Shown here: positions 1-43,668 of the stretch, piece after piece
Numbering within the stretch: the stretch's first letter is position 1
How the letters are laid out: the number at the start of each line of letters is the position of its first letter
IMG/VR virus record: IMGVR_UViG_3300045988_096501
Strand: one strand, 5' to 3'
DNA from: a virus
Length of the DNA stretch: 43,668 nucleotides
Made by a program: the position numbers and the translations under genes
Notes under the pieces: model-generated
The model's input: only the letters and a program-made list of their open reading frames with translations
What the model was told of the DNA's origin: nothing
The model's database searches: none

Positions 1-119
1 GATAAACGCCTGGAGGCGGACGAACTGCTGAATCACTTCGGCGACTGGGCAAGAAAAAATCTCCCTGATTTGGGAGATGAGATTCGGGCGCTACGGGTGG
101 AACCAACCACGCAGTCATC
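1..119. repeat. Terminal direct repeat identical to 43550..43668 (assembly overlap of a circular or circularly permuted genome)
   Basis: Exact 119-nt identity between both window ends, read directly from the sequence. Confidence 0.9.
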
Positions 120-195
120 CAAATTCGCCGCCTATGAAGACGGCTATGAAGACTACCAGATACTAATGAAGCTGACTTATGAGGTCGGCGTGTGA
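1..195 (+). CDS. 3' portion of the wrap-around gene starting at 43304: minor capsid / head-tail joining family protein
   Basis: Frame continues from 43304 through the terminal repeat; stop TGA at 193..195; sits immediately upstream of the major tail gene. Confidence 0.55.
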   Translation, partial: DKRLEADELLNHFGDWARKNLPDLGDEIRALRVEPTTQSSKFAAYEDGYEDYQILMKLTYEVGV

Positions 196-208
196 AAGGA
201 GAAATAAT

Positions 209-733
209 ATGGCTGATTTAGAGTTTAACACTACAGCGGGCCAGACTGTAGCCCGTGAAATGCTGATCGCCTACCTGAACACCGGCGAGAGCGGCACTCC
301 TGTTTGGTCTCCCATCGGGAAGCGCGTAGAGGATAGCTCTATCGAGTTCGACTGGCAGACCGAGACTAAGGTGGACATCTTTGGAGACACATATACCACC
401 GGCAAGAAGGCCACCAAGACCCAGACCTTCGATCCCTGCGAACTTGACGGTGCGGATAACGCCCAGAAGAAGATTTGGAATCTTGCCATCAAAGAAAACA
501 ACGTCAATGCCCTGCTAAACCAGGACATGTTAATTGTACATCTATATGCCGGAACGGCCAACACGGCGGTATTTGCCGAGCGGTATTCTGCCTGCTCTGT
601 GCTTCCGTCTGGACTTGGCGGCGAAGGCGGGGGCTCCATTGGAATGCCCATTGATGTGACCTACGGAGGAACTCGCACGACTGGAACAGCTGCAATTTCT
701 GGCGGAATTGTCACTTTTACTTCTGACGAGTAA
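209..733 (+). CDS. Major tail protein
   Basis: RBS GAAAGGAG upstream of ATG 209; Thr/Gly-rich beta-type sequence typical of siphovirus major tail proteins; located between head-tail joining genes and tail chaperones. Confidence 0.75.
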   Translation: MADLEFNTTAGQTVAREMLIAYLNTGESGTPVWSPIGKRVEDSSIEFDWQTETKVDIFGDTYTTGKKATKTQTFDPCELDGADNAQKKIWNLAIKENNVNALLNQDMLIVHLYAGTANTAVFAERYSACSVLPSGLGGEGGGSIGMPIDVTYGGTRTTGTAAISGGIVTFTSDE

Positions 734-745
734 GGAGACACAAAG

Positions 746-1177
746 ATGAAAGAGCTCAATTTCGAAAGCGGTCTTGTTACATACAGCCTGAACGGCAAAT
801 GCGAGGTTATCTTCAACCCGTCTGATTCCAACTTTGTGGAGCGCCTGTACTCTGCATTTGAGGACCTGGACAAGAAACAGGAGGGTTACAAGGCGACCAT
901 TGAAAAGATGGCAAACAAGAGGGAGATTTTTGAGTTTGCGCGAGAGCGGGATGCCGAGATGCGGGAAATCATTGATGGCTTGTTCGGTGTTCCTGTCAGT
1001 GATGCCCTTTTCGGCGGGATGAACGTCTACGCTTTGGCAAATGGGCTTCCGGTGTGGTGTAACCTTATGCTGGCTGTGATGGACGAGGTGGATACGACCT
1101 TCTCCAGAGAGCAGCGCAGCACAAACGCGAGAATCAAGAAATACACGGACAAGTATCAGAAATTTCAGAAGAAGTAA
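746..1177 (+). CDS. Tail assembly chaperone (gpG-like)
   Basis: 143-aa acidic protein directly after the major tail gene and before the tape measure; RBS AAGGAGA. Confidence 0.65.
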   Translation: MKELNFESGLVTYSLNGKCEVIFNPSDSNFVERLYSAFEDLDKKQEGYKATIEKMANKREIFEFARERDAEMREIIDGLFGVPVSDALFGGMNVYALANGLPVWCNLMLAVMDEVDTTFSREQRSTNARIKKYTDKYQKFQKK

Positions 1178-1192
1178 ATGTGCGCGGGGAGG

Positions 1193-2080
1193 TCACCCCC
1201 TCCCCGCCACCAACGATTCCTTAATCCTGTCTACTGCATAGGACAGACCTTTACGGTAGACCCACTTTGAAACAATACAACGGTCCTTGCTTATAAGAAG
1301 TGACCAGTCTGTATAGTTCCTTGTGATGCCATCAATTGTAATGTATTTGTCGCGATGCTTGCCGTTTGTGGCGGCGATGTCTGGCAAAAAACATCCTGTT
1401 CCAGACATGCCTTCTTTAACCTTTAAGACGGCATAATCCTCCCCAACTTTCATCCACTTTGATATTACGCCTCTGTGTAAGCCGAGAAGTTTTGCCCATT
1501 GTGAGTATGACAAGGTTTCCCCATCAACAGTCAGATACATAGTATGAGCAACGCTTGAATTTTCAGACAATGGAATTAGCCTGCAATTATCCGGTGAATA
1601 GTCCTTGTTTGAATCTATGCGGTCAATTGATAAGCCCTTTTTATACCCACTTTCGATTGCCCACTTCTGAAATTCAGAAAAGTCATGCCACGCCTCGCAG
1701 ACAGAAACGCCTTTCCCACCATACCACTTAAAATCTTTACTTTTCGGATTTTCACACCTCCGTTTCATGCTGTCCCATAGGCGATACAAAGGGGTTTTGC
1801 TGGAATTGTGAGTTGCCTGTTTACGGCCAAGAGCTGCTACCTTTTCATTTCTCAGACATCCACATGATTTACTTCTTCCTCTCAAAACATTTTGAGCATC
1901 AAAAGTAACTATGTTTCCGCAATTGCACTGACACATAAATGTCTTTCTTCCGCTTTCAGAGGCCCCAACATTTAGCACGGTTAGCCTCCCAAATTGTGAG
2001 CCAATGTAAGCAGCCCAATCTTTCACAAAAAGCACCACCATATAAAATAAATTTACACTTCTATTATAGATTTTAATCAC
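1193..2080 (-). CDS. HNH homing-endonuclease-like protein with N-terminal Cys4 zinc region
   Basis: Motifs YRLWDSMKRRC...KWYGGKGVSVCEAW...SIDRID..Y.P.NCR typical of phage HNH endonucleases; N-terminal CxC..CGCL region is paralogous to ORF 32071..32529; opposite strand to the flanking tail genes; start codon ambiguous (GTG 2080 or ATG 2041). Confidence 0.7.
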   Translation of the reverse strand: MIKIYNRSVNLFYMVVLFVKDWAAYIGSQFGRLTVLNVGASESGRKTFMCQCNCGNIVTFDAQNVLRGRSKSCGCLRNEKVAALGRKQATHNSSKTPLYRLWDSMKRRCENPKSKDFKWYGGKGVSVCEAWHDFSEFQKWAIESGYKKGLSIDRIDSNKDYSPDNCRLIPLSENSSVAHTMYLTVDGETLSYSQWAKLLGLHRGVISKWMKVGEDYAVLKVKEGMSGTGCFLPDIAATNGKHRDKYITIDGITRNYTDWSLLISKDRCIVSKWVYRKGLSYAVDRIKESLVAGRG

Positions 2081-2101
2081 TAAAAGTGCAAGGAGAATTT
2101 T

Positions 2102-2674
2102 ATGGGATACGGTTTGCCAAAAAGCGTGACAGTAGGCGATCAGGAGTTTGCTGTCCGATATGACTACAGGGTCATTCTGGATATCTTCGAGGCCATGAAT
2201 GACCCGGAGCTAAACGACCAGGACCGCGCACTTGCCGTGCTCCAGATGTTCTACCCTAGCTGGGAGGAGCTGCCCGACTTTGACGATGCGCTGCGGGAGT
2301 GCATGGTTTTTATCAACGGAGGCAAGGCCCAGCCGGAGGATCGGAAGGCCCCTAATTTGGTGAGCTGGGAACAGGATTACCCGTACATTGTCGCACCCAT
2401 CAACCGGGTCCTAGGGTATGAGGTCAGGGCAGTTGAGTACGACCCAGAGGCGAATTCCGGCGGACTGCATTGGTGGACTTTCCTGGCGGCCTATTATGAG
2501 ATCGGGGACTGCCTGTTTGCTCAAATCGTTAGAATACGGGATAAAAAAGCTCGCGGAAAGCCTTTGGACAAGGCAGATCGGGAGTTCTACCGAAAGAACC
2601 AAGACCTGATAAATATCAAGACTCGGTACAGCGAGGCGGAGAAAGACCTGCTCGATATGTGGACAAAGGGATAA
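2102..2674 (+). CDS. Tail assembly chaperone, Gp15-like
   Basis: 190-aa protein between gpG-like chaperone and tape measure; RBS AAGGAGAA; resembles the Listeria phage A118 gp15 family. Confidence 0.55.
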   Translation: MGYGLPKSVTVGDQEFAVRYDYRVILDIFEAMNDPELNDQDRALAVLQMFYPSWEELPDFDDALRECMVFINGGKAQPEDRKAPNLVSWEQDYPYIVAPINRVLGYEVRAVEYDPEANSGGLHWWTFLAAYYEIGDCLFAQIVRIRDKKARGKPLDKADREFYRKNQDLINIKTRYSEAEKDLLDMWTKG

Positions 2675-2680
2675 AAAGAA

Positions 2681-2698
2681 CCGCCCCAGAAGGGGCGG
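2681..2698 (-). terminator. Rho-independent terminator of the toxin-antitoxin cassette
   Basis: ccgcccc-agaa-ggggcgg hairpin followed by a T-run on the minus strand, immediately after the YoeB stop. Confidence 0.65.
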
Positions 2699-2702
2699 AC
2701 AA

Positions 2703-2963
2703 TTAGTTACCATAATGTGTGCGGCATTGAGCGATTTCTATACGGCCATCACGAATGCGGTAAACAAGCCGGTTTGTATTATCAATTCGTCGGCTCCACC
2801 AGCCTGAAAGGTCCCCTTTTAAAGCCTCTGGTTTCCCAATACCAGAATATTGGTTGCGGTCAATATCCTGTATAAGCAAGTTGATCCGCTTTAGCGTTTT
2901 CTTGTCCTGCCGCTGCCAATACAAGTAATCTTCCCAAGCTTCAGACTGCCAGAGTTTATTCAT
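2703..2963 (-). CDS. yoeB: YoeB/Txe-family toxin (RelE fold mRNA interferase)
   Basis: Near-colinear match to E. coli YoeB: WxxEAWEDYLYWQ...GKPE.LKG.LSGWWSRRI....RLVY....IEI..CRTHY. Confidence 0.93.
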   Translation of the reverse strand: MNKLWQSEAWEDYLYWQRQDKKTLKRINLLIQDIDRNQYSGIGKPEALKGDLSGWWSRRIDNTNRLVYRIRDGRIEIAQCRTHYGN

Positions 2964-3213
2964 CAGCTACCTCAATGAGATCATGGACTGTTCCATGTCC
3001 CGCATCCAGATCGGAAATAGCTTTTCTAAGGTGGTTCTGATTATCGGCAGAATAGAATGGGTCAAGCCGCACATCAAATGGGAGCCCCTGGTAGCGAATG
3101 CACTGTTTTAAAAACAGCGTGGTTGCTGCAGTCATGCTTAATCCGAGCTCATCAAATAATGCTTCTGCATCACGTTTCAGATTATCATCAATACGCATGT
3201 TGATATTTGCCAT
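2956..3213 (-). CDS. RelB/DinJ-family antitoxin (RHH) paired with YoeB
   Basis: N-terminus MRIDDNLKRDAEALFDELGLSMTAATTLFL...LPFDVRL matches the DinJ/RelB RHH domain; overlaps the toxin start by 8 nt; RBS AAAGGAGATG. Confidence 0.85.
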   Translation of the reverse strand: MANINMRIDDNLKRDAEALFDELGLSMTAATTLFLKQCIRYQGLPFDVRLDPFYSADNQNHLRKAISDLDAGHGTVHDLIEVADE

Positions 3214-3234
3214 AGAATCATCTCCTTTAAAGAG

Positions 3235-3263
3235 ATAATATCACATTGTGCGCACGTTGTCAA
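3235..3263 (-). promoter_or_regulatory. Sigma70-type promoter of the toxin-antitoxin operon with palindromic operator
   Basis: Minus-strand TTGACA-17 nt-TATTAT with extended TG; the 10-bp palindrome tgtgcgcaca (3246..3255) lies in the spacer, consistent with antitoxin autorepression. Confidence 0.55.
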
Positions 3264-3290
3264 CAAAAATTACAAAAAGGTGGTGGATTT

Positions 3291-5546
3291 ATGGCAGCTG
3301 ATGGGTCTATCGTTATACAGACAGACATTGACAATAAAAAGGCTCAGACGGAGCTAAATCGTTTAACAAGTAAAATTGACAAAATGCGAGAAAGCCTATC
3401 GAAAGATGAAGGGGAAAAGAGCGGAATAGAGGCTGAATTGAATGCAGCCAAAGAGGAAGCTCTAAAAACAGAGCAAACAATCAAGCGACTGAAAGTTGAA
3501 CTGGCTGAAACTCAAAAAATTACCACCGGAGAAGTTGATGCACGTCCTACTGTCTTCTTGGATGCCAAAAACAGACAGGCAGAAATTTTAGCGCAGTTAA
3601 AAGAGCAGGAAACTTTACTGGCCCAGCAGGACAAAGAGACGCAGCGGCTGGATACCAAATATGCAAAAATTACAGACAAGGTAATACAGACAACAAATGA
3701 GCTAAAAGACGCAGAAACCCACGCAGGCGATTTGTCTGCTCAGCTGACACAAGCCGGGACTTCCGGGAATGTAATGGCTAGCGCTGCAGATCAGGCCGGA
3801 AAATACATGGACAAGTTTATCAATCGGGTCAAGGGATTGGCCAGAAGGGTGTTTGTTTTTACACTTATCACCTCCGCCTTGCGTGCCATGCGAACATGGC
3901 TCTGGAAGGTCATACAAACCGATAGTGAAGCTACGGCATCCGTCGCAAAGTTGAAAGGTGCGCTTTTGACGCTGGCGCAGCCTCTTGTAAATGTAATTAT
4001 TCCAGCTTTTATAACGCTTGTGAATGTGTTGGCTAGGGTCGTGTCGGCAATTGCGTCGCTTATATCTATGTTGTTTGGGTCGACAATAGAGCAGTCAAGC
4101 GAAGCGGCAGAAAGTCTCTATCAGGAAACGGAAGCGCTTGAGGGCGTTGGAAGCGCAGCAAAAGATGCCGGAAAATCTATGGCTTCCTTTGATGAAATTA
4201 ATCAGCTTTCCGGCGGTGCTAAGAGCGGTGGAGGCGGAAGCGGCAGTTCAACGATTACTCCTGATTTCAACCTAGATGCTGAGGAAGGCATCCTAAACGA
4301 TATTCTAAGGCTGGTGGGTGCAATTGGGGCTGGCCTCCTTGCATGGAAAATCGCAAGCGGTTTTACAAATTCGCTCCAGACATTGGCTGGAGTTGCCCTT
4401 ATTGTCGGCGGTGCATTAGAGTTTGTTTTTAATTGGCTGGATGCGTGGAATAACGGCGTCGATTGGGGAAATTTGAACGGTATGGTCCTTGGGCTTGCTG
4501 CAGCGGCAGTTGGACTATACATGGTTCTAGGGCCTGTAGCGGCTGGCATTGCACTTATAGTAGGAGGTCTTCTAATCTTAGCGACGGGCATCAAAGACGT
4601 TATTGAAAACGGATGGACAATGGAGAATTTATTCACCATTATTGCTGGACTATTCGCTGCAGGAATTGGAATTTCCATTTTAACTGGTTCGTTTATCCCG
4701 GCATTGGTGGCTGGAATACTTGGCATCCTCTTGGCAATTACAGTCCTGACCGGTCATGGGGGAGAACTGATTGACGGCCTAAAAGAGATGTTCAGCGGCT
4801 TTACTGACTTTTTCAAAGGGGTATTTACTGGCGACTTCGAACTGGCAGCCCAAGGAATAGAAAAAATATTTAATGGACTCGGAACTGTATTTAACGCTGT
4901 CCTGGACGGAATTAAGGATGCCTTTATCGGCCTGCTGAATTGGCTGGATGAAAAAACAGGTGGGAAACTGCATGGTATCTTAGAGACAATAAAGGGTATG
5001 TTTACCGGACTCGTTGATGGAATAAAACAGATTCTTGGTGGTATTATCGAGTTTCTGACTGGAGTATTTACTGGCGATTGGGATCGCGCATGGAATGGCG
5101 TCAAAGACATTTTTAAAGGTGTATGGAATGGTGTCGTCTCGCTCTTAGAAGGCGCTGTTAATTTGATTATTAAGGGCGTAAATTGGCTCATTTCCCAGCT
5201 AAACAAAATCCATTTTGAACTTCCGGATTGGATTCCTGGAATTGGCGGAAAATCATTTGGAATTAATATCCCGCTTGTCTCTGAAATTCAGATTCCACGA
5301 TTGGCCCAAGGCGCTGTGATTCCACCTAATCGGGAGTTTATGGCTGTGCTTGGAGATCAGAAGAGTGGCACAAACATTGAGGCCCCGGAAGCGTTAATCC
5401 GCCGAATTGTAAAAGAAGAAGCAGGAAACAATGGCGGCAGCATGACATTGGTTTTGGACGGAGACCTTGCAGCGCTTGCTACTGTATTTCGCCCGTACCT
5501 ATTGAAAGAGGACAAACGGATAGGCGTTAAATTGACCACAAGATAG
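3291..5546 (+). CDS. Tail tape measure protein
   Basis: 752 aa; N-terminal coiled coils, central hydrophobic/Gly-rich segment, position after the chaperones; RBS GGTGGTGG. Confidence 0.9.
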   Translation: MAADGSIVIQTDIDNKKAQTELNRLTSKIDKMRESLSKDEGEKSGIEAELNAAKEEALKTEQTIKRLKVELAETQKITTGEVDARPTVFLDAKNRQAEILAQLKEQETLLAQQDKETQRLDTKYAKITDKVIQTTNELKDAETHAGDLSAQLTQAGTSGNVMASAADQAGKYMDKFINRVKGLARRVFVFTLITSALRAMRTWLWKVIQTDSEATASVAKLKGALLTLAQPLVNVIIPAFITLVNVLARVVSAIASLISMLFGSTIEQSSEAAESLYQETEALEGVGSAAKDAGKSMASFDEINQLSGGAKSGGGGSGSSTITPDFNLDAEEGILNDILRLVGAIGAGLLAWKIASGFTNSLQTLAGVALIVGGALEFVFNWLDAWNNGVDWGNLNGMVLGLAAAAVGLYMVLGPVAAGIALIVGGLLILATGIKDVIENGWTMENLFTIIAGLFAAGIGISILTGSFIPALVAGILGILLAITVLTGHGGELIDGLKEMFSGFTDFFKGVFTGDFELAAQGIEKIFNGLGTVFNAVLDGIKDAFIGLLNWLDEKTGGKLHGILETIKGMFTGLVDGIKQILGGIIEFLTGVFTGDWDRAWNGVKDIFKGVWNGVVSLLEGAVNLIIKGVNWLISQLNKIHFELPDWIPGIGGKSFGINIPLVSEIQIPRLAQGAVIPPNREFMAVLGDQKSGTNIEAPEALIRRIVKEEAGNNGGSMTLVLDGDLAALATVFRPYLLKEDKRIGVKLTTR

Positions 5547-5555
5547 GAGATCGTC

Positions 5556-5954
5556 ATGAGCTACATCAAATTGAACGGAATAGAGTTTGATGCCGACGTG
5601 GCGATCTCCTCATATAACCGGAATTTTAATGTTCTAGACGGAGAGAACGCCGGACGAGTCATGACGGGACGCATGGTACGAGATGTGATTGGAACCTATT
5701 TGGGGCACAAGCTGACTGTATTCCGACGCGGTGACAATTACCAAGGACTAGACAAATTTTGGGATTACTTGTACCAGCATTCTGTAGATGACAGCGTTAT
5801 GTTGGAAGCTGCGGATGGACAATCTGTCATTAAATATGAAGCCTATTATACCAGCGCTTCTCAGGACATAGAGAAAGTAGAAGGCGGAATTAATTATTGG
5901 GGAGAAATTGAAGTTAGCTTTATTCCGATGGACGCACAGGTGAGACCGACATGA
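5556..5954 (+). CDS. Tail component (distal tail-like protein)
   Basis: Position directly after the tape measure; RBS TAGGAGA. Confidence 0.45.
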   Translation: MSYIKLNGIEFDADVAISSYNRNFNVLDGENAGRVMTGRMVRDVIGTYLGHKLTVFRRGDNYQGLDKFWDYLYQHSVDDSVMLEAADGQSVIKYEAYYTSASQDIEKVEGGINYWGEIEVSFIPMDAQVRPT

Positions 5955-7408
5955 GTATTACAAAAATTCTTTACAAGGATGTAGCCCCTGCAGCTGAAAG
6001 CGACGCCACTGTATCTACTGCGGATGCATCTGAATTTTCCACACCTTCGCTTCTTCCGTCTGGGCTGGAAGCTGTTCCGATTTCTTCTTTGGAACTGAAT
6101 TATTGGGGACTGAATGGAAAGCATAGCTTAATTGATGGTCATATGCTGGCTTTTTGGTCCGCTGAGATGAGCGGCATAGACGGAGCGTTTGAACACGCTC
6201 CGGTTATTGAAATATCTTTTAGCCAACAGCATTCCTCTTTAGGTGTTACGCTACTATTTGACACAGCGAGCGGTGGTTATTGCTCACTTGTAAATATCAA
6301 ATGGTATCAGGGGGAAACGCTAAAAGCAGATTCGGATTTTAATCCGGATAGTTCTTCATATTTTTGTTCGCAAAAAGTAACTAGTTTTGACAAAGTAGTT
6401 CTTACAATAAACAATACAAATCTTCCGTATCGCTATGCAAAGCTGGAACAAATTGTATTTGGAATTTACAGATATTTTGGCATGACGGAAATTCGGTCGG
6501 CTTCCGTAACGAATCAAATAAATCTTATCGCTGCAGAGCTACCGGTATCAAAGCTTTCTTGGACGCTGGACAGCCATGACGATGTTGACTTTATGTTTCA
6601 ACTAAAACAACCAGTAGAAGTGCGCAATGATAATAGTCTGATAGGAGTTTATTACATAGACGAGTACAGACGCAGCGCGAAAAACATCTATTCTCTTGAA
6701 TGCTATGATGCGTTTGGAGTTTTGGATGAAAGTACATTCCCCGGCGGTGCGTACTTATCTGGTATCTCTGCTAAAGAACTCTTTAGCACAATTGTTGGAG
6801 GATTTTTTGATGTAGATTACGAAACAGAAGATGTTACACTGATCGGCGTGCTCCAGTCCAGCAGCAGAAGAGAGGCGGCACAGCAGGTATTGTTTGCCTG
6901 GGGCGCATGTGCCTCCACAGACGGTCGGGAAAGTATCCGTGTGTTTTCACTTGATGCTGGTTTGACTGAAATCGGGAAAGATAGAACCTACACCGGAGTG
7001 ACAGTAGAAACAGCGGCCATTGTTACAGAAGTAAAGATTACAGCGCATACTTACACACAAAATGAAAACGGGAGCATTGAGATTAATGGAACTAAATATC
7101 AGGATGCACAAACCATATACACGGTATCAAATCCTGATGTGACGGCCACGGATAAGCAAAATATCATCGAGGTAACCAATGCAACGCTAGTGTCAGAAGG
7201 GATTGGGCAAACGACTGCACAACGGGTGTACGACTATTATCAAAAACGAAATACAAACAAGGCTAAAATTGTGTGGAATAGAGAACGGCTTGGCGACTAT
7301 GTGTGCCTTCCAAATGCGTGGGGGTCCACGAACGAGGGACACATTGAAAAAATGTCCATTACCTTATCTAATACAGTAGCTGCCACCTGCGAGGCATTGG
7401 GGGGATAA
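5951..7408 (+). CDS. Tail / baseplate protein (Tal-like position)
   Basis: 485-aa protein following the distal tail gene with a 4-nt overlap; typical tail-tip position. Confidence 0.5.
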   Translation: MSITKILYKDVAPAAESDATVSTADASEFSTPSLLPSGLEAVPISSLELNYWGLNGKHSLIDGHMLAFWSAEMSGIDGAFEHAPVIEISFSQQHSSLGVTLLFDTASGGYCSLVNIKWYQGETLKADSDFNPDSSSYFCSQKVTSFDKVVLTINNTNLPYRYAKLEQIVFGIYRYFGMTEIRSASVTNQINLIAAELPVSKLSWTLDSHDDVDFMFQLKQPVEVRNDNSLIGVYYIDEYRRSAKNIYSLECYDAFGVLDESTFPGGAYLSGISAKELFSTIVGGFFDVDYETEDVTLIGVLQSSSRREAAQQVLFAWGACASTDGRESIRVFSLDAGLTEIGKDRTYTGVTVETAAIVTEVKITAHTYTQNENGSIEINGTKYQDAQTIYTVSNPDVTATDKQNIIEVTNATLVSEGIGQTTAQRVYDYYQKRNTNKAKIVWNRERLGDYVCLPNAWGSTNEGHIEKMSITLSNTVAATCEALGG

Positions 7409-7413
7409 GTGAG

Positions 7414-7890
7414 GTGTATGGCGTGCTCAACCTGATTACCGACCGGACGCAGGCGGACGTGGACCGGGTGCAATATTTAGCCTCCGTCGGCTGGGAAAAC
7501 ATGACGGACGCAGAAAAGGCAGAATGGAGTACACCCCTAAAAGGCGCTTACAACGCTTCCGATCTGAATCGTGTAGGTGCTGCGGTTACTTATATTTCAA
7601 ACCGGCTCTTTGAGTACGGATATTTTGTGCCGGTTACAGCAAAGCAAGATTGGGACAAGACCGGCATCCCAACGCAGGCGGATATGTATTTGCACCTCCA
7701 GAATGTGCGAAAGCTGAAAGGCACCTTGGACGAGATGGGGTACACTCCGGATGTGCCTGAAGATATGGAACACCTGACTTATCAGGAAGCAAACGATATC
7801 GAGAAAATTTTGGTCGATCTTGATTTCCTTTTGAACAATATGGTTGCCGCATGGTTTTACGCGGGAGAACTATATGCCGGGGAGGTATAG
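7414..7890 (+). CDS. Hypothetical tail-associated protein
   Basis: GTG start with G-rich RBS; sits between the tail tip and fibre genes. Confidence 0.4.
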   Translation: MYGVLNLITDRTQADVDRVQYLASVGWENMTDAEKAEWSTPLKGAYNASDLNRVGAAVTYISNRLFEYGYFVPVTAKQDWDKTGIPTQADMYLHLQNVRKLKGTLDEMGYTPDVPEDMEHLTYQEANDIEKILVDLDFLLNNMVAAWFYAGELYAGEV

Positions 7891-7893
7891 AAA

Positions 7894-9699
7894 TTGATTG
7901 ATGTAAACGACAGAGTTCCGCTTTATCCTGGACGTGTAAAGATGACTCCGGTAAGTGGGCAGGCCAATGTCTACGACATGGTGCGTGCGGATCAACCGCA
8001 AAAGGGCGGAACTCCATTAAACCGCAACACATTCCGCCAAACGCAAGCCGATATCCGCACCTACCCCATCGCCACGGGCAACAGCGTGACGGCGGGGGAC
8101 GTGGTGGACGTGGTAAATGGGGAGGTGACGAGGAGCGTCGTCGCTAAGGCGAATGTGGAGAATGTGTTCGCTACAAGTAATATTGCCGGAACCTCGATAT
8201 GCCGCCTGAATGATAGTGTATCTGTAGTGGCTTATGCACAAAACGCGCAGTTAACTGTAGTTGTGCTAGATAATCAGACTGGGAGAGTAACTGTGGCGCA
8301 AAATATTGTTTCCGACGCTGACAAGTACGTGGGGGTTGCGCGCCTGAGCGACACTAAGATTGTACTTTCTTGGTCATTCAACAACCAAATATACACCCGC
8401 CTTGCAACAATAGTCGGAAACTCAATTTCTGTTAAAAGCATTGTGCAGCCAACCGGAAACAATTCCAGATACCCGTGTGTTATGGCGCTAGATACAGATA
8501 GGTTTGCTATTTTTTATTCGCCCGTCGGTGCGGATGGCATTGATGTAAATGTTGGAACTGTTTCAGGAGATACAATTACGTATCCTTCAGCTGGATACTC
8601 AAAGTCTGGGTGTACACCAATAAACATCTCCGCCACCCTCCTCCCAGACGACAGTTCAGGCAACAAGCGGGCGTGCGTGTGCTTCTCGGACACAAATGAC
8701 AATAACAAGGGCAAGGCAGTGATTGCCACCATTAACAGCTCCAATGTTGTGACGTGGGGGAGCGTGGTGACGTTTAGCGATAAGATCGAATCTGTAGATG
8801 TATGCACCGACGGAGAAAATTCTGTTGTGTTTTACCGAGACACAACAACCGGCGCAGGGATATCCAGGATGAAAAATCTTTCTATAACCGGAACAGTTAT
8901 TACGCCAAGCACAGTAGAATATCAAACAGGCATTACAGCCTTTCCTCAGATTCAAAATATGTCCGGAAAATTTGTTGTGGCTGGGGCCAATAATGATCTG
9001 TCTAAAGGAATCGCATATGTAGTCACAAAATCTGATGCGGGGTTTGTATTATCCTCTCCGTTTGTGTTTAATTCGGACGGCTCGCCCCCCTATTTATCAA
9101 TGGCTGCTATAGACAATAACCATGTCATTCTCGCCTACGCCGACAATGGCAACCACGGCTACGGCACCTCCACAATCCTAGAAGTCAGTGGCAACCAAAT
9201 CGCAGGTGGCTTCACAGTGAACAGCACTCAGGCCATTGCCCTTCAGAGTGGCGAGGCAGGGCAGAATATCGAGGTAATCTTTGCGGGCACTACCGCAGCG
9301 GACTTTGTAACCGAGGGGCAGGCGATACCGAGCGACGGCGTATACGGCTACGGGCCTGTGGGTGGGTGGCTGAATGTTATCCCCTATTGGGCCAAGGAGG
9401 CCGGGGTCAGGATTGCCACGGGGAGCTATGTGGGGACGGGGAGCTACGGGGCGAGTAATCCAAATAGTTTGACGTTCCCGTTTGTGCCGAAAATAGTATT
9501 AATTCAGGTGGCAGCTAATACTTACGGAGCAGCGTTCTTTGTATGGGGTAGTGGATACTTCACATGTCCATATAGTGGCAATTCAATTGGTGTAAATCCT
9601 GTAACAATATCTGGGAATACGATGTCTTGGTATAGTAAAATAAGCAACCAAGCACAATTAAACAGTATGCATACTTATAACTATCTCGCCATCGGCTGA
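7894..9699 (+). CDS. Tail fibre / receptor-binding protein
   Basis: 601 aa, TTG start with RBS GGGAGGT; N-terminal RVPLYPGRVKMTPV motif common in fibre N-termini; Ser/Thr/Gly/Asn-rich beta-type body. Confidence 0.6.
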   Translation: MIDVNDRVPLYPGRVKMTPVSGQANVYDMVRADQPQKGGTPLNRNTFRQTQADIRTYPIATGNSVTAGDVVDVVNGEVTRSVVAKANVENVFATSNIAGTSICRLNDSVSVVAYAQNAQLTVVVLDNQTGRVTVAQNIVSDADKYVGVARLSDTKIVLSWSFNNQIYTRLATIVGNSISVKSIVQPTGNNSRYPCVMALDTDRFAIFYSPVGADGIDVNVGTVSGDTITYPSAGYSKSGCTPINISATLLPDDSSGNKRACVCFSDTNDNNKGKAVIATINSSNVVTWGSVVTFSDKIESVDVCTDGENSVVFYRDTTTGAGISRMKNLSITGTVITPSTVEYQTGITAFPQIQNMSGKFVVAGANNDLSKGIAYVVTKSDAGFVLSSPFVFNSDGSPPYLSMAAIDNNHVILAYADNGNHGYGTSTILEVSGNQIAGGFTVNSTQAIALQSGEAGQNIEVIFAGTTAADFVTEGQAIPSDGVYGYGPVGGWLNVIPYWAKEAGVRIATGSYVGTGSYGASNPNSLTFPFVPKIVLIQVAANTYGAAFFVWGSGYFTCPYSGNSIGVNPVTISGNTMSWYSKISNQAQLNSMHTYNYLAIG

Positions 9700-9734
9700 G
9701 AAAGGAAAAGAGCCGCCCATAAGGGCGGCGGCAA

Positions 9735-9763
9735 TTGACAAAAAGCGGCGCTATTGGTAGAAT
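9735..9763 (+). promoter_or_regulatory. Canonical sigma70 promoter (TTGACA-17-TAGAAT) after the fibre gene
   Basis: Read directly from the sequence: ttgaca 9735..9740, 17-nt spacer, tagaat 9758..9763; preceded by hairpin gccgccc-ataa-gggcggc 9712..9729. Confidence 0.5.
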
Positions 9764-9816
9764 GAACGTGGCGCTGTTGTATACGGCGGTTAGCCACTTC
9801 CCTGAGAAGGGAGGTG

Positions 9817-9918
9817 ATGCAGATGGGACACGGGCGCAGGGCGAAAGCCCTTCGCTTCCTGGTGTGTTTAACCATTATCCTTGCGGTGATGGTCTACATA
9901 TCCCCAAAAGCGTGTTGA
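9817..9918 (+). CDS. Small hydrophobic peptide (33 aa) in a promoter-ORF-hairpin moron
   Basis: RBS GAAGGGAGGTG then ATG; peptide MQMGHGRRAKALRFLVCLTIILAVMVYISPKAC has one predicted TM helix; followed by inverted repeat 9913..9945. Confidence 0.3.
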   Translation: MQMGHGRRAKALRFLVCLTIILAVMVYISPKAC

Positions 9919-10077
9919 CCGCCCGGCTGGCTCCCGGACGGTCAACGTAAGTTGATCTGAAAGGTTTGGGCTAACCGTCTTGCAACAGCGCCCTATCTAT
10001 TCTTATTATAGCCAACCCAGCCGCTTTGTCAAGTATGGACAGGGCGGTTTTTTTGCCGTCCGGAAAGGAGGCCCAGT

Positions 10078-10395
10078 ATGCTAATCATTCAAATAGAAGC
10101 TCTGGAATCCGGTCAGCATCCAATCCAGAGCCAGAGCGGGCGGAAAACCTGCTGGCTGCCCGGCTACATAGAGGTGCCCGGCCACCTGGAGCGGGAGGTA
10201 TGGGCGTGCCTCGGCTGGTGCGACCTGACCATCGAGGGCGGGAAGCTGACCGGCATCACGCCTGGCGCTATCCCGGAGCCGGAGCCTGCGCCCGAGCCGG
10301 AGCCCACGGCCCAGGAGGACAACGACGCCATGCTGGTAGATCACGAATACAGACTGACCTTGATGGAATTGGGGGTGACGAGTGATGCTGTATAG
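10078..10395 (+). CDS. Hypothetical protein (pre-lysis region)
   Basis: RBS GGAAAGGAGG; PEPEPAPEPEP linker. Confidence 0.45.
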   Translation: MLIIQIEALESGQHPIQSQSGRKTCWLPGYIEVPGHLEREVWACLGWCDLTIEGGKLTGITPGAIPEPEPAPEPEPTAQEDNDAMLVDHEYRLTLMELGVTSDAV

Positions 10396-10523
10396 GACAC
10401 TGAAGCGCATGATTGAGCGCGGCCAGACTGCCGGAATGGAAGAGAAATTGGACATCTTTTACGCAGCGGACAAGCTGACCGAAGCGGAGTATACCGAGCT
10501 GACGGGCATGTTGGTAAAATGAG
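10386..10523 (+). CDS. XkdX-family small phage protein
   Basis: 45 aa; pattern ...ER.QT...L..FY.A.KLTEAEYTELTG resembles the XkdX family that sits between fibre and lysis genes. Confidence 0.55.
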
Positions 10524-10540
10524 AAAGGAAGTCATTGACT

Positions 10541-10801
10541 ATGGAAATCAAAACGATGAGCTTTACGAACCCCTATTACAAGAAGGAGTGGCAGGAGTGG
10601 GTGCCCGGCTTTGAGGGCAAGGTGCGCTACCGGGAGGGTACATACACACTGCAGGGGGACGGGACCAAGGTCGTGTATGACGGCGCGACCAACTACATGG
10701 GCAGGGTGCGGCCTGACGGCAGCTTTACCAGCAACGACAGCCATGGCGCGGCCCCGGACGAGTATGAGCTGACCTTCCTGCGGGCGGCGAAAGAGGTATG
10801 A
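10541..10801 (+). CDS. Hypothetical protein
   Basis: RBS AAAGGAAG 8 nt upstream of ATG; stop overlaps the lysin start (ATGA). Confidence 0.45.
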   Translation: MEIKTMSFTNPYYKKEWQEWVPGFEGKVRYREGTYTLQGDGTKVVYDGATNYMGRVRPDGSFTSNDSHGAAPDEYELTFLRAAKEV

Positions 10802-12255
10802 GTAAGTATGTAAGCGCGATCCCGCTGGAGCAGATCGTGCGGGCGGAACTGGTAGAGGCCAAAGGGCGGAGCATGTCCCAGGTTAAGACCGCAGTGGGCT
10901 GTGACCAGATCATCAACTGCTGGTTTTACAACATGTCTACCGGGCGGCCGGTGGGCAATCTGAAGATCAATGGCGTGGTGAAGGCCAACGCGGGCTGGTC
11001 CGGGTACGGCCTGACCTGGGACGCCGGGGCGGATATGCGCCTGGCGCTGGTGCCCGTGCAGGGCGGCGAGAATTACCTCTCCGGGGTGGAGCTGCTGACG
11101 CCCTCCAGGCAGGAGGGTGCAAAGCTGTCCTACGATGCCGCATACGGCGGCAGGCGCGGCCGGTCTGCGGCCATGATCGCCGGGGAAACGCTGGTGCTCT
11201 ACTGCAGCGGGGATGGAACCGGGGATGCAAAGACGCCGGAGGCGCTGCGGGACGAGCTGGCGGCAATCGGCCGGAAGTACGAGCCGTCCGGAACGCTGTA
11301 CGCCACGGGATGGGATTCCGGCGGCTCCAGCCAGTGCGACTTTGGCGGCGGGCGGAAGATCACCAGCAGCCGGAAGGTGGCCGGGGATTTCTGTCTTTGG
11401 CTGGAAAAGGATGAGCAGAAGGGGGACAGGCCTGTGGGCAGACAGTACAAGGTAACGCCGTCTGTGGGCGTCAATATCCGCAGCGGTCCGGGGACAGGCT
11501 ATTCCAAGGTTGGGGCCTATGCGTGCGGCACGGTGGTGGCGGTCACGGCTGCGCAGGGCGGCTGGGGACAGACGGCCAAGGGCTGGGTGGCCCTGGAGTA
11601 TCTGGCGGCCGTGGAGGGCGCTCAGCGGACCACGGACACGGGGATGAAGATTCGGACGGCGTACATTGACGCCGGACGGAAGAACCGGCCGGGCGGGGTA
11701 AATCCCTGCAGGTACATTACCATCCACGAGACGGGCAACAAGGCCTCCGGCGCGGACGCCGAAGCCCATGGGGCCTATCTGAACAGCTCCGCCGGGGAGG
11801 CCGATCTGGTCAGCTGGCACTACACGGTGGACGACCACGCCATTGTGCAGCACCTGCCCGATGGGGAGACGGCCTACCACGCGGGGGACGGCAAGGCAGG
11901 GACGGGCAACGCCCAGAGCATCGGGATTGAGATCTGCGTCAACGCGGACGGGAACTTTGCAAAGGCCAAAGCGAACGCGGCCGCCCTGGTGCGGCTGCTG
12001 ATGGAGGAGCACGGCATCCCGATTGCAAACGTGGTGCAGCACAACCGCTGGAACGGCAAGGACTGCCCGTACGCCATCCGGCACACGGCCGGGGCCTGGG
12101 AGGCCTTCCTGGCGCTATGCGGGGGTGAGAGCGCCGTGGAGACAGACCGGAAAGCGGTCCAGGAGCGCTTTGGGCTGGCGGACGAGACCATGGACTATCT
12201 GGAGGCATACAAATACGGTAAGGATTTGCTGGCCAAGCTGGCCAGTGGAAAGTGA
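10798..12255 (+). CDS. Endolysin: N-acetylmuramoyl-L-alanine amidase (Amidase_2/PGRP) with central SH3b and an N-terminal domain of unknown type
   Basis: Amidase_2 motifs (ITIHETGN...YHAGDG...SIGIEIC...QHNRWNGKDCP); SH3b-like segment (YKVTPSVGVNIRSGPGTGYSKVG...GWVALEYL). Confidence 0.85.
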   Translation: MSKYVSAIPLEQIVRAELVEAKGRSMSQVKTAVGCDQIINCWFYNMSTGRPVGNLKINGVVKANAGWSGYGLTWDAGADMRLALVPVQGGENYLSGVELLTPSRQEGAKLSYDAAYGGRRGRSAAMIAGETLVLYCSGDGTGDAKTPEALRDELAAIGRKYEPSGTLYATGWDSGGSSQCDFGGGRKITSSRKVAGDFCLWLEKDEQKGDRPVGRQYKVTPSVGVNIRSGPGTGYSKVGAYACGTVVAVTAAQGGWGQTAKGWVALEYLAAVEGAQRTTDTGMKIRTAYIDAGRKNRPGGVNPCRYITIHETGNKASGADAEAHGAYLNSSAGEADLVSWHYTVDDHAIVQHLPDGETAYHAGDGKAGTGNAQSIGIEICVNADGNFAKAKANAAALVRLLMEEHGIPIANVVQHNRWNGKDCPYAIRHTAGAWEAFLALCGGESAVETDRKAVQERFGLADETMDYLEAYKYGKDLLAKLASGK

Positions 12256-12262
12256 GGACGAT

Positions 12263-12535
12263 ATGGATATTTCTTCTCTCGGCATCGCCGGTGTGGCGGC
12301 CATTACGGTGATCTGCTTTTTGATCGGGCAGGTGGTCAAGGCAAGCGGACTGGACAACAAGTGGATTCCCATTACCTGCGGCATTTCCGGGGCGCTGCTG
12401 GGCGTGCTGGGGCTGTTCATGATGCCGGACTTCCCGGCCACGGACTACATCACCGCCCTGGCCGTGGGCATTGTCTCCGGCCTGGCCGCCACCGGTATCA
12501 ATCAGGTTTACAAGCAGCTGAGCAAGGGGGAGTAA
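12263..12535 (+). CDS. Holin (phi LC3-like, 2-3 TM)
   Basis: 90 aa, hydrophobic segments, KWIP motif, charged C-terminus; directly downstream of the endolysin. Confidence 0.75.
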   Translation: MDISSLGIAGVAAITVICFLIGQVVKASGLDNKWIPITCGISGALLGVLGLFMMPDFPATDYITALAVGIVSGLAATGINQVYKQLSKGE

Positions 12536-12539
12536 ATGG

Positions 12540-12860
12540 ATGGAGTGGCTTGGCCCCGCTATCACTGCGGCATCAGTTGTAATTGTGGCCGTTATAGAGG
12601 CCATTGCAGCAAAAGAGCGAAAAAAGGTAAAAATCGGAAACCGAAAAAGCGAGGCGATGATGAACGGGGTTCAAGCGCTTCTGCGCAATGAAATTATATC
12701 AAAATATAATCACTATGCAGAACAAGAATTTATTCCCATTTACGGAATGGAAAATGTCCTTGACATGTACGTTGCCTATAAAGACTTGGGTGGAAATGGA
12801 ACCATTACAAAGCTGGTTGAGCACATGAAGAACATGTCAACAGAACCGCCGAAGGAGTGA
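12540..12860 (+). CDS. Membrane-anchored hypothetical protein
   Basis: N-terminal TM helix then KERKK stop-transfer; RBS GGGGGAG; begins the AT-rich accessory block. Confidence 0.5.
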   Translation: MEWLGPAITAASVVIVAVIEAIAAKERKKVKIGNRKSEAMMNGVQALLRNEIISKYNHYAEQEFIPIYGMENVLDMYVAYKDLGGNGTITKLVEHMKNMSTEPPKE

Positions 12861-12864
12861 GCCG

Positions 12865-13107
12865 ATGCAAGCCCGGATCAGACTGCCAAGCCTCCTTGAA
12901 GTATTGACAAAAAGAGAATTGATACGGGCCATTGAAGAGTCTGCGCTAAGTCGGACAGATGAAAAGATTGCAAAGCGCAGGTTAGTGGAAAAATGTGAAA
13001 TTATTGATATTGCTTGCGAGCTTGGATACGAGCGATCTACAATCAGTAAAAGACTGAAACGAATTATTCTTCGCGTGGAAGAAATTGCAGAACGGATTTA
13101 TACCTGA
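12865..13107 (+). CDS. Sigma-70 region 4-like HTH protein (ArpU/late-regulator-like fragment)
   Basis: KIAKRRLVEKCEIIDIACELGYERSTISKRLKRI resembles the region 4.2 HTH. Confidence 0.45.
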   Translation: MQARIRLPSLLEVLTKRELIRAIEESALSRTDEKIAKRRLVEKCEIIDIACELGYERSTISKRLKRIILRVEEIAERIYT

Positions 13108-13113
13108 AGCGAG

Positions 13114-13150
13114 CCCCCATCACACTTGGTTGTGATGGGGGTTTTTATAT
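13114..13150 (+). terminator. Rho-independent terminator
   Basis: cccccatcaca-cttggtt-gtgatggggg hairpin followed by TTTTTATATTTTT. Confidence 0.75.
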
Positions 13151-13258
13151 TTTTCATGCTGAAAGTTTCACCTAAAATCCACTTAAATGCCGCGTGGACA
13201 CCACCCAGCAATTTTTATTTTCTGCGATAATGATTACAGAGAAACTAGAGGAGCAAAA

Positions 13259-13432
13259 ATGATGGTTATTAATGGGAGCAAGTTGATTCAACGGCTGATA
13301 AACTGTGGCTATACAGAAGCCAACGCAATTGATATTTGTCAGAAATATGCTGCGGACAAGAATCTTGAAGGCCTGGAGCATTTCATCAGGCTTGCAGAGC
13401 GTTTCGATGATGACCGGAACGAATATGTTTGA
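13259..13432 (+). CDS. Hypothetical small protein
   Basis: RBS AGAGGAGCAAAA then ATG; 57 aa. Confidence 0.4.
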   Translation: MMVINGSKLIQRLINCGYTEANAIDICQKYAADKNLEGLEHFIRLAERFDDDRNEYV

Positions 13433-13802
13433 GTATTTTAATTTAAACCCTGCGGGACGTAATGTCGGGGACTGTACAGTCCGAGCCATTGCTAAGGCTA
13501 CTGGACAGGGATGGGAAGAGACTTATGTAGGGCTTTGTGTGGAAGGGCTATCCATGTATGACATGCCAAGCGCTAATTCTGTATGGGGATCGTACCTTCG
13601 AAGAAAAGGATTTCAGCGCAGGATTATTCCGGATGCCTGCCCAGATTGTTATACCGTGAGCGAATTTGCATCGGAACACCCAATCGGGACTTATATTTTA
13701 GCATTGTCTGGACATGTAGTATGTGTGGATAATGGAGTAGTCTATGATTCATGGGACAGCGGCGGAGAAATACCGCTTTATTACTGGACAAGGAGTGAAT
13801 GA
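13425..13802 (+). CDS. Hypothetical protein with possible papain-like Cys/His peptidase signature
   Basis: GDCTVRAIAKA (candidate Cys nucleophile) and GHVVCVDNG (candidate His); inference only. Confidence 0.4.
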   Translation: MFEYFNLNPAGRNVGDCTVRAIAKATGQGWEETYVGLCVEGLSMYDMPSANSVWGSYLRRKGFQRRIIPDACPDCYTVSEFASEHPIGTYILALSGHVVCVDNGVVYDSWDSGGEIPLYYWTRSE

Positions 13803-13803
13803 T

Positions 13804-14292
13804 ATGGCGTTTGGATACCCGAATTATTATCAACCAAACTATGGCTATGTGCCACCAATGGCGGATCAGCTAACACAGCTGAGGCAGAATCAATTCCAGG
13901 GCAGTCCACAAATGAATAATCAGCCCGTAATAAATCAACCTGTTATGAGTCAGCCAGCTGGGAATGGAATCATTTGGGTACAAGGCGAAGAGGGCGCGAA
14001 AGGTTATCTTGTGGCACCTGGCAACAGCGTTATGTTGATGGACAGTGAAAAGAGTTCCTTTTATCTGAAGTCGACAGATCAGAGCGGAATGCCACAGCCT
14101 TTGCGTATTTTTGATTACACAGAACGCACAGCGGCGACAAGGCCGACAGCAGATGTTGCCTCACCCACGAATACGGAATTTGCCACAAAAGCAGAGCTTG
14201 ATGCGCTTGCGGCGCGCTTGGACGCTTTAATGGCTGAAGAGACGACAAAAACCGCTAAAAAGCCAGTAAAGGAGGATGCCAAGAATGCCTAA
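13804..14292 (+). CDS. Q/N/P-rich low-complexity protein with C-terminal beta domain
   Basis: RBS AAGGAGTG; N-terminus YYQPNYGYVPP...QNQFQGSPQMNNQPVINQPVMSQP; globular segment and coiled-coil tail. Confidence 0.5.
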   Translation: MAFGYPNYYQPNYGYVPPMADQLTQLRQNQFQGSPQMNNQPVINQPVMSQPAGNGIIWVQGEEGAKGYLVAPGNSVMLMDSEKSSFYLKSTDQSGMPQPLRIFDYTERTAATRPTADVASPTNTEFATKAELDALAARLDALMAEETTKTAKKPVKEDAKNA

Positions 14293-14512
14293 CCCGTTGT
14301 TTTCAATGCTTGGCGGTGGAATGCCAAACATTCCAGGTCCCATGGGGAATTTTGCACGGATGATGCAGCAATTTCAGCAATTTAAAGCCAATTTTCAGGG
14401 CGATCCAAAGCAAGAAGTGGAAAAGCTGCTGCAGTCTGGGAAACTGAATCAGAGCCAGCTCAATCAATTGCAAAATATGGCCCAGCAGTTTATGCAGGTA
14501 ATGCCCAAATAA
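14285..14512 (+). CDS. Small Q-rich hypothetical protein
   Basis: RBS GGAGG 7 nt upstream; 75 aa. Confidence 0.45.
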   Translation: MPNPLFSMLGGGMPNIPGPMGNFARMMQQFQQFKANFQGDPKQEVEKLLQSGKLNQSQLNQLQNMAQQFMQVMPK

Positions 14513-14524
14513 AAAGCAGGGGTA

Positions 14525-15076
14525 TCAACCCACCGCTGCTTTCCAAACAAATCCTTTACAAGACTTTATTCGTCCCATATAACAATTGACGATTGTGCAT
14601 GGACTGCAATTATAGTACCGCGCTGCATCTGAAATACACGTCCATACTTTTATAAGTTCGCCTGCTTTTGTATATTGCCATACTTGACGGCTATTTTTAT
14701 TAGCAGCGCCTTTGATACCACGCATATTGCTATCTAACCTAAGCCCAGTTTTGATGGCGTGTCTTGTATTCTGACTATAAGTAACCCATTCTAAATTGTC
14801 CGCGCGATTATTTGACTTATCTCCGTCTATATGGTTTACACAAGAGAACCCATCTGTATTAGGCACAAAGGCTTCAGCTACTGCAATATGAATGTACTTA
14901 TGTTTAATAGTTTTGGATTTAGAAAGAGAAACAAAGAGATAATCCGTGGTTCCCTTTTTTGTTGCCATTAAATGAGGCTTTTTTGTGTGGTTGTAATTCA
15001 GGCTTTTCACTTTTCCTAAATTACTTACCTGATACAATCCTTCGTAGCCAACAATGTCTTTCCAAATTTCTTCCAT
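14525..15076 (-). CDS. HNH homing endonuclease (NUMOD4 + HNH_3)
   Basis: N-terminus EEIWKDIVGYEGLYQVSNLGKVKS (NUMOD4) and VNHIDGDKSNNRADNLEWVTYSQNTRHA (HNH); RBS AAAGGGTAA. Confidence 0.8.
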   Translation of the reverse strand: MEEIWKDIVGYEGLYQVSNLGKVKSLNYNHTKKPHLMATKKGTTDYLFVSLSKSKTIKHKYIHIAVAEAFVPNTDGFSCVNHIDGDKSNNRADNLEWVTYSQNTRHAIKTGLRLDSNMRGIKGAANKNSRQVWQYTKAGELIKVWTCISDAARYYNCSPCTIVNCYMGRIKSCKGFVWKAAVG

Positions 15077-15244
15077 TGCATTTACCCTTTCATGCTCCCT
15101 TTTTTAGTAAATTGTACGGAAACCGTCAGGGTAACGGCTTGTCGGGAGCGACCCTATCCGCACATAAATATTATAACATAAAGTTACAAAAAGTCTATAA
15201 ATGCGGCCGCATTTTAGAAAAAAATTATAAAAGGAGACAAAATT

Positions 15245-15982
15245 ATGAGTCTTACTTCTGATGGAACCGTGATGACGATGCCGGTTCAGCCCGCATATTC
15301 CGGAGGCTACGGAAATGGGAATGGCTTTTTCGGCCAGGACTGGATTTGGTTGATTGTGCTGTTTCTTTTCTGCGGCTGGGGCAACAATGGCTGGGGCGGC
15401 AACGGCGGCATGAACGGCGGCGTCGGTTCTGAGGTGCAGCGCGGATTTGATCACTCTTCCGTTGTAAGCAAACTGGACGGTATCACTCAAGGTATTTGTG
15501 ACAGCACTTATGCCTTGAACAACGCAATTAACACCGGTTTTAGCAATGCGGAGCTGTCCCGCTGCAACCAGCAGGCGGCCCTTATGCAGCAGCTCAACAG
15601 CATGGCAATGCAGGCTCAGAACTGCTGCTGCGAGACCCAGCGGGCTATTGACGGCGTGAACTATAATATGGCCACCAATACCTGCGCCCTGCAGAACACC
15701 ATGAACAATAACACTCGAGATATTATCGAGAACCAGAACAGCAACAGCCGTGCTATTTTGGATTATCTGTGCCAGGACAAGATTTCCACGCTCCAGGCTG
15801 AGAACCAGAGTCTGCGGCTTGCGGCATCACAGGCCAACCAGAATGCGGTGCTTCAGGCGGCTATGGATGCGAATACTGCGGAAATCCTGCGCCGTACTGC
15901 TCCTCTTCCTGTCCCGGCTTATCAGGTGGCAAACCCCTATACGGGTGTTTATGGAAGCTGTTGCAATCCCTGCGGTTGCTAA
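15245..15982 (+). CDS. Gly/Asn-rich, Cys-rich membrane protein of unknown function
   Basis: Strong RBS AAAGGAGA; TM segment WIWLIVLFLFCGWG; GNGNG/GWGGNGG repeats; Cys clusters (NCCCE, SCCNPCGC); Q/N/A-rich helical body. Confidence 0.6.
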   Translation: MSLTSDGTVMTMPVQPAYSGGYGNGNGFFGQDWIWLIVLFLFCGWGNNGWGGNGGMNGGVGSEVQRGFDHSSVVSKLDGITQGICDSTYALNNAINTGFSNAELSRCNQQAALMQQLNSMAMQAQNCCCETQRAIDGVNYNMATNTCALQNTMNNNTRDIIENQNSNSRAILDYLCQDKISTLQAENQSLRLAASQANQNAVLQAAMDANTAEILRRTAPLPVPAYQVANPYTGVYGSCCNPCGC

Positions 15983-16119
15983 ACTGCATAACTGCATCTA
16001 TTTCGTGACATCACGAAATTGTTCGGCCCCGTGCCGATTTTGAACATAGCGGCGGGGCAATGGCCTCGCCGCTTATTTTAACCGCCTCGAAATCGAGGTA
16101 TTTAGAAAGGATTGATTTT

Positions 16120-16542
16120 ATGGCTGAGTATACGAATATTGGCCCTGTGACTGTAGCCGCTGGTCAGAATGTACCGTTTACCGAAACTGCCGTATCTGGT
16201 GGCAGCTGTATCGTCCACCGGGAAGGAGCTGGTGTTGTAACCCTGAGAGGCCAGACCAACCAGTGTCGGGCGCGGTATAAAGTCAGCTTTGGTGGGAATA
16301 TTGCAATCCCAACCGGAGGGACCGTGGCTCCGATCTCTATTGCTCTATCTGTGAGTGGAGAGCCGCTTGCCAGCGCAACAGCAATTGTAACCCCTGCTGC
16401 AGCAGAAGATTATTTTAATGTGTTCACAGCGGTCTTTATTGAAGTGCCGCGTGGCTGCTGCGTAACTGTGGCCGTGGAAAATACCAGCACTCAGGCTATT
16501 AATGTTGCAAATGGCAATCTGATCGCCGAACGTGTATGCTGA
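16120..16542 (+). CDS. C1q/TNF-like (BclA C-terminal-domain-like) beta-sandwich protein
   Basis: 140 aa; alternating small/hydrophobic beta pattern (VTLRGQ..YKVSFGGNIAIPTGGTVAPISIALSVSG...FNVFTAVFIEV) reminiscent of the BclA CTD; inference. Confidence 0.45.
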   Translation: MAEYTNIGPVTVAAGQNVPFTETAVSGGSCIVHREGAGVVTLRGQTNQCRARYKVSFGGNIAIPTGGTVAPISIALSVSGEPLASATAIVTPAAAEDYFNVFTAVFIEVPRGCCVTVAVENTSTQAINVANGNLIAERVC

Positions 16543-16559
16543 TAGGAAGGAGTAATATA

Positions 16560-16997
16560 ATGAGCATGAGAGCCTTGGAAGACCTGCGTGAAATGCTTTG
16601 CGAGGAGCTTGACGAAATTGCAAAGAAACAGGAAATGAATGCAGGTGACTTAGAGACTGTACACAAGCTGACAGATACTATTAAAAACATTGATAAAATT
16701 TATCTGCTGGAAGAGGACGGCGAGTATAGTCAGGCCGGAGACTGGGAGGCTGACATGCGCGGCACCTATGGCCGTGGCAGCTCTTACGCCAATCGAGGCA
16801 AACAGTATGTGCGCAGCCATTATAGCCGTCGTGACGGGGATGATTATAGTCAACGCCGTGATGGTATGGGGCGATACAGCCGTGGCGATGCAAAAGAGCA
16901 CATGATTACGAAACTAGAAGAAATGGAGCGGACTGCGAGCAATGAAAAAGAGCGCGAGGCTATCCGCCGCTGCATTAGTCAGCTAGAAAACGCATAA
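16560..16997 (+). CDS. Hypothetical protein with YSRRDG repeats
   Basis: RBS AGGAAGGAG; acidic N-terminal helix then Arg/Gly/Tyr/Ser repeats (YSRRDGDDYSQRRDGMGRYSRGD). Confidence 0.5.
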   Translation: MSMRALEDLREMLCEELDEIAKKQEMNAGDLETVHKLTDTIKNIDKIYLLEEDGEYSQAGDWEADMRGTYGRGSSYANRGKQYVRSHYSRRDGDDYSQRRDGMGRYSRGDAKEHMITKLEEMERTASNEKEREAIRRCISQLENA

Positions 16998-17013
16998 TAA
17001 AGGGGGCGGCCAT

Positions 17014-17358
17014 ATGTTGGACGCCAAAGAAATTGATTTGGCAATTGCGGAATTGGAATATAAGGAGTCCAGTTACCCTAATTACCAGAAATTGGCCAGT
17101 CTATATACCATCAGAAAGGAAATGCAGAACAAACCAAACGCCACTTTGCACGAGAGAGAATACTCCGGGACTGCAATGCCGGGAAAAATATCTGTACGAG
17201 CTTCTGCCGATGTGTATGGAGACAGTGATTTTTTGCAAGCCGTATCCGGAAAAGACCAACATGCAGCTTGGATCATCATGGACGAATTGATGGACACACT
17301 CAAGGTTGTAAACCAGCGTGTCTATGACGGGGTTATGCGTAAAATTAGGGCACTTTGA
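17014..17358 (+). CDS. Hypothetical protein
   Basis: RBS GGGGGCGG; 114 aa; last gene before the terminator and attP region. Confidence 0.5.
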   Translation: MLDAKEIDLAIAELEYKESSYPNYQKLASLYTIRKEMQNKPNATLHEREYSGTAMPGKISVRASADVYGDSDFLQAVSGKDQHAAWIIMDELMDTLKVVNQRVYDGVMRKIRAL

Positions 17359-17361
17359 AAT

Positions 17362-17397
17362 AGAGGCTCCCACAACTTTTGGGAGCCTCTACTTTTT
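17362..17397 (+). terminator. Rho-independent terminator
   Basis: agaggctccca-caactt-tgggagcctct followed by ACTTTTT. Confidence 0.8.
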
Positions 17398-17630
17398 GCA
17401 CATATATACTCAGAAAGTTACGTTATTGTTACTTATTTGCTACATAAAACCCGCAAACCATTGAAAATAAAGAGAAAATTTTTTATATCCATTACAATCC
17501 CATTAAATATTGCAACAATAAAAATAACTATTTAGTCCTACATACTCGAAATATCGAAATAAATATACTATTTTTTATAACATTTTTTGAATTTACTTTT
17601 TGCACATATTTACAAAACAAGTTACAAATT
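17391..17630. other. Candidate attP region (AT-rich, direct repeats) adjacent to the integrase 3' end
   Basis: 15-16 bp direct repeat actttttgcacatat at 17391..17405 and 17596..17610; extremely AT-rich non-coding 230 bp abutting int. Confidence 0.4.
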
Positions 17631-18662
17631 CTATTTCATCTTTAAGATTTCTTTTCTCAAAAAGGAAACATTTATGTGAGTATAATGGTCTGTAACATCC
17701 TTGTCCGCATGTCCTAGAATTCGTTTCACTGCTATTTCATCCATTCCGGCCATTCTCATTCTGGACGCTGCGGTATGTCGGCACCAATGCGGCGTAGCTT
17801 GTGGAGCACCCAATTCTTTTGCAATGGTTGAAAATAATTTTCGGTATGTGTCCGGACGAATTACATCTCCGTTATCATTGCAAACAATAGCTTTCCCGTC
17901 TTGAAACATACGGTTTTCAAGATATGGTTTAATCTTTGGGTGGACTGGCACAATCCGATCTTTCCCCGCAGTTGTCTTAATGCCACCCTGTAAATAGTCT
18001 CCGTCTGCATGATAAGAGTATTTTGTTAATTCCAAAAATTCGGAGATTCGGAAACCGGTATAGCATAAAATAAGTACTGTATCAGCCCACGGAACCCCAT
18101 CTTTTGCCATCCGCTCTAAAGCTATTAATTGCTGCTCGGAAAAAGCGTTTTTTTCTACCTTTGCCTCCATGCGAGGCAATTCAACATATTCGGAGTAGTC
18201 TTTCTTTATAAGATCACGTTTCATGGCATATTTACATAAAGCCCTCATTAAACTAAGGTCGTTATTGATAGAAGAGTTTGATAATTTCTTCCTCTCATCA
18301 TCATCAATAATTCCCTGCAAATCATCTAATGTAATTTTACGTATCTCTTTGTATCCTAGGACGCTGATACGCCCCCACGATGCTTTATAGCTTGCAATGG
18401 ATGCTTTTCCCGCTTTTTCATATTTTCTGGCGCTCCAGGAATCGTATACGTTTGCAAGAGTAATTCCGATATCCTGTGCTTTGCACCCAGAGCGCAAATA
18501 TTCCTCTAAAGCGGCTTGTGCCTCTTTGGCCGTTCTGTGATAGGATAAATATTTTTGTTTCCAGAGGCCTGGCCTTTCTTGATAGGATATACGTATAGCA
18601 TAACGATTTCTGCGATTCGGACCAAGATTTACAATACTTCCTGTTCCGTTGGCTCTTCTCAT
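17631..18662 (-). CDS. int: Tyrosine site-specific integrase
   Basis: C-terminal catalytic motifs (HWCRHTAAS...LGHADKDVTDHYTH), N-terminal arm-binding-type domain; 343 aa. Confidence 0.9.
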   Translation of the reverse strand: MRRANGTGSIVNLGPNRRNRYAIRISYQERPGLWKQKYLSYHRTAKEAQAALEEYLRSGCKAQDIGITLANVYDSWSARKYEKAGKASIASYKASWGRISVLGYKEIRKITLDDLQGIIDDDERKKLSNSSINNDLSLMRALCKYAMKRDLIKKDYSEYVELPRMEAKVEKNAFSEQQLIALERMAKDGVPWADTVLILCYTGFRISEFLELTKYSYHADGDYLQGGIKTTAGKDRIVPVHPKIKPYLENRMFQDGKAIVCNDNGDVIRPDTYRKLFSTIAKELGAPQATPHWCRHTAASRMRMAGMDEIAVKRILGHADKDVTDHYTHINVSFLRKEILKMK

Positions 18663-18768
18663 TGACTTTTCCCTCTATTCTGTTAAAATAAAGGGGTGAT
18701 AACGGCAACCAAACCTTATCACCCCTATGTGATCCGTCCCTGGTGTTGCATCCACTGGGGACGGTATT

Positions 18769-19116
18769 TTATTGCGCCTTTTTCAGTTCGGCGAGCTCCT
18801 GTGATAATGTACGGACAGCCAGCTTGAGAACGTCCATTTCGCTGCGCAGCTTTTCGAATTCGCTCTTCGGCGTGAGCGCATCCAAAATGTCCCTCTGGCC
18901 CTCAGCCAGAAGATTGAATTTTGTCTGTACCTCCGTATCCAGCAACAGTTTTATTCGTCTAGTGCTTTCATCTAGGATTTCCTGCTTCTGCTGGTCCAGC
19001 AAGTTCTTTGTATCAAACATAATATCCTGCTTCTGCTGGTCCAACTTCTGATCAATTCGGGTTTCCATTCCCTTCATCATTTCCGCGATTGCCTGTAAAT
19101 CTTTTTCTTCTAACAT
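18769..19116 (-). CDS. Coiled-coil hypothetical protein
   Basis: RBS GGAGGA before ATG at 19116; internal LDQQKQ(E/D)I repeat mirrored by a 20-bp DNA direct repeat. Confidence 0.5.
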   Translation of the reverse strand: MLEEKDLQAIAEMMKGMETRIDQKLDQQKQDIMFDTKNLLDQQKQEILDESTRRIKLLLDTEVQTKFNLLAEGQRDILDALTPKSEFEKLRSEMDVLKLAVRTLSQELAELKKAQ

Positions 19117-19291
19117 AAATAGTCCTCCGTCTATTTTCAATCTTCTACTAATATCAAGTAAAATGTCCGTTAGAAAGGACTTTTCAAAAAACTATCATGT
19201 AGAAAAACGACTTCATATTTTGATGGTTTTATCCATTGAAAATATAGAACAAAAGTTCTATATTGTAATCGTAAGACACATTTTTTTGATT

Positions 19292-19696
19292 TCAACCTCT
19301 AATAAGCCCAATAGATGGATTTAAGAGATCCATAATTATTGCATAGCCTAAAAGAATGCCGCACAAGACAAACAAAGCGATAATTACCTTATTTCTATGT
19401 AGAATTCCTTTTTGCAAAATGAAATATTTTTCTTGTGCATGCTTTAATCGAATTTCTAAGATGTCTTCATCGTCAACCAACCGTTTATCTGATTTGATTC
19501 CAAAATAGCTATCTAGGGATACCCCCAAGGCCGCACAAATCGGACCAACTGTATAGACGGACGGGGCCTTAGACGATTCTGAAAAGTAGTTGTTAACAGT
19601 AGACGCAGATAAATTTGCTCTATCTGCTATGTTTTGATTTGTTAAGTTTAAAGAGTCTTTTTTCTCCTTACATAAATCTTTAATTAATGCCTCCAT
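19292..19696 (-). CDS. Membrane-anchored XRE-family HTH regulator
   Basis: N-terminal HTH (LTNQNIADRANLSASTVNNYFS) and C-terminal TM helix (VIIALFVLCGILLGYAII). Confidence 0.65.
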   Translation of the reverse strand: MEALIKDLCKEKKDSLNLTNQNIADRANLSASTVNNYFSESSKAPSVYTVGPICAALGVSLDSYFGIKSDKRLVDDEDILEIRLKHAQEKYFILQKGILHRNKVIIALFVLCGILLGYAIIMDLLNPSIGLIRG

Positions 19697-19721
19697 TTTG
19701 GGCCTCCAATAAGCAGATTCT

Positions 19722-19920
19722 AAGGTTTGGTTTTAAAATTATAAGGTTTGGGTAGCTGCATTACAAACTTTGGCATTGAAATAACAAGGTTTGATTATAG
19801 ACGTAGCACCTTTCAATCTGCTAGGATAGACCTATAGCAGATCGGTCTGTAAAGTTGTGGGTCTGCTATAAGGCCCCGTCACCTGTCGCATAGGCGGCGG
19901 GGCCACTTTTTATTTATTTT
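19722..19920 (+). promoter_or_regulatory. Repeat-rich intergenic regulatory region / candidate small RNA with intrinsic terminator
   Basis: Three aaggtttg direct repeats at 19722, 19743 and 19786 (spacing 21 and 43 bp); inverted repeat tatagcaga/tctgctata 19833..19870; GC hairpin 19872..19904 followed by CTTTTTATTTATTTTT; possible promoter ttggca-18-attata at 19770..19799. Confidence 0.4.
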
Positions 19921-20555
19921 TCATATTCAAATATGATATCTTTTCCGCTCCAAAAATCTGGAGTAAATCTAATTTCCATTTTGTTCCAATCATCTGGAAC
20001 CTCATAGCCAACCACGCCAGTCATTTTTCGTCCGGCTGCTACACTACCATCCAGCTGAGACTTATTGCTGGTTGTCATGGCACCTATACTGATATTTGTG
20101 CTATAGTCGTCAAAATATGCCGAAAATGACATCAAAGAACTGACCGCTATTTCTGAATCTGATTGATTGTCAATGTCAAATTCTAGTACAACAAATACAT
20201 TCCCTGAATTTGGCTTTAAGAATTGATTCCCTCCATCTTCATTAACACTCAAAAGCGTTACATTTACTCCATTGAGAGATACAACGTCCCCAACATGAAA
20301 TACATCTTCTTGATTGCTACTGGTTTCTGTAGGGGTTGGTGCATTAGACACTGTCCCGATTTTTTGTGGATCATCAGAATTCCCTGCTATAGCCCCAAAT
20401 ACACCTATTAGTGCAAGAATCAAAATTAGAGCAACTACAATATGTACTTTTTTGCGCTGCTTTGCACCGCAAGAAGGACATACTTTTGCAGTTCTTGCAA
20501 TATCAGCTCCGCAGGTTTTACATTTTATCATCTTTGCCAATTTACATCTCTCCAC
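19914..20555 (-). CDS. Zinc-ribbon / TM / DUF4352-like lipoprotein-type membrane protein
   Basis: CKTCGADI...CPSCGAK zinc ribbon, TM helix (VVALILILALIGVFGAIAG), C-terminal beta domain; start ambiguous (GTG 20555 or ATG 20531). Confidence 0.6.
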   Translation of the reverse strand: MERCKLAKMIKCKTCGADIARTAKVCPSCGAKQRKKVHIVVALILILALIGVFGAIAGNSDDPQKIGTVSNAPTPTETSSNQEDVFHVGDVVSLNGVNVTLLSVNEDGGNQFLKPNSGNVFVVLEFDIDNQSDSEIAVSSLMSFSAYFDDYSTNISIGAMTTSNKSQLDGSVAAGRKMTGVVGYEVPDDWNKMEIRFTPDFWSGKDIIFEYEK

Positions 20556-20620
20556 TCTCTATAAATTCCGCGTCGACGGGTTAGATAACTAAATAGATTT
20601 TAAATAAAGGAGAACGCAAC

Positions 20621-20755
20621 ATGACGCCTAGGAAAGAAACTATTAATACGCTAAGAAAAGAAATCGAACTCGTTCTTACTCGGAATGAATACGAAAGCTA
20701 TCTAAAGGCTCTTCTCACGCGTGCCCTCATCCTTGAAAAACTATATAACAAGTAA
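20621..20755 (+). CDS. Small hypothetical protein (44 aa)
   Basis: RBS AAAGGAGAA 7 nt upstream; followed by hairpin and T-run 20759..20793. Confidence 0.3.
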   Translation: MTPRKETINTLRKEIELVLTRNEYESYLKALLTRALILEKLYNK

Positions 20756-20782
20756 TCAAAAAGGCTCCGGGAAACCGGGGTC

Positions 20783-21151
20783 TTATTTTTTTGTAAAGCC
20801 GTCTATCAGTTTTCTGATGGCGGCTTTTTCATCGTCTTCCATAAACCAATATGCCTTGATAATCCGTTTAATCAGTTCATCATCTGACATATGAATTTGC
20901 TCCATAACTTCTAGGAACTCCTCATCTTCATCCCGCTGAATATGAGGATCGCCTTCTCCGGTACGCAGCCAGAGCTCGGAGATGTTAAATTCACGGCAGA
21001 TGTCGGCAATGGTGCGATCACTTGGGTTCGTTTTGCTCAAGCATAAATTAGAAACAAACTGCTGAGAGACATTTATACGCTCTGCAAAAGCGGTCTTTGT
21101 TAGGCCACTATCCTTTACGCACCATGCGATTCGTTCGTTGATGGTCTCCAC
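20783..21151 (-). CDS. CI-like lysogeny repressor (XRE/Cro-C1 HTH)
   Basis: HTH LTKTAFAERINVSQQFVSNL; GTG start with RBS AGGAGGTG; divergent from the early operon. Confidence 0.7.
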   Translation of the reverse strand: METINERIAWCVKDSGLTKTAFAERINVSQQFVSNLCLSKTNPSDRTIADICREFNISELWLRTGEGDPHIQRDEDEEFLEVMEQIHMSDDELIKRIIKAYWFMEDDEKAAIRKLIDGFTKK

Positions 21152-21199
21152 TATGTGCACCTCCTGCCTGATACATATTAAAACACAAAACGGATAATA

Positions 21200-21278
21200 A
21201 GTCAAGAAAAATCACAAGTGAGTTGTGAAAAATACTTGACACCAAAATTTAATTGTGATAATATACAAGTGAGATGTA
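21200..21278. promoter_or_regulatory. Lysis-lysogeny switch: divergent promoters with palindromic operators
   Basis: Rightward TTGACA (21236..21241)-17-TAATAT (21259..21264) with extended TG; leftward TTGACT (21200..21205, minus); palindrome tcacaagtgagttgtga 21212..21228 and half-site repeat acaagtgag at 21266..21274. Confidence 0.6.
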
Positions 21279-21293
21279 AATGGAGGTGAGACG

Positions 21294-21497
21294 ATGCCTG
21301 TATATGACACCAGCAAACTCGCAGATGCACGGACTGTTGCCGAAAATCTAGCAGGGCTCCCTAAAGAAGCGTTACTTTATATCGCGGGTTACGCTGAGGG
21401 ATGCCGGGATAGGCCCGCACGGAAACGCAAGAAAAAAGAGAACACCAACGGAGAAAAGAGACCTGCCCCTGACGGGACGGGAGTGAAGGAAGGGTGA
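21294..21497 (+). CDS. Hypothetical early protein (Cro position, no obvious HTH)
   Basis: RBS GGAGGTGA; first gene of the rightward operon; basic C-terminus. Confidence 0.45.
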   Translation: MPVYDTSKLADARTVAENLAGLPKEALLYIAGYAEGCRDRPARKRKKKENTNGEKRPAPDGTGVKEG

Positions 21498-21580
21498 GCG
21501 GAGTGGAAATTCTCCCGATTGTTTCGATTGCTCTAGCGTCTTTTTCGGCTGGGTTCAGTCTTTGCAATTTTATTTATTTG

Positions 21581-21784
21581 CTATCCCAATTTAAGCGCAG
21601 TTACGGCGATTACAAGGCTGGCAATCGCAACGAGCAGAGCAAGAATAGCAACGGTTAAATTCATTACATCAAAACGGTGATCTCTGAAGTACGCGGCCCG
21701 CCGCTCTTTCCTTCTCTTTGCGTTTTGTGGAGAGCGTGGGTCATATTTCTCGGTGTACTTCTTAATTTTGGGATTGTCGGCCAT
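21581..21784 (-). CDS. Possible small membrane protein (67 aa)
   Basis: Basic N-terminus and single TM; a 54-codon hydrophobic ORF also exists on the + strand (21495..21659), so strand is uncertain. Confidence 0.25.
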   Translation of the reverse strand: MADNPKIKKYTEKYDPRSPQNAKRRKERRAAYFRDHRFDVMNLTVAILALLVAIASLVIAVTALKLG

Positions 21785-21963
21785 ATTTTATTCCCCCTTT
21801 TCTCATCAGTATACCACGGCAGGAAAGGGGTCACAACAAAAAGCGCCCCGGCCAGTGTTGCACCACCGACCAGGGCATGACACCACGTAAGCACGCTACG
21901 AGGTATCGGAGACAGTATATCATATCCTCCGGCCTCTGGCAAGAATAGGAGGATTTTTTATCC

Positions 21964-22152
21964 ATGGATGAGAACAACAAAATCAAAGACCTAGAAGCTC
22001 AGGCAAGAAACACAAAACATCTGATAGACATGCTCAATGAAGCATATTACGGCATGACTTGGGACGAACACGAACGTCTGCATGGCCGGAAGGGAGGAGA
22101 TATAGATGAGACCAAGAACACAGATTCGTCCGCCAGTTCCAACCGACAATGA
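21964..22152 (+). CDS. Hypothetical small acidic protein
   Basis: RBS AGGAGGA; 62 aa. Confidence 0.4.
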   Translation: MDENNKIKDLEAQARNTKHLIDMLNEAYYGMTWDEHERLHGRKGGDIDETKNTDSSASSNRQ

Positions 22153-22435
22153 AATCCTTTCCTACGATAATGTGCCTGTTAACGTGGCGGCGCTTTACCT
22201 AGACTGGCCGGAACAAACTGTGCGACTTGCATTGAGGGAAGGTCGCGCGACCTTTGGGATTGCAGTCAAAGACAAGGCTCTTACTTACAAAATCAGCCCT
22301 GGTGGCCTGGTGAAGTATAAGCGTGATGGTATCCCTTGCTTTGACTACGCAACCATTCAGCACATGATTCAGACCGCAATTACAAAAACAATTCAAGAAG
22401 AAATGTGGGATTTTAAGGGAGGGTTACAGGAGTGA
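22106..22435 (+). CDS. Putative DNA-binding protein (Xis/MerR-like HTH)
   Basis: RBS GGAGGAG; segment NVAALYLDWPEQTVRLALREGRATFGIAV resembles excisionase-type HTH; inference. Confidence 0.4.
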   Translation: MRPRTQIRPPVPTDNEILSYDNVPVNVAALYLDWPEQTVRLALREGRATFGIAVKDKALTYKISPGGLVKYKRDGIPCFDYATIQHMIQTAITKTIQEEMWDFKGGLQE

Positions 22436-22541
22436 GAAACCATACCAGAGAAGAGCGCCGCCAGCGGCGGAGCAGCGCACGGTGCGCGGCGGTTCTTGCG
22501 GCCGGGATAATTTTGGCCCTTAGCCTGCCGAACTGGCTTAC

Positions 22542-23105
22542 GTGGTGGGGGCTGTGAAGGGAATTTTGCGAAGCGCGGTAGTCGGCTGGGCAATCATCTG
22601 TGTGCTGACGCTGTGGCCTGCGTTTCTTCCGGAGCCAGTTCGATGGGCTGCGGCAAAGGCGGACAAGCCTCTGGCGGAAGCTGGAGTCAGAGGGGAAGTG
22701 CCCTGGGAGGCGCAGCTGATCGAGGCGGCGCTGGTAGAACAGGGGTATTTCCGGGACGACGTGCCATTAAGTTTTGAGCTGCAGGATGTGTTACATACGG
22801 CGTGTGAGGCCAACAACGTGCCCTATCATGTGGCCCTTGGCCTGATTGAGGTGGAGAGCGGATTTAACCTGGCGGCGGTGAGCCGGGCGGGATGCTATGG
22901 ACTCTGCCAGATCAATCCGCAATACTTCCCCAGCGGTCTCACACCGGCAGAAAACATCGAGGCGGGCATGGAGTATCTTGGGAGCCTGATTGACCGCTAC
23001 AGGGACCTGGGAGCGGCCCTGACGGCATACAACGCAGGGGTCGACACAGGAGACAGGACATACGCAAGCGCCGTCCTGGAGGCGGCGGAGGAATGGGGGC
23101 ATTAA
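22542..23105 (+). CDS. Membrane-anchored lytic transglycosylase (SLT domain)
   Basis: N-terminal TM; SLT motifs [20 protein letters not shown]. Confidence 0.8.
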
Positions 23106-23106
23106 C

Positions 23107-23742
23107 TTGAACCCGATTACACAAAAAGAACTGCAAGAGATTCTGCATTTACATAACATGTGGCTATGCGGTAATGACGGCGGTGTTCGTGCCAACCTGC
23201 GCGATGCCGACCTGCGCGATGCCGACCTGCGCGTGGCCAACCTGCGCGTGGCCGACCTGCGCGGGGCCGACCTGAGCGGGGCCAACCTGAGCGGGGCCAA
23301 CCTGCGCGGGGCCAACCTGCGCGATGCCGACCTGAGCGGGGCCAACCTGAGCGGGGCCAACCTGCGCGGGGCAAAAAATATAAAATCGGTGAAATACGAT
23401 GAAAATACTTCGTTTTTTGCGCTTCAATGCCCAGAAAAGGGTGAGTATGTTGCATACAAAAAAGCACATGGCCTGATTATAGAACTGAAAATCACAGCGG
23501 ATGCGCTTCGGTCGTCGGCCACCAGCCGTAAATGCCGGGCCAGCAAGGCGACTGTAATCAGTATTACAGACGCGGCTGGGAATCCAGCAGGAACAAAGGT
23601 TCCAAGCGACTATGACTCAAACTTTGTTTATGAAACAGGAAAAACGGTGGAGGTTTCTAACTTTAACACGGATCGCTGGTCGGAGTGCTCTGCTGGCATC
23701 CATCATTTTATCACCCGTCAGGAAGCGGTCAATTACGCATAA
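23107..23742 (+). CDS. Pentapeptide-repeat protein with C-terminal uncharacterised domain
   Basis: About 13 consecutive A(D/N)L(R/S)(D/G/V) pentapeptides encoded by a 15-bp tandem DNA repeat (23188..23372); TTG start. Confidence 0.85.
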
Positions 23743-23832
23743 AAATCGCCGCCAAACAGGTGAGAGAGACCTGGAAGGCGGCAGAGGCAAATAACTACAA
23801 GGCCATTATAAGGCCTGGAAGGAGAGAAGTCA

Positions 23833-24009
23833 ATGGCGGTTATATACGGAAATCCTCTGCGGGACCCGATGGAGCGGGAGGGGCATTATGATCCGTACAC
23901 GGCAGGAGAAGTGCTGAGCGCGATGGACCGCGAGCTTTCGAAATATGTATCGGACGATGTGCGCAACGCCGTTTGGAATGTGATGGTAAAGCAGTTTCCG
24001 ACGAACTGA
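23833..24009 (+). CDS. Hypothetical small protein (58 aa)
   Basis: RBS GGAAGGAGAG then ATG. Confidence 0.4.
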   Translation: MAVIYGNPLRDPMEREGHYDPYTAGEVLSAMDRELSKYVSDDVRNAVWNVMVKQFPTN

Positions 24010-24019
24010 GGAGAAGAAC

Positions 24020-24619
24020 ATGGACAACTATTTTTCCGTATTGAACAACATTAACGTAAACGACAAGACCGAAAAAAAGAACGGTCTGACCTATCTCTCT
24101 TGGGCATGGGCCTGGGGAGAGGTGAAGAAGCGGTTCCCTGACTCCACCTACACCATCTATGAGAATGGGCAGGGCTGGAATTACCACACGGATGGACGCA
24201 CCTGCTGGGTGAAGACCGGCGTGACTGTGAACGGCGTGGAGCACATTGAGGAGCTGCCGGTGATGGACTTCAAGAACAGGTCGATTCCGTTGGAGAGCGT
24301 GACCAGCTTTGACGTGAACAAGGCCATTCAGCGCAGCCTGACCAAGGCGGTGGCCCGGCATGGGCTGGGGCTTTACATCTACGCGGGGGAGGACCTGCCG
24401 GAGGAGGAGAAGCCAGGCGATGGGACACAGAAGGAAAAGCCGGGCTTCCGGGACCCGGCGAAGGGCGACGAGCCCGTATACTGCGAAGCGTGCAAGGCAC
24501 GCTTCGCCGACTACTGGGACGGGGAGGTCCTGATCAAGGCCGCGGCGCTGGCGGAACGGTCGAGGGCGAAGTTCGGGAGGGCGCTATGCGCCAAGTGCTG
24601 TAAGGCGGCGGGGCGATGA
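24020..24619 (+). CDS. Rad52-like single-strand annealing protein (Sak/DUF1071-like) with C-terminal zinc ribbon
   Basis: Motifs LTYLSWAWAW...VNKAIQRSLTKAVARHGLGLYIYAGEDLP resemble phage Rad52-type annealing proteins; CEACK...CAKCCK at the C-terminus. Confidence 0.5.
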   Translation: MDNYFSVLNNINVNDKTEKKNGLTYLSWAWAWGEVKKRFPDSTYTIYENGQGWNYHTDGRTCWVKTGVTVNGVEHIEELPVMDFKNRSIPLESVTSFDVNKAIQRSLTKAVARHGLGLYIYAGEDLPEEEKPGDGTQKEKPGFRDPAKGDEPVYCEACKARFADYWDGEVLIKAAALAERSRAKFGRALCAKCCKAAGR

Positions 24620-25134
24620 AGCTGACCTTTTCAGAGGCAAAATTCGATGGTGGTTGGCTATGCCTGAAGGTGAACGAACCAGCCCACGCCCGGGCCTTTA
24701 TCTTGAAGCTGGGGCGGAAGCTGTATGACTGCATCATTAAGGAGCACCGGGAGAGGCGGAGCCTGGACGCCAACGCCTATTACTGGAAGCTGTGCGGCGA
24801 GCTGGCCAAGGCGGTGCACGAGAAACCGGAGGAGATATACCGCAGGCACATCCGGGACTTTGGAAACTATGACGTTTTGTGCATGCAGGACAGGGCCTTG
24901 GGGTCCTTCCAAAAGCACTGGACCAGCGGGCACCTGGGGCGGTTTGTGGAGACGCGGGAGGCAAAGCTTCCGGGCTGCACCACGGTGCTGGCCTACTACG
25001 GGTCGAGCGATTTTGACCGGCGGGAGATGTCGGCGCTGATTGACAGCTGCATTCAGGACTGCAGGGCGCTGGGGCTTGAGACGCTGCCGCCGGACAAGCT
25101 GGCCCTGCTGAAGGAGGCGTGGGGGAATGCGTGA
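24616..25134 (+). CDS. ninB: NinB/Orf-family recombination mediator
   Basis: MKLTF...ERRSLDANAYYWKLCGELAK aligns with lambda NinB (MKKLTFEIR...RNRSLDQNRKLWACLGDVS). Confidence 0.6.
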   Translation: MKLTFSEAKFDGGWLCLKVNEPAHARAFILKLGRKLYDCIIKEHRERRSLDANAYYWKLCGELAKAVHEKPEEIYRRHIRDFGNYDVLCMQDRALGSFQKHWTSGHLGRFVETREAKLPGCTTVLAYYGSSDFDRREMSALIDSCIQDCRALGLETLPPDKLALLKEAWGNA

Positions 25135-25399
25135 ATGCTGGTTATGCGTGGCGAATGGTGCCACTGATCCGCTTGATCGGCACCACATATTTGGCGGCCC
25201 GTACCGGAAAAAGTCAGAGAAATATGGCCTTGTTGTTTATTTGTGTCACAGCAGATGCCATATTTTTGGCAAAAACTCGGCCCACAAAAGCAGAGATACC
25301 GCAAGGGAACTGCACAAATACGGGCAACTGGAGGCAATGAAAAAGAATGGGTGGTCTGTCGAACAATTCATCCAAGAATTTGGAAAATCGTATCTCTGA
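25127..25399 (+). CDS. Small zinc-binding hypothetical protein
   Basis: CWLC...HHIFGG...LCHSRCH; RBS GGAGGCGTGGGGGA. Confidence 0.4.
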   Translation: MRECWLCVANGATDPLDRHHIFGGPYRKKSEKYGLVVYLCHSRCHIFGKNSAHKSRDTARELHKYGQLEAMKKNGWSVEQFIQEFGKSYL

Positions 25400-25940
25400 C
25401 CTGCCTGGAGAGATGTGGAAAGATATCCCAGGGTTTGAGGGAGCTTATCAGGTCAGCAACATGGGCAGGGTAAAGAGCTTGACAAGAAAGGTTTGGAATT
25501 ACACAAAGCCAGGGAGAATCCTCCGACCGGGTGCTAAAGAAAACGGATACCTTCATGTTGGGCTTTCGTACGGAGGCAAGCGAGAAAAGCACGCTCATGT
25601 GCATCGTCTTGTGGCGCAAGTCTTCATTCCTAACCCAAACAATCTTCCCGAAGTAAACCACAAGAACCTTAACAAAGCAGATAACAGAGTTGAGAACTTA
25701 GAATGGTGCACATCTAAGTATAATAAAGCCCATTTCAGGAACAGCCCGTATGCAAAAAACGCAGATAAGAAGAAGGGCAGAACCCTCGTAAACAAGTCTA
25801 TTCAATACATATTGGATCACAAGGAAGCGGTTTGCAGCACTTACGACTCCGGGTACACCATAAAAGAAGTTTCTGAAATGGTAGGAATCGGAAAGGACAT
25901 GGTCAGAGATATCCTCGTTATCTACGGAAAGTTAAAGTAG
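25347..25940 (+). CDS. HNH homing endonuclease (NUMOD4 + HNH_3 + C-terminal HTH)
   Basis: EMWKDIPGFEGAYQVSNMGRVKS and VNHKNLNKADNRVENLEWCTSKYN motifs; start ambiguous (ATG 25347 or ATG ~25408). Confidence 0.75.
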   Translation: MGGLSNNSSKNLENRISDLPGEMWKDIPGFEGAYQVSNMGRVKSLTRKVWNYTKPGRILRPGAKENGYLHVGLSYGGKREKHAHVHRLVAQVFIPNPNNLPEVNHKNLNKADNRVENLEWCTSKYNKAHFRNSPYAKNADKKKGRTLVNKSIQYILDHKEAVCSTYDSGYTIKEVSEMVGIGKDMVRDILVIYGKLK

Positions 25941-25950
25941 GAGTGAAAAA

Positions 25951-26364
25951 ATGTTGAATCAAATAGTTCTCATGGGTCGCATGGTCAGGGACCCGGAGCT
26001 GCGGCACACACAGAACGGGACGGCGGTGGCGTCCTTTACGCTGGCGGTAGACCGGGATTTTAAGGACAAGCAGACCGGGGAGAAGGAGACTGACTTTATT
26101 GACTGCGTGGCCTGGCGGCATACGGCGGAGTTTGTATCCCGCTACTTTGCCAGGGGCCGTATGGCTGTGGTGGAGGGCCGGCTGCAAATCCGGAACTGGA
26201 CGGACAAGGAGGGCAACAAACGCCGCTGCGCCGAGGTATTGGCCGACAGCGTGTATTTTGGGGATTCCAGGCAATCGGAGGGTGGAAACGCGCCGGAAGA
26301 TAGCTTCCCACCGAAACAGAATCAGGAGTTTGTGGAGCAGGACGACGGGGAGCTCCCGTTTTAA
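25951..26364 (+). CDS. ssb: Single-stranded DNA-binding protein
   Basis: OB-fold similar to B. subtilis SSB (MLNQIVLMGRMVRDPELRHTQNGTAVASFTLAV...) and acidic tail DDGELPF. Confidence 0.9.
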   Translation: MLNQIVLMGRMVRDPELRHTQNGTAVASFTLAVDRDFKDKQTGEKETDFIDCVAWRHTAEFVSRYFARGRMAVVEGRLQIRNWTDKEGNKRRCAEVLADSVYFGDSRQSEGGNAPEDSFPPKQNQEFVEQDDGELPF

Positions 26365-26376
26365 GGGGGGCTGGAC

Positions 26377-26955
26377 GTGGAGCGAACACAATTTACGTGG
26401 TATGAATCCTTCTCCAAGGCGATCAAAAGGATCAAAAAAAAGGCGGATCGCTGCGACGCGTATGACGCAATTTCCGATTATGCCCTATACGGAAGGGAGC
26501 CTGATCTTGACCAATTACCCGATTCCGCTGCTATTGCGTTCGAACTGATCAGACCGAATTTGGATGCAAGCAGGCGGAAAGCAAACGCCGGAAAATCTGG
26601 AGGAAGTGCAAAGCAAAACGCAAGCAAAGCGGAAGCAGAGCGCAAGCAAGAGGAAACCGAAAGGGAGAAAGAGAAAGAGAAAGAGAAAGAGAACGAATGT
26701 TATCCCCCTACCCCCTTACCAGACGGTAAGGGGAAGCGGCAAAGCCGCTTTATTCCCCCCACAGTGGAAGAAGTATGTGCGTATTGCCTGGAACGTGGCA
26801 ACGACGTGGACCCGGAGCAGTTTGTGGATTTCTACATGGCAAGGGGCTGGAGGTATGGACCCGGAAGGCCGATTGTGGACTGGAAGGCCGCCGTGCGGAC
26901 ATGGGAGAAACGCGGAGAAAAGAAGGGTGGAGAGGATGATTACTGGACCAAATAG
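26377..26955 (+). CDS. Replisome organiser / replication initiation protein (phage DnaD-like)
   Basis: GTG start; N-terminal replisome-organiser-like domain, EKEKEKEKE linker encoded by a GA simple repeat, C-terminal WKAAVRTWEKRG motif. Confidence 0.5.
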   Translation: MERTQFTWYESFSKAIKRIKKKADRCDAYDAISDYALYGREPDLDQLPDSAAIAFELIRPNLDASRRKANAGKSGGSAKQNASKAEAERKQEETEREKEKEKEKENECYPPTPLPDGKGKRQSRFIPPTVEEVCAYCLERGNDVDPEQFVDFYMARGWRYGPGRPIVDWKAAVRTWEKRGEKKGGEDDYWTK

Positions 26956-28192
26956 CTCCCTGCTCTACCGTCCGGAGCTGATGGACCCGGCGGAGCCGAC
27001 AGGGCTATGGTGGATGAAGGACGCGGAGGACACGGCTGTGGTGGGCGTGAACGCGGTGAGCAAGAGCATATTAGCACCGTGGAGCGACCTGGAGGCATGG
27101 GAGGAATGGCTGCGGCAGTTCCCGTACATCCTGGTAGCCGTTCCACCCGGAGGGGTGCAGGAGGAGATTGTGGGCGAGCTGACTGCGCGGGTTCCCATAC
27201 CGGTCAGCGTGCCGGCCCCGGCGGCGTTCAGAGGCTTTGAATCCATCCGGGCGCTTTGGGCCGACGGGGGGAAGAAGGCGCTGGAGCGGCTGCTGCTGGA
27301 GGCGCAGGAGCAGCCGGCGGCGGGGCTGCTGAACCTTGCCGACGTGGACTGCAGCAGGCGAAAAAACGCCAGGCGGGTGATCTCCGGAGTCGCGGACCTG
27401 GACCGGGCGATCGGCGGCTTCTCGGGGGGCGAGCTATCCGTGTGGACGGGAAAGCGCGGAGAGGGCAAGTCCACATTTCTGGGACAAATACTGCTGGAAA
27501 GCGTCAACCAGGGGCGCAAGGTGTGCGCGTACTCTGGAGAGATGCCGAAGGAGCAATTCAAGCTCTCTTTGCTTCAGCAGGCCGCGGGGCATTTGAACGT
27601 CAACCGGCGGGAGGACGACAGGAGCGGACGTGTGTTTTTCGACGTAAAGCCTGAGGTGATTCCGCTGATCGACGAATGGTGGAGCGGGCGACTATTTTTG
27701 ACGGATATTTCCCGCAAGGACGCGCATGATGAGCGGAATATTCTAAAGATTTTTGAGTACGCATACCGGCGCTACGGCTGCGACATTTTTCTGGTGGACA
27801 ACATCATGACGGCGGAACTTCGGGACGAGGCAAACCTTGGTTTTTGGCGGGCGCAGTCAGCCTTTACCGGTCGGCTTGTGGATTTTGCAAAGCGGCTGAA
27901 TGTGCACGTGCATCTGGTAGCCCATCCACGCAAAACGAATGGGAAGCTAGAGGCGGATGATGTGGGCGGCTCCAGCGATATCACCAACCGGGCGGACAAC
28001 GTGTTCAAGTTGGAGCGCGTACCGGACGAGGATGCGGCAGCGGCGGGGTACTCCACGCTGCTGACCGTGCTGAAGAACCGGGAGTTCGGCGCGCGGGACC
28101 GGGTGAAGCTGGACTATAACGAGCCATCTAGGCGGCTGTACAGGGCCGGAGGAAGTCCGGCGCGGCGCTTTTCGTGGGAGGCAAGGCGATGA
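26936..28192 (+). CDS. DnaB-like replicative helicase (RecA-fold C-terminal domain)
   Basis: Walker A GKRGEGKST, Walker B IFLVDNIM, VHLVAHPRK; RBS GAAGGGTGGAGAGG; the upstream in-frame extension to 26564 is rejected. Confidence 0.8.
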   Translation: MITGPNSSLLYRPELMDPAEPTGLWWMKDAEDTAVVGVNAVSKSILAPWSDLEAWEEWLRQFPYILVAVPPGGVQEEIVGELTARVPIPVSVPAPAAFRGFESIRALWADGGKKALERLLLEAQEQPAAGLLNLADVDCSRRKNARRVISGVADLDRAIGGFSGGELSVWTGKRGEGKSTFLGQILLESVNQGRKVCAYSGEMPKEQFKLSLLQQAAGHLNVNRREDDRSGRVFFDVKPEVIPLIDEWWSGRLFLTDISRKDAHDERNILKIFEYAYRRYGCDIFLVDNIMTAELRDEANLGFWRAQSAFTGRLVDFAKRLNVHVHLVAHPRKTNGKLEADDVGGSSDITNRADNVFKLERVPDEDAAAAGYSTLLTVLKNREFGARDRVKLDYNEPSRRLYRAGGSPARRFSWEARR

Positions 28193-28279
28193 GACGTAAA
28201 AAAGTGATTGCGCCGGAGCGTGAAGCGGTGGCGGACGCCATGGAATTTGTTCTGTTGGAATATCTGGAGGAGCATGCAA

Positions 28280-28681
28280 ATGACTGAGCTGAAATTTACG
28301 ATACCAGGACGACCCGCAACGAAAAAGAACAGCCAGCGGATTTTTGTGAACCAGAGGACGGGCACACGGTTTGTCAGGCCGTCAGGGGCGTTTGAGGCGT
28401 ATCAGGAGGCCTGTGGAGCGTACATACCCCACCAGTGGGCGATGCTGGAGGGGCCGTTCAACCTGAAATGCGTTTACTACATGCCGACCCGCCGTCGGGT
28501 GGACCTGTGCAATCTTTTGGGCGCAACCTGTGACATTTTGGTCCACTATGGGATGCTGAAAGACGACAACAGCGGTGTGGTAGCATCCCACGACGGGAGC
28601 CGGGTCTTGTACGACAAGGATCACCCGAGGGTAGACATTACCATCACGGAGGCGAAGAAGAATGAAGCAAGCGGAGAATAG
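28280..28681 (+). CDS. rusA: RusA-family Holliday junction resolvase
   Basis: MTELKFTIPGRPATKKN...PTRRRVDLCNLLGATCDILV...DDNSGVV...TITE matches RusA motifs; RBS GGAGGAG. Confidence 0.75.
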   Translation: MTELKFTIPGRPATKKNSQRIFVNQRTGTRFVRPSGAFEAYQEACGAYIPHQWAMLEGPFNLKCVYYMPTRRRVDLCNLLGATCDILVHYGMLKDDNSGVVASHDGSRVLYDKDHPRVDITITEAKKNEASGE

Positions 28682-28859
28682 AGCGCCGTGCTACCGGTGC
28701 GGGAAGTGTCCGGTTAAGCCGGAGGAGTGGGGGAAATGGGAACTGAGCCGGATCTGTGATCCTGCATACGACTGTCCGAAGTGGAGAGAGTGGTTCATGC
28801 ACGGCGGCTGGCGCGGTGTATGCGCTCCGCTGCGGGCGCTGAGAGGGAAAAAAGAATGA
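28662..28859 (+). CDS. Small Cys-rich hypothetical protein
   Basis: CYRCGKCP...CDPAYDCP; 65 aa. Confidence 0.35.
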   Translation: MKQAENRAPCYRCGKCPVKPEEWGKWELSRICDPAYDCPKWREWFMHGGWRGVCAPLRALRGKKE

Positions 28860-29212
28860 TCGGGACTGGATTTAACAAGCCGTTTTCGGGCAAGCAGGAC
28901 AGGCTAGAAGGGGCGCACAAGCCGTGGAGCGGGCCGGAGGGCGGCAAACGCGTGGCAGGCGAAGGAAATGATAGGGTGAATGCCCAAAATGCCAGAGCGC
29001 GGGCCGTCGGCATGTCCTACGGAGAATACACGTCGCTGTCCGATGAGCAGGACGATGGATTGCTTTTAGACCTGAAAATTTTGGAGCGAAAATTAGGGCG
29101 ATCAGATACAGAGGCAGCCGATACGATCAAGAGAGCCGTCAACCAGATACGTATGCAGAAGGTGAAGCTGGGGCGCTTTGAGCAGAAGGAGGCGCAGAGG
29201 GGTGGACATTGA
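28856..29212 (+). CDS. Hypothetical protein
   Basis: ATG overlaps the upstream stop; 118 aa. Confidence 0.4.
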   Translation: MIGTGFNKPFSGKQDRLEGAHKPWSGPEGGKRVAGEGNDRVNAQNARARAVGMSYGEYTSLSDEQDDGLLLDLKILERKLGRSDTEAADTIKRAVNQIRMQKVKLGRFEQKEAQRGGH

Positions 29213-29426
29213 GAAGCTGATTGAGCAATACCAGAAAGCCTCCGAATACTGGAGCAAGAATAGAACCAATTTCCCGGATGTGGCCGCATCTTACGAAGCG
29301 GCTGCCACCGCCCTCTCCACGCTCCAGGTCGAAAACAAGCGGCTGAAATCCCTGCTGGGTGAAGGCGGGCAGGACTTGTGGAGCAAAGAGAACCAGCGGG
29401 CGGACCGGCAGGAAGCTGAGAACTGA
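29201..29426 (+). CDS. Hypothetical protein
   Basis: GTG start after AGAGGGG. Confidence 0.35.
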
Positions 29427-29450
29427 AAGCCAGAATGGAGGGGTGGAGAA

Positions 29451-29669
29451 GTGAGCATATTGAGCCGAATGATTGCGTGGGTAGAAAGGGCAAAGTATTG
29501 GCTATCCCGTGAATACTGCTACGATGAAATGGAAGAAAAGGGATACGCCTCAATGGGGCGCTGCTGTGGGCTTGTGGGCGGCGATAAATGGTCTGATTAT
29601 ACGGCTTACAGTTGCATTGACTGCCCGTACTATACACCGATTATTGGAGGGGAACATGAAACTAGTTGA
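29451..29669 (+). CDS. Small Cys-rich hypothetical protein
   Basis: GTG start after GGAGGGGTGGAGAA; CCGL...CIDCPYY. Confidence 0.4.
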   Translation: MSILSRMIAWVERAKYWLSREYCYDEMEEKGYASMGRCCGLVGGDKWSDYTAYSCIDCPYYTPIIGGEHETS

Positions 29670-29958
29670 CATAGAACAGGTATATTGTTCCGATTGCGAA
29701 GAAAAAGGTGTCTGCGAAAAAGTCACTTGTGATGTAAAGAAAATGCCTACTATTTACGTCGTGCCTGTGGTCAGATGCCGGGAGTGCAAGCATTATCATG
29801 CCGATACAGGCTGGTGCGATCAACTATCATATTTTCAGACCTCGGACGGGGAACCTTGTTCTCCGGCTGAAAGTATGGACTGGAAGATGTTCCAGGAAAA
29901 CGACTATTGTTCTATGGGCCAGCGAAAGGAGGCCGAACATGACGTTTCGGAATCCTGA
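29656..29958 (+). CDS. Cys-rich (zinc-finger-like) hypothetical protein
   Basis: CSDCEEKGVCEKVTC...CRECKHYH...WC motifs; RBS GGAGGGGAAC. Confidence 0.45.
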   Translation: MKLVDIEQVYCSDCEEKGVCEKVTCDVKKMPTIYVVPVVRCRECKHYHADTGWCDQLSYFQTSDGEPCSPAESMDWKMFQENDYCSMGQRKEAEHDVSES

Positions 29959-30069
29959 TACAAACCAAATATTTGTTGATATCTGTGCCGCATATACTGA
30001 TTTTTGCAATGCCAGAGACTGCGATATGGATTGCCCATTAGACGCTCCAACATGTAAGGATGGGCTATG
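29939..30069 (+). CDS. Small Cys-rich hypothetical protein (43 aa)
   Basis: RBS AAAGGAGGCC; ICAAYTDFCNARDCDMDCPLDAPTC. Confidence 0.35.
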
Positions 30070-30179
30070 AGGTGGTGGGGGACGACGAAAAGTGTTTGGA
30101 TTGTGTCTATCCAAGCCCGTCAGTGGAGTGCGTGACATGCGGGACATCGCATCGCAACTATCAGAAGGAGGAGACCGAC

Positions 30180-30566
30180 ATGGACAAGCCTAGAATTTGC
30201 GAGGTGCTGGGGGTTGAAGTAAATGAACAATTTGACTTTTGTATGTATAACGGTCTTTATGTCGATAAAGCTGGATATGTCCGTACAAACAAAGGTGTAA
30301 TAATTGACGGGGATGTACTCTGCCTCTTATTTAATGAGCCTAGCCACATCATCCGAAAGCCCCGCTGGACGGAGCAGGAGGTAAAGGCGGCTGAAGCGAT
30401 CCTAACTCTTTGGCCAGATGCAACTATACTGGAAGATGGCCGTCCATACTATATTCGGGTCCATGGAAAAGACAGGGTGTTGACTACCGTAGACTTAGAT
30501 TTGTTCCCAAGCATCCAGCCAGGCCAGTCCGTTAAACTGTCACAGATTTGCGGAGGTATCCAATGA
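30180..30566 (+). CDS. Hypothetical protein
   Basis: RBS AGAAGGAGGAG 7 nt upstream of ATG 30180; the frame is open from 30060, so an alternative longer Cys-rich N-terminus is possible. Confidence 0.45.
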   Translation: MDKPRICEVLGVEVNEQFDFCMYNGLYVDKAGYVRTNKGVIIDGDVLCLLFNEPSHIIRKPRWTEQEVKAAEAILTLWPDATILEDGRPYYIRVHGKDRVLTTVDLDLFPSIQPGQSVKLSQICGGIQ

Positions 30567-31012
30567 GAGAAATCCTTTTCAAAGCCAAGCGGCTGGATAG
30601 TGGAGAGTGGGTGGAGGGGCATTATGTATCTCATAGAGGATGCTGCCATTTTATTATCCCGCTCCCTTTTGGTGGATATATAGCCAAAGACAGCACTTTT
30701 TATGCGCCGGGTGCGTATATGGTTGACCCCTCCACGGTTTGCGAGTACACCGGGCTGACCGACAGTGATGGAAAGCGTGTTTTTGATGGAGATGTCCTCA
30801 AATTCCGTGATGAGCCAAACGACTATGAATGGATTGGCCGTGTGGAGTTTGGGAATCCAAATGGCAGCTATACATGGGGCTGGCAACTGGTCCACATGAG
30901 CGGCCCGGAGCCGAATATTGATACCCTGTGCTGGTTTGATATGGAGGAAGTAGGAGTATACAATGAAGTCATCGGAACTATCCACGACGGGGAGGGCGGA
31001 CAGCATGAGTAA
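30563..31012 (+). CDS. YopX-family phage protein
   Basis: MREILFKAKRLDSGEWVEGHYV...EYTGLTDSDGKRVFDGDVL...EVIGTIHD matches the YopX pattern. Confidence 0.75.
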   Translation: MREILFKAKRLDSGEWVEGHYVSHRGCCHFIIPLPFGGYIAKDSTFYAPGAYMVDPSTVCEYTGLTDSDGKRVFDGDVLKFRDEPNDYEWIGRVEFGNPNGSYTWGWQLVHMSGPEPNIDTLCWFDMEEVGVYNEVIGTIHDGEGGQHE

Positions 31013-31271
31013 AAAAATAAATCCTCGCAGACGGCCTGCAACACAAGCCGACGTAGACCGTGCCAAAAGGCAAGCGACTGAGGATGCTGTCAAACTGGCA
31101 TGGTCCATTCTGTTTACCGTCTTGGCCGATAAAGAGGGTTATGATCTGGAGAGCCTGCGGCGGGTATGGCAAGAAGTGGACAACCTCTCGGACAGTATTG
31201 TAAAGGGGTATTGCACAGTATCAGACCTAAGAGACATTTTAAAGCAGGAAGTTGGAGCAAATATTGTCTGA
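31005..31271 (+). CDS. Hypothetical small protein
   Basis: 88 aa, immediately upstream of a small HTH gene. Confidence 0.45.
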   Translation: MSKKINPRRRPATQADVDRAKRQATEDAVKLAWSILFTVLADKEGYDLESLRRVWQEVDNLSDSIVKGYCTVSDLRDILKQEVGANIV

Positions 31272-31286
31272 CAGCGAGGTAATGAA

Positions 31287-31517
31287 TTGAGTGAGTTATC
31301 TGAGCGGCTGAGGAAGCTGAGGGAGAGCATGCGCCCGGTGCGAAGCATGACGGTGACTTCACAGTTGATGGGGCTGCACCCTGATATGCTGCGCAGATAC
31401 GAGCGAGGGGAATCTGAACCGCTGCCTGATGCGCTTTGTTTGATGGCAGATTATTACGGTGTAAGTACAGATTATCTTTTGGGGCGCACAGACTTCCCGT
31501 TTGTACGTAAGCTGTAA
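31287..31517 (+). CDS. Small XRE-family HTH protein
   Basis: TTG start after GAGGTAA; MTVTSQLMGLHPDMLRRYERGESEP...MADYYGVSTDYLLGRTD. Confidence 0.6.
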   Translation: MSELSERLRKLRESMRPVRSMTVTSQLMGLHPDMLRRYERGESEPLPDALCLMADYYGVSTDYLLGRTDFPFVRKL

Positions 31518-31680
31518 TCTTTTATCATCTCAAAACAATATACAAGCCCTCCCACAGGAATGGGAGAGCAAAGCGTAATGTATGCAATAATGGGAGCGTG
31601 GGGGTGTATGCCCTTCGCTCCCACTTTATTTCCCTTCCTTGCCCGGCGGCGGTTGACCTCCTGCTGCCGTCGGGGTATAT

Positions 31681-31759
31681 GCTCTTGTAGCTCAGCGGGG
31701 AGAGCGGCCCGGAAAAGCGGGTGGTCAAAGCGTCACTGGTTCGAGTCCAGTCAAGAGCT
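31681..31759 (+). tRNA. tRNA-like gene with canonical acceptor, D and T arms but atypical anticodon arm
   Basis: Acceptor gctcttg/caagagc (7 bp); D-arm gctc-agcgggga-gagc; T-arm actgg-ttcgagt-ccagt; middle hairpin gcccg-gaaaag-cgggt has a 6-nt loop; no encoded CCA. Confidence 0.4.
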
Positions 31760-31805
31760 TGTGGATGGTAGTTTTCCATCCGCAGAGTACATTTGCCGCT
31801 CCAAA

Positions 31806-31909
31806 GGCCACGGAGCTGACACCCCGGAAAGACGGGGGCATGCGGCCATAAAGGAATGAGTAGAGCGGTGTATGCCGCTGCAGCAGTTCGATTCTGCTGG
31901 TGGCCCCCA
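31806..31909 (+). ncRNA. tRNA/tmRNA-like 3' element: T-arm + acceptor 3' strand + encoded CCA
   Basis: agcag-ttcgatt-ctgct T-arm, ggtggcc acceptor half, discriminator c, CCA (31907..31909); partial 5' complement ggccac at 31806; internal hairpins 31822..31838 and 31864..31879. Confidence 0.25.
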
Positions 31910-32043
31910 GAAGCTGGGTCGCGCCCAGATGATCTGAGCGTAGCGCAATTCCTCAGAGAGAAAGACAATGCCCGCTGAAAACTGCCGTGCTGCCTGTATA
32001 CGGGCCTCCTGCAACGGTGTGATAATCTAAGCGTGAAGCGCAA

Positions 32044-32069
32044 ATAAAAACCGCCCCACGAGGGGGCGG
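32044..32069 (-). terminator. Rho-independent terminator after the AP2/HNH gene
   Basis: Minus strand ccgccccctcgtggggcgg followed by TTTTTATTT. Confidence 0.65.
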
Positions 32070-32070
32070 A

Positions 32071-32529
32071 TCAATCAATGGAATCTATTGCGTTCTGTAA
32101 TCGTTCCTGCTCGCCTTGCTTCCTAGCCTTTACCGCAGCCTGAAAATCTGGCCCGCGATAAAGCCGGATGCGCTGGCCCTTGTAGTATAGCGTTGCCTCC
32201 CACTGGCCGCCGGTCCAACATACGCCGCGCACACCGGAGCGATTATTTCGTTGCGGCTTTGATGATTGGAGCCTGGATAAGTTGGTTCCGTTGGTAATGC
32301 CGGCATTCCGGACTACCTGACCGAGCCGGTCCCCCAAATAGGAGGGGTGGAGGCACCCACAGCTTTTTGTTTTTGCAGACCGGAGTGACCTGGTGGACAG
32401 ATAGCACTCCTTGCCGCAGGCTGTACAAAGGCACTTGTATACCACGTTAGACCCGGCACGGCGGTCAGTCGGGGCAATCACTTTGATATAGCCGTAGGTC
32501 TTGCCGGTCAAATCAAGTCGTTTTGGCAT
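32071..32529 (-). CDS. AP2-domain protein with N-terminal Cys4 zinc region (HNH-endonuclease-associated family)
   Basis: AP2 domain SGVRGVCWTGGQWEATLYYKGQRIRLYRGPDFQAAVKARK; N-terminal CLCTACGKEC...CGCL is paralogous to ORF 1193..2080. Confidence 0.75.
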   Translation of the reverse strand: MPKRLDLTGKTYGYIKVIAPTDRRAGSNVVYKCLCTACGKECYLSTRSLRSAKTKSCGCLHPSYLGDRLGQVVRNAGITNGTNLSRLQSSKPQRNNRSGVRGVCWTGGQWEATLYYKGQRIRLYRGPDFQAAVKARKQGEQERLQNAIDSID

Positions 32530-32540
32530 TTGTAAGCTCC

Positions 32541-32822
32541 TTATATCAAGGCGTGGGGATCAACGCCGAGAACATCGGCAAGGGCAAGCAGGTTTTTTGC
32601 TGTCAAATTACCTGCCTCGGACTCGCCAAGCTCCACCCGCTGGATCTGGCGCACATGCACGGAGGACTTAGTGGCTAGCTCCTGCTGAGAGAGCCCGGCG
32701 CCGCGGCGGTACCACTCCAGCTTGGTGAGCGCATTGTTATGGCAGTCCCGGCCATAGTTGACCAGGGAGCAGACAGTACAGTCTCCGTCTGTCCGTTGGC
32801 AGTCCCGATATTTGCGCCTCAT
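32541..32822 (-). CDS. HTH (XRE-like) protein with N-terminal Cys cluster
   Basis: CQRTDGDCTVCSL...CHN then LSQQELATKSSVHVRQIQRVELGES. Confidence 0.55.
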   Translation of the reverse strand: MRRKYRDCQRTDGDCTVCSLVNYGRDCHNNALTKLEWYRRGAGLSQQELATKSSVHVRQIQRVELGESEAGNLTAKNLLALADVLGVDPHALI

Positions 32823-33079
32823 CCGTCCACCTCCTCAGCGCCGCCGTTGCGGGCCTCGACCAAGCGCTGGATTGCACGGTAGCACTCCTCTGGGTCGTCC
32901 TCGCCGCCCTCCCAGCAGTCCTCGATCGGGTCGCCTCCGGCCTTGAGGTCGGCCAGGGTGGCGCGGACGAGCTCCTGGTCCAGGTCGGTCAGATAGTAGA
33001 CGCAGCGGTCGTTGCTGTCCAGCACGGCCAGGTGCAGGCCACCTGCATTGTCTGCAAAGAGTTGATAGTTGTATTTCAT
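32819..33079 (-). CDS. Small highly acidic hypothetical protein
   Basis: 86 aa, about 20 Asp/Glu versus 7 Lys/Arg; immediately upstream (same operon) of the small HTH gene. Confidence 0.45.
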   Translation of the reverse strand: MKYNYQLFADNAGGLHLAVLDSNDRCVYYLTDLDQELVRATLADLKAGGDPIEDCWEGGEDDPEECYRAIQRLVEARNGGAEEVDG

Positions 33080-33094
33080 CTTGTTTACCTCCTG

Positions 33095-33481
33095 TTAGGG
33101 ATTCATCATTTTTTCCACGGCGGCCCGGTGGGCCTCCACCTCTGACATAATGGCATTGTGGGCAGCGATGCGGCGGGCACGGTCCGCTCTCTCCTCACCG
33201 TAAACGGCGGAGGACACCTCGGACGGAAGGGCAACCAAGATGCGATCCTTGCCCACACGGTCGATCAGGATGCAGTCGGTGCCGCGCTCATTATAGAGCT
33301 CATGGAGCTTGGTGGGTTTGCCGTTGACGGTCATGCTATCCACGGACCGCTCCCAGCGGCTGCAATCGGCCTCGATCTGCGCACCGTCTGCATAGATGGT
33401 CTCGCGGGTGACATGGGTCACGGTAATGGTGGCAGAGATCTTCGCTCCGCGGGGGGTTGTCCAAGTGTAAGTGTTAGTCAT
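33095..33481 (-). CDS. Hypothetical protein
   Basis: RBS AGGAGGTCACAGAA before ATG at 33481; first gene of the minus-strand cassette. Confidence 0.5.
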   Translation of the reverse strand: MTNTYTWTTPRGAKISATITVTHVTRETIYADGAQIEADCSRWERSVDSMTVNGKPTKLHELYNERGTDCILIDRVGKDRILVALPSEVSSAVYGEERADRARRIAAHNAIMSEVEAHRAAVEKMMNP

Positions 33482-33584
33482 TTCTGTGACCTCCTGTCCT
33501 TTGATGATTTTATTATACGCCAATATTAGCACGTTGTCAATAGAAAAATGCTAAAATTAGCATAAAATATTTGCCGCCCTGCGG

Positions 33585-34028
33585 TTGCGGGAGACGGGGG
33601 CGGAACCAGAACAGAAGGATTTTGACGTAAGAGAGGTGGTGGACGTGGCTGCACGGCTGACAGATAGGCAGAAAAAGAAAATAGTGGCTGACTATGTGCA
33701 GCTTGGTAGCTATAACGCCACAGCAAAAGTAAACGGTGTATCACTCAACACTGTAAAGAAGATTGTGCAAGGAAATGCAGACATTGCAGAAATGTGCAAG
33801 CGAAAAAAAGAGGAGAACACCGCTGACATCCTGGCTTATATGGACAGCAAGAAGGGCGTTGTGTGCGAAATCATCGGAAATGGACTGACCGTGCTGAACG
33901 ATCCGGAGAAGCTGGCGGAGGCCACCCCAGCGCAGATCACAACGGCGCTGGGCACACTGATTGACAAGTGGGCATTGCTTAAGAACAGCGGAGAGGATAG
34001 CGAGGTACAGGTGATAATTGATGTCTAA
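33585..34028 (+). CDS. terS: Terminase small subunit
   Basis: LTDRQKKKIVADYVQLGSYNATAKVNGVSLNTVKK HTH typical of TerS; the true start is probably an internal GTG near 33636..33645 (RBS AAGAGAGG). Confidence 0.7.
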   Translation: MRETGAEPEQKDFDVREVVDVAARLTDRQKKKIVADYVQLGSYNATAKVNGVSLNTVKKIVQGNADIAEMCKRKKEENTADILAYMDSKKGVVCEIIGNGLTVLNDPEKLAEATPAQITTALGTLIDKWALLKNSGEDSEVQVIIDV

Positions 34029-35259
34029 GGTTAGATTATCCACAGTATTAGGTCCGTCTTTCCATCTTATGGCCAGTGATGTGTTCCAGCATGGGCATAC
34101 ACATTACGACTTGTCGGGTGGGCGCGGCTCTCTGAAATCCTCCTGTGTGTCTCTGCTGGTTCCTCTTATTCTGCTGACAAATCCAAACACTCATGCTCTT
34201 GTGCTCCGCAAGGTAGCAAACACCATCAGGGACAGCGTATATGCTCAATATCTTTGGGCTATTGGCGAATTGGGAATGGCGGCATACTGGGACGCAAAGG
34301 TCCAGCCCATGGAGTTAATTTACAGGAAGACTGGTCAAAAGATCATGTTCCGTGGCGCGGATGACCCGATGAAAATAAAGTCTATTAAGGTGCCGTTTGG
34401 ATATATTGCTGTAACGCATTTTGAAGAAAAAGATCAATTTGCGGGTCGAGCTGAAATACGCACTATTCTGCAGTCTACTATGCGCGGAGGGGAAAAGTTT
34501 TGGAATTTTGAAAGCTACAACCCACCCATCAGCCGGGACAACTGGGCCAATAAGGACAGTTTGGAAGAGCGAGCGGACAGGCTGTGCCACAAGAGTACAT
34601 ACCTTGAAGCCCCGCCTGAGTGGTTGGGGGCGCAGTTTTTGGCAGAAGCCGAACACCTAAAGGAAACGAATGAGCGGGCATACCGGCACGAATATCTGGG
34701 CGAGGCGGTCGGGACAGGCGGGAATGTGTTTGAAAACCTGGAGTTGCGGGAGATTACAGATGAAGAAATATCTCATTTCGACCGCATCTATCAGGGCGTG
34801 GATTTCGGATGGTTCCCTGATCAGCTTGCATTTGTCAGGGCACACTACGACCGTAGCAAGGAAACCATTTATCTTTTTGACGAGCTGTATGTAAATAAAT
34901 GGCCAAATGAGAGTTTGGCGAACTGGGTAAAAGAGAAGAAATACTTGGACGCTTATATCACATGTGACAATGCGGAGCCGAAAAGTGTTGCGGATTTGCG
35001 GGCCTTTGGCCTTCCAGCAAAATCAGCAATCAAAGGACCCGGCAGCGTAGATTATGGCTTTAAGTGGCTCCAGAAAAGGAAAATTGTCATTGATCGTCGA
35101 AGAACGCCAAACGCTTACAATGAGTTTGTGAACTATGAGTATGAGAGGGACAAGAACGGCGAATTTATCAGCGGATATCCTGACAAAGATGACCATATTT
35201 TATCCGCAACAAGGTACGCATTTGAACGTGTGTTTATGAGAATGGGGGTGACTGCGTGA
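34018..35259 (+). CDS. terL: Terminase large subunit (PBSX/XtmB-like)
   Basis: Walker A SGGRGSLKSS, ATPase-nuclease architecture, 413 aa; overlaps terS end. Confidence 0.9.
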   Translation: MMSKVRLSTVLGPSFHLMASDVFQHGHTHYDLSGGRGSLKSSCVSLLVPLILLTNPNTHALVLRKVANTIRDSVYAQYLWAIGELGMAAYWDAKVQPMELIYRKTGQKIMFRGADDPMKIKSIKVPFGYIAVTHFEEKDQFAGRAEIRTILQSTMRGGEKFWNFESYNPPISRDNWANKDSLEERADRLCHKSTYLEAPPEWLGAQFLAEAEHLKETNERAYRHEYLGEAVGTGGNVFENLELREITDEEISHFDRIYQGVDFGWFPDQLAFVRAHYDRSKETIYLFDELYVNKWPNESLANWVKEKKYLDAYITCDNAEPKSVADLRAFGLPAKSAIKGPGSVDYGFKWLQKRKIVIDRRRTPNAYNEFVNYEYERDKNGEFISGYPDKDDHILSATRYAFERVFMRMGVTA

Positions 35260-36674
35260 ACGTCGTCGAAAAACTGCGAGAGCTTGGCTACTCCACAATC
35301 CCAGAGGACTTCTACCGTAAGATCAGCGAGTGGAAAAGCTGGTATATTGGTGATGTGAAGGGGTTCCACCGGTATAAAGTCCGCAACGGTACGAGCATGG
35401 TCCGATGCAGGCGGTATACCCTCAACATGGGCAAGAAAATCTCAGAGGATTGGGCCAATCTTCTGATGAATGAAAAGGTCGAGATCACTCTTGAAGGCCA
35501 GCAGGAACAGGAATTTATTGACCGTGTGTTGAACGAAAACAATTTTCTGGTCAAGGCAAATGAGATGCAGGAAAAGGCGTTTGCGCTCGGGACGGTGGCC
35601 TTTATCCCGCGAGTAGTGGGAATGGAAGCGACAGAGACCGGGCCCATTCCTGGAAGCGCAAAAGGTATTGTAATTGATTATGTGACTGTGGAGCATATCT
35701 GGCCGCTGGCATGGCAGAACGGAATTATTACCGATTGCGCCTTTGATAGCATCGTGACCGTAAACGGGGCGCAATACTGTTATTTGCAAATCCACCACAA
35801 GGTCAACGGACTGTACGACATCGAGAACCGCATTTATCATTACCGCAACAATAATATAGACGCGGAACTGAATTTGGTGGACGTTCCAGGGTTTGAACGA
35901 GTGCCGCCCGTGGTACATACTGGCTCCGACTGGCGGCAGTTTGTGATTGACCGGCCCAATATTGCAAACAATTTTGACGATTCTCCATTGGGGGTTTCTG
36001 TCTATGCAAACTCCATAGACATTATCAAGGGTGTAGACGTGGCCTATGACAGCTACGTAAACGAATTTATCCTAGGGAAAAAGCGCATCATGGTCAAACC
36101 AGCAGCAACAAAAGATTTAGAAGGAGAGCCGTTTTTTGACCCGGACGACCTGTCCTATTACGTCCTACCAGAGGATATAGGCGATGGCTCTGTTATTACT
36201 CCAATAGACATGACGCTGCGAACGCAGGAGCATAATACGGGCATTCAGGATCAGCTAAACCTTCTGTCCAGTAAGTGTGGATTCGGAGAAAATCATTACA
36301 GGTTTGACCAGGGGAGTATTGCAACGGCCACACAGGTCATCAGCGAAAACTCGACCATGTTCCGGACTATCAAAAAGCATGAAATCATTTTGGAACAGGC
36401 CATTTCGGAGTTATGCCGCATCATCCTTCGCCTCGGGAATATGGCTATGAAAGCCAAACTGAACGAAGAAGCGAGAGTGACTATTGACTTTGATGATTCC
36501 ATCATTGAGGACAAGACCACGGAGCGCAGTAATGACCGGCAAGACTTGGCGGCGGGGATCATGAACGACTGGGAATATCGAATGAAATGGTACAACGAGG
36601 ACGAGGCTACGGCAAAGAAGATGCTCCCGAAAATGGATGATATGGCAACCGAAGAACAGGAGGAGATTGAATAA
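35256..36674 (+). CDS. Portal protein
   Basis: 472 aa directly after terL with a 4-nt overlap; SPP1 gp6-type size and position. Confidence 0.8.
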   Translation: MNVVEKLRELGYSTIPEDFYRKISEWKSWYIGDVKGFHRYKVRNGTSMVRCRRYTLNMGKKISEDWANLLMNEKVEITLEGQQEQEFIDRVLNENNFLVKANEMQEKAFALGTVAFIPRVVGMEATETGPIPGSAKGIVIDYVTVEHIWPLAWQNGIITDCAFDSIVTVNGAQYCYLQIHHKVNGLYDIENRIYHYRNNNIDAELNLVDVPGFERVPPVVHTGSDWRQFVIDRPNIANNFDDSPLGVSVYANSIDIIKGVDVAYDSYVNEFILGKKRIMVKPAATKDLEGEPFFDPDDLSYYVLPEDIGDGSVITPIDMTLRTQEHNTGIQDQLNLLSSKCGFGENHYRFDQGSIATATQVISENSTMFRTIKKHEIILEQAISELCRIILRLGNMAMKAKLNEEARVTIDFDDSIIEDKTTERSNDRQDLAAGIMNDWEYRMKWYNEDEATAKKMLPKMDDMATEEQEEIE

Positions 36675-37093
36675 TGGGCGGTAGAGGTGGAGCGGGCGGA
36701 ACTTCTGGTGGGACGACAAGCAAATTGCCGGCGTTGAGCGGTAGCGAGAAGCAGGTTTCGTGGGCTGAAAGCATTCGAGCGTCTGTGTTTGACAATCTTA
36801 CTGCGATGCAAAAGACCATCGAGAAAAGAAAAGGGGAAATCAAATATATTTCCGAAGATAAGGCAAAGCAGAAAGAAGCAGAGGATTTGCTTGGATATTC
36901 CAGCAAAAATGTGAGGACCGCAAGAGAATACTATTCAACATTCTTCCAAAGGGTTACATCTGCAAGCGAGATCATAGATAAAAGGGCCGAGTTTTCCGCC
37001 AATCAAGTAGATAGAGCGGTTCGTGCGGAAAAATCAAGAGGGGCGCTATCAAGAGTATTGGAAATGGTGAAAAAGCAAAGGGCAAAACGATAA
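36674..37093 (+). CDS. Hypothetical protein (Gly-rich N-terminus)
   Basis: ATGA overlap with portal; 139 aa. Confidence 0.45.
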   Translation: MGGRGGAGGTSGGTTSKLPALSGSEKQVSWAESIRASVFDNLTAMQKTIEKRKGEIKYISEDKAKQKEAEDLLGYSSKNVRTAREYYSTFFQRVTSASEIIDKRAEFSANQVDRAVRAEKSRGALSRVLEMVKKQRAKR

Positions 37094-37740
37094 TGCCGAA
37101 ATTTGAAAACCTTGACCGTTTTTGCTTTTCTGGAATTGGGAAATACGACATTCCGCAAATTGAGCCTGTTACTAATTACCCAATCGGCGAGTTTATCCCA
37201 ATGAATTACGCAAACACGGCAAAGAATCCAGCAGACAAGATCGTGCATTATTTTGTGGATGACTACCAATTCGCCCGCTATTGGAATCGCCCAGATGACT
37301 ACATAAAGAAGTTATCTCAATTTGCGGCTGTGTGCTCTCCGGATTTCTCGCTGTACACAGATATGCCGGTGGCTATGCAGATATATAACCACTACCGCAA
37401 GCACTGGCTGGCGGCTTATTGGCAGCTCCATGGTCTTACTGTTTATCCGACCATTGCATGGAGTACACCAGATAGTTACGAATGGTGCTTTGATGGAGAG
37501 CCAGTGGGTGGCATTGTGGCCGTTTCCAGTGTAGGAACACAGCAGAATAAGGAAAGCAGGCAGCTGTTTCTGCTGGGCTATAAAGAAATGATGAAGCGCC
37601 TTAATCCGTCTTGGGTGATTTTCTATGGCAAAGTTCCGGAAGAATGTGACTGGAATGTGATACGGGTTGCGCCGCATTATAACGAAATTGTGAAACGGAG
37701 GAAAGCGCATGAAGTACCCCTTCACCCCGGAACTTCTTGA
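37093..37740 (+). CDS. Conserved phage protein of unknown function (possibly DUF4417-like)
   Basis: 215 aa between the portal and head-morphogenesis genes; the domain family is a tentative recollection, not verified. Confidence 0.45.
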   Translation: MPKFENLDRFCFSGIGKYDIPQIEPVTNYPIGEFIPMNYANTAKNPADKIVHYFVDDYQFARYWNRPDDYIKKLSQFAAVCSPDFSLYTDMPVAMQIYNHYRKHWLAAYWQLHGLTVYPTIAWSTPDSYEWCFDGEPVGGIVAVSSVGTQQNKESRQLFLLGYKEMMKRLNPSWVIFYGKVPEECDWNVIRVAPHYNEIVKRRKAHEVPLHPGTS

Positions 37741-38875
37741 CGCCCTCCCCGAGGAGCTAACAGAACTATACCGCTCTCTGGAACTGAAACTGCTGGACGA
37801 GATATGCTCCCGGCTGAAAATTTCCGGGGATCTGAACGAGGTTACGGTGCAGGATATCCGGGTGCTGCGCTCCCACGGCATCAGCCTAGAGGAAATCGAA
37901 AATGCCATCCAGCGCACCGCCAACATCTCTCGGAAAGAGCTGGACAAGCTGCTGGACGAGGTGGTGGAGCGGAACCAGCGGTATTATACCGACCTCATTG
38001 ACCTTGCTGGCGTAACAGCCCCTGAGGCACTGGTGAGCGTGGAGGACACCTGGGCCATCTACGAGCAGACCCGGCAAGAACTTCGAAACCTAACCCGCTC
38101 TATGGGCTTTCTGGTGGACAACGGGCGCACCATGCTACCCTATGCAAAGACCTATCAGTGGGCGCTGGACAGTGCGGAGATGCAGATTATGAGCGGCGGC
38201 ATCTCCTATAATCAGGCCATCAAGAGCTCCGTGAAACAGTTAGCGGACAGCGGCCTGCGCATGGTGGACTATGAGAGCGGACACCGGGATCAGATTGACG
38301 TGGCTGCCCGCCGGGCGGTGATGACGGGTGTATCTCAGCTTTGTGCCAAGTACACGGAGCAGAGTGCTGAGTATCTTGAAACACCTTATTTTGAAGTGTC
38401 CGCCCACATTGGGGCACGGGATAAGGGTGTCGGCTGGCAGAATCACAAGGCATGGCAAGGCCGCGTGTACTCTGTCAGAGCCGGGGATAAGTATCCGAAC
38501 ATCTACGAAGTGTGCGGACTGGGCTATGTGGATGGGTTAGAAGGTGCCAACTGCCGCCATATCAGGACGGCCTTTTTGGACGGCGTGATGGAACGCACTT
38601 ATACCGACGAGGATCTGGAGCACATCGACGACGGCCATGACGTGGACTTTGAGGGCAAGCATTATACAGCCTATGAGGCCACCCAGCAGCAGCGGAAGAT
38701 AGAGCGCACCGTCCGCAAGCTGAAACGTGAACAGACCGCATACAAGGCCGCCGGGCTGACAGAGAAAGAACAAGCCGTAACGGCCCGTATTCGCCGGTTA
38801 AATGCGGAATACAAGGCATTCAGTGAAGCGGCAGGGATACCGATGCAAAGAGAGAGAATGAGGGTGGAGTATTGA
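37709..38875 (+). CDS. Minor head / head morphogenesis protein (SPP1 gp7 / Mu F-like)
   Basis: 388 aa after the portal; RBS GGAGGAAAG; conserved GVGWQNHKAWQGRVYSV...ANCRHI region. Confidence 0.7.
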   Translation: MKYPFTPELLDALPEELTELYRSLELKLLDEICSRLKISGDLNEVTVQDIRVLRSHGISLEEIENAIQRTANISRKELDKLLDEVVERNQRYYTDLIDLAGVTAPEALVSVEDTWAIYEQTRQELRNLTRSMGFLVDNGRTMLPYAKTYQWALDSAEMQIMSGGISYNQAIKSSVKQLADSGLRMVDYESGHRDQIDVAARRAVMTGVSQLCAKYTEQSAEYLETPYFEVSAHIGARDKGVGWQNHKAWQGRVYSVRAGDKYPNIYEVCGLGYVDGLEGANCRHIRTAFLDGVMERTYTDEDLEHIDDGHDVDFEGKHYTAYEATQQQRKIERTVRKLKREQTAYKAAGLTEKEQAVTARIRRLNAEYKAFSEAAGIPMQRERMRVEY

Positions 38876-39018
38876 TGGACGGAAAAGCCTGGGCCATCAT
38901 TAAGGCCATCATTGCAAAGGGGAATGACGCCGTAATCCGAAAAAAAGGAGATGGGTATATCGTTCTGGAGGACAAGCGGGAAATCAAGTTTCAGGCAAAA
39001 GAAACCCGCCCCGGTTAG
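38875..39018 (+). CDS. Small hypothetical ORF (47 aa)
   Basis: ATGA-coupled to the upstream gene; ends in a GC hairpin. Confidence 0.3.
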   Translation: MDGKAWAIIKAIIAKGNDAVIRKKGDGYIVLEDKREIKFQAKETRPG

Positions 39019-39025
39019 GGGCGGG
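38993..39025 (-). terminator. Terminator for the minus-strand two-gene insert (bidirectional hairpin)
   Basis: cccgcccc-ggtta-ggggcggg hairpin 39005..39025 with minus-strand T-rich tail. Confidence 0.5.
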
Positions 39026-39030
39026 GGGAA

Positions 39031-39315
39031 TCAAAGCAAACCAAACTTTTTCAAAATTGTTTCAACTTCTGCCGGGCCTAGAACTTCATCTTTCCATTTG
39101 GAAAGGCTCTCAAAGTTGTGCGGAGCGCCGCCGATCCAACTGAATTTGCACAATTCAGAGGTTTGCTTTTTGTGGTCTATAGAGATGTGGAATGCGGTTC
39201 CAAAGCGCATCCCGTGAGAATCAAGGCGCTCTGGCTCAAGCATGCCCGTGTAATACTGATACCCGTTTCCATCAATCTCACTTACAGTGAAATCATATAC
39301 TCCGCTGATGTTCAT
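39031..39315 (-). CDS. Hypothetical protein (antisense insert in head module)
   Basis: 94 aa; co-oriented with 39363..39584. Confidence 0.45.
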   Translation of the reverse strand: MNISGVYDFTVSEIDGNGYQYYTGMLEPERLDSHGMRFGTAFHISIDHKKQTSELCKFSWIGGAPHNFESLSKWKDEVLGPAEVETILKKFGLL

Positions 39316-39362
39316 TTTCTTTCCCTTTCTGCCCTCGTAACCTCCGGGGCGGGATTGGACAA

Positions 39363-39584
39363 TTAAAGGCGAATCCCGTAACCGTCTGGGCCATAAATAC
39401 GCTGTGTGATGGGGTCAGTGCAGATGGATTTAATATAGTGTTTTGCGGAATCCATGCTATCAAATTCCCCCAACATGTCCCAGTTATAATCTGTGTTCCT
39501 TTGTCCTCTCACAAAGTACCCTTTAACTACCTTGTGATTTTTTATGCTGGATGTATCAATTCTAAACGCTACGTATTTTTTCAT
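39363..39584 (-). CDS. Hypothetical protein (antisense insert in head module)
   Basis: 73 aa; first gene of the minus-strand pair. Confidence 0.45.
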   Translation of the reverse strand: MKKYVAFRIDTSSIKNHKVVKGYFVRGQRNTDYNWDMLGEFDSMDSAKHYIKSICTDPITQRIYGPDGYGIRL

Positions 39585-39680
39585 TTTCTTTCCCTCCCGG
39601 CCTGTGGCCTGTCTTGTTTGTTCCTTGTGAGTATATGATACTATAAGTCTACTTATATTTCAAGCGTTAAATTAGACAAA

Positions 39681-39719
39681 TATAAGTTGACTGACTTGTT
39701 TATTGTGTATAAGTTGACT
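39681..39719 (+). promoter_or_regulatory. Direct-repeat operator/promoter upstream of the RHH gene
   Basis: tataagttgact repeated at 39681..39692 and 39708..39719; each copy contains a TTGACT -35-like hexamer. Confidence 0.4.
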
Positions 39720-39764
39720 TATAAAAGAAAACGTGATACCATATCCACAAGGGAGGTATCACAA

Positions 39765-39941
39765 ATGGGAAGCGAAGCACAGACGAAAGCAAGCGTGAAG
39801 TACAACAAGAAAAAGGACAGCATAACGATTCGGCCAGATAAAGAGACTGGCGCAAAGATACGAAGTGCGGCAGAACAGCGCGGAATTAGCGTGACGGAAC
39901 TGATAATGACGGCGCTGAAACCGTATATTGAAGAAAAATAA
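39765..39941 (+). CDS. Ribbon-helix-helix (CopG/Arc-like) DNA-binding protein
   Basis: RBS GGGAGGT; KKKDSITIRPDKETGAKIRSAAEQRGISVTELIMTAL fits the RHH beta-alpha-alpha pattern. Confidence 0.55.
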   Translation: MGSEAQTKASVKYNKKKDSITIRPDKETGAKIRSAAEQRGISVTELIMTALKPYIEEK

Positions 39942-40085
39942 ACACTGAACCCCGCTCTAATTGGTGAGCGGGAAGGACCATTGGGGTCAACTTGTAAGGA
40001 TTTCTTACGGGTTGACTCCTTTTTCATTTGCCGAGAGGCGTAAAACCGCAGGGCGACGGCCCTGATAATAAACGGAGGTAATACC

Positions 40086-40592
40086 ATGAACGAACCTATC
40101 AATAACCCTACCCCTACCCCGGCCCCTGCGCCGGAGCCCACGCCTGAAAAGACCTTCACTCAGGCGGAAGTGGATGCCATGATTGGCAAACGGCTTGCAA
40201 AGGCCATGAAGGGCATGCCCAGTGAGGACGAGCTGACAGCATTCCACACTTGGAAAGATGGACAGGCCGGTGAAAAAGAGCGCTGGGACAAGCTGTCCGG
40301 AGAGCGTGACACGCTGGCCGGTAAGCTGACAGCCGCAGAGGCGGAGCGGGACCAGCTCAAGCGGGACCTGTATCTAGCTAAGAAGGGACTGACCGGCGAG
40401 GAGGCCGAGTTTATCGCCTTCAAGGCCGGGAAGATGGTGGACGACAAGAAAACCTTTGAGCAGGCCGTGGACGAGCTGACCGCAGAAAGAAAGCAGACAC
40501 AGACCACCTTCGACTGGACTGCCCCTGTTGGAGGCGGACAAAAGAAGGAAACCGACATCATGAACGCCCTCATTCGAGGGGCGCTGAAGTGA
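40086..40592 (+). CDS. Capsid scaffolding protein
   Basis: Pro/Thr-rich N-terminus, charged coiled coil, position immediately before the major capsid gene. Confidence 0.75.
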   Translation: MNEPINNPTPTPAPAPEPTPEKTFTQAEVDAMIGKRLAKAMKGMPSEDELTAFHTWKDGQAGEKERWDKLSGERDTLAGKLTAAEAERDQLKRDLYLAKKGLTGEEAEFIAFKAGKMVDDKKTFEQAVDELTAERKQTQTTFDWTAPVGGGQKKETDIMNALIRGALK

Positions 40593-40604
40593 AAGGAGTA
40601 TTAA

Positions 40605-41855
40605 ATGGCTACCCCTATTATTGACAGAGAGAAACTTTCCGGACTTATCCCGGAGCCTGTTACCCGTGAGATCATCCAGGGCGCTGTGACAGAGTCTGCC
40701 GTGCTGCGTATGGCGCGTCGGCTGCCCAACATGACCAGCAAGACTCAGTCTCTTAATGTGTTGGACGCTCTGCCCACCGCCTACTTCGTCAACGGTGAGG
40801 CCACAAGCGAGGCTTCCGACTCCAAAGCTTCGCTGAAGCGGACCACAAACATGAAGTGGGATAAGAAGAAAATATACGCCGAGGAGATCGCCGTTATTGT
40901 CCCCATCCCCGAGGCGGTGCTTGACGATAGCGACTACGACATTTGGGGAGAAGTACGTCCTCGTCTCCAGGAGGCGTTTGGTAAAGTTATTGACGCAGCG
41001 ATTCTTTACGGAACTGACAAGCCTACCTCTTGGCGCGCGGGCCTTGTTCCATCCGCTGAGACTGCCGGCGCTGTGGTAGCCGCTACCGGCGACATCTTCG
41101 CTGACATCATGGCTGAGGATGGCGTGATCGCCAAGGTGGAGGAGAGCGGGTACATCCCCAACGGAGTAATGGCCGCCATTCAGATGCGGGCCAAGTTGCG
41201 TGGACTGGTGGACAAGAATGGTCAGCCTATCTTCAAATCCGACATGCAGGGCGATACCCGGTATGCCCTGGACGGTATGTCCATGTACTTCCCCGTGAAT
41301 GGCGCTTACAACACCGCCAAGTCTCTGGCTATCGTGGGCGACTGGAGCCAACTGGTCTATGCCATCCGGCAGGACATGACCTTCAAGATCTTCGACAGCG
41401 GCGTAGTGCAGGACCCCTCTACCGGGACCATCCTGTATAACCTGATGCAGAACGACATGGTGGCCCTACGCGCCGTCATGCGGCTGGGCTGGGAGATTCC
41501 AAACCCCATCAACGCATACAACGCAGACATTGATAATGCCTTCCCGTTCGCCGTGTACGCCGCCGCTACTGGAACTATCAGCGCCGTGGATGTAACACCC
41601 GCTACCCCAACGGTAACGAAGGGAAGCGGCCAGCAGTTCTCCGCATCTGTAACTGGATCAGGCGGCCCTTATAGTACTGCAGTGACATGGAGTGTGAACG
41701 GTACGGCTGCTGTTGCCGCTGGGACGCAGATCAGCGCATCTGGTTATCTGACAGTGGATGCCGGCGAAACCAACACCAGCCTGACTGTAACGGCCAAGTC
41801 TAAGCAGGACCACAGCAAGACCGACACCGCCACTGTCACCGTAGCGGGGGGTTAA
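40605..41855 (+). CDS. Major capsid protein (HK97 fold) with C-terminal Ig-like (Big_2-type) domain
   Basis: 416 aa; capsid-family sequence; C-terminus VTPATPTVTKGSGQQFSASVTG...TAVTWSV...TVTAKS is Big_2-like. Confidence 0.9.
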   Translation: MATPIIDREKLSGLIPEPVTREIIQGAVTESAVLRMARRLPNMTSKTQSLNVLDALPTAYFVNGEATSEASDSKASLKRTTNMKWDKKKIYAEEIAVIVPIPEAVLDDSDYDIWGEVRPRLQEAFGKVIDAAILYGTDKPTSWRAGLVPSAETAGAVVAATGDIFADIMAEDGVIAKVEESGYIPNGVMAAIQMRAKLRGLVDKNGQPIFKSDMQGDTRYALDGMSMYFPVNGAYNTAKSLAIVGDWSQLVYAIRQDMTFKIFDSGVVQDPSTGTILYNLMQNDMVALRAVMRLGWEIPNPINAYNADIDNAFPFAVYAAATGTISAVDVTPATPTVTKGSGQQFSASVTGSGGPYSTAVTWSVNGTAAVAAGTQISASGYLTVDAGETNTSLTVTAKSKQDHSKTDTATVTVAGG

Positions 41856-41869
41856 ATGAGCTGCTGAGC

Positions 41870-42007
41870 ATGGCCTCGCTCTCCACGCCTGACCTATCTG
41901 GCATGACCAAATCTGAGCTACTGGAATATGCGGATGAGAACGGTGTGGAGGGCGTCAGCAGCTCCATGAAAAAGGCTGACATTCTGGCCGCTTTGGAGGG
42001 GTCATGA
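41870..42007 (+). CDS. Small protein with SAP/HeH-like motif (45 aa)
   Basis: MTKSELLEYADENGVEGVSSSMKKADILAAL; stop overlaps the connector start. Confidence 0.35.
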   Translation: MASLSTPDLSGMTKSELLEYADENGVEGVSSSMKKADILAALEGS

Positions 42008-42456
42008 TGGCTTACGCAGACTATGAGTATTATACAACTACATATCTTGGAACAGCTATCAAGGAGGCTGACTTCCAGCGCCTGTCTCTGCGTGCAAGTT
42101 CCTTTTTGGACTACTACACGCAGGGTCGGGCGGCCCGAAACGCAAAGTTGGACACGCTGAAAATGTGCTGCTGTGCTATCGCGGAACAGTATCAGTATAT
42201 TGATATCGCCAAGGCCCTGGCGCAGAAGTCCCTTACCTCATCTTTGGAAAGCAATGGAGAACTACAAAGTCAGACAGTTGGAAGCTGGTCCAAGACCTAC
42301 CGGAGCGGCGGGGACAGCGCCCAGCAAGCCCTATCCTCTATACAGACAGCGCAAGCGGCCCTTGCAGCAATCGCCCAGCAGTATTTAGCTGGCACGGGCC
42401 TTTTGTACCGGGGGAGGGGGTGTCCGTGTGTTCCCTCATGTTGTGACGATCTATAA
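42004..42456 (+). CDS. Head-tail connector (gp6-like) protein
   Basis: 150 aa immediately after the capsid genes; typical size and position. Confidence 0.6.
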   Translation: MMAYADYEYYTTTYLGTAIKEADFQRLSLRASSFLDYYTQGRAARNAKLDTLKMCCCAIAEQYQYIDIAKALAQKSLTSSLESNGELQSQTVGSWSKTYRSGGDSAQQALSSIQTAQAALAAIAQQYLAGTGLLYRGRGCPCVPSCCDDL

Positions 42457-42874
42457 CACAGAGACCACAGAGCTTCCGGAAAACAATTTTGAACCATTCT
42501 TGGTCAATCATATCACCGTACTGCGCGGGGTCCTCCTGGATGCCTCCAAGGGCTCTAACGTAGCGAAAAGTGGCTTAGAGGGAGCTGACGCGGTAAACCT
42601 CTATATCCCGGCCAGCGTGGAGGCCGTGGACGGCGTGACCGGTGCGGCAAAGCGGTATATCGGGCCTATTGAGTTTTGGAGGACAGAGGATAAATCCGAC
42701 CTGTGGACGCTCTCCGTGAGCCGTAACTGCTTTTTTGTTAAGGGAGAGGCTGTGCATCCAGACTGGACCGTGCAGACCATAGAGGCTGCCTATGATGATG
42801 TGTACGACGTGACAAAGGTAGACTTCAAGGATTTCGGCGGTGAAATGGCTCACTGGGAAATTGGTGGCGTCTGA
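42428..42874 (+). CDS. Head closure / head-tail adaptor protein
   Basis: GTG start after GGAGGGGG; 148 aa between the connector and gp10-like gene. Confidence 0.55.
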   Translation: MFPHVVTIYNTETTELPENNFEPFLVNHITVLRGVLLDASKGSNVAKSGLEGADAVNLYIPASVEAVDGVTGAAKRYIGPIEFWRTEDKSDLWTLSVSRNCFFVKGEAVHPDWTVQTIEAAYDDVYDVTKVDFKDFGGEMAHWEIGGV

Positions 42875-43284
42875 TGCTGAAATTCAATGTGCATACCAGC
42901 GGGCTTGATTCCATTCCAGAACGGCTGGCGAGCGCATCCGAAAAGGCGGAACACATAGTTGCCATCCAAGTGAAGAAGGACACATCCCCCTATGTCCCGT
43001 TCCTGACTGGTTCCCTTGATACACGGACAAGGGTAGATGGTTCCAAGATTATCTACCCCGGTCCATATGCCCGCTATCTCTACTATGGGAAATTGATGGT
43101 TGATCCGGAAACAGGCAGCAGCTATGCACGAAAGGGCACAACCAAAGTCCTGACAGACAAAAACCTTGTATTTAACAAGGCGATGCACACACAGGCACAA
43201 TCTCACTGGTTCGAGGCCAGCAAGGCCGAAAATCTGGAGAAATGGGTGCGTGTGGCAGATAAGGCGGTGAAACGTGATCTCTGA
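42874..43284 (+). CDS. HK97 gp10-like tail-head joining protein
   Basis: 136 aa; PFLTGSL...YYG pattern of the gp10 family; ATGA overlap with the upstream gene. Confidence 0.6.
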   Translation: MLKFNVHTSGLDSIPERLASASEKAEHIVAIQVKKDTSPYVPFLTGSLDTRTRVDGSKIIYPGPYARYLYYGKLMVDPETGSSYARKGTTKVLTDKNLVFNKAMHTQAQSHWFEASKAENLEKWVRVADKAVKRDL

Positions 43285-43303
43285 TAAAAAAGAAAGGCCG
43301 CGC

Positions 43304-43668
43304 ATGTTGGCGGCGGCAGAAGAAGTGGACAAAATATCCAGATCCATGCTGGTATGGGCCAACACCTTCCCGGAAAAGCCGGTTGACATTATCAGGTATG
43401 AGTTCCTGACCGCTGACCAGGGAGACGAAATCGGTATGGCTTTGTCTACTATCCAGGGAATTTATATCACAAAGAGGTTCATTCTGGGCGGCTATCAGGC
43501 GGAGTACCAATTCAAGATTATATACCGCATTAAGCCAGGGCGAAGCAACGATAAACGCCTGGAGGCGGACGAACTGCTGAATCACTTCGGCGACTGGGCA
43601 AGAAAAAATCTCCCTGATTTGGGAGATGAGATTCGGGCGCTACGGGTGGAACCAACCACGCAGTCATC
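43304..43668 (+). CDS. Minor capsid / head-tail joining family protein, 5' portion (continues through the terminal repeat to stop at window 193..195)
   Basis: ATG 43304; conserved IQGIYITKRFILGGYQAEYQFKIIYR segment; 145 aa in total across the wrap. Confidence 0.55.
   Translation, partial: MLAAAEEVDKISRSMLVWANTFPEKPVDIIRYEFLTADQGDEIGMALSTIQGIYITKRFILGGYQAEYQFKIIYRIKPGRSNDKRLEADELLNHFGDWARKNLPDLGDEIRALRVEPTTQS
43550..43668. repeat. Terminal direct repeat identical to 1..119
   Basis: Exact identity, read directly from the sequence. Confidence 0.9.

What the first reader, a model, noticed from the sequence alone, without database searches (positions are those of the whole stretch)
2678..3263. 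Autonomous YoeB-RelB/DinJ toxin-antitoxin moron inside the tail operon
A textbook YoeB toxin and a DinJ/RelB-type antitoxin sit on the opposite strand between the tail chaperone and the tape measure gene. The cassette has its own TTGACA-17-TATTAT promoter with a perfect 10-bp palindrome (tgtgcgcaca) in the spacer, and its own strong intrinsic terminator. It is a self-contained cassette dropped into a late structural operon. It may act as a prophage addiction or abortive-infection module, and its antisense transcription could interfere with tail gene expression.
Basis: partly seen in the sequence, partly recalled or inferred. Interest (0 to 1): 0.6.

Follow-up and report, generated by a model that had tools for sequence, protein, structure and literature searches.

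The report
Toxin-antitoxin moron in phage tail operon
A temperate gut phage carries an intact, self-regulated YoeB toxin / RelB-DinJ antitoxin gene pair, with its own promoter and terminator, dropped backwards into a well-known cargo slot between its tail chaperone and tape measure genes. This is a clean but ordinary example of a phage "moron".

Summary
Window 2673-3270 (- strand) contains a terminator, a full-length YoeB toxin (2703-2963), a RelB/DinJ antitoxin (2956-3213, 8-nt ATGAATAA overlap) and a TTGACA-17-TATTAT promoter. It sits between Phage_Gp15 and the tape measure gene of a temperate siphovirus. One detail is wrong: the perfect palindrome is 8 bp (GTGCGCAC), not 10 bp.

The moron interpretation is supported.
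- Relatives that are 96-98% identical (L003-L005) have an empty site: 50 bp instead of 633 bp.
- Of 88 relatives, 49 are empty, 39 carry other cargo at this junction (the ones inspected are nearly all reverse-strand membrane proteins), and none has the TA.
- Homologous cassettes, from promoter to terminator, sit in unrelated phages and in Clostridia chromosomes.

The conserved regulatory element is two ACAWTGT boxes 11 bp apart that overlap the -35 hexamer, not the GC palindrome.

The chaperone|tape-measure position is exactly where the first moron (HK97 gene 15) lies, and TA morons have already been predicted. This is a new member of a known kind. Toxicity, autoregulation, and the choice between a defence role and an addiction role remain untested. 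The suggested antisense interference with tail genes is unlikely, because the promoter points away from the tape measure gene and a terminator shields Gp15.

The parts
2673..2698 (-). Intrinsic terminator: stem CCGCCCC/GGGGCGG (2681-2698), loop TTCT, U-tract TTCTTTTT (2680..2673). The U-tract overlaps the Gp15 stop codon (2672-2674).
   Evidence: 7 G-C pairs, T-run. (-17.2 kcal/mol, z-score -3.7; on the + strand the hairpin folds but no U-run follows); the same hairpin follows the Gp15 stop in L001, L006, L007 and L009, which carry different cargo.
2703..2963 (-). YoeB/Txe-family toxin, 86 aa.
   Evidence: PF06769, 2.3e-37, full length. (TIGR02116 equivalog, 106 bits); end-to-end alignment with E. 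coli YoeB 2a6q_E, 1.9e-27; the Glu46, Arg65, His83 and Tyr84 equivalents are conserved (GKPEalk, nRLVY, crtHY).
2956..3213 (-). RelB/DinJ-family ribbon-helix-helix antitoxin, 85 aa. Its stop overlaps the toxin start by 8 nt (ATGAATAA).
   Evidence: PF04221, 5.3e-12. (TIGR02384, 68 bits); residues 1-50 align with the DinJ and RelB structures; 9lew_A matches residues 3-81 at 2.7e-13. No Phd/YefM family hit.
3222..3225 (-). Ribosome-binding site GGAG of the antitoxin, 8 nt upstream of its ATG.
   Evidence: Read directly from the sequence. The AAAGGAG motif is conserved in homologous cassettes.
3235..3263 (-). Sigma-70-type promoter: TTGACA (3263..3258), 17-nt spacer, TATTAT (3240..3235), with TG at -15/-14.
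   Evidence: 11/12 plus TG. (5 such sites in the window against 0.57 expected); the -35 and -10 hexamers are invariant across 11 diverged cassettes.
3243..3260 (-). Putative operator: two 7-bp ACAWTGT boxes, ACAACGT (3260..3254) and ACAATGT (3249..3243), 11 bp apart and separated by GCGC. The first box overlaps the -35 hexamer. The 8-bp palindrome GTGCGCAC (3248-3255) is the centre of this unit.
   Evidence: unique in the window, 0.02 expected by chance; the boxes are conserved in 16 of 51 distinct cassette promoters while the central 4 nt vary; sister genomes have two perfect ACAATGT boxes. Binding by the antitoxin is inferred, not shown.
2642..3274 (.). Segment absent from the nearest relatives (the insertion/replacement interval); L003-L005 have 50 bp here.
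   Evidence: the blastn alignment breaks at window 2641/3275. DNA homology to cassettes in unrelated phages spans window 3270..2673.
2102..2674 (+). Left flank: Phage_Gp15 protein (tail assembly chaperone position).
   Evidence: PF06854, 9.6e-20. (phrog_706).
3291..5546 (+). Right flank: tail tape measure protein. Its RBS AAAGGTGGTGG (3276-3286) is the conserved right edge of the slot.
   Evidence: phrog_1535, 2e-55; the AAGGTGGTGATTTT-ATG sequence is conserved in relatives.

Best explanation
This is a horizontally acquired type II toxin-antitoxin moron: a RelB/DinJ-type antitoxin plus a YoeB-type ribosome-dependent mRNA endonuclease.

Shown here: it occupies a recurrent cargo slot between the Gp15 chaperone gene and the tape measure gene of a temperate siphovirus whose relatives are Oscillospiraceae prophages. 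Both genes are intact. The toxin keeps the YoeB catalytic residues. The pair has its own near-consensus promoter and terminator. The cassette is present or absent among near-identical phages, and it recurs in unrelated phages and in chromosomes.

Inferred from what is established for RelBE, DinJ-YafQ and YefM-YoeB: in the lysogen the cassette is transcribed leftwards from its own promoter while the late operon is silent. The antitoxin, alone or with the toxin, binds the two ACAWTGT boxes that overlap the -35 hexamer and fill the spacer, and so represses its own promoter. The terminator stops the transcript before it runs antisense into Gp15. Because the terminator faces the other way, late-operon transcription can read through it.

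When antitoxin synthesis stops, the labile antitoxin decays and YoeB cleaves ribosome-bound mRNAs, arresting the cell. This could happen through host transcription shut-off by a superinfecting phage, or through loss of the prophage. Many other cargos in this slot are reverse-strand membrane proteins reminiscent of (not shown to be) superinfection-exclusion proteins, as at the HK97 gene 15 position. I therefore favour lysogen protection by abortive-infection-like exclusion as the selected role, with prophage stabilisation as an automatic side effect.
For: - Family identity of both proteins.
- Promoter, terminator and operator.
- Temperate phage: integrase 17631-18662 and repressor-like regulators.
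- Empty site in relatives 96-98% identical.
- Of 88 junctions, 49 are empty, 39 carry other cargo and 0 have the TA.
- Other cargos, on the reverse strand in all but one inspected locus, are Zn-ribbon-TM-DUF4352 proteins, membrane tRNA_anti-like proteins and lipoprotein-like proteins.
- The identical toxin occurs at the same junction in all six contigs shown; the index lists it in 86 blocks of the collection. Its presence is independent of the neighbouring HNH insert.
- Cassette homologues (toxin 84-95% identical) sit on the opposite strand inside a myovirus baseplate module and between holin and fibre genes, and in a defence-like region beside AAA_21-RloB and PIN-MazE.
- DNA homology covers promoter to terminator.
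- The same pairing occurs in Clostridia chromosomes and in a lysogeny module.
- HK97 gene 15, the first moron, lies at the same chaperone|TMP position, and TA morons have already been predicted (PMC3594210).
Against: - No experiment: toxicity, neutralisation, promoter activity, operator binding and expression in lysogeny are all inferred.
- PADLOC has no model matching either protein, and I know of no direct demonstration that a YoeB system defends against phage.
- The defence argument by location is circumstantial.
- Base composition differs from the left flank only (43% against 54% GC; the right flank is 41-45%).
- Cassette orientation relative to neighbours is mixed across viral contigs (16 of 54 flanked on both sides by opposite-strand genes, from crude gene calls). 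Reverse orientation is therefore not a general rule.
- Whether the terminator arrived with the cassette or belongs to the slot is unresolved.
Confidence: 0.6

Rival explanations
1. Prophage addiction only. The cassette's selected role is post-segregational arrest of cells that lose or excise the prophage, which stabilises lysogeny. It gives no meaningful protection against other phages.
For: NCBIfam names the toxin a 'Txe/YoeB family addiction module toxin'. The phage is temperate. A homologous pair sits inside a lysogeny module next to a CI-like repressor, ImmA-like peptidase and integrase in Flavonifractor. Addiction is the classical role of TA modules on mobile elements (reviews PMC4803016 and PMC8230891).
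Against: An integrated prophage is inherited with the chromosome, so segregational loss is rare. Excision normally leads to lysis anyway. Many other cargos in this slot are membrane proteins that resemble exclusion proteins rather than stabilisers. One homologue lies among defence-type genes.
Confidence: 0.25
2. Selfish hitchhiker. The TA cassette spreads by recombination and persists because it is hard to lose. It brings no net benefit to phage or host. The slot merely tolerates insertions, because the junction between two genes is neutral.
For: The same clade of RelB-YoeB pairs is found in very many unrelated contexts, including among housekeeping genes (1034 blocks) and at different places in different phages. 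Orientation and neighbours are mixed. The nearest relatives do well without it.
Against: The identical toxin is listed in 86 blocks of the collection, and all six contigs shown carry the cassette at this junction, so this variant is successful. Phage genome size is constrained by packaging, so useless DNA tends to be lost. The regulatory architecture is conserved.
Confidence: 0.2
3. Self-regulation of the phage's own lytic cycle. Late-operon RNA polymerase reads through the cassette head-on, which silences the TA promoter and produces RNA antisense to the TA transcript. The antitoxin then runs out and YoeB acts as a timed host shut-off or lysis-phase factor. Conversely, the TA promoter/repressor complex 28 nt upstream of the tape measure start could dampen tail gene expression.
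For: Geometry only. The cassette is convergent with the late operon. Its -35 hexamer lies 28 nt from the TMP ATG. Homologous cassettes are also embedded antisense in late modules of two other phage lineages.
Against: YoeB cleaves translated mRNAs without known discrimination, so it would also hit late phage mRNAs. TA transcription runs away from the TMP gene and is terminated before Gp15. Close relatives assemble tails with an empty site or with quite different cargo. Many homologues are not inside late operons.
Confidence: 0.07
4. Decaying or non-functional remnant that only looks like a TA pair.
For: No functional data exist.
Against: Both ORFs are full length against their family models. 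The catalytic residues are intact. The translational-coupling overlap, RBS, promoter and terminator are all preserved. Identical or 98-99% identical proteins recur in many samples.
Confidence: 0.03

Closest known systems
YefM-YoeB / Axe-Txe type II toxin-antitoxin systems (E. coli, S. aureus, pRUM)
   Same: The toxin aligns end to end with E. coli YoeB (2a6q_E, 1.9e-27) and keeps the catalytic Glu, Arg, His and Tyr. The antitoxin gene comes first. Both are small overlapping genes.
   Different: The antitoxin's DNA-binding domain is a RelB/DinJ ribbon-helix-helix, not the Phd/YefM fold. There is no Phd/YefM family hit. The operator is therefore expected to be of the RHH type.
DinJ-YafQ and RelB-RelE (E. 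coli)
   Same: The antitoxin N-terminus (residues 1-50) aligns with the DinJ structures (4q2u, 4ml0) and RelB structures (2k29, 4fxe). The toxin belongs to the RelE/ParE superfamily. The repeated short operator boxes in the promoter resemble what is described for RelB (PMC2812701, title and abstract seen).
   Different: The toxin is YoeB-type, not YafQ or RelE: Pfam lists only YoeB_toxin, plus a ParE_toxin match below its cut-off, and nothing for YafQ or RelE families. Operator binding was not tested here.
HK97 gene 15 moron (Juhala et al. 2000; Cumby et al. 2012), as summarised in PMC3594210
   Same: It occupies the same position in a siphovirus tail operon, between the tail assembly chaperone gene and the tape measure gene. 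It is present in some phages and absent from close relatives, and it has its own promoter and terminator (compared). Relatives of this window carry membrane proteins in the slot, like HK97 gp15.
   Different: The cargo here is a two-gene toxin-antitoxin operon rather than a single inner-membrane exclusion protein. The phage lineage and host phylum are different (Oscillospiraceae-type prophages).
Toxin-antitoxin pairs predicted as morons or carried by prophages (Burkholderia phage morons, P1 phd-doc)
   Same: A TA pair carried as accessory cargo of a temperate phage (PMC3594210; reviews).
   Different: The toxin/antitoxin families and the insertion site are different. None of these is the RelB/DinJ-YoeB clade found here.

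Membership tests
Txe/YoeB toxin family (PF06769 / TIGR02116) | Full-length match above the curated cut-offs. | tested here: met
   PF06769: 127.3 bits (cut-off 27), profile positions 1-80/80. TIGR02116 equivalog: 106.4 bits (cut-off 51.8).
Txe/YoeB toxin family (PF06769 / TIGR02116) | Catalytic residues of E. coli YoeB (Glu46, Arg65, His83, Tyr84; residue numbers from my knowledge of Kamada & Hanaoka 2005). | tested here: met
   In the alignment to 2a6q_E: gkpEalk aligns with gkpEplk, nRlvy with hRlvy, and crtHY with cryHY.
Txe/YoeB toxin family (PF06769 / TIGR02116) | Ribosome-dependent mRNA cleavage and growth arrest. | not testable with these tools
   Needs expression and cleavage assays.
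RelB/DinJ antitoxin family (PF04221 / TIGR02384) | Match above the curated cut-offs, with an N-terminal ribbon-helix-helix. | tested here: met
   PF04221: 45.9 bits (cut-off 22.4). TIGR02384: 68.1 bits (cut-off 45.65). Residues 1-50 align with the DinJ and RelB structures.
RelB/DinJ antitoxin family (PF04221 / TIGR02384) | Binds operator repeats in its own promoter and neutralises the downstream toxin through its C-terminal region. | not testable with these tools
   Candidate operator at 3243-3260. The C-terminal similarity to YefM and to the 9lew DinJ is weak.
Canonical YefM-YoeB system | Antitoxin of the Phd/YefM family. | tested here: not met
   Pfam and NCBIfam list only RelB/DinJ-type families for the antitoxin. 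It is therefore a RelB/DinJ-YoeB pairing, a recombination of families of the kind described as 'hybrid' systems (PMC4803016).
Type II TA operon architecture | Antitoxin upstream of toxin, small genes, overlapping or adjacent, with a single promoter. | tested here: met
   The 8-nt ATGAATAA overlap is conserved in homologues. There is one promoter upstream and one terminator downstream.
Phage moron (sense of Juhala/Hendrix, as summarised in PMC3594210) | Extra DNA that is absent from closely related phages. | tested here: met
   L003-L005 are 96-98% identical in the flanks and have 50 bp in place of 633 bp. None of 88 other relatives carries it.
Phage moron (sense of Juhala/Hendrix, as summarised in PMC3594210) | Own promoter and terminator. 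| tested here: met
   Consensus-level prediction only. Conserved in homologous cassettes. Activity was not measured.
Phage moron (sense of Juhala/Hendrix, as summarised in PMC3594210) | Base composition different from the surrounding genes. | tested here: inconclusive
   GC is 0.43 in 2701-3300, 0.54 in 2101-2700, and 0.41-0.45 in the start of the TMP gene.
Phage moron (sense of Juhala/Hendrix, as summarised in PMC3594210) | Expressed from the repressed prophage. | not testable with these tools
   Needs a lysogen transcriptome or a reporter.
Catalogued anti-phage defence systems (PADLOC-DB v2) | Match to a defence-system protein model. | tested here: not met
   No hit for the toxin, the antitoxin or the neighbouring HNH protein.

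The most novel reading that the evidence does not exclude
The Gp15|tape-measure junction may be a dedicated cargo-exchange slot in a broad family of Oscillospiraceae siphoviruses. On this reading it is bounded on the left by a conserved one-way terminator hairpin fused to the Gp15 stop codon, and on the right by the TMP ribosome-binding site. Lysogen-protective genes are swapped through it, and the RelB/DinJ-YoeB cassette, with its two-box operator, circulates as one of these cargos. In addition, head-on late transcription through the cassette might release YoeB as a timed effector during the phage's own lytic cycle.
Probability: 0.12. Interest if true: 0.5.

Novelty: new member of a known kind. 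Interest (0 to 1): 0.25.

Why it matters
This is a very clean natural example of a moron. Empty-site, other-cargo and TA-bearing versions of near-identical gut phages are all available, so isogenic comparisons are feasible. It also gives a specific operator prediction: two ACAWTGT boxes, 11 bp apart, overlapping the -35 hexamer. That prediction applies to a RelB/DinJ-YoeB clade that is abundant in gut Clostridia and their phages. Neither the gene families, nor the insertion site, nor the idea of a TA pair as prophage cargo is new. The value is descriptive, for annotating gut phage accessory genes and hotspots, not conceptual.

Tried and rejected
1. The perfect 10-bp palindrome as the operator. 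Rejected: the window has only 8 perfect bp. Across homologous promoters the central GCGC is replaced by AATG, ATAT, ACAT, ATCA and GATT, while the flanking ACAWTGT boxes stay.

2. "The cassette always sits antisense to its neighbours". Rejected: crude gene calls on 54 viral loci gave a mixture of orientations.

3. A transposon-like insertion with target-site duplication. No flanking direct repeats were found. The only repeats are short chance-level matches and the trivially complementary divergent RBS/start regions. The left boundary is a gradual divergence within the Gp15 3' end, which fits exchange by recombination.

4. A chimeric antitoxin (RHH N-terminus plus YefM C-terminus). The C-terminal similarity to YefM is weak (nothing significant with the peptide alone). 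A DinJ-named structure (9lew_A) matches along the full length. I therefore do not claim chimerism.

5. What 9LEW is. The literature search for the code returned only irrelevant old papers.

6. The known phage collection (INPHARED) holds no close annotated relative, only unannotated faecal 'Bacteriophage sp.' scaffolds.

7. PADLOC gave no match. Rfam found nothing in or near the cassette.

Full report
**What the window is.** The 43.7-kb window looks like a complete temperate siphovirus genome. It has:
- a tyrosine integrase at 17631-18662 (-) and repressor-type regulators at 19292-19696 (-) and 20783-21205 (-);
- an endolysin at 10798-12255 and a primase/helicase at 26564-28192;
- a tail module at the left end: a tube-position protein (179-733), a 143-aa protein (746-1177), Phage_Gp15 (2102-2674), the tape measure protein (3291-5546) and distal tail proteins.

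Relatives of this tail module are human-gut viral contigs and prophages in Oscillibacter, Dysosmobacter, Neopoerus, Anaeromassilibacillus and many Oscillospiraceae MAGs.

**Checking the observation.** On the minus strand between Gp15 and the tape measure gene there are two overlapping ORFs.
- 2703-2963 encodes an 86-aa protein that matches Pfam YoeB_toxin over the entire model (2.3e-37) and the NCBIfam equivalog TIGR02116 (106 bits, cut-off 51.8). It aligns end to end with E. coli YoeB (2a6q_E, 1.9e-27), with the catalytic Glu, Arg, His and Tyr equivalents conserved.
- 2956-3213 encodes an 85-aa protein that matches Pfam RelB (5.3e-12) and TIGR02384 RelB_DinJ (68 bits, cut-off 45.65). Its first 50 residues align with the ribbon-helix-helix domains of the DinJ and RelB structures.
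- The antitoxin stop and the toxin start overlap in ATGAATAA. This arrangement is conserved in every homologue inspected.
- The promoter scan finds TTGACA-17-TATTAT at 3263..3235 (-) with 11/12 matches and an extended -10 TG. Sites this good are about nine times more frequent in this window than in Markov simulations (5 against 0.57).
- The terminator CCGCCCC-TTCT-GGGGCGG plus TTCTTTTT lies 4 nt after the toxin stop (-17.2 kcal/mol, z-score -3.7). Its U-tract overlaps the Gp15 stop codon on the other strand.

The one error in the finding is the palindrome. The sequence reads tgtgcgcacG, so only GTGCGCAC (3248-3255) is a perfect palindrome.

**Is it an insertion?** Yes.
- Three viral contigs (L003, L004, L005) are 93-98% identical to the window across the surrounding genes. 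They have 50 bp where the window has 633 bp (2642-3274), and 3 bp where the window has a 912-bp reverse-strand HNH endonuclease gene (1178-2089).
- Among 88 relatives from IMG/VR, GenBank and GTDB genomes in which both Gp15 and the start of the tape measure gene could be located, 49 have an empty junction (60 bp or less), 39 have 243-2045 bp of other DNA, and none has YoeB or RelB.
- The other cargos sit on the reverse strand in all but one inspected locus (L055, + strand). They encode zinc-ribbon/transmembrane/DUF4352 proteins, membrane-anchored tRNA_anti-like OB proteins and lipoprotein-like proteins.
- A look-up of the exact toxin sequence lists it in 86 blocks of the assembly collection. 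All six contigs shown carry it at this same junction of this same phage type, and the longest contigs are only 20-50 kb. Two of the six lack the HNH insert and four have it. The TA cassette and the HNH gene are therefore independent presence/absence polymorphisms.

**Is it a mobile, self-contained unit?** Yes.
- Toxins 84-95% identical, each preceded by an 85-87-aa RelB-family antitoxin, occur in four other settings:
  - on the opposite strand inside the baseplate module of a myovirus;
  - on the opposite strand between the holin gene and tail-fibre genes of another phage;
  - in a replication/defence-type region beside AAA_21-RloB and PIN-MazE pairs;
  - in Clostridia chromosomes, both inside a lysogeny module and among housekeeping genes.
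- Nucleotide homology between the window and these copies runs from the -35 region (3269/3270) to the end of the toxin (2710) or through the terminator (2673). This matches the interval missing from the empty-site relatives.
- No target-site duplication or terminal repeat is present.
- The left boundary is a zone of divergence in the last roughly 35 bp of Gp15. There the window resembles the cargo-bearing relatives L001, L006, L007 and L009, including the hairpin directly after the Gp15 stop, rather than its otherwise closest empty-site relatives.
- The right boundary is the tape measure ribosome-binding site.
- The most economical reading is exchange by recombination within a slot, not transposition. 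Whether the hairpin belongs to the slot or to the cassette cannot be settled, because cassette copies elsewhere carry similar G+C-rich terminators.

**The regulatory region.** I compared the promoters of 51 distinct RelB-YoeB cassettes from viral contigs and aligned 11 diverged ones.
- The invariant positions are the -35 hexamer, the -10 hexamer and two 7-bp boxes, ACAWTGT, 11 bp apart. The first box overlaps TTGACA. The four bases between the boxes vary freely (GCGC, AATG, AATT, ATAT, ACAT, ATCA, ATAG, GATT).
- In the window the unit is ACAACGT-GCGC-ACAATGT (3260..3243). It is unique in the 43.7 kb (0.02 expected).
- Sister genomes carrying the identical toxin have two perfect ACAATGT boxes.
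The boxes are the better operator candidate. One helical turn between sites that cover the -35 hexamer and the spacer is what one expects for adjacent RHH dimers repressing their own promoter, as described for RelB (PMC2812701, title and abstract seen). That expectation rests on my knowledge of RHH repressors. Binding was not tested.

**How it most likely works.**
- Shown: intact genes, catalytic residues, operon architecture, predicted promoter/operator/terminator, mobility and a temperate host phage.
- Inferred from the established behaviour of RelBE, DinJ-YafQ and YefM-YoeB: expression in the lysogen from its own promoter, autorepression, a labile antitoxin, and release of YoeB when antitoxin synthesis stops, followed by ribosome-dependent mRNA cleavage and growth arrest.
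- The reverse orientation makes sense. The terminator has a U-tract only on the minus-strand transcript. It should stop the cassette transcript before Gp15 without terminating late transcription toward the tape measure gene.
- For the same reason, antisense interference with tail genes is unlikely. The promoter points away from the tape measure gene, and the transcript should end before Gp15.
- As to biological payoff, many cargos in the slot are membrane proteins reminiscent of the HK97 gp15 exclusion protein, and one homologue lies among defence genes. I therefore lean toward protection of the lysogen against other phages, with prophage stabilisation as a side effect. Addiction alone, or pure selfishness, cannot be excluded. 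PADLOC has no model for this pair.

**Comparison with what is known.**
- The toxin is a member of the Txe/YoeB family.
- The antitoxin is a member of the RelB/DinJ family, not of Phd/YefM, so this is not a canonical YefM-YoeB system. Mixing of toxin and antitoxin families is well documented (PMC4803016), and this particular pairing is the norm in the Clostridia clade to which the toxin belongs.
[quoted passage not shown] TA pairs have already been listed among predicted morons (PMC3594210).
- The finding is therefore a well-documented new member of a known kind.

**Verdict.** Novelty is low. What this analysis adds is:
- the empty-site and alternative-cargo relatives;
- the recurrence of the promoter-to-terminator unit in unrelated phages;
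- the two-box operator prediction.

Noticed in passing
window 1193-2080 (-); insertion interval 1178-2089: A second reverse-strand insert sits in the same tail-chaperone region: an HNH-type endonuclease (phrog_374, 1.4e-61; no Pfam hit) exactly between the 143-aa protein and Gp15. These two genes are adjacent or overlapping in all relatives. The insert is present or absent independently of the TA cassette: L194 and L196-L198 have it, while L193, L195 and L003-L005 lack it.
   Followed up: partly
Gp15|TMP junction in L001, L002, L006, L007, L009, L010, L013, L025, L033, L036, L055, L060-L082, L172-L191: The junction is a cargo hotspot. 39 of 88 relatives carry 243-2045 bp here. In the loci inspected the cargo is, with one exception (L055, + strand), reverse-strand genes for Zn-ribbon-TM-DUF4352/DUF5067 proteins, membrane tRNA_anti-like OB proteins or lipoprotein-like proteins. 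L010 and L174 have a 1.8-kb multi-gene insert.
   Followed up: partly
window 2681-2698, and the same position in L001, L006, L007, L009: The hairpin CCGCCCC-N4-GGGGCGG directly after the Gp15 stop codon is shared by relatives with unrelated cargo, but is absent from the empty-site relatives L003-L005. The Gp15 3' end co-varies with it. It may be a boundary element of the slot.
   Followed up: partly
window 7412-7417 against L003 10728-12016: The close relative L003 has about 1.3 kb of extra DNA between the 485-aa tail protein gene and the next gene, where the window has 4 bp. This is another variable slot in the tail module.
   Followed up: no
window 31525-33540 (-): A block of four reverse-strand ORFs (145, 93, 152 and 172 aa) lies just upstream of the terminase region. 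The 93-aa ORF is an HTH_3 protein. The block sits behind a perfect 12/12 TTGACA-17-TATAAT promoter at 33540 (-). It may be another moron or a regulatory island.
   Followed up: partly
window 39948-39994 (+) and 15098-15164 (-): Rfam matches above gathering score: gut-2 RNA (53.9 bits) inside the head-gene region, and int-alpA RNA (41.7 bits) next to a second HNH endonuclease gene.
   Followed up: no
window 14525-15076 (-): A second homing-type endonuclease is present (NUMOD4 + HNH_3 + NUMOD1; phrog_59, 7.9e-47).
   Followed up: no
window 2956-3213 (-), antitoxin residues 51-85: The antitoxin C-terminus carries the nearly invariant motif DPFYS-x2-N-x3-L. It weakly resembles the YoeB-binding C-terminus of YefM and the C-terminus of a DinJ-named structure, 9lew_A. 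This may be a shared toxin-binding segment across antitoxin families.
   Followed up: partly
window 3257 (box 1 of the operator), against L193/L195: Sister genomes with the identical toxin have ACAATGT in both boxes. The window has ACAACGT in the box that overlaps the -35 hexamer, a single T-to-C change in the putative operator.
   Followed up: no
window 9735 (+), 10032 (-), 23833 (-): Three further sites match the promoter consensus at 11-12 of 12 positions. The window as a whole has 5 such sites against 0.57 expected.
   Followed up: no
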